Below are positions 1-64,000 of a stretch of 64,000 nucleotides of DNA, in pieces. This stretch comes from Octopus vulgaris. Its lineage: Eukaryota. Made by a program: the position numbers and the translations under genes. Under the pieces are notes generated by a model, which worked only from the letters and a program-made list of their open reading frames with translations, did not search any database and was not told the origin of the DNA. How positions within the stretch are numbered: the stretch's first letter is position 1; every line of letters begins with the position of its first letter. The stretch lies in the NCBI GenBank assembly GCA_951406725.2, contig OX597832.1, forward strand, positions 22,444,001 to 22,508,000. The letters are read 5' to 3'.

Positions 1-189
1 GAACTACGAGTTCTACGAAATGGATAAAAAGACCCATAATGTATAACTTAACACTTATAGAAAGTCGGCGTCGATGATGAGATTGGATTTTAATCAATCC
101 ATTTTTCAAGACTTGCCACCTCCGACCCTATTTCAAGAAAAGCTGGAGAGTCCCTCTCCACAGGACACCCTGGATTAAATATGTAAGTA

Positions 190-1078
190 ATGTCTATTCA
201 CTTGGGTTGTGTAAATGTTCGTGGCCTGATATCTAGTTGGAAGCAAAGGCGCTTCCTAAACGACATCAGATCAAGAAAATTGGATATGATTGTTGCAACG
301 GAAACCCGGGTGAAGGGACCAAAAGATCTGCTCCCCCTCCTAAATGACTATGAGAAATACGTTTCTCCGAGTCGAGCAGGAGGTGGGGTGGGGTGTTGGT
401 CCTACTAAAAAGAAACCGGGTAGCCCAGAAAAAGTTGGTTCTTTTCCAATCCAGAAGGCAGGTTGGTCGTTCTCGACCTGACATTCAGCTGTGGCAAGAT
501 AATCTGGCTGGTTGCAATTTATGCACCCAACGTTATGGGCCCGCAAAGTGAATATTTTCGTGACCTGGGCAAGTTCCTGGCCACATCGAATTCGTTAATA
601 CTGGTAGGAGACTTTAACACAATCTGTGACGCACACAGAGATTGTGTTGGCTCGAACACGAAAAGAAAATGTAACCCTGGCTTACGGGATCTACTAAGTC
701 ACTTTCAGCTGGCAAATCCATATAGGTTGGAACACCCGAACAGTCCACAGTGGACGTGGTCAAATAGTGACGGGTTTTCCAGAATATATCTAGATAGGGT
801 TTTAATTAGAAAAACAGATAAGTCCATAGCTAAGTGTCCACATCTTTATTTAGTCAGCTACAGTGACCACATGATCCCTTTTGGCGATTGAGGAGTACAG
901 AAAGCAGATCGAGATGTTAATACAGAGGGCATTGACAGGTTCCATCAGTAATAACAAATGGTCGTACGCCTTAAAAGGAGCCATAAAATATGAGTCTATT
1001 ATTATATGAGCATAAGTTTAGCTAAGAAGGGACGTAGAATAAGAGATGGTTTAGTTAAGGAACTAGAAGAAGCCTGGA
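190..1078 (+). pseudogene. L1/Tx1-clade LINE ORF2 APE endonuclease fragment, frameshifted and truncated
   Basis: Motifs NVRGL, ETR, IYAPN, LVGDFN, WTW...LDR and SDH are split over ORFs 190-408 and 463-891 by a frameshift near 390-400; the sequence degenerates after about 875. Confidence 0.88.
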
Positions 1079-1177
1079 GGGCTGTTTCACCGTTTCGGGG
1101 CTGATGAATTAAGTACCAGTTTCGCACTGGGGTCGATCTAATCGACCCCAGTATTTCGGGCCTTGTGCCTAGATCAG

Positions 1178-1253
<76 letters not shown>

Positions 1254-1256
<3 letters not shown>

Positions 1257-1600
1257 CGGAGATGTACTCGCATAGCAAGTAATTTGATCTGAGATCGTGT
1301 GCTGAAACGAAAACAGTTGCAGCGTGGAAGGTGTTTATAAGCCATTTAAGAAACACACAAAAGCCGTTCGATTCACTTCAACATTTAAGCTTAATTTGTC
1401 AAAATATTTTCGTCGCTAAAATCCGCGACCTGTTCACTGACAAAAATCCGTGCTGAGATGCAGCACGGATTTTTGTCGGTGAACAGGTCGCGGATTTTAG
1501 CGACGAAAATATTTTGACAAATTAAACTTAAATGTTGAAGTGAATCGAACGGCTTTTGTGTGTTTCTTAAATGGCTTATAAACACCTTCCACGCTGCAAT

Positions 1601-1602
<2 letters not shown>
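1254..1602. mobile_element. Foldback Penelope-like non-autonomous element (family F1) between (TA)n tracts
   Basis: Inverted arms 1314-1455 and 1461-1602 with a 5-nt loop and few mismatches; related copies at 27192-27397 and 23883-24039. Confidence 0.7.
1472..1521 (+). ncRNA. Putative minimal hammerhead ribozyme with G3-C8 core (mirror copy on - strand at 1395-1444)
   Basis: Stem I UUUGUCG/UGACAAA; core GUGAACA+G; stem II GUCGC/GCGAC; GAAA; palindromic stem III AAUAUU. Manual fold only. Confidence 0.55.
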
Positions 1603-1647
<45 letters not shown>

Positions 1648-1679
1648 CATACATACGTACATACAAACACACACACACT

Positions 1680-2290
<611 letters not shown>

Positions 2291-2780
2291 CTAGCAGTAT
2301 CGCCCGGCGTTGCTCGGGTTTGTAAGGGAAATAACTATATAAGCATTTTTAGAGAGTTACTTCCCTTATAAATTCGGGCTTTCTTAGCCATTTTTGTTTT
2401 GGTGTCTTCAAGCCATGAAGTCGTTGTTCTAAAAGAACGCTGGTTTCCTTCACAACGCATTACGACGTTGATTTCCTTACACTCCCTTCCCCACAGATTC
2501 ACGAGGCAGGGAAGGGGGAGAAGCAAACAGGCGCAGCTGTGAGCGTGGACGCCAACTCCGCCGCCATCGACACACGATGCATTTTATGCATTAAAATGGA
2601 ATAAAAAATGATGTTAAATTATTTTTAAAATCGTAGACTCATCGTTGACGCGCGCTAATAGTCAGACGGGCTCGATATGAATCACGACTATAAGATACCC
2701 GAATTTGGTTAAACTGCACCGCAAAATGTGGGAGTAGTTAGGAATCTAAATCGAAGGGGACAGACACTCACACAACTAGA

Positions 2781-2790
<10 letters not shown>
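2291..2790 (-). mobile_element. Non-autonomous Helitron, tandem copy 2
   Basis: Direct repeat of 1780-2290 with small indels and the same hairpin+CTAG terminus. Confidence 0.75.
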
Positions 2791-2863
<73 letters not shown>

Positions 2864-2914
2864 ACGTATGTATGTATGTGTGTGTGTGTGTGTGTGTATG
2901 TACGTATGTATGTA

Positions 2915-2968
<54 letters not shown>

Positions 2969-4608
2969 AAGAAATAATCCCGTCCGTCCTTCTGAAGATA
3001 ATCGTTGCACAAGGTTTCGTGCTACGACTTCGAGCATATTTTCTAGCAAAGAACTACTTATTCGTTCCGTCTCGTACAGAGACGTCACTGGATTCAGTTC
3101 TGAGAATAGCATGTGTATTATCTCAAGCTATCTCTGTCCGTTTTATAAAAGTCTGTCTCTGTATCGTACTTGGTAAAATTTCTGTTTGATAATGAAGTTT
3201 GATAACAAATATGTTCTTGGTTCAATTAAGGAAAGATAATTCTCTTACTCTCTAGTTACCTCCCTTTACTTGCAAACTCAAAGCTCACCTTGGAGCATTC
3301 AATATGCTATCGATCATCCAAGTTGGGATGATTTAATAGCAGCAAATGAGTTGTGGTATTGATTTAATCGACGATGTATTTCATGTTATATTTACACTAT
3401 ATAAGCCATTATGTAATAACGTAGCAGAGCATTATGATATTATTAGTTGAATGATATTTAGTTTCAAATTTTTGTCTCATAGAGTAATCTGCGGTCGATA
3501 ATACTTAATAAACTAGAATGTAGCACACACACACAGACACATACACACATGCACACAAACACGTACACACACACGCTCTCTCTCTCACACACACACACAG
3601 TGTAATATACATAATCTCTCTAACTAGACTATAATAATGGTAGATATTCATCATAAAAACATCAAGGATCTTATTATTGGTTAATATTTAGTTACTAGAC
3701 AACATAATTACATTTAATTACACTCATATCTTTCAGACAATTATTTCAGACGATATGACGGGATTCCGTCATGCGACGATTCCATAATGCAAATCAGTGA
3801 ATTTTAATAAAACAATCTACACAGCGAAATATAACTCTGCTGCATTTTAACTAAAGTTACTTCCCTTGACTAATATGAATTACGTCCCTTACATTAAGTT
3901 TGATCTGAACTCTCAAAAGATGTCAATAATGGATTATAAGAATTGGGTTTTCTCACTCGAGGAAGAGTTATAAGGCTTTTTTTTGTCAAGAAGAATTAGT
4001 GAATGCCTAAATAAGTTTTAATCGAAGACTTTGCAGAAAATCTGTCATCGTCTGGTTGTCGCTGAGAATATCCACTCAACACATGACTATATATATCTTT
4101 TCTTTTTAGTTTAGAGTAAATATATTTGTAAGTATGCTCCGAGTCGATTATGCACATGTTGTTGTTGTTTCTATTGTTGTTGTTTTTGTTGTTTCTATTG
4201 TTCTTGTTGTTGTTGTTGTTTTTGTTGTTGTTGTTGTTGTTGTTGTTGTTGCTGCTGTTGCTGTTGCCGTGTAACCGCAAATCAATTTAAAAAAAAATGG
4301 TTTGAAAGAAAATAATAATTCGAAGTTATTTTCTGAATTTTGTTGGTATTAATTTAGTCGCTTCCATCCACCATCCATCCATCCATCCATCCATCCATAC
4401 ATACATACATACATACAAAAGTACCCTGTTGTTGATGTTGAAATTTCAATGAAGGAACCTTGGATCTAGGTTAGAAACCGGCTCTTTCACTATTGGCAAG
4501 AAATCCGGAAATAAACTGAATAATGACATACATACATACATACATACATTCATACATACATACATACATACATTCATACATACATACATACATACATACA
4601 TACGTACA

Positions 4609-4694
<86 letters not shown>

Positions 4695-4754
4695 TGTATG
4701 TATGTACGTATGTATGTATGTATGTATGTATGCATGTATGTATGTATGCGTGTG

Positions 4755-4807
<53 letters not shown>

Positions 4808-4812
4808 ATCTG

Positions 4813-4877
<65 letters not shown>

Positions 4878-4910
4878 TTATCTGTCAGTCTGTCTATATA
4901 TATGTATATA

Positions 4911-4968
<58 letters not shown>

Positions 4969-5827
4969 CTCGCGTGTGTTTTGCATTCATTATCGTAAGA
5001 CTGTGGTTTCGATTCCCAAGATGCGGTCAAGAGATCTTTGTACGAAGGGACGAAAGAAGGTGAAGCGCATGCGACCCATCTACTACGGCACCGTCGTTCC
5101 GAACATGACGGAACACCTCTTCAAAATCTGATAAGTCATCTATATTAATAAGCAAATGATTTCTAAAAAGGACGAAGCAGTGCTCTATGCGGTTACCACC
5201 AACCAGAAAGTTTAAGAACTTCATAGTAAGTAAATAAAGCAATAAATGAACTTTATGCATCCTTATCCTTGTAATTCCTTAATTTCAAATTCCGATTTCT
5301 GATCCTGCATCTGAGGGGATCATTATGTTCTTTGTAATAGTTGCCATCACTAGGGAAACCACGTGTTTCATTTGTATATATTTAAGGTATTCGGAGTATA
5401 GCTGAAATCTCTATTCGCATTCACCTCAGTGCATACAACTTTTCCTATTCACGTATGTTTTTCCCTCTCCGACAATGCTGGCCAGATGCCATCAACGTTC
5501 AACAGCCCCCGACAATACTGAACAAAGCACAGGGAAAGCATTGAATCTAACTCTTTGCTGCAGTTAATCTCCTCCTTGCAATACTTAGTAAAACATAAGC
5601 TTTCATTTGAAAATTTCCATGGTGAGCCCGATAATGGATATAACAAGAGGCGGGTCAGATGAAGGCTTACAAACACTTTTTATAAACATTATCAGGTTTG
5701 CAGATAAGTTGAGTAATATGCTGTTTATTCACATGAACTTGTGGTGGGAAAAGAGCAATGCGTATCGTACTTGAAGTTGTCGACTATTTTCTCATATTAA
5801 CAGGAAGTATATGTTTTCTTCTTTAGA

Positions 5828-6215
5828 AGATGCGTGGCTGTGTGGTAAGAAGTATGTTTCTTAAATACATGGTTCGTGGTTCTATGCATTCATGTGGCTC
5901 CTTGGGCAAGTGTCTTCTACAATAACCTCGGGCTGACTAAAGCCTTGCGAATGGATTTAGTTGGTAAAAACTGAAAGAAGCCAGTCGCATATTTATATGT
6001 ATATATCTGTGCCTTGTGTTGGTGTTTGTCCGCCACCACTGTTTGGCAACCGGTGTTGGTTTGTTTACGTCCTTGTAACATAGTAGTTCGGCAAAAGAGA
6101 CAGGTTGAATAAGTACTTGATTTAAAAAAAATTACCGGGATTGATTTGTTCATTTAAACACCTCAAGGAGATGTCACAGCATGGCCGCTATCTGAAGACT
6201 GAAACAAGTAAAAAA
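5828..6215 (+). mobile_element. tRNA-derived SINE family B, diverged copy
   Basis: A-box TGGCTGTGTGG, body ...cttgggcaagtgtcttctac...aaactgaaagaagcc, tail gcatggccgc...gactgaaacaagtaaaa. Confidence 0.75.
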
Positions 6216-6583
6216 TAAAAAGATAAAAAAATAAAGATGGACGATTTTGGAACGCAATAGAGCAATCTGGATTTCTTTTCCTCTGAAGATTTTAAACGCA
6301 GGTAGATGGTCCGTATATTATGAAAAACCCCAGGAAGGTAAAACCGGACACACGAGTACTTTAAAAACTCACAAACATAGTTTTTGAAGACGGAAGGCGA
6401 TAAGCTGGCAGAATCGCTAACATGCCGGACTAGATGCTCAACGGCATTTCGTCCGTCTTTACGTTCTGGGAGCAAATTCTACCGAAGTCAACTTTGCCAT
6501 TCATCCTTTCGGAATCGATAAAATAAGTACCAGTTGTGTACTGGTGTCGATGTAATCGACTTAACCATTCCACACACACGCGC

Positions 6584-6681
<98 letters not shown>

Positions 6682-7142
6682 TCTTCGGGATAAAGTTGAC
6701 GATGTTTAATGTCTCCCTTCTTTCAGAAACAGCTCAAGGAATTGCTGAAGAGTAAAGGCTTTGAAGCGCATAAAAATTAAAGCTGTAGTGAGAAAAGGTT
6801 TGCTGCCATGAAGGACCAGAATCCATCCGAACATTAGAGAAGAGTTACCTGTATCATGGTGATTCGCGTTGGGTATCAAAACGCCGATATCACGACTGCT
6901 GCTCAATGTTCTGTAAACACTCCAAAAGGTGGCATCGACAGCTGAAACGGAGACTACGAAGCCATGGCCATTCGAAAAAGGACACAGCAGACATTTCGAC
7001 TGCATCTGTCCTCTGGAATTCCTCCAATAAACGCCACATATCTTTCAAAAGAGCCTTAGGTTCAATTTAGACGGCTATGTGAAGCTGCTGGAGGCTATGG
7101 TCAAACCCTGCCTTGAGAGGGTTGCTACCGGAGGACCATATA

Positions 7143-7372
7143 TTTCTTTACTACCCACAAGGGGCTAAACACAGAGGGGACAAACAAGGACAGACAAAAG
7201 GATTAAGTCGATTACATCGACCCCAGTGCGTAATTGGTACTTAATTTATCGACCCCGAAAGGATGAAAGGCAAAGTCGACCTCGGCGGAATTTGAACCCA
7301 GAACGTAACGGCAGACGAAATACTGCTAAGCATTTCGACCGGCGTGCTAACGTTTCTGCCAGCTCGCAGCCT
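7143..7372 (-). mobile_element. tRNA-derived SINE family A monomer
   Basis: A-box TGGCAGAAACGTTAG, B-box GGTTCAAATTCC, core gtcgactttgcctttcatcctttcggggtcgataaattaagtacc; flanked by the approximate duplication ccggaggaccatat/ccggaagaccatat. Confidence 0.85.
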
Positions 7373-7459
7373 TCTGCCGGAAGACCATATGCGTGGCAGT
7401 AGGAGTCGGTTCCTTGTCATACCTCTGGAAAGAAGTGGCTGTCGGAGAATTTCTACGAT

Positions 7460-7688
7460 TTAACCATTTAGCTTTTAAACCGGCCAAATCCGGCCCAGAA
7501 TATTCTACTTGTTTTATGTTCAAACTGGACAGATTTGACCTTTCACACCTGCCTAATAATATCAATGTAAAAGTAAGTAATCACATCGTTGAAATCTCAA
7601 AGCTACAAGATAATGCATGTTTAATTCAAAACAATGTGAATAAATAAGCATTACATTTGACAGAGTTATCTGAATGCTAAAGAGTTAA
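7460..7688. mobile_element. TTAA-flanked MITE (piggyBac-like)
   Basis: ttaa-ccatttagc ... gctaaagag-ttaa imperfect TIRs; interrupts the transposase relic. Confidence 0.55.
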
Positions 7689-7960
7689 ACACCTCCAATT
7701 TCTGTTCTTCTCATTCTTCTGAGTGTAATCCTACGGATTACTATGTCTGGGGCGCGACTGAAAAAGACGTCAATCACTCTGCCTGCACATCAAGGCCGAG
7801 TTGGTTGCCAACATCAAAGATGTGTTCGAAGATTTTCTCAGGGATACAGAGAGAAACGCATGCGCTAGGTCTCGAGGCTATCTTGAGGCCTTTGTGAAAA
7901 CTGAAGGCGGTTACCTCCCAGCCATATCTAGTTGATATTTTTGAGTTTTTAAAAAAAACA

Positions 7961-8469
7961 TACCGTAAATCCTCGAGTATAGTCCGCCCTTGAGTATAAT
8001 ACACAGGAGATTTTTAGGGGGCTGTACCTCTGTAAAACCTAAACCTTGTGTATAATACGCACCCCTTCTCTAACATGAGTCGTGCGTATTTAAGCCAGCA
8101 GCACCTAGTCGAACAAACACTTCCGCGCATGCGTAATACAATAATTGTGATGTTCTTAACTGTTATATGGGAATGTAAATGTTTGCAAATTGTTTTTGTT
8201 ACATGTTATTCTGTGTTCTGAATACTTTTATTTTAATAAATGTTGCTTACTGCAAGTTATGACTTCATTGCTTTCAGGCTTAGCTTAAAGTATTTTCGCG
8301 CCCCACATCACAAAATGTGTCTGAATAAACATTGCCGAACAGCCGATATAGACTCGGACATGGCTCAGAAAATATTTTTCATTTTTAACCTCATATATAG
8401 TACGCTCTAGGGATTTTGACCTTTAAATTTTGGGACAAAAATGCGGATTATACTCGATGATTCAGGGTA
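7961..8469. mobile_element. pogo/Tc2-like MITE
   Basis: TIRs taccgtaaatcctcgagtatagtccgc / gcggattatactcgatgattcagggta, TA ends, subterminal gtataatac repeats. Confidence 0.65.
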
Positions 8470-8571
8470 CTTTTATATTTTGAAGGGATAACGCGTTTCT
8501 TTCCCTTCTAAAACGATGTGCCAAATTTAACCAGAACATACTCTACATGTATACGCACACATACACAACCA

Positions 8572-8606
<35 letters not shown>

Positions 8607-9246
8607 CTATCAACGTGAACCAGGATATAGGGTCTGAATACGTAAATAAAATGGCCACAGTTGGAACCCGTTTGATCATTAATATAAACAAACAGAGCCT
8701 AAACAACACACTCGATCTCTCTGATACTCCAGACAAAGCCTTTATCGAACTATCACAGTGTCCCTGCTCCATCGAATCCACTGATCGAATGGAACAGGTT
8801 TCATAGAATCTTCTTCATAAACCAATGTTTTTCCACTTAGCTAATAGCCAGGACAACAACCATTTCTCATTATATACAGTACTGAAGATTCTAATGACAG
8901 ATATACGGACGCATATATTATATATATTACTAATATATTACTAAAACAGAAGCGTGTATACCTGTATCTTAGTATACACATGTGTGTATAAACAAGCACA
9001 CACATACACACACATGTATATACATACTTAATAATACATACATACACACATATATATCTATACATACATATATACACAGATACAGACACACACGTACACA
9101 CATACACATGCACACACACACACATATATATATACATACACACATATATGCTTATCAAGTATGCATATTTATTTACAAACGTACGTATACATATATATAT
9201 ACATGTCTATATAGGTATGTATGTTTATATATGTATGCATGTATTT

Positions 9247-9320
<74 letters not shown>

Positions 9321-10015
9321 AAAGAGAAGGACAGCAAAAGAGAGAAAGATGTGTGTATATGTGTATGTATATGTACAAGTGGGAATATGTGTGTAGGTAT
9401 ATATGTACATATATATGTGTGTATATGCATATATAGATATAAATTCATATATATATATGTATTTAAATATATATATATACTTATATATATATGTGTGTGT
9501 GTGTATGTGTATGCATATATAAATATATATATATACAAATTTGTGTATATATATATATATATATATAATATATGTGTTTGTGTGTGTGCGTTCGTTTTCG
9601 TCTTTTTCCTTGAGGAAATTTCATTAAAACTAAAGCTTTGTTCAACTTGTCTTTCTTTCTTTCAAGAATTCTTTCTTTTTATTTTCTAAATTCTCGTTTG
9701 TATTTTGTCCTCGTCGTCTTCCATAGTTTTATTTTGGGGTATCGTCATAATGAATTCTTCCTTTATTAATTTTCTTCAAAAATCCATGTCATTGATTCTT
9801 TTCCTTGTCGTCGTAAATTCAGACATCTTCTATTACAATGGCACTTCATATAAATCTTTATACAACACACATAATTACACACACACACACACACAAATAT
9901 ATATATATATATATGTGTGTGTGTGTATACATACATACATATACACAGACACACGCACACATACAAATAAATATATATATTCATATACATACATACATAT
10001 ATACACACACACACG

Positions 10016-10092
<77 letters not shown>

Positions 10093-10251
10093 TATATATA
10101 GATATACATACTTACAAACATTCATACATACATACATATATATAAATATATTCATATACATATATATACACACAAACATGACAGGCAAGCACACACGCAC
10201 ACATATACAAATATATATATTCATACACGCATACATACATACATTCATACA

Positions 10252-10286
<35 letters not shown>

Positions 10287-10345
10287 TCATATACATATAC
10301 ATACATATATATATAACGTATGCCTTAAGACGGTCTGTCATTATT

Positions 10346-10407
<62 letters not shown>

Positions 10408-10707
10408 ATATATACATTTCCTCACACACATATTTACTATACAAGTAATGACAGAACGTCTTAAAACATATTTTATTGGCTTGCACCGATCATCTTGTAT
10501 GCATCTATGCCTGTATGTATGCATGTATGTATGTATGTATGTATGTATGTATGTATGTATGTACATGTGTGTACGTGCGTATGTACGCAGAGGGCATATA
10601 TGTATGCATGCATGAATGTATATATATATGCATGTATGCAGTGAAATAGCTATGCATATATAGATGCATTCGTGCCCGTATGTAAATATGTATGTATAAA
10701 TGTACGC

Positions 10708-10760
<53 letters not shown>

Positions 10761-11236
10761 TATATGTATGTATATATGAATGTATGTGTGTATGCGTATG
10801 GGTGTATAGGTAACCAATATGAAGCTATAATTGAAATATACAAATATCTATGGCGTCTATTATACGACTAAAATATATTCAATCTCAGTAAATCCCGATA
10901 TAGTGTTTAGGACACGTGACCAAAATAGCATCAGTCGTATCGGAAGAACTGATTCACGTTGTGGACAGCCAGAGATATTAATGTTTCTTTTCTTATCAGC
11001 CACAAAAACAAAACAACAACGAAAACAAGAGCGAAATGAGTCTAAAAGACACTAATATTAACTTACCAAAACACTACAAGTATAAATTGCACCCAGCACG
11101 GCAGGGGTTCTCAACCCGAGATACGCAGAAGATATTACAGAGATACGCGTTCTTTATGAAAACAAAACGATTTGGAAGTAATCTCAACTTGACAACTTTT
11201 CAGAGAACCGTTAGGTTTAGTAAATAATAAACAGGA

Positions 11237-11436
<200 letters not shown>

Positions 11437-11550
11437 TTTATCTCTCTGTCTCTCTCTGTCTGTCTCTCTCTGTCTGTCTCTCTCTCTCTCTATTTTTTTT
11501 AATGTTTTCCAGTTTCAGCTCTTGAGCTGTGGCCATGCTGGGGCATCGCC

Positions 11551-11584
<34 letters not shown>

Positions 11585-12294
11585 GTATGTATAAGAAATA
11601 TATATAAAAATACAAAATGGGACAAGAATGCAAAACATTCAAATAGACGATACAAAAAACACGGACGGGACATTCGAAACCTTCAATCTTCAGTCAAGAA
11701 CCGGATCATCCTCGCAATTTCGGCTCGTTAATTTTGAGATCGCTCCGATCCGGCCAGCCCCAAGGAAAAACTAAGCTGCGAGCATTAGATTTCTTGGAAA
11801 AAGGACCGAATGTATAGGAAACAAGGACAGAAAAACGGACGATGCCACACGAATATAAATACGAAAAAACAATAAAAAAAATAATAACAGGACAAAAACA
11901 ACAACAACAGGTGTCTTTCGACTTTAGACAGTTCAACTTAGCTTAGCTGGCGTATTTGGAAAATAATGCCTTACGGCAGACGAAGAAATCGATGTTGTCG
12001 TGGCGGTGCTCAGAAGCCGAAAGGCTAGCTGACCGGCGGTCACGTGAGAAGAGAAGAGAGAGAGAAAAAAAGGGGCAAAGGAATCAAAGAGAGAGAGAGA
12101 GAGAGAAAAAGAGGGACAAAGGCACCAAAGAGGGGGAGAAGAGAGAGAAAGAAGGAATTAAAGAGGGGCGAAGAAAGGGAGTGTGCCAAAAAGATTCAGA
12201 TGAATATGGTACTTAAGTTAAAGGCACCAGAATTTTGTATGGTATTATCCATATAAATCAAATGTGATGATTACAATAAAAATAAGCAACAAGG

Positions 12295-12409
12295 ATATCC
12301 AAGGTAGACTAGTACAATTGTTTCATGCTACTTCATTTTATTAAACACTGTAAGTATTACAGTGTTTAATAAAATGAAGTAGCAGGAAACAATTGTACAA
12401 CTCTACCTT

Positions 12410-12415
<6 letters not shown>
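12295..12415. mobile_element. Short foldback element (family F2) abutting (TA)n
   Basis: Arms 12295-12353 and 12357-12415 with a 3-nt loop; each arm contains GAAAC-AATT-GTA. Confidence 0.6.
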
Positions 12416-12450
<35 letters not shown>

Positions 12451-12451
<1 letters not shown>

Positions 12452-12614
12452 GACGGGCTTCGTTCAGTTTCCGTCTACCAAATCCACTCACAATGCTTTG
12501 GCCGGCCCGAGGCTATAGTAGAAGACACTTGCCCAAGGTGCCACGCAGTGGGACTGAACCCGGAACCATGTGGTTGGTAAGCAAGCTACTTACCACACAG
12601 TCACTCCTATGCCT
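12451..12614 (-). mobile_element. SINE family B, 5' half
   Basis: tRNA-like head and body up to the internal (TA)n tract. Confidence 0.8.
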
Positions 12615-13001
12615 AACTTATTTAAGTTTAGTAACTTATTTAATTTCTTTGTTCATAAAGTAAATTGTAGCTGCTGCTACTGCTATTAGGATTCCCAATC
12701 TGTTCTTTCCAAAATGTAAGATAATGCAAAGTGTAAGGGTTAATGCTCCAAGATTGGTTTGTATAACTTTCCAGCTCCAGGGAGACGTATTTAGCCATAA
12801 AGTTATATTGGTTTCTGAAAATAGCAAAGGAAGTCTGTGGCAGAGATCGAAACTTATTCCTCTTGATGTCTAAACAGCAAATGAGCTAATACGAACACGC
12901 GTGCATTTGTATGTAACTATCTGCATGTATATGCGCACGCATATATATATACATATATATATATACATACATATATATATATGTATATACGTATATATGT
13001 A

Positions 13002-13054
<53 letters not shown>

Positions 13055-13184
13055 CTCTCTTTATCTCTCTTTTACTTGTTTCAGTCATTTTGATGCGGCC
13101 ATGCTGACATGTATTTATATATATATATGTATATATATATGTTTATATATGTATATATGTATATATATATATACATACATATAC

Positions 13185-13253
<69 letters not shown>

Positions 13254-13371
13254 CACGCACACACACATATATAAAGGGAGGGGAGAGAGGAAGGGTGATT
13301 GATATATATATATGTGTGTATGTGTGTAGGAGTATGCATATATATGTATATATATATATACATATACATAT

Positions 13372-13415
<44 letters not shown>

Positions 13416-13694
13416 CCACACAGATTGAAAGAGTGAGAGGCAGAGTGAAAGAGAAGGGAGGTATTAATATTATTAACGCGAAGTTTGCCCAGAAATAAAT
13501 TAATCACAACAAACATTCACTTATGACAGGTTTCAATACAGGATGTAGAGTCAACTTTTATTATACAAAAGCCTGCTACGAGGCTTGTTTAATCAGTCAA
13601 ACTATTCGAAGAAACCTCGCAGAAAGGCCAGACCTGACGAAGGCAATTGATATGAATATCTTATATATCATCTATATATACATCTATATATACA

Positions 13695-13761
<67 letters not shown>

Positions 13762-14001
13762 GTATGTATATGTGTATGTATATGTATATATACACAGACA
13801 TACATATAACGAAATATGAACTTTTCACAGTGCTTCGATATGATTAATGCTTTTGTGGGTTATAAGAACAGAAACGTTAATATTTCAAACAGTCGCAGTA
13901 TAAGTCAAACATGTCGGCACGTCTGTCAATGTTTCAGCTTCATTTCCTTAGCATTATACAAGGATTTAGAAAAAAAAAATTGAATATACGCATTATTATA
14001 A

Positions 14002-14405
14002 AAGATGCCGGAAAGCCGGCCGAAATGCTTAGCGGTATTTCGTCTGCGTTACGTTGTGAGTTCAAATTCCGCCGAGGTCGACTTTGCCTTTCATCCTTTC
14101 GGGGTCGTTAAATTAAGTACCAGTTACGCACTGGGGTCGATGTAATCGACTTAATACCTATGTCTGTCCTTGTTTGTCCCCTCTGTGTTTAGCCCCTTGT
14201 GGGTAATAAAGAAATAGGTATTTTGTCTGCGTTACGTTGTGAGTTCAAATTCCGCCGAGGTCGACTTTGCCTTTCATCCTTTCTGGGTCGTTAAATTAAG
14301 TACCAGTTACGCACTGGGGTCTATGTAATCGACTTGATACCTATGTCTGTCCTTGTTTGTCACCTCTGTGTTTAGCCCCTTGTGGGTAGTAAAGAAATAG
14401 GTATT
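14002..14405 (+). mobile_element. SINE family A tandem dimer (183-bp period)
   Basis: Units start with gtatt at 14035 and 14218; a third gtatt begins at 14401. Confidence 0.85.
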
Positions 14406-14545
14406 GGTGTATATTTGAATCATAGTTTTCTGTTGGTTGACTGTTTCTTTGTTTGATGATTGGTGATAGAAATTTTGAGTGTTTTATTAGCGTTGTATTA
14501 CTTGTGTGTTGAGTAAACGTTTTATTAAAATGTATAAGGTGAGAT

Positions 14546-14856
14546 GTGGAGGCACGTGGCCTAGTGGTTAGAGCAGCGGACTCGCGGTCGAGGGATCACG
14601 GGTTCGAATATCAGACCGGACGATGTGTGTGTTTATGAGCGAAACACCTAAGCTTTACGCGGCTCTGGCAGAAGGTAACGGCGGACTTCTGTTGACTCTC
14701 TCGCCACAACTTCCTTCCACTCTTTCCTCCCGCATCTTGCCATCTTGCAGCTCACCTGCGATGGACCGGCGTCCCGTCCAGGTGGGGAACCTATACGCCA
14801 AGGAAACTGGGAAACCGGCCCTAATGAGCCAGGCATGGTTTGAGAAGGAACAAACA
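14546..14856 (+). mobile_element. tRNA-derived SINE family C
   Basis: Head gtggcctagtggttagagcagcggactcgcggtcg...gggttcgaat; near-identical to 44958-45264. Confidence 0.8.
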
Positions 14857-16311
14857 ATTAAGTGAGATATTCGAGTGCGAAAAAATAGTAACGGGGAACA
14901 CAGTGGCGGGGAGAAAAAATATTGTTATAATTATATAAATTATATATAATATGCGTAGGCATGGCCGTGAAGTTAACAAGCTGGTTTCGCAATCTTGTGT
15001 TCAGTCCAATGGCGGGGCATCTTGGGCAAGTTTCTTCTACTATATAGCACCGGACCGACTAATGCCTTGCGAGAGGATTAGGTAGGGGGAAACTGTGAAG
15101 AAACCCGTAGGATTGAATGATGGAAACCCAACCTCCATCCCCCTCCCGCACAACACTTTCACCAACACCCCATCACAAACATCTCCATTACCAACACCCC
15201 TGTCTCAAACACTTCTATCACAAACACCCATATCACAGTATAATTTATAGCTTTATGGAGCCGTACAGAGCGTGAGAATAGGCCGTAGACAATCCATTTC
15301 ACAACACGCTGTAAAAGCTTGTTTTATAATCTCATTACTCCTATTGGCATAAAGGTGGCTAGCTGGTAGAGTCATTAGCACAACAGACAAAAGGCTTAAC
15401 GCTATATCGTCCGTAAACACGGACGATATAGCGCTAACAATTCTGCCAGCTCGCTGCCTTAACAGCTGTTTCAAATTTTGATACACGTTCAATAATTTTA
15501 GCAGGATACAATAATCGACTATATCTATCCTCTACTGGATTGGTACTCTATTTTATCGACCCCCGAACGGTTGAAAGCAACTGTAGGCATCCCTGACAGT
15601 CCCTTCTTGTGGTATCCAGTGACTGCAGTGTTCAAATTACGCCAAGGTCGATTTTTGCCTTTCATCTTTTCGGAGGCGATGAAATAAATACCAGCTGAGT
15701 AAAAAGTTCCGACCTTGCAACTATAAAAAAGAGGATTACTTTTCATTATTATACAAGTTCAAGCATTCATTTTTTTTATTCCGCTTCTTTTAAACCATTT
15801 GTCTTTTGGTTTTAGCTGCAGCCATATTTTGTGAACACCATATATTTATTGTCAGCTTTCTAACAAAAGAAATTCTTTTTATATTGGTTATTGACAAGAG
15901 GTTTGCTGCAACAATAGAAAGAAAAAGAATTAAAGGAGCAGCGAAACGTATATTAAAAGTGTATTTCGTGTGTTAAATAGGAATATTAAAAAAAAATACA
16001 AAGAACTACAGTGAAATTTTGACACACTAACATAAGCATTCACAATTATACATATATCATCCAGTTATTTTATGTATACATACATACACACAGGTACAAA
16101 CATACATACATATATACATACATACAGATATACACACAGATACATACATACAGACATAATTCGCTTTTGGATATACGCATCCTACCGCCATTATGAAGGA
16201 GGATCCACTATTCATACAAAAATGCCAATATAAAGGTGTATGCGTATGTGTATGTATGTATATATGTAAAAATGTATGTATGTATGCATGTGTGTGTAAG
16301 TGTTTATTTAC

Positions 16312-16364
<53 letters not shown>

Positions 16365-16630
16365 GATCTTTTTATATAGCCACATATATATGTATATATA
16401 TGTATATGTATATCCATGTATATACACGTATATGCATATGTATATGTGTATATATACATATACATGTATATGCATGTATATATATATATATGTATGTATG
16501 CATGTATGTATTTATACGCACACAAATAGATACAGACACACTCACAAGCACACATGTTAATATTCAAACTCATATATATGTAAATATAAAGAAATATATA
16601 TATATAATTATACATGTGTGTGTGTGCGCG

Positions 16631-16661
<31 letters not shown>

Positions 16662-17774
16662 AAATATGCACACACATGCCAACTGCAGATGCATACATGC
16701 ATAAAATATAGATTTTTCACGATAAATATTTATTAAGTTCCAAGCGTAGATTTTATAAAATACACCATGAACAACATCATATGCGTAAACACAAATATAT
16801 ATATACGCACACACACAAGAACACACAGAGACATAGATATGCTTATATATGCATATACATATAAATATATGTACACAGAGGCATATCAAAAATGAAAACA
16901 AAACTATGAATAACAACGAAAGCCTAAAAGATGTATATAGAGAAGAATTACATTGACGCTCAAACATACAAAAATAAGCAACCATACATATATACATTCT
17001 TGCATGTATGCATATATTCAACCATACATAAGTACATAAATACATACACACAGACACATACATACACATATACATTCATCGATCCATCCATACATACATA
17101 CATATTGATACATAAATATACAAACATATTGATACATTGATGCATACATACATGTATACATACATACATACGTACAACCAGACATACATACACACAGATA
17201 TACATGCATTCATATATACATACATTCACATACACATACATACATACATACATACATACATACATACATACATGCATACATAAATAGACACTCATGTACA
17301 TACATGTATTCATATATATTTACATACACACATACATACATACATACTTACACACATACATAATATATATACAGACATAGATTAATTCATATATACATAC
17401 GTTCACATACACACACATACACACACATACACACACATGCATACATACATACATACGTACATACATATAGACATACATACATGTATATGATGTTATTTGC
17501 ATGTATGTCTTTCGACTAAGCCAATAAGCTGTGGATATGTTTTGTCATAGGAAACAGTTTACTTTCTAACGTAGATACACACATACCTACATACATACTT
17601 ACATGCATACGCGCATACATACTCACAGACACATACATGTATTGATACATATACACATATATACTCACACACATACATGCATTCATATATACATGCATAC
17701 ATACATACATACATACATGCTTGCATAATACATACATTCATACATACATACATACGTTCATACATACATACTTG

Positions 17775-17806
<32 letters not shown>

Positions 17807-18492
17807 CATGCTTATATACATACATGCTTACATACATATATACAAACGTACATACATAATGGTATATGTACATATTTGTATATATACATACATATTTGTA
17901 TACCTACATACCTGCAGACATACATACATACTTGTATAAATACATACATTCATACATACATACTTGTATATATACATACATACTTACATACATAAATACA
18001 TACATACACACATAAATACATACATACACACATGCTTGCATACATACATACAACCATACATACATGCATACAACCATACATACATACATACAAACATACA
18101 TACATACATATATAATTGCATTTATACATATTTGCATATATACTAACATATTTGCATACCTACATGCATACCTGCAGACATATATAAATAGATACATGCA
18201 TACACACATACATACTTGCATGCATACATACGTATACGTGTATGCATACATACATATACATGTATACTTACATGCATACACATGCACGCACACACACACA
18301 CACACACACGCACACACACACACACACGCACACACGCACACACACACACACTCATATACACATATTTACACGTATATAAAGGATGCGTATAGGTTTCATA
18401 TTTTGTCTTATTTCTGTTTTTCTATATTTATACATAGGATCTTCTGCAATAGAAAATTTTTTTTAAAAAAGAGGTTTAAACTCTCATAAATA

Positions 18493-18493
<1 letters not shown>

Positions 18494-18524
<31 letters not shown>

Positions 18525-18599
18525 GGACGACGACGATGACGATGACGATGATGATGACGATGACGATGATGATGATGACGATGATGACGACGATGACGC

Positions 18600-18650
<51 letters not shown>

Positions 18651-18731
18651 CGACGATGACGATGACGAAGATGATGATGACGACGATGAGGATGGCGATG
18701 ATGATGATGATGATAATGACGACGTCGACGA

Positions 18732-18772
<41 letters not shown>

Positions 18773-18786
18773 TCGACGACGACGGC

Positions 18787-18834
<48 letters not shown>

Positions 18835-18860
18835 AAGGATGATGATGACGATGACGGTGG
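18494..18860. repeat. Compound (GAT)n/(GAC)n trinucleotide repeat
   Basis: About 120 triplets. Confidence 0.95.
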
Positions 18861-19228
18861 CGATTAACGCGTTGGAGTCAGATTGCGAGAAATAGCAACC
18901 AAAATTTCCTCACATCAAATAAAAAAAAATTGTTTCGTTCTATAATGCGATCAAAGGCTTTCCAGCCATGCTCATCTTGTTTTTTATGTAATGTACAGGA
19001 AATCAAAGGTCACATTAACGAACATCTTAATTTTTAAAATTTTAAGATCAGATTTGAGGTTAATATAGCTGTTATTTCTAGCGACGAAACAGAAACATCG
19101 TCTTTGGCTCGGTCACAAAGTATTGTTATATGCTTGTGTAGTCTTAGCTTATCCACGATTGCGCACACAAGTGCTCAAATAAAATCCAACCGTGACCATC
19201 CTAACTACTACAATGAAAAGAAACTCGT

Positions 19229-19665
19229 TAGGCGTATGAGTGGCTGTGTAGTGAATAGCTTGCTTACCAACCACATGGTTCTGGGTTCAGTCCCACTGCG
19301 TGGCACCTTGGGCAGGTGCCTTCTACTATAGCCACGGGCCGAGCAAAGCCTTGTGAGTGGATTTGGTAGACGGAAACTGAAAGAAGCCCGTCGTATATAT
19401 GCATACATATATATGTATGTGTATATGTTTGTGTGTCTGTGTTTGTCCCCACCAACATCGCTCGACAACTGATGCTGGGGTGTTTACGTCCCCGTTACTT
19501 AGCGGTTCGGCAAAAGACACCAATAGAATAAGTACTAGGCTTACAAAGAATAAATCCTGGGGTCGATTTGCTCGACTAAAAAGTCGGTGCTCCAGCATGG
19601 CCGCAGTCAAATGACTGAAACAAGTAAAAGAGTAAAAGAGTGAAAGAGTAAAGAGTAAAGAGAGT
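19229..19665 (+). mobile_element. SINE family B, full length, with (AGTAAAAG)n tail
   Basis: A/B-box head, internal TA/TG tract, ...ccagcatggccgcagtcaaatgactgaaacaagtaaaagagtaaaagag. Confidence 0.85.
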
Positions 19666-20250
19666 ATATTAACCACTGTGTAGTTTTGTTTTTTGGTGTG
19701 ATTTGCAGGAGACTTGGCTGCTATGTCTAGCAGACTGAGTGACCACATGGAGGCTGCCAGTTGGCTCGATAGAAAAAGGTGTTAAAATATATATATATAT
19801 ATATATTGAACTGCTATTTATGAGAAAAATCAATAATTTTTTGTTGAAATAACTGAAGCGAGCACTGAAGGAGCTGACAGAAGCTTAATAAACAATCTTT
19901 AGATCCTAAGAAGCATCTAGAATCTAGTAAAATACAAACCAATAATTTATTTTGTGTAAAGATTCAATATATTTTACTTTGTAAAGGATAAATGCTAATC
20001 TGAAAGGAGGCCGAGTGGACGGGGCGGGTGGGCGGGTGGGGGATGTTGCGAACGACTGGTGGTGGTGGTGGTGGCGGTGGTGGCGGGTGATTGTGGGTGG
20101 TGGACTGAACGAGGCTCATATTTCAAAATCTAAATTTTATAGCTATTTTATGAAAGGGTTTTAATCTTAAACCAACTTCACAAATATATATAACATATAG
20201 TAACAAAGATAATAATAATAATAATAACAACAACAACAACAACAACAATG

Positions 20251-20316
<66 letters not shown>

Positions 20317-20525
20317 CCAGGACTTACAAACACATATAACATACAGAAAATTGCACTACAAGGCACTGTACACATTCTACGCAGAACACTTTCCATACAA
20401 TAACCATCAGGGCATCACAACAAATCACAACACATACCCAAGGCACACAGAGCTGCGCTCGGTAGTGAAGTGAAAGCACGCTATAAAAATAAAACTACTG
20501 AATAATAATAATAATAATAATAATA
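20317..20525 (+). mobile_element. 3' end of an R4/Dong-like (RLE-type) LINE in a (TAA)n tract
   Basis: 20317-20403 reads PGLTNTYNIQKIALQGTVHILRRTLSIQ*, the QK.ALLGT.HILR C-terminus typical of RLE LINEs; short 3'UTR and (AAT)n on both sides. Confidence 0.7.
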
Positions 20526-20647
20526 AATGCCCTGATGCAGTACCAGGCAGTGGCTCTCGTGGCTTCTGATCTTAACTGATTGGAAGTGTTATCATGTACA
20601 TTGTTTTGTCTTGGCATAAAAGATGGGCTACAGTAAATATTCTGTTC

Positions 20648-21040
20648 AATACCTATTTCTTTATTACCCTCAAGGGGCTAAACACAGAGGGGAGAAACAA
20701 GGACAGACATAGGTATTAAGTCGATTAAATCGCCCCCAGTGCGTAACTGGTACTTAATTTATCGATCCCGAAAGGATGAAAGGCAAAGTCAACCTCGGCG
20801 GAATTTGAACTCACAACGTAACGCAGACGAAATACCTATTTCTTTATTACCCACAAGGGGCTAAACACAGAGGGGACAAACAAGGACAGACATAGGTATT
20901 AAGTCGATTACATCGCCCCCAGTGCATAACTGGTACTTAATTTATCGTCCCCGAAAGGATGAAAGGCAAGGTCGACCTCGGCGGAATTTGAACTCAGAAC
21001 GTAACGCAGACGAAATACCGCTAAGCATTTCGCCCGGCGT
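20648..21040 (-). mobile_element. SINE family A tandem dimer inside another repeat (about 20528-21470)
   Basis: Two units joined by gacgaaatacctatttc. Confidence 0.85.
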
Positions 21041-21480
21041 GAGATTTGCTTGTCAGTTGTTTGACCTTAACCAGTTGACCATGTCCCTTAGTGGCTGACG
21101 ATATGTGCATCTCTGATCATGAGCAGAAGTAGTGGGGGAAACATCATAGCCATGCGTTGAGAGGGATTCTTTGGGTTTGAATAATTCGCCTCTGGAAACA
21201 TGGGTGTTTCGTTCAACATCGTCAAACAACCCTTATTCAGGGACCTTTTGAGCGGTATGGCTTACTCGACCAGAAGAAAATTCTAACTGGGCTCCACCTG
21301 CATGGTCATGTGCTGTTTATCTTGATATGAGATCACCATGTAGTGCACATATGGTTGTGATGCATGTGCCTGGTGTACCCTTATCAGACGGGTAGTCATG
21401 GTTGGTATACTGGGCTTCGTATATTTTACCCCAGTGTCACTTTGATGGCATGCACTGCTCTCTCACTCAATAATAATAAC

Positions 21481-21527
<47 letters not shown>

Positions 21528-21809
21528 TAATAATAATGGTTTCAAATTTTACCACAAGGACAACAATTTTCGGGGGAGGGGAGGGGATGAGTCGATTACA
21601 TCGACCCCCAGTGTTCAACTGGTACTTATTTTATCGATCCCGGAAGGATGAAAAGCAAAGTCAACCTCGGCGGAATTTGAACTCGGAACGAATAAGACGG
21701 ACGAAATGCTGCTAAGCACTCCACTAGGCGTGCCAACGATTCTGCCAGCTCACCGCCTTTGGTTTCAAATTTTGGGACAAGGCCAGTAATTCTGGGATCG
21801 CTATATTTG

Positions 21810-22035
21810 TTGCCCGTTCCCCTCTTATGTATCGTATGAGGTGGAGGTTATCGTAAATGGATCTACTGGGGATCGCACCTTATCGTGCTTCCTTGACCAA
21901 ACGAACTACAACAAGCGACAACCTCTTTGTTAACACCTTGGCCAAAATCTTAAACTCTGCAGTTATCAGAGTTATGTGTTGGAAATTATCTATAATAATT
22001 TTGTTGGCGTCCTTTCTTAGTAGCCTTCTAAAGAA
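21810..22035 (-). pseudogene. L1/Tx1-clade reverse transcriptase fragment
   Basis: Minus strand reads LLRKDANKIIIDNFQHITLITAEFKILAKVLTKRL...AR*GAIPSRSIYDNLHLIRYI (N-terminal RT motifs) with a stop codon. Confidence 0.7.
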
Positions 22036-22816
22036 GTATTTCCGTTCCACTCCGCTGGATGCAAAATGGCCACTATTTTAAAAGCCCTGCTTTGTCTAGA
22101 TCTGAAAAATCGTCTGCACATCTAGACTTAATTCTTTCATGGGAAAAACTCTCCTACTCCACCACCCATTTCTGTCAGAGCAGAAGATGCGTCTGTTTTG
22201 TAGTCGTCAAAAAAAAAGGGGCGGGGGGGCTGAGTGTATGCGTTCTAAAAAATATAGTCTTACTAATGGCTACCACATTTATGTCAAGTGATCGGAGACA
22301 GTTGAGCAAATGCCATTACTTCCAAGTTGACTCTCGCTTACATATATTTATACACCCTACCCTGAGTGACCCCATGTCTATTGGAGAAAATATCTGGAAA
22401 GATTACTCACTCTCGTCATTGAGAAGGTTGAATGGTAGACATTTTTTCTCAAGGGTCGGAAGTGTATTTCAAAGATCCTTGTAATAATAATGTTTTGTTT
22501 GTTGTTTTTCGAATAATCCCATTATTTTCCGAGAAACTACCAAATACAGTATAATAAACACCATTTTTAATTAATAATTTATCTTCAGGCGTTTTGCTGA
22601 TGAATTTCTCAATTTCTTCCTCTTCTTTTGTCTTTAAATTTTGTTTTCGCAATTAAGTCAATCAACTTTAAATATTATTTAAATAAATATCATTTAAAGA
22701 TTAAATATTATTGTTTATAACGGGAAAGTTATTTGTTTGTTTGTTTGTTTGGTTGTGTTTGATGTTATTTCTTTTTGGTGTTTTTGTTGTTTGTGAACAT
22801 GTGCTTTCTCCTTGTC

Positions 22817-22982
22817 TTCTTCTTCTTCTTCTTCTTCTTCTTCTTCTTCTTCTTCTTCTTCTTCTTCTTCTTCTTCTTCATTTCTTCTTCTTCTTCTTCT
22901 CCTCCTCCTCCTCCTCCTTCTTCTTCTTCTTCTTCTTCTTCTTCATTTCTTCTTCTTCTTCTTCTTCTTCTTCTTCTTCTTC
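22817..22982. repeat. (CTT)n/(CCT)n microsatellite
   Basis: Direct inspection. Confidence 0.95.
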
Positions 22983-23737
22983 CAATCAGGACTCACGCCA
23001 TTAGCCACAAATAATAATCTCTAATTCGAGCCTACACTAAGCTACTAAGAGTGCGTGTGGCAACGTGAAGATCCACCCACCATACGCGATAGCTATATTT
23101 TCTAGCATTTACTTTTTACCCCTTTTGATAATCATTTGCCAATCTTTGGGTTCCATCTTCGTCTTTTCCTCATTTGACAATGACTGAAAGATATAGGTGA
23201 ATGCTGGTTGTAGCACGCATGCGCACGTGTGAAGTTTTGTCATCGTTTTTTTCTTTTAATCTTGCTACAGCTTTTGTGCTGTTGCCGTGATTGGTAATAT
23301 ATTGTAGTTGGACGTCAGCAGCAAATGAGTTTTGGGTTATTATTGCCAGAGGACAGAAAGCCTCCTGACGGCTAGAGCTCTTCCACAAAAGTAATCACCA
23401 ACTCATATATATGAGACAATCAAGAAGTAACGAAATTGGGAAAGCGCTCACGCTGATAAAACTGTCGCGAGAGAGGTATTCGCTAAACCAACAAACAAGC
23501 CAGCCAACCATTTCAGTCTAGCTGATACATACATACATACACACATACATACATACATACATACATACATACATACATACATACATACATGCATGCATGC
23601 ATGCATACATACATACATACATACATGCATGCATGCATACATACATACATACATACATGCACACATACATACATACATACATACATACATACATACATAC
23701 ATACATGCACGCATACATACATACATACATACATGCA

Positions 23738-23787
<50 letters not shown>

Positions 23788-23804
23788 TACAGAGAGAGAT
23801 AGAA

Positions 23805-23840
<36 letters not shown>

Positions 23841-23882
23841 TTATATCTCTCTCTGTATCTATCAAGATATATATATATATAA

Positions 23883-24039
23883 TATGGAGATATACTTGCA
23901 TAGCAAGTGACTTGATCTGAGATTGTGTACTGAAACAAAAACCATTGAAGTGTGGAAGCTGTTTATAATCCATTTAAAAACCCCACAAAATCCGTTAGAT
24001 TCACTTCAACATTTAAATTTAATTTATCAAAATATTTTC
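23883..24039 (-). mobile_element. Truncated, diverged copy of family F1
   Basis: ggagatatacttgcatagcaag...tcaaaatattttc matches 1256-1411; adjacent to (TA)n; breaks within the ribozyme-like motif. Confidence 0.7.
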
Positions 24040-24484
24040 AAACTATCACTGGTAGAATCAATGTAAATTATCATCTAGTAGGTGTATATATATAAATGAT
24101 ATTTTTGTGTATATAAATGATGTTTGTGTGCAAGTGCTCGTCCTCTCCACAACCTGACAACTAGTTATGGCTTGTTTACGTTCTCGTAACTTAGCGGTGC
24201 GACGAAAGAGACCGGTAAAATAAGTACCAGACTTATGAAAAGCTCGAAAGTACTAGAGTCGATTCTTTTGCCTAGATCTTTTAAATCTGTGCTCCACCTT
24301 GGCCGCAGTCTGATGATTATTTTATATAAAAATATTTCGTCGTATGTTTATGATCTTGTCGGGTACACTATGTCTCACACATATTCGTTAATGTATATTT
24401 TTCTAGTTTAAATATACACACGCGTGTGTGTGTCTATGTGTATATATGCGCAAGTACATGAATATATATGTGTGCAAGTATAAG

Positions 24485-24522
<38 letters not shown>

Positions 24523-24599
24523 CACACACGATAAGCACATACATGCGAAACAAGGAGGAAAAAATAGTACTCGAATACCGGAGGTAGAGTAATAAAAAT

Positions 24600-24716
<117 letters not shown>

Positions 24717-25321
24717 CATACATATATATATGCAGATCACAAAATATATGTGTGTATATCTATGTATATGTATGAGTGTGTGTGTGAATACATGTATATA
24801 TATAGATATCTGTGCATATATATGTATATATATATATGTATGTATACATGTATATATATTTGCATATATATGTACACACACACACACACACACATATATA
24901 TATGTATATGTATGCTTCAGTATATACATATAAAACACACAGTAATCTAGGGAGTATTATCACCACCATCACCAGTGCCCTCCTCATCATTATCTTCCTC
25001 TTCCTCCTCCTCTTCATTTTCCTCCTCCTCCTCTTTATCGTCATCAGTTGGCGTTCGAAAATTGTTCTCGAGAGACTGGAAATAATTGAGGAAGTGAAAA
25101 GGACGGATTAACTAAATCTAAATTAAAGATCTTTATCTGCGACATTCTGAAAATGGCTAATATGTGATAAAGGTTAAGACTGGTCTTTGACTGTTAATTT
25201 AAGATAGTGAATATGGCAGGCACCATGGAGAAATCATGATTATGTTCTGGAAAATAAAACAACACAAAACAAGCATTCACCTGCCAAACAACCAGCAAAC
25301 CGATCCGCCAGTCAGACAGAC

Positions 25322-25837
25322 AACAAACCAATCAGTTAAACAATGAACCAGGCTGCCAAACAGCAACGAACTAACCAACCAAACGACCAACCAGTCAACC
25401 AACAAACCAACAAACCAACCAACCAACCAATCGACAAATCAGCCAACCAACCAGTCAACCAACCAACAAACCGACAAACCAACCAACAAACCAACAAACC
25501 AACCAACCAACCAACCGACCAACCGGCCAACCACAAACCAACCGACAAACCAGCCATCCAAGAAACCAACCGACCAACCAGCCAACCACAAACCAACCGA
25601 CCAACCAGCCAACCAATAAACCAACCGACAAACCAGCCAACCACAAACCAACCGACCAACCAGCCAACCAATAAACCAACCGACCAACCAGCCAACCACA
25701 AACCAACCGACAAACCAGCCATCCAAGAAACCAACCGACCAACCAGCCAACCAATAAACCAAACGACAAACCAGCCAACCATAAACCAACGGACCAACAA
25801 GCCAACCAAGAAACCAACCGACCAACCAGCCAACCAG
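25322..25837. repeat. Complex (AACC)-derived minisatellite with higher-order duplications
   Basis: aacc/cgac/agcc variants; the block ...cgacaaaccagccatccaagaaaccaaccgaccaaccagccaacc occurs twice. Confidence 0.85.
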
Positions 25838-25913
25838 GTAACCTCCATAGATTTTGAAATAAGAATTTAAAGAGAAATGTTTCGTGGCATTTGTTCCGAC
25901 GCTCTAACATTTC

Positions 25914-26494
25914 TTATTTCTTTATTGCCCACAAGGAGCTCAACACAGAGGGAACAAACAAGGACAGACAAACGGATTAAGTCGATTATATCGACCGCAG
26001 TGCGTAACTGGTACTTATTTAATCGACCCCGAAAAGTCGACCTCGGCGGAATTTGAACTCAGAACGTAGCGGCAGACGAAATACCTATTTCTTTACTACC
26101 CACAAGGGGCTAAACACAGAGAGGATAAACTAGAACAGACAAGTGGATTAAGTCGATTACATCGACCCCAGTCGGTAACTGGTACTTAATTTATCGACCC
26201 CGAAAGGATGAATGGCAAAGTCGACATCGGCGGAATTTGAACTCAGAACGTAGCGGCAGACGAAATACCTATTTCTTTACTACCCACAAGGGGCTAAACA
26301 CAGAGAGAACAAACAAGGACAGACAAACGGATTAAGTCGATTATATCGACCGCAGTGCGTAACCGGTACTTAATTTATCGACCCCGAGATGATGAAAGGC
26401 AAAGTCGACCTCGGCGGAATTTGAACTCAGAACGTACCCGCAGACGAAAATACGGCTACGCATTTCGCCCGGCGTGCTAACATTTCTGCCAGCT
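25914..26494 (-). mobile_element. SINE family A tandem trimer
   Basis: One head plus units joined at gaaatacctatttc (26078 and 26262; period 184). Confidence 0.85.
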
Positions 26495-26663
26495 CCGTTA
26501 AGTAAAAGTAACAAATTGGTTTCATTCTTCCGTTCCCATGCTTGTAAACTAGTGTAAAATGCAAGAAAATTAAGATAATATTCAAAGTAATGTTATACGT
26601 TTCGTTTAAACTCCAAATATATCACAAAAGGTAGTTTACCTTCAGAACTTATTTAGTACTTCC

Positions 26664-26729
<66 letters not shown>

Positions 26730-26733
<4 letters not shown>

Positions 26734-27176
26734 AAATATTAGGGAATAAATCCAAACTTACAAGGAAAAATCAGATTTAGGATTGAATCCAATTTTATAG
26801 TAAAATATTATATTATATTAAATTAGAGATAAAACCACTATTAGGCAAATCATACAATGAAAAACTTAAGCCAATACATAAGATTATTTAATTTATATTA
26901 TTTAAATATATATCAAAATTATTAAAAAAGATAATTAATATAACACTACGATCGTTTCATGGCTGTTCAATTCTTAAAATTTTCGAGTTGCAGTCATTCC
27001 GAAAATTTTAAGAATTGAACAGCCATGAAACGATCGTAGTGTTATATTAATTATCTTTTTTAATAATTTTGATATATATTTAAATAATATAAATTAAATA
27101 ATCTTATGTATTGGCTTAAGTTTTTCATTGTATGATTTGCCTAATAGTGGTTTTATCTCTAATTTAATATAATATA
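26730..27176. mobile_element. Foldback element (family F3) between (TA)n tracts
   Basis: Arms 26809-26985 and 27000-27176 appear perfectly complementary, with a 14-nt loop; partial copy at 57570-57686. Confidence 0.7.
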
Positions 27177-27205
27177 TATATATATATATGTATGCAGCAC
27201 GGATT

Positions 27206-27256
27206 TTTGTCAGTGAACAGGTCGCGGCCTTAGAGCGACGAAAATATTTTGACAAA
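27206..27256 (+). ncRNA. Putative minimal hammerhead ribozyme with G3-C8 core, within F1 copy 27192-27397
   Basis: UUUGUCA GUGAACA G GUCGC(ggccuuaga)GCGAC GAAA AUAUUU UGACAAA; stems conserved versus the 1.5-kb copy while loop II differs. Confidence 0.6.
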
Positions 27257-27777
27257 TTAAACTTAAATGTTGAAGTGAATCGAATGGCCTTTGTGTGTTT
27301 CATAAATGGCTTACAAACACCTTCCACGCTGCAATTGTTTTCGTTTCAGCACACGATCTCAGATCAAAGCACTTGCTATGCAAGTACATCCCCGTACTTC
27401 CAGTATTATTTTTCTAGTATTATTTTCCCTTTCTCGTTTACACTTAAATCTTTACATTCAAGTGGTTTTATACTCGCAAAAACATTTACCCATGCATACA
27501 CGCACACATATATACAGACACATACATATGCATATACATTGAAGCAGATAGACACATATTTATATAAAGAAGGAGGAACAAAAATATACATGTTGATGTT
27601 AATTTTAATATTTTTCAGTTTCAGAATTTATTATTGGACATGTCAGACTGAAGTGGACAGGTATCTCAGTTGCATAAATTTATCATAATTCATTTGCGAA
27701 TAATATATCATATACACCACTTATTTATCAACTTGGTTCAGACAATTATATTGACACGCATACAGAATGTATGTACG

Positions 27778-27856
<79 letters not shown>

Positions 27857-27918
27857 CTATACAAACATGTAAATATATATGTATATGTATGTATGTATAC
27901 ACACGCACATACACGCAC

Positions 27919-27970
<52 letters not shown>

Positions 27971-28459
27971 CCAGCTATACAAACATATAAATATATATGT
28001 ATATGTATGGATGGATGGATATATATATATATATATAATTATAATATATATATAATAATAATAATGTGTGTATGTGTGTATTAATATATTTGTGTAAATA
28101 TATTTGGGTATGCAAATAGAATAAGATGAACTCAGTAAGTGAATGAGAGAATATTTTATCGTTCAAAGAATTTGATTAAATCTGTCGGCACTCCCACTTT
28201 ATCGCTTGTATTCTTAAGCGACAAACAATCCACAGACACCGTGCAAACACACACATCATACGCACATACACACATACACTCATATACTATATGCATGCAT
28301 ATTACATATAATATATACGTACATATATTCATATGTATATATATGCATATATCCATATATATATGTATACACACACATACACATATATACTTAGGTAAAT
28401 GCAGATACGTGGGAACTTAGAAACATATACCAAAATTATATATATATATGTATATATAT

Positions 28460-28690
28460 ATTTCTTTATTGGCCTCAAGGGGGCAAAAGAGAGAGGGGAC
28501 AAAATGGACAGACAAAGGGAATAAGTCGCTTATATCGACCTCAGTGTGTAACTGGTACTTTATTTATCGACCCGGAAAGGATAAAAGGTAAAGTCGACCT
28601 CGGCGGAATTTGAACTCAAAACGTAACGGCAGACAAAAGACCGCTAAGCATTTCGCCCGGCACGCTAACGTTTCTGCCAGCTCGCCGCCT
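28460..28690 (-). mobile_element. SINE family A monomer in the presumed GPCR 3' UTR
   Basis: Complete head aggcggcgagctggcagaaacgttag, about 130 nt downstream of the stop codon, in sense orientation. Confidence 0.85.
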
Positions 28691-28821
28691 TTATATATAC
28701 ACACACACACATACGCACACACACACACACACATATATATATACACACGCATATACACGCACACATGTATCTTAAGATATAGTTCGTTAAAGTTGTAGTT
28801 TTCGTTGGTAGCCTCTCCTCG

Positions 28822-29214
28822 TTATACACTCTCTGGGACGTATGTGGCGCCGTATTTTGAGCAAATTTCCATCTCCTCCATTTCAATGTCCCGGATGTAA
28901 CCCATCTGCGTTGATCTCGTGACGCTGGAATTGTGTCGTTCAAACCGCTTCCGCCGGACGTACTCTTTTCCTCTGAGGCACGAGCAAAGTGCATTGAGGA
29001 AGGCTTCTCTGAAGTTCCTTGACATGAAACCGTAAACAACGGGGTTGACACAACTGTTTGAGTAGGCCATCAAGAAAAATGCTTCCCGCATTGGTTTTAG
29101 GTAGCCAAAGTTCAACAAGGGCAGATAACCGTAAGCGACCAGTAAGTTGTTGGTCAAGATTGGTGCCCAGCAAATGACAAAAAGGACGATGACCAATACC
29201 AACATTTTGATAAC
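28822..29214 (-). CDS. GPCR last coding exon (TM6, TM7, C-tail); CCK/QRFP-receptor-like orphan neuropeptide receptor
   Basis: Acceptor ttctattcctaacag, VIKMLVLVIVLFVICWAP (CWxP)...NSCVNPVVYGFMSRNFR (NPxxY plus helix 8)...PESV then TAA; 393 nt in frame. Subfamily assignment is inference. Confidence 0.95.
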   Translation of the reverse strand, partial: VIKMLVLVIVLFVICWAPILTNNLLVAYGYLPLLNFGYLKPMREAFFLMAYSNSCVNPVVYGFMSRNFREAFLNALCSCLRGKEYVRRKRFERHNSSVTRSTQMGYIRDIEMEEMEICSKYGATYVPESV

Positions 29215-29357
29215 CTGTTAGGAATAGAAAGAAATCATATATTAGTATCATGTATATTATAATACTTATAGATGAAGTTATATTATACATACTAGACGCC
29301 ATGATAGATAGTTAGCCACTACACACATTTTTTTCTCTCCTTGTTTTTTCTGTGTAC

Positions 29358-29396
29358 CTTTCTGTAGAAGAAGAGCGTAGGCTCGAAACGTAAAAG
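29358..29396 (+). ncRNA. Degenerate minimal hammerhead-like motif in a Penelope-like fragment (about 29300-29490)
   Basis: CUUU CUGUAGA A(GAA) GAGC-GUAG-GCUC GAAA C GUA AAAG; stem III palindrome ACGU; A6U core change and a 3-nt duplication. Confidence 0.45.
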
Positions 29397-29505
29397 ACTT
29401 TTTCTATTCCTGAGCGTTATACTAATACATCTGTTTGTTTTGTACACCACCTGTCTTCGTCTTTTGTTTTTTTCGTAAACTTTCCTTATATTATACATAC
29501 ATACA

Positions 29506-29905
29506 TAGGCGCAGCAGTGGCTGTGTGGTAAGTAGCTTGTTTACCAACCACATGGTTCCGGGTTCAGTCCCACTGCTTGGCACCTTGGGCAAGTGTCTTC
29601 TACTATAGCCTCGAGCCGACCAAAGCCTTGTGAGTGGATTTGGTAGACGGAAACTGAAAGAAGCCCATCGTATATATGTATATATATGTATGTGAGTGTA
29701 TGTTTGTGTGTCTGTGTTTGTCCCCCTAGCATTGCTTGACAACCGATGCTGGTGCGTTTATGTCCCCGTCACTTAGCGGTTCGGCAAAAGAGAGCGATAG
29801 AATAAGTACTGGGCTTACAAAAGAATAAGTCCCGGGGTCGAGTTGCTCGATTAAAGGTGGTGCTCAAGCATGGCCGCAGTCAAAATGACTGAAACAAGTA
29901 AAAAA
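29506..29905 (+). mobile_element. SINE family B, full length
   Basis: Same structure as 19229-19665. Confidence 0.85.
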
Positions 29906-29990
29906 ATACATACACACACACATATATATATATGCCTCTACATATGTACGCACACATATATATATGATTATACGTACATATGTACACACA

Positions 29991-30195
29991 TACGAGTGGG
30001 GGGGGTGCTGAAAAGTTCCAGCTTTAAGGGTGTTGCAAACGACCTGGTTGAACACCCATCTTCCCGAGTTCTTTCAACGACCGCAGCAATAAGGCAATAA
30101 GTATGTGAATCTGAGAATGGAACGTGTTGAATAAAATCATAATTAACTGATCCACCTGTATTTTCTTTTACTCAAAGCCAGGAACTTTTCAGTTC
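29991..30195. mobile_element. Mariner-like MITE
   Basis: tacgag...ctgaaaagttcc...gcttt / aaagcca-ggaacttttcag inverted termini. Confidence 0.5.
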
Positions 30196-30626
30196 TACAT
30201 CATATATGTGTGTGACTGAAGCCATTCACACACACATACATACATACATAACAACAGCTGTCTGTTTGTTTTTGTCTGTCAATCACTCACTAAGAAATTT
30301 TAAAAATCTGTTATCTCTCTCCCTCCCTCCCTCTCTTTACACCGTCGCTAGAAGGGGACTTAACTCATGTTTCGTAAATAATAATGGCGTCACTACAGTG
30401 GATTTCTCCGCCGTGAAAATTGAAGTTATGGCTCAAAATTATTTACCGCTATTCGTGAGTGCCTCGGGGGGGAAAATAATTTTACGAAAATACAGATAGG
30501 ATCGTGACGAATGTCCTCCTAAAATATGAGCGACATGCGTACTAATTTGTGGATGTGCATAAACTACAATGACGTACACACACACACACATCCTGCCTTA
30601 TATATATACAGATAATAGTAATAGTA

Positions 30627-30709
<83 letters not shown>

Positions 30710-30720
30710 TTTCGAGATAC

Positions 30721-30832
30721 CTGTTTCCGTGTTTGATCATCTTTTGTAGTGTTCGTTTTCATTTTAATCCTGGATTTATAGAATGGATCCTTTTCCGAAA
30801 GATTTGTACTCTGAGTAGGACATGTGTCATTT
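30721..30832 (-). CDS. GPCR internal exon (ICL3), absent from the ORF track
   Basis: Acceptor gattccag, 1+111 nt reading (Q)NDTCPTQSTNLSEKDPFYKSRIKMKTNTTKDDQTRKQ, donor GTATCT. Exactly repairs the phase 2 to phase 0 mismatch between the flanking exons and gives ...TRKQ|VIKML at the start of TM6. Confidence 0.88.
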
Positions 30833-31014
30833 CTGGAATCATTTCAAAAGGTAAAACATAAAATATGCGTGTTTACGACCAGGAATTCATACATTTAAAA
30901 CGGCATCGACAAATGAAAATTATTTTATTGGATATCTTTTAAGTACTCTTACGCACTGAAACGAGATTCCAAAATTGGTTTTAAATTGCTACCTAGTTAA
31001 TGTCAACATATGAT

Positions 31015-31690
<676 letters not shown>

Positions 31691-31998
31691 ACTCAATCGT
31701 CCCATTCTTTCTCGCTCCCTTTGATTTCGGAAGAAATATTCCCATCAGCCGGGCAACTGACATTTATTAATTACATTCTTCTTGTCCCAAACACATACTT
31801 TGTTACCCCAGACAACAATACCCGGTTCCCTTGGACTGGAATGTTCCACCATCCTTTGTTTCGTCGAGGATTATGCACGTTCTCTATATTTATCTCCGGA
31901 CATTCTTTATCTTAGGATTGCATTGTGTATTGTTTTAGCGACAGTCATGGCGCATTGAGAGGTAGCACCTTGATGACTGTTATGGGTAGCTGCTGATC

Positions 31999-32998
31999 AT
32001 GTATGTATGTATGTATGTATGTATGTATGCATGTATGTATGTATGTATGTATGTATGTATGTATGTATGTACGTATGTATGTATGTGTGTTTGTCTGTAC
32101 GTATGCATGTATGTATGCATGTATGTATGTATATATGTATGTATGTACGTACGTATGTATGTATGTATGTATGTATGCATGTATTTATGTACGTACGTAT
32201 GTATGTATGTATGTATGTATGTATGTATGTACGTACGTATGTATGTATGTATGTATGTATGCATGTATTTATGTATGTATGTATGCATGTATGTATGTAT
32301 GTATGTATGTATGTACGTACGTATGTATGTATGTATGTACGCACGTACGTACGTATGTATGTATGTATGTATGTATGTATGTATGTATGTATGTATGTAT
32401 GTATGTATGTATGTATGTACGCACGTACGTACGTACGTATGTATGTATGTATGTACGTATGTATGTACGTACGTGTGTATGCATGTATGTATGCTTGAAT
32501 GTCTGTATGTGTGTATGTATGTATGTATATATGTGTGTGTCTATGTATGGATGTATATATGCATGTATGCTTGTATGTCTGTATTTATGCATGCATGCAA
32601 GTGTGGGTGTATGTATGTATGTTATGTTATGTATGTGTGTATGTATGTGTGTATGTATGTATGTATATAGGCTATGTATGCGTGTTATGTATTATGTTAT
32701 ACATGCTATGTGAGTTATGTATGCATGTTATGTTATATTATGTACGTACGTATGTATGTATGCATCTATGTATGTATGTATGTTATGTATGTATATATGT
32801 ATGTATGCATGTATGTATGTATGTATATATGTATGCATGTATGTATGTTATGTACGCCTGTTATATATTATGTTATGTATGTATGCTATATATGTATGTG
32901 TATATGTATTTATGCATGTTATGTATGTATGTTATGTATTTATGTATGTATGCATGTTATGCATGTATGTATGTATGTATGTATGTATGTTATGTATA
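31999..32998. repeat. About 1 kb degenerate (TATG)n tract
   Basis: Direct inspection. Confidence 0.95.
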
Positions 32999-33204
32999 CC
33001 TGGTCTTTGGTCTTAACGGTCTTTGTTGTCCATATTCACGACACTGGTTAAACCGAGTTCTCTTATTTTAATTATTTTAATTATGCAAATTACTCTAAGC
33101 CCAAAATATTCTCTACTCTCATTTTGAACATATCCAAGTATTACAACAGCACCATCATCAACAGTAACACCACATGAAGAATTTTGCCAAAATCAATAAC
33201 TTAC

Positions 33205-33407
33205 TGCCCGTTTATCATAGCCGTTCTGGTATGGCTGACAATCCATAGTTCTTTACAGATACTGGTGTAGGCAAAAGACATGACCGTTACTGGAATTAGT
33301 AAGATTATAGACATCATATAAAATTCGTATATTTTATCTATCGTATCCGATGCCCAGTTTTCTATGCACCAATAGCCTTTTCTGATGGAACCCACTTCTT
33401 CATGACT
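33205..33407 (-). CDS. GPCR internal exon (ECL2 with conserved Cys, TM5)
   Basis: Acceptor ttttttgcag, SHEEVGSIRKGYWCIENW...YEFYMMSIILLIPVTVMSFAYTSICKELW...ING+CA, donor GTAAGT. Starts in phase 0, matching the previous exon; ends in phase 2. Confidence 0.93.
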
Positions 33408-33889
33408 CTGCAAAAAAATGGTAAATTATAAAAATAAACAAGTTTGTAAAATACTAATTAAATCAATGTTTACTGAAGAGGAAAAAGTAAAGAAACAGTT
33501 AGACAAAACAATGTTGATTAATGACAGTGTTATTTATTTAGGTAAGGGCAACAATTTAAGGTACGTTTTGGATTTATTTAAACCTCATCAGCGAATCATA
33601 CTTTCATTGTTTTCCCCAAATAGGGATGAGAAAAACATCTCGTTTTGAATGTACATGGTTAGCGTAGAAGAAATAGAGTTGTTTAGAGAACCTAAATAAA
33701 TAAATAAATAAATAGATAAGTGCATGAATAACTAATGAAAGCTAATAGTAAAAATGTGTCTGCTTGTATAATAGTTATTAAGATTGTATTAGTAAATTTA
33801 AAGTTGTTAGTATTTTTTAAGAAATCTGGTGAAAAGGAAAACACAATCAAATAAGCAAAACAAAGCAATATTAGTACAGTTCTATATTT

Positions 33890-34140
33890 AGGAGATGAGG
33901 AATTATCTACATTATTTACATTATTTACATTTGACGGATATTTGTCCTCATCGACACAACGTTTCGGCTGATATACCCTCCAGCCTTCATGAGGTGCCCT
34001 GGGGAAATTTCAAACCTGGATTCTCATTCCTAAGGTATTTGTCGATGTTGTTGTTGTTGTTATTATTCAGGTCATTGCCTGGAATTGAACTCGGGATCTT
34101 GGGGTTAGTAGCCCACGCTCTTAACCACTACGCCATATGC
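33890..34140 (-). mobile_element. tRNA-headed SINE carrying a Penelope-type hammerhead motif (33953-33998)
   Basis: Head gcatatggcgtagtggttaagagcgtgggctactaaccccaagatcccgagttcaattcc, (AAC)n linker, GGCAC CUCAUGA A GGCUG..CAGCC GAAAC GUU GUGUC, tail (AATGTAAAT)n. Confidence 0.65.
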
Positions 34141-34264
34141 TCGAAAGGATAAATAAATTACCACGGAAGGATGAACGTCAATGATGATCTCAGCGTAATT
34201 TGAAAACAGAATGCAAGAAGATGAAATTAAGATACGGCATGTATGAGTGTTTTTTTTTCTTATA

Positions 34265-34535
34265 CAGCAATCCCTCGCCATATCGCGGTTCACCTACCGC
34301 GGTTCACCTATCGCGGTTCACCTACCGCGGTTCACCTATCGCGGTTTACTATTTAAGCTTATGTCGATTCCTCTGTAGTGTAGTTTTGCATTTATAATTA
34401 AGTAAATATATACAAATTATAAAAATAATAAAAACAATTACACAGTACAGTACTGTTCGTACTTCACGGATTTTCACCAATCACGGGGGATGGGTGGGTT
34501 GTAACGTAACACCTGCGACTGTCGAGGGATTAGTG
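34265..34535. mobile_element. Tigger/pogo-like MITE with internal 14-bp tandem repeat
   Basis: TA|CAGCAATCCCTCG ... CGAGGGATTAGTG|TA; (TAYCGCGGTTCACC)x4.7 at 34281-34346. Confidence 0.7.
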
Positions 34536-35824
34536 TATATATAGCAATTAAAATAAACGGGGACACACAATTAATTCTCATACGTTCTGCTGTTGGGCTG
34601 TTGGTTGTGCTTGCGCTACGGCGAGATAGATATTCGCAGTTTACGGCAATTTGATCCTTGTCCCTATATCAATGCTTATGAAATAAGCAAATTACAGAAC
34701 TTGACACTTTGCATTTGAAATTAGATCTATGTATATGTGCGTTGTTGGCTGGAATGGTCGAGAGCTTTCATATGCAATGTTCGCAAAGACGCTTGAACTT
34801 ACATGGACAATAAATATACTCTGTCTAATGTATTGTGTTCTTTTATTTTGTATATATACTTTATAAATATGGATAAGCAGAAATCTATGACTATACCTGC
34901 ATACGCATATAAACTCGGTCCTTTTTGTCTGTTAATTTACATATTTATGATGAAACATATCGAGCACTTAAGAGGTGAGGTTTCATAATGATGGCTGTTT
35001 AAAATGGACGATAGTTCACCAACGATTCACTCTCTTTGTTTATTTGGTATAACATTAAACAAAGACTAATGGCTAACCCCAGTTATAAAAGGTAGGTGAC
35101 CTAACAAGTTCTAACTTTAGTTATCGGTTGAAGAGACATTAGAACAACTTGCTGAATTCATGCACTGAGTCAAAATGCATAAAACTAAATTATTATTAAA
35201 ATAAAATTATTAACCATATCCGTTTTGCGTAGAAGAATTCCTTTCTAAATTCCAATAGTCTCTATATCAGAGACAATAGTCAGAGCCATGAAATGCTTTA
35301 ATTTCCATTCAACATTTCATTGAACACTTCGCTATAGTCTTGTACGAATTAATGTGTTCTAGATAGCAACTTGCTCGGGAACGTATGTATGCATGCGTGT
35401 ATGTATGAGTGTATGTATGTATGGACGTATGTATGTATGTATATATGTGTGTGTATGTATTTATGTATGTATGTATATCTTTATGTTCATATGTATGTAC
35501 GTATGTGTGTATGTGTGTATGTGTACTTGAGTATGTATTTATGTATGTGTGTATATTTGTACGTTTATACGCATGTATGTATGTATGTATGCATGTGTGT
35601 ATGTAGATACGTATTTATGTATGTGTGTGTATGCATTTATGCATGCTCGTATGTATGTATGTGTGTGTTTATGTATGTATGTATGTATGTATTGTTCTTT
35701 CTGATTTTAATTATTTAAATTCTTCCTTTGAAAAGGAAGCTGGTTTCTAACAAAGATACAAAGCTCTATCGTTGGAACATAGATAACGAAAAACAATGAC
35801 GTATGTATGCGTGTATGTAAAAAA

Positions 35825-35929
<105 letters not shown>

Positions 35930-35940
35930 GTTATCTATCT

Positions 35941-36037
35941 GGAGCCGACCTGCCCGAGATGCGGTCAGAGCGACAAAACCGTTCTGCACGCAATCGTGCA
36001 GTATCCAACCATTTCCGACCTGTGGGCTTATGTCGAA
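35941..36037 (+). pseudogene. L1/Tx1 ORF2 C-terminal zinc-knuckle fragment
   Basis: EPTCPRCGQSDKTVLHAIVQYPTISDLWAYVE resembles CxxC..ETxxH...C..LW, with the last Cys mutated. Confidence 0.6.
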
Positions 36038-36503
36038 AGACATAATTGGAAGATAGGGGCTGGGGGCTAAACTTTTAGAAAGTTGAAAAATAAGGGCCAT
36101 TCTAATGTATATATATATATATTTAAAAATATGTATATTTAAAAAAAAAAGAATTGTACTTTTAAAAATGGATTTTAATCTGTATATATATATATATATA
36201 TACAGTAAGCTTTGCTGCCAAGCTTACTGTTTAAACCATGTTTGTGTTCTCCCAGTAAGCAGCCTTATCATTACTGGTACTTTAAACTCTTCGGTTGCAT
36301 ATTTGTGTGAATAAAATTGTTTTTCTTTGGAATAGAAAAAAAGTCTATCTTTATTTCTTCTTTTGCTGATGTCTCAAATTTAGGTTAAATCAATGTTTCT
36401 CAAAGGGGAAACCTATAAAACGGTCGGACAAGTTGTTTTGAGAAAATTTGGTTTAAATGTTTGACAACCTAGCACCGTCCATTGGACGGGGAGCGTTTTG
36501 CGC

Positions 36504-36543
<40 letters not shown>

Positions 36544-37387
36544 TGTGGTCGTTTCCGCTCGCGCAGGTACCACTCGACAACTGCACGGGTCCACCGATTA
36601 TCAGTGAGCCGGGTGACGTGTCGAGCCCATCTAAACTTGCTGTGTGTATATTCTGGAGTTACGATTTCAGGAGGACGATTGGGATCACGTGGATAAGAAA
36701 GGCGCCTCCCTCTATATCTCCATATATGTATTGTTCATAATCTATAAATATATACCATTGTTAAAGCGACGATCTGGTAGAATCGTTATCACTCCAGGCT
36801 AAGTGCTGAGCGGCATTTCGTCCATTTTAATGTTTGGAGGTCAAATTCCGCCGAGGTGGAGTTCTTAGGTTGATGAAATAAGAACGATTTGAGCACTCGG
36901 GTGGAAGCAATCGACTTACCCCTTACCCTAAATAACTGCCGAAATTTGAAACAGATTTATATATACCGTCGTTAGTTCTGTTATCACGTTTCCCGTCCTG
37001 AGACGTCCTATAGACGTGCCCACAATAACTACGGCAGGTAGACGAAGAGTTTCCCTTCCAACGGGCACCGAAAACGCCAGTGTATTTCGGCCTTCATTGG
37101 GTCTTTCCTATAACGTGTATTCGCAGCCGACCACATACATGGCCGGGCATGCGCATATATGTGTATGAGTACGTATGTATGTATGTATGGATATGTCCTT
37201 GTGGTGAGAAGCATTTTGTGCGCATGTGTATATATAAACATTCTATATTCACCACTCAAAACATAAAAACAGTTTGCAATAATCTACAAATGTTTCTTCT
37301 AAATGTTTTCTCAGTTGACCATTCAAATGTCGTACAAATGAAAGCGTTCGCCATACTTCACATTGAAAAAAAAGTATCTATGTCCAT

Positions 37388-37500
<113 letters not shown>

Positions 37501-37904
37501 AATCTATGTTCACATCTCTATTTTTCTATTCATCCCTGGATATAATTAGTTTTTACTCAGAAATCAAACTGAAAATCATATCTATCTTTCAGTTCCATTT
37601 CTTTCAACGAAATTATAGATGTAAATCTAAATATTTTCTAAAATATACAATGCAACAGATGTGTCAACGAAAAAGAAAAAAAAAAAGAAAAACGATGCAA
37701 ATTTTGATTTATAAACAAACACGTTTGTATTTTTTCCACCCGAAATACTCTTAGGACTCTATGCGTTAAGACAGAGGAAAAATTTAACTCGAAATTACAC
37801 TTCATTAGATTATTTAGACAAACACACACAAACACACACACACACACACACACACTTAAATGTATGCGTATACGAATAAATAAACATATACATATATCTA
37901 TGCC

Positions 37905-37986
<82 letters not shown>

Positions 37987-38077
37987 TATATATATATATA
38001 TTATATACATATATTATTTATTGTTATCTGTTTGAACGCCACACATACATTTCCAAGTTAATTTATCTTTGTCTTTT

Positions 38078-38113
<36 letters not shown>

Positions 38114-38193
38114 TATACACACACGTACACATATACACAATCACATACATATGTACATTTACAGACACACGCTCACATATATATGTACACACA

Positions 38194-38231
<38 letters not shown>

Positions 38232-38593
38232 TAATTATATGTATAACTATGTATATATGTTCATAAATATGTATGTATGTATGTATGTGTATGTATGTAT
38301 GTATGTATGTATGTATGTATGTATGTATGTGTATGTATGTATGTATGTATGTATGTGTGTTTGTGTGTGTGTACGTGCGCCTGTATGTGTTTAAGATTGT
38401 TGCTGGATTTACAGAACTGTCAGAACTGGCTGACAAATTAAATTCTGAACGTTGTGCAACGCAAATGCATTGAAGCTGTGTGTTATTACTCTGCTAAAAT
38501 GCTTTTATCTCACAGAATAAAATACATCCGAAATATTTATCATAATGGCAATTCTATAGTTATGTACGTACACATACATACAAACATACATAG

Positions 38594-38629
<36 letters not shown>

Positions 38630-38878
38630 CACGCATGCAGTCATTCATATATGCATATGTGCATATGCACGTGTGTGTGTAAATATGTGTGCATACATAC
38701 GCTTGCGTGTGATGTTGTTTTTCAAAAATTGTTTGAATTCTTCCTATAGGAAATAAGATGTGGTTTCAACCAAAGAAATACAAATTCGTCTTTAGAATTT
38801 ATACGACTATGAAGAACTACATAATCGTGTCTCCTTTTGTATACACGTATCTATATACATTCACGCGTGCACACACAT

Positions 38879-38930
<52 letters not shown>

Positions 38931-39169
38931 GTGTATATATGTATATACATATATGCATATATATGCATATATATATACACACACAAACACACACAATATA
39001 TATATACATACATGTGTATGTATATATATACTTATGTGAGTGTGTGTGTTTGAGAGCGTGCGTGCGTATATATATATATATATATATATAAATCCAGGTG
39101 CTCCAGCATGGCCGAAGTCAATGACTGCAACATGCAAAGGAATAAAAAATAAAAGAATATATTTAAATG

Positions 39170-39221
<52 letters not shown>

Positions 39222-39369
39222 CATGTGTGTGTGCGTGTACAGTGTGCGAAGGATATTTGAGGACAGTTTTGGTAGACAATAAAACAATTATATTTCATGT
39301 TAAATAAATCTGTATTTGAATAAACATTTGTGCAATTAGTCTTGATAATGAGAAGCAAATTATTCATCG

Positions 39370-40015
39370 GCTACGATGACTGCATCATTGCTGGCATGCT
39401 GAGACTACCTCGGTCCTTATTCAGATTGCACATCACCTGGACAAAGGCGGCCTTCAGTGAAGCTATGGTTTTATAAGGATGACGATTAACCTCTCTTTCA
39501 ACAGCGCTCCACAAATAGCAATCCATGGGGGTTGAAATCTGGCGAGTTTGGAGGCCACATATTGAGTGTTACATAATCGTAAATATTGTCAGACAATCAT
39601 TCTTGTGTGACTAGGGCTTTGTGAGAATGTGCTGAATCTTGTTGAAACACGCACGGCTTTCCAGAGCATACATCATCGACCCATGGCTTGATAACAGTTT
39701 CCAGTACCTCAATATATCCAGCAGCATTAATTCTAAGACCATGTCGTAAAAAGAGGGGAGACATCACATAACCTTCGCTCCTCACCACTCTTAGAACCAT
39801 CACAGCTGCTGGAAATTTCGTGAGCATCACTCTGAGTACTTCAGAAGGATTTGCACATAACCACCTGTCATTTGTACCAGGTCAAAGTTTTTTTCGTCAG
39901 AGTAAAACCAAGATACTTTTATATAATTTTGGTAAATATATCTGCTAAAATAAGATGTCAGTGTAATTTTCATTTTTACGAAATTTAGACGGCAGGTTAT
40001 TCACCGCTCCCTGTA
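39370..40015 (-). pseudogene. Tc1/mariner (maT/DD37D-like) transposase relic with one terminus
   Basis: TKFPAAVMVL...YIEVLETVIKPW...VFQQDSAHSHKA...*...WPPNSPDFNP; TA|CAGGG terminus near 40013. Confidence 0.8.
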
Positions 40016-40369
40016 TATGTATAGATAAAGTGTTTGAATTGACGCAGAGATATTGCATATTAAGAAAAAGGAGGCATACGTGTACATATATATAAGGTCA
40101 GGTAGACAGGTTATGTCACCTATACAGCTAAGCGCGTTATAGCTGCGAAACCAATGGTCACTCTCCAACAGGCCATAAGAAACAACCTTCTAAACTTATA
40201 TGTGTATGTGTGTGTGTATTGAGATATCTCCTAAGCATATTTCGTTATGTGTAGGCATCGGATGATATTTTCATATTTACTGGTCTCTCCATTTGTATGC
40301 CTTTTTATATGGATGCATGTATGAATGTAAGTTTTATTCATATCTTCTCTAAAGGAAATACATACGTAT

Positions 40370-40401
<32 letters not shown>

Positions 40402-40800
40402 ACACATATATATATTATATATACACATACGTATATATATATATATATACATATGTATATATACATACACTTATATATATATATATACATATTATATATA
40501 TATAAACATACATATATATATATATACATATATACACACATACACATATATGTATACACACACACATATATGTATACACATATACACATACAGGTATATA
40601 CATATATCTAAATCTATATCTATATATATTTATACATATATTTATTTATATATACATACATATGTATATATATATATATATATATACATGTGTGTGTATG
40701 TATATGTATATATATATATGTACACATATACATATATATACGTACATAGATGTATATATCAGTCTTTCTCTATATTTAATGTAATAAATATATGCATGTT

Positions 40801-40873
<73 letters not shown>

Positions 40874-40898
40874 ATTATGTATAAATAATATATATGTT

Positions 40899-40960
<62 letters not shown>

Positions 40961-41382
40961 CCATAATCTCTGTATGGGAAATATCATCAAAACAACGACA
41001 GCCAAAAAAGTAAAATAAGAAAGAAAAAGAAAAAGAAACGTATACAATGAACATGGCGTCATTCAGTGTGAAAAAACACGAAAACATTTCTCTGCAGACG
41101 GATATTTATCATAGCAACAACTACACTGAATGACCGAATCTTGATGTTAAGAATGAGAACAGATTAAATTTGGATTCGAGAACGGGGCAAAAAATAAAAA
41201 AAAATAATAATGTCTGAATAATTATGATGTAAGTTTGTTATTTATTCAGAGAGGCAAGTTGAAACAAGACACACATTTGTAAACGAAATTTCGAGCGTAG
41301 TGTTCGGTTACGAGCGCCGTACTTGATAATGTTAAATGTGATCTCGGCATAAAATCACGTGAAAAGACTTTACAAAGGACTT

Positions 41383-41605
41383 GGAGGCGCGTGGCTTAGT
41401 TGTTAGGGTGTCAGCATCATGATCGTAAGATTGTGGTTTCGATTCTTGGAGCGCGTGACGCGTTGTGTTCTTGAGCAAAAACACTGCATTTCACGTTGCT
41501 CCAGTCCACTCAGCTGCAAAAATGAGTAACGCTGCGATGGACTGGCGTATGCCATAGAAACCGGGAAACCGGGCCCATGAGCTTGGCTAGGCTTTAAAGG
41601 GCGCA
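41383..41605 (+). mobile_element. tRNA-derived SINE related to family C
   Basis: ggaggcgcgtggcttagtgttag...ggtttcgattc...ttgagcaaaaacac...gggaaaccgggcccatgagc. Confidence 0.65.
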
Positions 41606-41614
41606 TTTATTTAA

Positions 41615-41800
41615 TAGGCGTATGAGTGGCTGTGTGGTAAGTAGCTCACTTACGAACCACATGCTTCCGGGTTCAGCCCCACTGCGTGGCACCTTAGGCA
41701 AGTGTCTTGTCCTATATCCCCGGGCCGACCAAAGCCTTGTGGGTGGATTTGGTACGGCGGAAAATGAAAAAAGCCCGTCGTATATATGTATGTATATATG

Positions 41801-41847
<47 letters not shown>

Positions 41848-42073
41848 GTGTATGTGTGTGTGTTTGTGTGTCTCTCTTTGTCCCCCAACATCGCTTGATA
41901 ATCGATGCAGGTGTGTTTACGTCCCCGTAACTTAGCGGTTTGGCAAAAGAGACCGATAGAATAAGTACTAGGATTACAAAGAATAAGTCCTGGGGTCGAT
42001 CTGCTCGACTAAAGGTGGTGCTCCAGCATGGCCACAGTCACATGACTGAAACAAGTAAAAGAGTAAAAGAGTA
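41615..42073 (+). mobile_element. SINE family B, full length
   Basis: Head, internal microsatellite and (AGTAAAAG)n tail. Confidence 0.85.
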
Positions 42074-42246
42074 AGATAAAAATTTGTAATTAAGAATTTG
42101 TTGTTATTGTTTGGCACCGACGATGAGCAGCATCGGTCTGCTCTTGAGCTTCTTCCGAGTACAAATCTTGTCACGGTTATGTTTTATCTTTCGTACTTTC
42201 AGAGTCGATAAAACATTGTTCGTGTAAAACACTTACATCGATGGTT

Positions 42247-42669
42247 AAGGCGGGAGCTGGCAAGAAACGTTAGCACGCCGGGCGAAATGCTTTGCGGTAT
42301 TTCGTCTGCCGTTACGTTCTGAGTTCAAATTCCGCCGAGGTCGACTTTGCCTTTCATCCTTTCGGGGTCGATTAAATAAGTACTAGTTACGCACTAGGGT
42401 CGATATAATCGGCTTAATCCGTTTGTCTGTCCTTGTTTGTCTTCTCTGTGTTTAGTCCTTTGTGGTTAGTAAAGAAATAGGTATTTCGTCTGCCGTTACG
42501 TTCTGAGTTCAAATTCCGCCGACTTTGACTTTGCCTTTCATCCTTTCGGGGTCGATTAAATAAAGTACCAGTTACGCACTGGGGTCGATCTAATCGACTT
42601 AATCCGTTTGTCTGTCCTTGTTTGTCCCCTCTATGTTTAGCCCCTTGTGGGTAGTAAAGAAATAGGTAT
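42247..42669 (+). mobile_element. SINE family A tandem dimer
   Basis: Junction aaagaaatag|gtatttcgtctgcc at about 42480; the array ends aaataggtat. Confidence 0.85.
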
Positions 42670-43121
42670 GGATTAACCCCTTTCTCCAAATCTCAGACCT
42701 ATGATCAAGTAGTAGTAGTAGTTATAATTATTTATCATGGACGATAGAGCATCGGACAGCTCTTTAGCTGAGCTTCTAAGAGCAGATCTTATTGAGGTCA
42801 GCGTTGCTTTTCGTCCTCTCAGCGTCGATAACTTATAGTACACGTAACGTATTGACGTTAATAGAATCGACTAATTGCTTTGTCCAAGTCTTGGGTCTTA
42901 TGGCTAAATTAGAAATAATTATTGCTTGGCACAACGGACAGTGGTTTGGCACAATATTCTGGATTAATATCTTATTTGAGCAGATTATCTTTTTCTAGGC
43001 CTAATGGACGATATTGTCTCACGTTTCCTTCATTGGCCTGTAGCCATGCTGGGCATCACCTTCCATAGTGTTATGAAATACATTGACCTTTGTAGTCTAT
43101 TTTATCATTTCATCATTTTAT

Positions 43122-43650
43122 CATAGGCGTAGGAGTGGCGGTGTGGTACATAGGCGGAGGAGTGGCTGTGCGGTACATAGGCGGAGGAGTGGTTGTGTGG
43201 TACATAGGCGGAGGAGTGGTCGTGTGGTACATATGCGTAGGAGTGGTTGTGTGGTACATAGGCGGAGGAGTGGCTGTGTGGTAAGTAGCTTGCTTACCAG
43301 CCACATGGCTCCGGGTTCAGTCCCACTGCGTGGCACCATGAACAAGTGTCTTCTAGTATAGCCTCGGGCCGACCAAAGCCTTGTGAGTGGATTTGGTCGA
43401 CGGAAACTGAAAGAAGCCCGTAGTATATATGTATATATATATATATGTATGTGTGTATATGTTTGTGTGGCTGTGTTTGTCAACCCCCCCCCCCAACATC
43501 ACTTGACAACTGATGCTGGTGTGTTTACGTCCCCGTAACTTAGCGGTTCGGCAAAAGAGGCCGATAGAATAAGTACTAGGCTTACAAAGAATAAGTCCTG
43601 GGGTCGAATTGCTCGACTAAAGGCGGTGCTCCAGTATCGCCACATGTCAA
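43122..43650 (+). mobile_element. SINE family B with six tandem copies of its 27-bp 5' end
   Basis: (cataggcggaggagtggctgtgtggta)x6 at 43122-43283, then a normal body. Confidence 0.85.
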
Positions 43651-43970
43651 AAGAGTATTTCAACTGACTTCAGATTATTAACAGAAGGCAAAATGGATCA
43701 AAGTGAGGTTTTATATTTTAAGGTGAAATGCAAAGGAATGTAGGCCTATATCACCACACAAGATATTTTGCATGGTGCTCCATCGTGTCTATCACAAATA
43801 TATACTGTAACACGGCAATGAATTTCTGAAATTCACTTACTGGACTTCAGTTTCGTCATATTGAAAGCACATCATGTCGTAGCACATACAAGCCATGCTA
43901 CATACAGTTTTTCATATTCTTTCTTCACTGGATCAGACGAGAACTTGATCAACGACGGCAGAATGCGTAA

Positions 43971-44363
43971 TCTCTCTCTATATAAAGCTGAAATTGTCTG
44001 CGTATGGCAGGTTTGGTAGCCTTCAACTAACACTCTCTCCTCCGAGACCCTGCGGCGCAAGTTGACCAAAATTGAGAGTATGATAGAAGAATGCTTGCTC
44101 TTGCTTCCGTGGAAGAAAAAAAATCAAATCGGACCATGTTAACACCAAAAATTATTTACATCAAAAAGATCCTTTTTTTCTATGAAAATCCCGATTTTTT
44201 TACGATTTTTTAACTGCTGTGTCGCCATTTTTCGGTGTATTTCAACCATAAAATGTTCACTTAAAGAGAATAATAAGCAACATAATGCAAATTTTTTACT
44301 TTTCAAAAGTTCCTATTCTAAAGGGTCGAAACAAACCCGAGCAACGCCGGGCGATACTGCTAG
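43971..44363 (+). mobile_element. Non-autonomous Helitron
   Basis: A|TC start, 3' CCCGAGCAACGCCGGG hairpin then CTAG|T, no TSD; the 3' ~30 nt are identical to the 1780/2291 elements. Confidence 0.8.
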
Positions 44364-44559
44364 TTCTTTATAAGATTGAAGTGGAAAACGTTTCAAGGAA
44401 TCTGAATACAAAAATCAGTAACAACCATTAGTTAATAAACCTTTATCCAAATACGGTCATACAGAATATCATATTGCCGCAATGATTCAGTTTATTGATT
44501 TGTACAACTGAGTTTACGTTTACAGTTTAATTTTGTTCTTTTAGGTTGTCAAATTGAAG

Positions 44560-46110
44560 ATAGAAAAAGAAAAAAAAAAACGCATACTCGAGTGTAGTTC
44601 AAAATGGAACGGATCAAAGCGGCAACAGCACGCAGCATCGACCAAGCATTTGATCGGAGGATTGTTCACGTACAAGTAGCGCAACATTTGTTTCTGGAAG
44701 TTTGTAGCTGACTCGAGATCCTTGAAGATGAAAAAGGTTGCAGACGATTTAATGCTGTTGACGACCTATTGAGATTTATTTGAAAGAGACCCACGGAAAA
44801 CAAGTTGGGAGGTTACAGAATAATTCAGCGTTGCCCATTCAACAATTGTTTGATGTTTGCATGAAATTGAGAAGGAGAAAAATATCCAGCAAATGGTTTT
44901 TGTATGATCTGAACAAAAAGTAAAAAAAGGTTATTGTCACTATGTCAATTTCGAGTTGTGGAGGCACATGGCCTAGTGGTTAGAGCAGCGGACTCACGGT
45001 CGAGGAATCGCGGGTTCGAATCTCAGACCGGGTGATGTGTGTGTTTATGAGCGAAACACCTAAGCTCCATGCGGCTCCGGCAGAAGGTAATGGCGAAACT
45101 TCTGCTGACTCTTTCGCCACAACTTTCCCTCACTCTTTCCTCCTGCATCTTGCACCTCACCTGCGACGGACCGGCGTCCCGTCCAGGTGGGGAGCCTATA
45201 TGCCAAGGAAACCAGGAAACCAGCCCTTATGAGCCAGGCGTGGCTCGAGAAGGAACCAACAACAAAAAATTCCGAGTTGCTTTTGGGCAACAAAATGATC
45301 TTTTTGTTAACCCTTTGCGTATCCAAAGCATTTGTATAAGCTTATCCTAAACGTCCATGCTTGTTTTCAGATGTTTAGTTAACCCTTGTTTCATACATCC
45401 TGAAAAATATATATATATATATGAAAAAATTATTTTCATAAGTACCAAGTTACTCGGGTGATTGGAAGCAGTTGGGAATATGCACCACATATAATGCATG
45501 GACATCAAAGAAATGTCTCGGATGTTATATATGATACACAGGATAGGTGAAAATATGTCTTGTGTATCACTTTTATGATACTCAGAACAGACAAAGTATT
45601 AATCCCATCATTATATTTAAATAACGTAATGAGATGTTAGATTAAGACAGTGTTTTGCGAAGTGGCTGGGCCGAGGTGAAGCACCAAAACACTCCGCGAA
45701 AATCAAGGTTATACGAAAAGAAGGTCATGTTCACACTGTGGTCGTTGTCAAAGTGGAATAATTCAAAACTAATTCTTAAATCGTGGCAAAAACAATTGCA
45801 ACAGAGAAGTATTGTCTGAAAATCAACAAAATGCACCAAGAACTACAATGTTCACTAACAGAATTGGTCAAAAGAAAACGACTTATTATTCTCTAAGAAA
45901 GTGCCTGACCACATTTAATTCAAGTAATTCTGTTGTCATTGAATAAAGAGAATTATGAAACTCTACACCCAATCAGCTTAGTACCCAGATCCCTCTCCAA
46001 CTCACTACTACTTTTTCAAGCGTCTCAATAACATCTGATAAAAAGTCTGCAATAATCAAACAATACTTCAGACGCTTTCGATGAATTCATCAGTTCCAGG
46101 AAGCCAGACT
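44560..46110 (+). mobile_element. Highly decayed mariner-like relic interrupted by a SINE
   Basis: Weak similarity to mariner N-terminal (KAATARSIDQAF, LEDE) and C-terminal segments; no open frame. Confidence 0.35.
44958..45264 (+). mobile_element. tRNA-derived SINE family C
   Basis: Near-identical to 14546-14856. Confidence 0.8.
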
Positions 46111-46589
46111 CTAATGGAATAGAATTTCTTATTTTGCAGCAAAAGTCTGTTGCTTATAAAAGTTATTGCTTCGATTAATGAAGGCAGCGAGTTGGCAGAG
46201 TCGTTAGCACGCCGGGTGAAATGCGTAGCCGTATGTCCCCTCTATGTTAAGCACCTTGTGGGCAATAAAGAAATAAGAAACGTTAATACGAGGTGGTATC
46301 AAAATACGAGACGGTATCAAAACGGTTCAGGACTAATTATGTTTCATAAAAGTAACTTATTTAACTCTGCTCTAACTTAAATAGTCCGAGAACATTTTGA
46401 TACCACCTCCTATTTAACGGCAATTCTTCCGGTTGTTTTTACATTGATCTCAAGTTCGGCTGAGGTCGATCTTGCCTATTATTCTTCCGGGTTCAATAAA
46501 ATAGGAACCAGTCGAGCAGTGGGGTGGATGGAACTGACTATCTCCCTTCCCTTAAACTGATGGCCTTATGCCAAAATTTGAAACCCTTA

Positions 46590-47152
46590 TAGGCGGCGAG
46601 CTGGCAGAAACGTTAGCACGCCGGGTGAAATGCTTAGCGGTATTTCGTCTGCCGCTACGTTCTGAGTTCAAATTCCGCCGCGGTCGACTTTGTCTTTCAT
46701 CCTTTCGGGGTCGATAAATTAAGTACCAGTTACGCACTGGGGTCGATATAATCGACTTAATCCGTTTGTCTGTCCTTGTTCGTCCCCTCTGTGTTTAGCT
46801 CCTTGTGGGTAGCAAAGCAATAGGTATTTCGAGTTCAAATTTCGCCGAGGTCGACTTTGCCTTTCATCCTTTCGGGGTCGATAAATTAAGTACCAGTTAC
46901 GCACTGGGGTCGATATAATCGACTTAATCCGTTTGTCTGTCCTTGTTCGTCCCCTCTGTGTTTAGCTCCTTGTGGGTAGCAAAGCAATAGGTATTTCGAG
47001 TTCAAATTTCGCCGAGGTCGACTTTGCCTTTCATCCTTTCGGGGTCGATAAATTAAGTACCAGTTACGCACTGGGGTCGATGTAATCGACTTAATCCCTT
47101 TGTCTGTCCTTGTTTGTCCCCTCTATGTTTAGCCCCTTGTGGGCAATAAAGA
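46590..47152 (+). mobile_element. SINE family A trimer with 167-bp variant units
   Basis: Period 167; junction aaagcaataggtatttc|gagttcaaatt. Confidence 0.85.
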
Positions 47153-48352
47153 AAAAAAAGAAATGTTACCACGTCAGACAAAATGATTAGCAAAATTCTG
47201 CCTGGCTCTTTACGTTCTTAGTTCAAATGTCATCGAGATCGATTTTGCTTTTCATCCTTTTGAGATCAATAAAATAAGTACCAGTTGAGCACTGGGGTCG
47301 ATGTAATTAACTAGCCCTCTCCCCTCAAAGGCGTTGTCCTTGTACCAAAAAATTAGAAATAATAATTTCCATTAACAAAATGTATTCTAGCCTGTGGAAT
47401 ATTACTTTACTGTTGATAGTAAAAACCTACAACTAATTAGCGCCAATTAAATATTTAACAACTTTTCTGAGTAAATATGTTCTCATTATGATATAATTAG
47501 GATAGTAAATGAATGTTATATTCAATTAATTCAATTTTGATCATTATTTAATTATGGCACTTTGGTCAAAATAAAGCAGCTGTTTTAATATCGATGTAGC
47601 ATAATTAAGATTTGAATGCGAACTAACTCCATGCACAAAAATATATTTTGATCGAGATACCTTTGGGTGAAATAAGGATAGGTCGACAACCCCATTTATT
47701 ATTTTAAGCAATGAATGCTATTTTATGCCAAACAGACTCATATTTTTTGTCCCCTTCCTTCATCCCCTTTTTTTATTTTGTGTTGGTTTCTCAAAATTTA
47801 TATCCAATGCTAAATTAGTGTATTCTTCAGTTATTTCCATAACGAATTTTTCCTTGGGCATGTTTTGTTTTTATTATCAAAATTCCTATTCCAGATCATG
47901 GAGTCGTCGTAAACATCTTATTTCTTTACAAAAAAAAAAAAAAAAAAAAATTTTGCCGGATTTCCAATAAATCAACCTCAGCAGTTACCAACAGCATCGT
48001 TTTCTTTCTCATTAAAATCTTGTTTGTTATTCAAAAAAATATCGTGGTAATTTACCATATTGAAGAATCGACTATTGTCTGTCATTGAACGACAAATTAT
48101 CTTTCAAATAAAGAGGGGTCTTTTTTTTCAATCATTTATTATTTGCTGAATGTAATTACGTAACCAGTACCAAGAAGAAAAACAAATCAGAAACTACATG
48201 CTGGGCGATTAAAAATATATCAACGTAATTTAAACTATTCCTGAATAGAATAGAATATAATCTGTCGTAAGCAGAACTAATAATGCTGGCATTGTTGTGT
48301 AGCTCCAGGCCTGCCTTGATTGAGTACAGCTATGATCAAAAGCATTCAGCAT

Positions 48353-48826
48353 GAGGCGGCGAGCTGGCAGAAACGTTAGATCGCCAGGCGAAATACTTTG
48401 CGGTATTTCGTCTGCCGCTATGTTCTGAGTTCAAATTCCGCCGAGGTCGACTTTGCCTTTCATCCTTTTGGGGTCGATAAATTAAGTACCAGTTTCGCAC
48501 TGGGTCGATGTAATCGACTTAATCCCTTTGTCTGTCCTTGTTTGTACCCTCTATGTTTAGCTCCTTGTGGGTAGTAAAGAAATATATATCTTTAAGGCGG
48601 CGAGCTGGCAGAAACATTAGCACGAAGGGCGAAATGCTTAGCGGTATTTCGTCTGCCGCTACGTTCTGAGTTCAAATTCCACCGAGGTCGACTTTGCCTT
48701 TCATCCTTTTGGGGTCGATAAATTAAGTACCAGTTACGCACTGGATTCGATATAATCGACTTAATCCGTTTGTCTGTCCTTGTTTGTCCTCTCTGTGTTT
48801 AGCTCCTTGTGGGCAATGAAGAAATA
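48353..48826 (+). mobile_element. Two adjacent complete SINE family A monomers
   Basis: Heads aggcggcgagctggcag at about 48354 and 48595. Confidence 0.85.
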
Positions 48827-48937
48827 ATCAAAATCATTCAGCACGACCAACACACCTTTCTTCTTCCTTTTTGCCGAAAAGGAAGATTCACGTTGGGTAA
48901 TTTTTCTTCTCGTTCTCAAGAGGGTAGTATGTGAGCA

Positions 48938-49320
48938 GTGGAGGCGCAATGGCCCAGTGGCTAGGGCAGCGGACTCGCGGTCATAGGATCGCGGTTTCGA
49001 TTCCCAGACCGGGCGTTGTGAGTGTTTATTGAGCGAAAACACCTAAAAGCTCCACGAGGCTCCGGCAGGGGATGGTGGTGATCCCTGCTGTACTCTTTCA
49101 CAACAACTTTCTCACTCTTACTTCCTGTTTCTGTTGTACCTGTATTTCAAAGGGCCGGCCTTGTCACTCTCTGTGTCACGCTGAATATCCCCGAGAACTA
49201 CGTTAAGGGTACACGTGTCTGTGGAGTGCTCAGCCACTTACACGTTAATTTCACGAGCAGGCTGTTCCGTTGATTCGGATCAACCGGAACCCTCGTCGTC
49301 GTAACCGACGGAGTGCTTCC
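48938..49320 (+). mobile_element. tRNA-derived SINE (family C head, different 3' tail)
   Basis: gtggaggcgcaatggcccagtggctagggcagcggactcgcggtcataggatcgcggtttcgattccc...ccgacggagtgc; related partial copy at 52423-52632 (-). Confidence 0.75.
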
Positions 49321-50689
49321 AGTATGTGAGCGCTCACATAGAGATTAACTCTTATTAATGAGTGCTTGTTTAGTATCATCCAGGACTGGCGTCGGATGGG
49401 ATGCCACACCGACAGAGGACCAATGATGTAGAACACAAGAAAGGCCACCGATTAATGCACAACTTAGTAAGAACTACATCAGTCCGATTACAGCAGCGAA
49501 TGTTTGAAAGGACGTCACCAGGTGGTGTGAGCAAGGAGAGGAGTTAATGGTAAGAATGAACAAAGCAAAAGCAGAAACGTGACGTTTGTTAGTTTATGAG
49601 GAAACCAATATCGTTTCGAGGGAAGAGCTTCATATGAAAGAAGCTTATCTGATTAAAATGCTTTTCTTTTTCACTTCTGTTAATCCCGGTACGCCGTTGC
49701 TTTTACCTTTAAGAAATTCTAGCCAGGTTTTCTCAAATCCCGCTGTACTTGTGTTAAGATAAAGAAGAGCAAAGTAGTCCTAGATATAAAAAAAAATGGG
49801 ATGGTTCCGGTCGAGAGGATTTATAAGTAGTTCTACAGGAAGAGCGTTGACCTACCCAGCTTTTGTACTGCGGTGTTTGTTAGCTTGTATATCCAGCCTA
49901 TTCTATTCAATCTGTGTAAGATTCACACCTCAAACTGCTTACATTTTAAAATTTGTCCATGTCCTGTTTTTTAAGATGTTAGCGTATTTTGTTTTGTAAT
50001 TTTGAGAAAAACTTATCAAGATGAACGACCGCATGAGAAGACTGTTCTTTATCTTATATTGTTGACTCAATTTCTCTCTCAATTTCTTTTTCAAATATGT
50101 TTTGTACAGTACTTAAAAATTCCATTTCCGAGTATCATTTTTCACGAGGTTCTTTAAAAATACATAAAAATATCAAATAGCATTTAAAAAACTGAAATGA
50201 AATTAAGAAAATCTAGTTTATTCTTTGTTATTAAGACATAAATCAATATTTGACTTCATCAATTTTGCAATGACATCACGGATATTACGAATAATAGAGC
50301 TGAAAATGCATCAGGTTTCGAGGAAGCGCTATGTTTTCACAATACTACAGATCGCCATGAGGCGGATATATTTGAAAGAGATATATAATGCATCAGTACA
50401 TTCGAACGAAAGGAATATTGGTAAAATATTTCAAAGAAATACTTTCTTCAAAAGCAATCTCAAGAGACCTGTTATATTTACATCTCGGAAACGAGTGCGT
50501 TTTGCTAGAAAAGGCAACCAAATCTCCTTCGAATGCAGTTACTCTCCTGTCTTCAAAGTAGGACAGATATATTGGGTAATATAGCCCTTAATAACACAAT
50601 GTAGGAAAGAAGTGATAGATGATCCCAGAAGGAATGTTTTTGATCAAAATCCTGCCCAGTCAAACTGATCTAGGAAAAGCAAAACATAT

Positions 50690-50905
50690 GTATCTACCTA
50701 CCTACCTACCTACCTACCTACCTACCTACATACCTACATACCTACCTACCTACCTACCTACCTACCTACCGACCTACCTACCTACCTACCTACCTACCTA
50801 CCTACCTACCTACCTACCTACCTACCTACCTATCTACCTACCTACCTACCTACCTATCTACCTACCTACCTATCTACCTACATACCTACCTATCTACCTA
50901 CCTAC
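50690..50905. repeat. (CCTA)n microsatellite
   Basis: Direct inspection. Confidence 0.95.
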
Positions 50906-51128
50906 ATGATAACAGCACGCATACATACACACGTTTATACGCGCACACACATATATACCAGTACATGTAGCGCATACCACTCCACATAATGTGCGCACTG
51001 TATCACTTACACACATACACACCTACAGGTCCACCAAGCCAGAATATAACAATATCTGTTTCAACACACGATTTGACATTACGAATCTTATAAAACAAAT
51101 ACATAAAGGGTTTTATTCTTTGAAACTC

Positions 51129-51515
<387 letters not shown>

Positions 51516-51538
51516 ATGTGTATGTGTGTGTGTATGAG

Positions 51539-51598
<60 letters not shown>

Positions 51599-51713
51599 CA
51601 CATACACAACGCTGCTTGACATCAATTTTATACTGTCGAGAATTAAAACCGCAACAACAGCCAACTAATCAAAGTTACAAACTAACACACACGCACACGC
51701 ACACTCACACACA

Positions 51714-51783
<70 letters not shown>

Positions 51784-53071
51784 TACTTTTTTTCCAGACT
51801 GCAACCATGTAAAGTTAGTAAAACCAATCAACCTTTGATACTTTATGATTTATGATGGAGGTTTCTGCCAAATTTAAGTTGAGAAATTAACGTTGAAAAT
51901 CAATGATTTTTTTTTTATTCCCTCGATATGATTTGCAACGAAATAGACTTTCTTTTTGATTTCATTAAACATTTTCTTTTATTCTTTACCGTTAGTCTAA
52001 AAATACGTTTGAAAACGTAAATAAGATTAGCGCCGAAGAAAGATAAGCGATTACAAGATATCTTTCTAAAATAAGAAAATGAAAGAAAAGATATAAGAGA
52101 GATTTTGTTGAATTTATTGGTAAAATATAATCATCAGTTCTCAAATATGATTTGTGTTATTTAAGAATAGTCACGGTGGCTCTGTTGCTGCTGTCTTGAT
52201 TGCTGTTTTTGGAGTTGTTGCCAGAAGTGGATTGGCAGACTTCAGTCTGTTAGTTTGTCTGCTGCTCTTGCTGTTCTTGTTGTTGTAGTTGTTGTTGTTG
52301 TTGTTGTTGTTGAGCGAACGGTCTTCGTCCCAGAGCTCGCAAGATGGGAGAAGTCCGAAACGTGGTCCTTTGCTATTCGTAAGACCCGCAGAAGAGAAAA
52401 CAGGTCGACCCCCCCTCCGACACCGAGAGCATCGACGGATGGCTGAATGCGTATCCAGTCTCAGCGGTTGCGTAGGAAATCGATGACAACAAACAGGAAG
52501 AAAGAGAGAAAGTTGGGGCGAAAGAGTACAACTGGGGTCGCCACCACCCCCTACCGGAGCATCGTGGAGCTTTAGGTATTTTCGCTCAATGGAATCGAAA
52601 CCGCGAGTCCGCTGCCTTAACCACTGGGCCATTTACCCTCCACTGTTGCTGTTGCTGTTGTTGTTAAGCAAGAAGACGGGAAAGGGTGATTTCACTGCGT
52701 CCGTTCTGTGGGTTGGGAGACGTCTGGCATGTCGGGAGCGGAAGTCCACTTTTCCCCAGATCCGAAGGACAAGGAGAGATCACTGGCCGGAGCGTCTAGT
52801 GGTGGGGGCTTGGCATTTGCGGCGGGCGATGGATCGGTGGACAGTCGTAGACGACATCCTCCGCCGTCTCCTCCCCCACTCCGCACTTTCTGCACGTTCT
52901 GTCTATGGCTCGGTCGATCTTGTAGAGCCAGTACTTGAGGTCCGGGTTGATGACCACTTCTAAGTCCGCTGAGTGTCACCTGCTGCTCCCTGGTTAGAGA
53001 CGAACCAGCGGCTCTGCTCACTTTCTCTCCTTTATGATCGCTTTCAAGATCGCCCGAACTTGAAGACTGAC

Positions 53072-53440
53072 TTACTCTTACTCTTTTACTCTTTTACTTG
53101 TTTCAGTCATTTGACTGCGGCCATGCTGGAGCACCGCCTTTAGTCGAGCAAATCGACCCCGGGACTTATTCTTTGTAAGCCCAGTACTTATTCTATCGGT
53201 CTCTTTTGCCGAACCGCTAAGTTACGGGTTGGCAAGCAATGCTAGGGGGACAAACACAGACACACAAACACACACACACACATATGACAGGCTTCTTTCA
53301 GTTTCCGTCTACCAAATCCACTCACAATGCATTGGTCGGCCCGGGGCCATAGCAGAAGACACTTGCCCAAGATGCCACGCAGTGGGACTGAACCCGGAAC
53401 CATGTGGTTGGTTAGCAAGCTACTTAGCACACAGCCACTG
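53072..53440 (-). mobile_element. SINE family B
   Basis: (CTTTTACT)n tail, body and head in reverse complement. Confidence 0.85.
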
Positions 53441-53597
53441 TTACAACTAGAGCCACACAACACCCGGGCTGGTAGGCTAATATCCTGCTGTCATTCTATC
53501 AACTTCCTCTAAGTTGATATGTCTATATTTAACTGTGTGTTTGCTTCTTGTATCATGCGATATTTTTCTCATTGTGTTCAATACACATATATTGTTG

Positions 53598-54008
53598 TTT
53601 CTTTATTGCCCACAAGGGGCTAAACATAGAGGGGACAAACAAGGACAGACAAACGGATTAAGTTGATTACATCGACCCCAGTGCGTAACTGGTACTTATT
53701 TAATCGATCTTGAAAGGATGAAAGGCAAAGTCGACCTCGGGGGAATTTGAACTCAGAACGTAGCTGCAGACGATATACCTATTTCTTTATTGCCCACAAG
53801 GGGCTAAACATAGAGGGGACAAACAAGGACAGACAAACGGATTAAGTTGATTACATCGACTCCAGTGAGTAACTGGTACTTATTTAATCGACCCCTAAAG
53901 AATGAAAGGCAAAGTCGACCTCGGCGGAATTTGAACTCAGAACGTAGCGGCAGACGAAATACCGCAAAGCATTTCGCCCAGTGTGCTAACGATTCTGCCA
54001 GCTCGCCA
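53598..54008 (-). mobile_element. SINE family A tandem dimer
   Basis: Two units joined at atacctatttc. Confidence 0.85.
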
Positions 54009-54552
54009 TCTTTTGCTATGCAGCAACCCCCAGGCGGAAATTACTTATTCTCTGTCAATCGTACGTCTTTTAACCATTATAAAAGCAGCTTTAATATAAT
54101 TTCTTTCCTCCTCCCTCAATGATTAGCAGCTGTTGATCTAATTTAAGCAACACCATCTATCCCTTGGGTGTTTATAGCAGAGTGCACTCTGTTGCATGCA
54201 TTCGGGTGAGTTCTCTGGTTCAAGAATTATTCCTTTTCTTCCTGACAGTCTCGGAAGCCCTGACAAAGTTTAAGGACAACCGTCGTCCATATCTCGCTCG
54301 TGAAAACACAGGTAATTGATAATTAATTAATGAGGTGAATGCAGGGCACCGAAGCTAATGTATAATTCCATGGATTGTAATTACACACATACACACACAA
54401 ACACACACAAACACACACACATACATATATAAATCTGTTCGGACGCACTGAACTTCAACTGGATTTTATTTGTATATCGTTGAAACAATGGTTAACATGA
54501 CGCCGAGACACGACATGTTTAACCATGGCAATGTTTTGCGTGATTGTTATTC

Positions 54553-54554
<2 letters not shown>

Positions 54555-54603
<49 letters not shown>

Positions 54604-55000
54604 ATAAGGTGATAGATAGATAGGTACATAGATAGATAGAGAGAGAGAGAGAGACAGAGAGAAAGAGCGAGAGAGTGAGAGTGATAAATAGATAGATAGA
54701 TATTTAGATAGATAGATAGATAGAGATATAGATAGATAGAAAGAGAGAGAGAGAGAGAGAGAGAGGGATAACTAGATAGATAGCTACATAAATAGATAGA
54801 GAGAGAGAGAGAAAAAGAGAGAGAGAGAGTGATAAGTAGATAGATAGGTATATAGACAGATAGAGAGGGAGAGAGAGAGAGAAAGAGAGAGAGAGAGCGA
54901 TAAGTAGATATATAGATAGGTACATAGAAAGATAGATAGATAGATAGAGAGAGAGAGCAAGAGAGAGAGAAAGAGAGAAAGAAAGAGAGAGAGTGATAAG

Positions 55001-55063
<63 letters not shown>
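54555..55063. repeat. (GA)n/(GATA)n compound repeat
   Basis: Direct inspection. Confidence 0.95.
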
Positions 55064-55064
<1 letters not shown>

Positions 55065-55587
55065 ATATAATTGTCTTACTCTGCAAGTCTGCATTAGCTT
55101 TGTCTTTCTGTTCAACATTTGCGTGGGGTGGATTATGATATGATATTTCTCATTTAAATTTAAACTGCAATGTCTCAAGGTATTATTGAATGGCGTGGCT
55201 ATGTCCGAGACAGATGATAGAATATCGGTTGACTGCACCAATTATTCTTTTTGAAAAGTTTGCTTTGATGATGTAGTAATTTATTCACCATGACGTTGAT
55301 TGATAGTTCTGATATAAAAGCAGTTTTTGAACGAGCCTTCTGTTAAGCCGATGTAAAATACATATTGTATTCATATACGTTTTATACAATGGCCAATGCA
55401 TTGCAATTTATATCTGATTGAAATTCAAGAAAGACTACCACAATCACCTGCACCAGCATCACCAGCATCATCAGTAACATCATCACCTACAGCAGGTACT
55501 AATTCTAAATAGCTTCTATGTTATGTTTCATTTATATTTAGTAATCCTAAGTAATTTTTTAGTTTGGTCGGTGTTATTAAAATGCTT

Positions 55588-56037
55588 GGATCTTTTCGGT
55601 GTGAACGGCAGTTTTTTTCTAGCGGTGTCATATGAAATTGTCACCCATTATTATGACCCTAGCATCGATCTATTGCATTTCAATCTGTTTTAGGGTTAGG
55701 GTTAGTTAGGGTTAGTTAGGGTGAGTTATGGTTAGGGTTAGGGTTGGGGTGAAGGGTATCTTTTTTTCTTCAGAAATATAAATAAATCTGTTTCTTAAAC
55801 GAGGGACATATTCATACGGCAGAGAATGTTTTTTTTACCTCAATAGACGTCAGTGATTGGTTGAAATTGCAGAAATTGAAGAAAACAACAACAAATATCT
55901 TACAAACTATAGAAGTTTCTCAATAAAACCAAGAGAAAAAGATGTTTTATAAACACATTCTACCAGTATACGAAGTTAAAAATTTTTTAGTTACCTAGAA
56001 ATTATGTTAAAAACTGCCGTTCAAACGGAAAAGATCC
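55588..56037. mobile_element. MITE with 8-bp TSD and internal telomere-like repeats (possibly Merlin-like)
   Basis: TIRs ggatcttttcggtgtgaacggcagtttt / aaaactgccgttcaaacggaaaagatcc; AAATGCTT duplicated at 55580-55587 and 56038-56045; TTAGGG/TTAG units at about 55690-55750. Confidence 0.8.
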
Positions 56038-56339
56038 AAATGCTTTACAGAAAATGAAAATTTCATTTTTTTTTTAAATAAGCAACAAACTTCAAAATCA
56101 GGCAATATAAAAAAATAAGATGCATAGAATAATGCAGGGACCATTTAGAGCAAGGGGGAAGCACTGGTGAGCATTTGGAGAGAAGCTCCGATAATTGGTG
56201 CGAAGAAGGGGCAGTAACATCCTCAGATTCTACGACGCGGTCGAATGCTTGAAATAAAATGCATTTAAGTAATTGCACCCTAGGTTTAGTTGAGGGCTTA
56301 AAGCAGGAAATGCATTAGATAAGAAAATATTTTACTTAC

Positions 56340-56463
56340 CCGACCAATGATTATTGGTGAAGCCAAAAAGAATGATAAAATCCAAATAAAGAGAATCGCT
56401 TTTTTGGCTCGACTCACAGTACAGACGTATTTAGCTTTTATAGGGTAAATGATTGCGTAATAC
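56340..56463 (-). CDS. Class A neuropeptide-type GPCR, internal exon (end of TM3, ICL2, TM4)
   Basis: Acceptor tttctctttcaag, then G|TAT TAC GCA... = (R)YYAIIYPIKAKYVCTVSRAKKAILFIWILSFFLASPIIIGR, donor GTAAGT. The phase-2 intron splits the Arg of the D/ERY motif; TM4 Trp and Pro are present. Confidence 0.93.
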
Positions 56464-56618
56464 CTTGAAAGAGAAACAAATGAAAGCATCATTTCACCAC
56501 GTATACTAAAGTATGAAATACTAATCACAAATATTTAGTGAAGTTTGAAGTAATAAAAACATTTTTAGTCAACTAAGAATTACTGTAAAAAGGAACGAAA
56601 AATCAATTATTATCATTA

Positions 56619-56872
56619 TTTACTTTTTTACTCTTTTACTTGTTTCTGTCATTTGACTGCGGTCATGCTGGAGCACCGCCTTTAGTCGAGCAAATCGACC
56701 CCAGGACTTATTCTTTGTAAGCCTAGAACTTGTTCTATTGGTCTCTTTTGCCGAACCGCTAATTTACGGGGACGTAAACACACCACCATCGGTTTTCAAG
56801 CGATGTTGGGAGGACAAACACAGACACAAAGATACACACATACATACATACATACATACATACATACATACA

Positions 56873-56904
<32 letters not shown>

Positions 56905-57250
56905 AATATATATATAGATATAGATATAGATATAGATATAGATAGATAGACAGATATACAAATATACGACGAGCTTCTTTCAGTTTCCGTTTACCAAATC
57001 CACTCACAAGGCTTTGGTCGGCTCGAGGCTATAATAGAAGGCACTCGCCCAAGTTACCACGTAGTGCGAATGAACCCAGAACCATGTGGTTGGTAAGTAA
57101 GTTACTTACCACACAACTACTTCTTTGTAAGCCTAGTACTTGTTCTATCGGTTTCTTTTGCCGAACCGCTAATTTACGGGGACGTAAACACACCATCATC
57201 GGTCGTCAAGCGATGTTGGGAGGACAAACACAGACACACAGACACAAATA
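56619..57250 (-). mobile_element. SINE family B plus a partially duplicated second copy
   Basis: Full copy at 56619-57120; the segment 57122-57250 repeats 56713-56830. Confidence 0.8.
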
Positions 57251-57323
57251 TACACACACATACATACCTACATACATACATACATGCATACATACATACA
57301 TAGATACATAGATACATAGATAC

Positions 57324-57388
<65 letters not shown>

Positions 57389-57569
57389 ACCAACGAACAA
57401 GGAGAAATCAACACCGGTTTTCAATCGGTGGTGGAGGACAAGCGCGCGCGCACACACACACACATACACATACACAAACATAAACACACACACATATACA
57501 CAAACATAAACACACATACACATAATGGGCTACTTCAAAGGAGGTGATAGAGTTAGTATCTATTTCTTT

Positions 57570-57684
57570 ACTAATAGTGGTTTTATCTCTAATTTAATAT
57601 AATATAATATTTTACTATAAAATTGGATTCAATCCTAAATCTGATTTTTCCCTGTAAGTTTGGATTTATTCCCTAATATTTTAT

Positions 57685-57686
<2 letters not shown>
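57570..57686. mobile_element. Partial copy of family F3 abutting (TA)n
   Basis: Reverse complement of 26730-26845. Confidence 0.75.
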
Positions 57687-57735
<49 letters not shown>

Positions 57736-58351
57736 GCTAGTTCAAAGGAGATGACAGAGTTAGCATCATGCTTAAAAAAATGTAATGGTGTTGAATTGTT
57801 CGACTAAAAGTCTTCCAGGCGGTGCCCAAGCTTGGCCGCAGTCGAATGACTAAAACAAGTAAAATAATAAAAGAGTAAAAAATTATAACAATAAACACAG
57901 TTACAACAACACGAACAATGATATCAACAATAACAACCATAGAAAAAACAACAACAACAACAGCCAGAACTGCCGTCACCACCATCACCACCACCACCAC
58001 CACCTCAACAACGATCACCACAACAACAGCATCAATGAGAACATTAATATAAATGTGCCAAGCAATAAAATGGATTATCTTAAGTAAACGTCCATATTTC
58101 TTAGTCAAAAAGCATCGAAACGAATAACGTGGTAGCGAGTTCTCGCCTTTGTTGTTGACAATGAATCAAATTATGAAAGACTAAAAGCAACGATGTGTCA
58201 ATCTATAGAAAGATTATCGCGATATAGATAATGATGATGATAATAATAATGATAATAATAATATATTTAACATAAATATACGCACACGCATGCGCGTAAA
58301 CACGTACCTGTATAGTTATACACAACGATGCACAAACACAGACGCAGAAAC

Positions 58352-58446
<95 letters not shown>

Positions 58447-58508
58447 CATATACATACACACAATATATATATATATAAATATATATATAACATACATATA
58501 TATATATA

Positions 58509-58587
<79 letters not shown>

Positions 58588-58591
58588 CATA

Positions 58592-58636
<45 letters not shown>

Positions 58637-58649
58637 CATACAAACATAC

Positions 58650-58696
<47 letters not shown>

Positions 58697-58699
58697 CAA

Positions 58700-58769
<70 letters not shown>

Positions 58770-59389
58770 ATATGTGAGTATATATATATATATCCACATA
58801 TGCCTAACATTAGACTATTTTCATTAATCAATGGAGGGTGATCGCTTATAAGATTGCAGTTTCCAAAATATTATTATGAATATATATAAATATATTTTGT
58901 ATTTCGGGATGGTTATTTTTTTTTTTTGCCAAATACACACACACACACACATATGTATGTAAGCATAAATATACAGAGATATATGTACGCATATATGTAT
59001 CTATCTAAAATTACAAGGGAGAAAAATTTTAAACCATTGGCCTAGAATATAAAAATCTCAAGATTCAGAAAAATTATCTGTATTTCCTGACAACGGTTGT
59101 ATGTGGGTCTGGAGACTCTGTGATCAAGAACAGGACTGGAAAAGATTGCTTGAAACTTGCTTAGAAATTCCTGAAGAAAATATTCGTCATCTGTGTATTA
59201 ACATGCCTAATAGGGTCCTTGGATCGTCTACTTAAATATCGAATATTCAAATTATAACAATTAATAAATAATTTGAATGTATAATTTCAGATTTAAATAA
59301 ATTTTAACGATTTTGAGGGTGTCTATTTATTTCTGTCATGTCTCTGTGTGTATATTTATGGATTATATGGATATATATTATAAATATGG

Positions 59390-59433
<44 letters not shown>

Positions 59434-59487
59434 GTATTTACATATCCATCTATCTACCTATTTCCTCTCTCTCTCTCTCTCTCTCTG

Positions 59488-59521
<34 letters not shown>

Positions 59522-59766
59522 TATGTTTAAAGGAAGTAAGAAAACGACTACAAAGAGACCGGAAGTAGCAAACAAACACATTGATGAAGCCAAACTCAGC
59601 AATGAATCAGAAACTAGCTTTGAAAAACAATCTCTTTATATCATCAGAAACAGGCTGTAAAGATGTGTGTGCCAAGGTATGATAGAGACGTAGTCAACGC
59701 TAATAAAATAATACACAATATGCATATGCATATACGCGCACACAAGCACAGACATATATGTATAAA

Positions 59767-59798
<32 letters not shown>

Positions 59799-59845
59799 CA
59801 TACACACACATTTATATATATATATATATCTATGATATCTATGTG

Positions 59846-59887
<42 letters not shown>

Positions 59888-59933
59888 TATGTATATGTAA
59901 TATATATTTATGTGTATATATATATATGTATGT

Positions 59934-60090
<157 letters not shown>

Positions 60091-60099
60091 CACACATTT

Positions 60100-60146
<47 letters not shown>

Positions 60147-60782
60147 CATATATATACACACATGTATGTCTATATGATCACCAGTTTAAGCAAAATTACA
60201 CTAACACACACAAAGATATTTTTATTGTATTAAGAAATATTGCTGTATATATTGGAACAGAATCCTCAAGAAGAAGAAGAAGAAGAAGAAGAAACTAAAT
60301 AAATCAGAAGAAGAATATGAAGGATTGAAACGTTCCGTGCCTCCCCACCAAAAAAAATAAATAAAAAAGGATAAAATATATAAAGAATAACCTTCAACAA
60401 CACAATAACTTAAACATTATCAAACAAAACCAACCAATACTTTTAGGATTAGAAGAAAGAAAACCCCATTAACGGTGGTAGATATATTAGGCCTCCTTAT
60501 CAAGTAGAACAGCTTTTGCTTAAAAGAACACGAAAACAAAGGCTTGATATATATATAAGGAACAAATGAATGGAAAAATCAATAGAATAATCGTTCTTCG
60601 TAGCCAAACGTTGTAAAATAACAGTTGAAGTCACAAACACCCTTGCTTAGTAGATGGATATAATGCAAGCCAAGTCCTGTTGACATGATGTCGAGCTGAA
60701 AGGAAATGTATTTCACATCGAAAAGGACGAGTGTTATAGGCTGAATGTGTTAGGCTGGCATTGAATATTATCGTCGTTAGAC

Positions 60783-61330
60783 TACGGCCATGCTGGGGCA
60801 TCACCCTGAAGAATTTTTAGTCGAACGAATCCAGCACAGTACTGGGTTTTTTTTTGTGAAGCTTGGTGCTTATTTTATCGGTCTCTTTTTTTCAGAAACG
60901 CTAAGTTACGGGGATGAAAACACACCAACATCGATTGCCAAGCGGTAGTGGCGGACAAACACGGCGGCCACGAAGGCACACACAAATACATACATACATA
61001 CATATATATATATATACATACATACACACATACACACATACATACATACATACATACATACATACATACATACATACATACATACATACACACATACATA
61101 CATACATACATACATACATACATACATACACACATACATACATACATACATACATACATACATACATACATACATACATACATACACGCACACATATATA
61201 CATATATATACATATATACGACGGGCTTCTTTCAGTATCCGTCTACCAAATCCACTCACAAAGTCTGGTCGATCCGAAGAAATAGTAGAAGACGCTTGCC
61301 TGAGGTGTCACGCTGTGGGACTGAACTCGG
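60783..61330 (-). mobile_element. SINE family B, diverged, with expanded (CATA)n
   Basis: Tail ggccatgctggggcatcacc, body, acgggcttctttcagtatccgtctaccaaatccactcac. Confidence 0.7.
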
Positions 61331-61588
61331 AGATCCGTGTGATTGGGAAGCGGTTGGGAAGCGGATATATCAAGGCGGCGAGCTGACAAAATCGTTAGCA
61401 CGCCGGCCGAAATGGTTTGAGCCAATTCGTCTGTCATCGGGTTTTCAGTTCAAACTCTCTTGAAGTCCACTTTGTTTTTCATCCTTACGGGTTGTTAAAA
61501 TAAGTATCAGTTTGAGTACTGGCTTCATCTAATCAGCTTAGCCTCTCCTCCGAAATTGCTGGCGTAGTGCCAAAATTTTAAATCAATA

Positions 61589-61977
<389 letters not shown>

Positions 61978-62167
61978 ATGTATGTATGTATGTATGTATG
62001 TATGTATGTATGTATGTATGTATCGGTACATGTATATGTGTGTGCAATCTAAGAGTGGTAGCATATTTTGCCGATAGTACTTAGGGAACGTAATCAATAG
62101 GCTGCGTAATCGCACGTTTCATATAAAGCTTAACAATTCCAGTTACGCTTACGATTCCTGTTATTAA

Positions 62168-62207
<40 letters not shown>

Positions 62208-62560
62208 TGTGTGTTTATATAAATATAAATCTATGTGTGTGTTTATATATATATAAATTTATGTGTTCTAGAGCACAGCGTATATTACCAGCCTCCAGTC
62301 AGTTTCCAGTATAGTGGTTAGGCAACTACTTAACTTGGTAGGTTTACTAATTATGGTATGCAAATGTAAGAGAAATTACGATAAACACAAATTCATGTCA
62401 TTTGTTCCGACATAGGTCTCACCAGTGTGATTAATTGGAACTCTGCATTGGTTATTCTTACCCCACAAAATATATAAACACTGCAGGCACGTGCTTAGGA
62501 CTAAATAATGTAAACTTGCGTTTATCGTAATGTCTCTTATTTACACATTTATCGATCAAA

Positions 62561-62641
<81 letters not shown>

Positions 62642-62722
62642 ACTCTCTCTCTTGTTCTCTCGCTCTCTCTATCTATGTCTGTCTGTCTGTCTACTTATCT
62701 ATCTATCTTTATATGTATATTA

Positions 62723-62754
<32 letters not shown>

Positions 62755-62776
62755 GCATATATATGTATATATATAT

Positions 62777-62856
<80 letters not shown>

Positions 62857-63620
62857 GCGTTCACACATGTATATTTATATCTTTATTTTCATATAATATA
62901 TATGGTCATCATGTCAGCTGAAGGCGAAGGAGAGACCGAATGTATAAATAGATGACCCTGTTGCCTAAATAGATTAATTATGCCTTACAGTAGGCGACAT
63001 TTGCAAATTTGTTCCAATAAGATTAATTAATTTTCTTTGCGCTTGATATTCATTTAACAAATTTAATCAATAACACTATTTGATCTCTTTGGAATAAAAT
63101 TTAAGCCAACATACTTAATTATTTATTTCTCACCATGTCTTTCCTTCTACTTAATCTTACTCTTTCTTCTACTTTTCCATGTGTTATTATCGGGAAAATG
63201 GCGGTGATTCAAAATGTTATGGCTGTTTTGACGATGTCGTTTATTCTCTGCTAAATCCTGACGTAGGAGAATTGTATTGTAACTATTCTACTTTTCTAAG
63301 GAAGTAAGCAAGCTTACGTTATCAAATTCGACCTTTTCTTATTAGATGGTAAAATACAATCTGAAGATTTGGGTTTAGTTTCATGTACTTCAGAACTCGT
63401 AGAGCATTCTCTATTGTTTGTTAACTTATCGGTGCGTTTTAGCAAGATATCCAGGTTATTATTATCACTAGGCGATGCCTTATTATATTTGACAAGACGT
63501 TCGCAATGATCTCAAACGACCCAGCTAACTCATGTATTTAAACAAGTCGCAACAGGCCAAAATATTCATCTTACATATATGCTCAAGATAGCTAGATCCA
63601 GTCTCTCACATTTACCATAC

Positions 63621-64000
63621 AATACCTATTTCTTTGCTACCCACAAGGGGCTAAACACAGAGAGGACAAACAAAGACAGACAAACGGATTAAGCCGATTA
63701 TATCGACCCCAGTGCGTAACTGGCACTTATTTAATCGACTGCGAAAGGATGAAAGGCACAGTTGACCTCGGCGGAATTTGAACTCAGAACATAGCGACAG
63801 ACAAAATACCTATTTCTTTACTACTCACAAGGGCTAAACACAGAGAGGACAAACAAGGACAGACAAACGGATTAAGCCGATTATATCGATCCCAGTGCGT
63901 AAATGGTACTTATTCAACCGACCCCGAAAGAATGAAAGGCAAAGTCGACCTCGGCGGAATTTGAACTCGAAACGTAGTGGCAGACAAAATACCGCTAAGC
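63621..64000 (-). mobile_element. SINE family A tandem dimer running off the window end
   Basis: Two units joined at aaatacctatttc. Confidence 0.85.

Follow-up and report, generated by a model that had tools for sequence, protein, structure and literature searches.

A predicted minimal hammerhead with a G3-C8 core pair in the pLTR of a Penelope-like retroelement of Octopus vulgaris

The motif at the centre of this study lies in a 64,000-nt stretch of the Octopus vulgaris genome (the window), and by its sequence it is a predicted type I hammerhead of the minimal kind, situated in the pLTR that belongs to a Penelope-like retroelement (PLE) with a Neptune-type ORF. The canonical hammerhead core has C3...G8, and few features of hammerheads are as conserved as the C3-G8 pair. 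The lineage described here carried G3-C8 in place of C3-G8, and in the reading that we regard as the probable one, the pLTR hammerhead would be a weak self-cleaving RNA assisted by dimer formation or by a protein. A sequence-only reading of the window had proposed a hammerhead fold with G3-C8 fixed in a repeat family, and this was borne out by thousands of genomic copies. It overlooked what the repeat is, namely the pLTR of a PLE.

All three hammerhead motifs of that reading were found where it had placed them (Table 1). The forward-strand motif at 1472–1521 showed the A2.1→G change, with the pairing kept as G-U, and the 8-nt loop II that it had described. The three are not independent copies, since 1255–1455 (−) and 1458–1602 (+) belong to a single inverted insertion. 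The core elements U4 G5 A6, A9, G12 A13 A14, A15.1-U16.1 and H17 were all present in the G3-C8 motif; C3 and G8 were not, and G3 and C8 stood instead. A Watson-Crick-compatible 3-8 pair, stems I and II with G10.1-C11.1, and a palindrome permitting a dimer were also found. The earlier reading was right that an extra nucleotide follows A9, but this is no oddity, being a conserved trait of PLE hammerheads according to the text of Cervera and de la Peña (2014; PMC4209133). A dimer-type stem III is likewise normal for PLE hammerheads.

The MFE fold of 27195–27265 consisted of stems I and II, which had a pair probability of at least 0.92 in 80–260 nt of transcript context from one long copy. When the window copy was folded as a dimer without constraints, the MFE structure was another duplex and not the active dimer. 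A descriptor of the minimal hammerhead in which positions 3 and 8 were left free matched exactly three sites in the window, the three motifs. The same descriptor gave 1 match in 20 Markov controls of the window, and none with a Watson-Crick 3-8 pair. The Rfam scan found no hammerhead match in the G3-C8 motif and missed the sister copies with a canonical core too, and Rfam scans were therefore uninformative here.

Table 1. Copies of the pLTR in the window and parts of the focal hammerhead motif.
Feature	Position	Strand	Remark
Inverted partner of the 1458–1602 insertion, with tail; hammerhead 1444–1395	1255–1455	−	
pLTR copy without tail, ending at the first 3′-end site; hammerhead 1472–1521	1458–1602	+	
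Fourth pLTR copy, older, 5′-truncated, beginning at G12, without G3-C8 core	23883–24039	−	
Solo pLTR copy (~205 bp), family A, Penelope-like retroelement; adjoins (TA)n run	27192–27396	+	Same sequence flanks RT-EN ORF of long copies
Stem I, 5′ strand	27206–27212	+	Hammerhead
Core G3 U4 G5 A6 A7 C8 A9 (G3 = 27213, C8 = 27218, A9 = 27219)	27213–27219	+	
Extra nucleotide (G) between A9 and G10.1	27220	+	Typical of PLE minimal hammerheads (text of PMC4209133)
Stem II, 5 bp, closed by G10.1-C11.1 (strands 27221–27225 and 27235–27239); loop II variable	27221–27239	+	
G12 A13 A14 A15.1 (27240–27243), then U17 (27249)	27240–27249	+	
Stem III region, self-complementary AAUAUU	27243–27248	+	Palindrome
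Predicted cut	Between 27249 and 27250	+	Deduced from the usual numbering of hammerheads
Stem I, 3′ strand	27250–27256	+	Hammerhead

Several other repeats were observed in the window. Just upstream of the focal copy, positions 26805–27181 form a 377-bp near-perfect palindrome (97%); its ends recur at 57571–57615, and it resembles a foldback or MITE element. A very abundant core of ~62 bp, present at 1085–1146 and in about 20 other places, belongs to another short repeat, which is probably a SINE. A ~430-bp repeat at 1770–2704 is tandem duplicated and begins directly after a (TA)n run.

The G3-C8 motif was located at the 5′ end of a ~205-bp repeat, and upstream of it in long copies RT and GIY-YIG were found on the same strand. 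Twenty long RT copies were examined, from at least 44 listed. In 17 of these the motif was situated ~1.0–1.4 kb downstream of the RT/GIY-YIG ORF, and the remaining three comprised one with a decayed motif and two with none. Locus L139 contained an open frame of 997 aa (P0002) with RT including YVDD, a Cx3CxxC linker and GIY-YIG, the last recognized by Pfam (PF01541, E 1.6e-5). RT was identified by its motifs and by 111 homologues, and the Pfam RVT_1 match was weak (E 0.052, fragment only). The closest named protein was from Octopus vulgaris, with 57% identity. The ORF was followed by a pLTR in L139, and a pLTR ran directly into the ORF in L145.

Among 98 copies, which were sampled with the pattern 3′ of the cut site, an inverted partner was present in 55. 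Their 3′ ends fell at two sites ~60 nt apart (37 and 50 copies, respectively), which is the signature of a PLE tail. A single ORF with RT and then a C-terminal GIY-YIG, pLTRs on both sides, inverted 5′-truncated partners and an optional tail together identify an EN+ PLE. The CX2-5CxxC linker before GIY-YIG, the CCHH motif and the (TA)n targets agree with Neptune, and Nematis shares the linker; both the Cx3CxxC and the CCHH residues were read in P0002. The Neptune (or Nematis) layout and the definition by linker and CCHH follow the text of PMC8557442.

Some copies had undergone further rearrangement. Seven of the 98 (L166, L169, L207, L209, L210, L214, and L235) had one identical inverted junction with the core truncated at position −34, indicating that an inverted pair, once rearranged, had been amplified as a unit. 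A mariner-like transposase fragment, recognized by eye, interrupted one long PLE copy within its 3′ region (L111, 1473–2765). Directly beside the pLTR copy in L071 (+, 1570–2115), a 182-aa frame resembled dCMP deaminase by eye and is possibly a retrocopy.

The G3 pattern had 7,292 matches in the 2.8-Gb genome, against 1 for the reversed-pattern control. C8 was present in 6,852 of them and absent from 440; the G3-C8 counts are of exact matches and hence lower bounds. The G8 patterns gave 1,947 matches, mostly from families B and C with the canonical C3-G8. In families B and C the 3′ part of the pLTR was homologous, and PLE endonuclease or RT fragments (35–53% identity to P0002) were found near 11 of 60 family B/C loci. 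Family D, an old sister PLE family with 46 matches, comprised U3·G8 (30), C3-G8 (6), U3-A8 (6) and others (4). Judged by these cores, it is a putative second non-canonical hammerhead lineage, and since U3·G8 prevails in it, a poor 3-8 pair does not keep this PLE lineage from spreading. Stem III of family D was poorly palindromic (e.g., L038, L045, and L302–L314).

Family E, an older relative of family A, had a median between-copy identity of 76% vs. 91% in A. It differed from A by another loop II, another N7 and a 4-nt palindrome, with the swap kept. The young family A has the swap in common with the much older family E, which bears on the age of the swap. A pattern left free at positions 3 and 8 had 18 matches: five in family B, all C3-G8, and 13 in family E. 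The latter comprised six G3-C8, four A3-C8 and three G3-A8, with neither C3-C8 nor G3-G8; per position, G3 was found in 9/13 and A3 in 4/13, C8 in 10/13 and A8 in 3/13.

In a tree of 57 hand-picked rows with positions 3 and 8 masked, A and E were set apart from B, C and D at 100/99. A larger tree of 72 rows, masked in the same way, separated them at 92/85, with one short B copy misplaced and L355 excluded for low coverage; both trees were unrooted. Over 56 distinct rows, all hand-picked relatives, the 3-8 pair was CG in 19, GC in 15, UG in 10 and unpaired in 12, and stem II was 88% paired across the families. In stem III the palindrome likewise covaried from family to family, and it was self-complementary in A (AAUAUU), E (AAUU) and B (AGAUUU). 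C17 was found only in family B with C3-G8, and U17 occurred also in families C and D. Outside this genome, the loose ends listed for contigs of four organisms had the same core letters.

We infer that C3-G8 is ancestral, on the basis of its general conservation, and the G3-C8 swap appears to have arisen once from it. Family-wide covariation had been proposed as a check of the motif. Within this genome, homologous sister families did show natural covariation to C3-G8, but it is not independent covariation, as one evolutionary event is counted many times.

The insertion footprints provided information on the RNA of the element. Of the 5′ ends of the 98 copies, 54 were located 55–69 nt upstream of the predicted cut and six further upstream; 34 lay between 54 and 3 nt upstream, three lay downstream, and one was at the site (within 2 nt). 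There was no pile-up of genomic 5′ ends at the predicted cut among these copies, and the junction of the lone copy starting there is also explicable by its inverted partner. Fifteen of 25 short copies had a G before the AG that precedes ATG, and the same position was C or U in all five long copies. For this excess the binomial p was 2e-4 against 0.25, after one spurious match was removed and with two rows that resemble one duplicated insertion; about five to six of the 15 could derive from the inverted partner. The extra G is likely a cap trace. Since a single copy starts at the cut and more than half start 55–69 nt upstream, often with the extra G, a capped transcript likely begins ~60 nt ahead of the cut site and is copied without having been cleaved. 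The genomic copies are compatible with cleavage of RNAs that never integrate. An uncut template agrees with the Anolis PLE, in which unprocessed RNA was described as the main template (PMC11167929).

The ~25-nt stretch that precedes the pLTR start (L003, L087, and L139) has the look of branch point, pyrimidine tract and AG, as at an acceptor, and is also initiator-like. An intron of Drosophila Penelope ends at helix I. A spliced junction at the AG upstream of the pLTR was found neither in the 98 copies nor in the contigs examined.

The mechanism that we propose is as follows. Transcription would start ~60 nt upstream of the cut site, and the capped RNA would stay mostly whole, since a single motif is unable to form stem III, and would serve as both mRNA and template. 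Two motifs, for example those in both pLTRs of a read-through transcript, would pair via AAUAUU and cut after U17. The dimer cut would probably be slow and helped by the protein of the element. The swap would have been kept because the 3-8 pair still matters, and U17, already present in the C3 and U3 relatives, may have permitted it by avoiding a G3-C17 mispair. That U17 was a compensatory change arising with G3 was rejected, since families C and D have it too. The text of PMC3884650, giving it as "data not shown", reports higher activity of a G3-C8 variant when C17 is absent. Partial rescue by the C3G/G8C double change has been described for a PLE hammerhead whose cleavage requires the PLE protein (PMC11167929).

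In L011, L013, and L024 the pLTR, or its first ~55 nt, was repeated head to tail in retrozyme-like arrays. Such arrays would place several hammerheads on one transcript.

A less likely explanation is that the hammerhead of this lineage has lost all or nearly all catalytic activity, G3-C8 having arisen by chance from two mutations in a master element. The fold would then persist as a 5′-UTR, promoter or protein-binding element, or by hitch-hiking. The uncut templates (1/98 starting at the cut) fit this explanation, as does the preponderance of U3·G8 in family D (30/46). PLE insertion in vitro was unaffected by hammerhead mutants and did not require cleavage, according to PMC11167929. The variation within family A points the same way. 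In 71 copies covering the motif, shared variants were found at 5/9 sites of loop II, which varies freely, 0/12 of the core, 0/4 of the palindrome and 7/79 of the 3′ flank, the 79 sites including a constrained 23-nt search anchor. The difference between core and 3′ flank was not significant (0/12 vs. 7/79), and the core minor-allele fraction was 1.8%. The sequence-only reading had staked its case on a core more conserved than the flanking sequence, and within the young family A that expectation was partly disappointed. Stem variants in family A were mostly CpG decay, or A→G with the U·G pair kept.

Position 8 was unusually mutable between C and G, which also agrees with a dead fold: at the equivalent of 27218, G was found in 34/100 of the copies without C8. 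The C8→G change had about five times the rate of G3→C, and the inverted partner from the same insertion usually did not show it. By extrapolation, the genome holds ~150 G3·G8 copies (34/100 × 440) vs. ~30 C3·C8 copies (10/100 × 305). The excess of C8→G may reflect a hotspot of copying errors or of mutation. An intermediate subfamily with G3·G8, which these copy numbers had suggested, was rejected, because most inverted partners keep C8 (C8 in six, G8 in two and one ambiguous, from the 9 of 24 examined that cover position 8) and the copies are spread over several subfamilies.

Against a dead fold, only two core changes are fixed in A and E, and these are mutually complementary and restore a Watson-Crick pair. 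At position 3, G→C was the least frequent form of decay (10 of the 72 listed). The other core bases, G10.1-C11.1 and a palindrome were kept from A to the far older E, and loop II and N7 changed. The stronger argument for selection is to be sought across families and not within A.

Full activity, in which the G3-C8 hammerhead would process the element RNA efficiently and cut RNAs would never be integrated, is improbable. In its favor, the pair probabilities of stems I and II are high, and cleavage could go unseen in genomic copies: a cut in the downstream pLTR would leave a 5′ product without the 3′ regions in which copies end, and the uncapped 3′ product may be degraded. However, the monomer has no stem III and no obvious loop-loop contact. 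PLE minimal hammerheads were reported to be slow even as dimers (PMC4209133), and the double swap brought partial rescue only (PMC11167929; PMC8495972). It is very improbable, and largely refuted, that overlapping protein-coding sequence, and not RNA structure, keeps the core letters fixed: although a frame is open across the whole pLTR in some subfamilies and the Anolis PLE ORF is described as starting inside the hammerhead (PMC11167929), coding constraint on the core was rejected on the ORF-frame stop just after the hammerhead in L145, where the pLTR-ORF junction is continuous, and on the 1-nt indels, some ahead of the core and some within loop II, by which subfamilies differ, and the first ATG in L145 is ~70–140 nt further 3′.

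If the weak, assisted hammerhead is taken as the starting point, the octopus element may, as a tentative proposal, represent the first natural long-lived G3-C8 hammerhead lineage, active as a dimer, beside the C3-G8 and U3·G8 lineages, in a series that tunes cleavage down. A capped retroelement mRNA with a ribozyme in its first 70 nt would then still be translated and copied. For PLE hammerhead function, the genome offers three homologous core states (C-G, G-C, and U·G) and thousands of insertion footprints, so that the cleavage rate could be compared directly with the success of each family and with the evidence that copies originate from uncut RNA. A G3-C8 family of thousands of copies is invisible to standard searches because these fix CUGANGA; hammerhead counts, including those for "hammerhead-less" PLE clades, may therefore be underestimates. 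A very large set of PLE-linked hammerhead variants has reportedly been assembled by Lünse et al. The literature searched, outside which lay most subscription papers, figures and supplements, contained G3-C8 as an engineered mutant only and no natural case, and the only natural 3-8 swap in it was U3-A8.

Among natural core variants, compensatory change of the 3-8 tertiary pair is known (Perreault et al., 2011; PMC3088659). The text of that paper lists U3-A8, A6C, insertions and U15.1-A16.1, and G3-C8 is absent from it. The minimal PLE hammerheads (Cervera and de la Peña, 2014; PMC4209133) share with the octopus motif the type I motif in the pLTR, G10.1-C11.1, the palindromic stem III, the extra nucleotide between 9 and 10.1, and the occurrence mostly as solo copies and inverted pairs. 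Their consensus is CUGANGA, whereas GUGANCA was found here in about 6,850 exact matches. One core covariant is reported in the text of that study, U3-A8 in Schistosoma.

The Poseidon PLE of Anolis, PAc (Frangieh et al., 2024; PMC11167929), also has a pLTR hammerhead, two 3′-end sites that give rise to a tail, AT-rich targets and uncut RNA as template. In PAc the C3G/G8C change was engineered and gave partial rescue, whereas in the octopus element it is the natural state. The octopus element further differs from PAc, as described there, in its Neptune/Nematis-type Cx3CxxC linker and in a core that lies outside the ORF. The non-LTR retrozymes and the repeats of the Sm-alpha type are likewise short non-coding hammerhead repeats from PLE pLTRs (bioRxiv 10.64898/2026.07.22.740005). 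Tandem non-coding units characterize retrozymes, and tandem runs were found in 2/30 octopus loci (L011 and L013). In contrast to the retrozymes, the octopus copies are mostly dispersed solo pLTRs or inverted pairs, and their coding parent is present in the genome.
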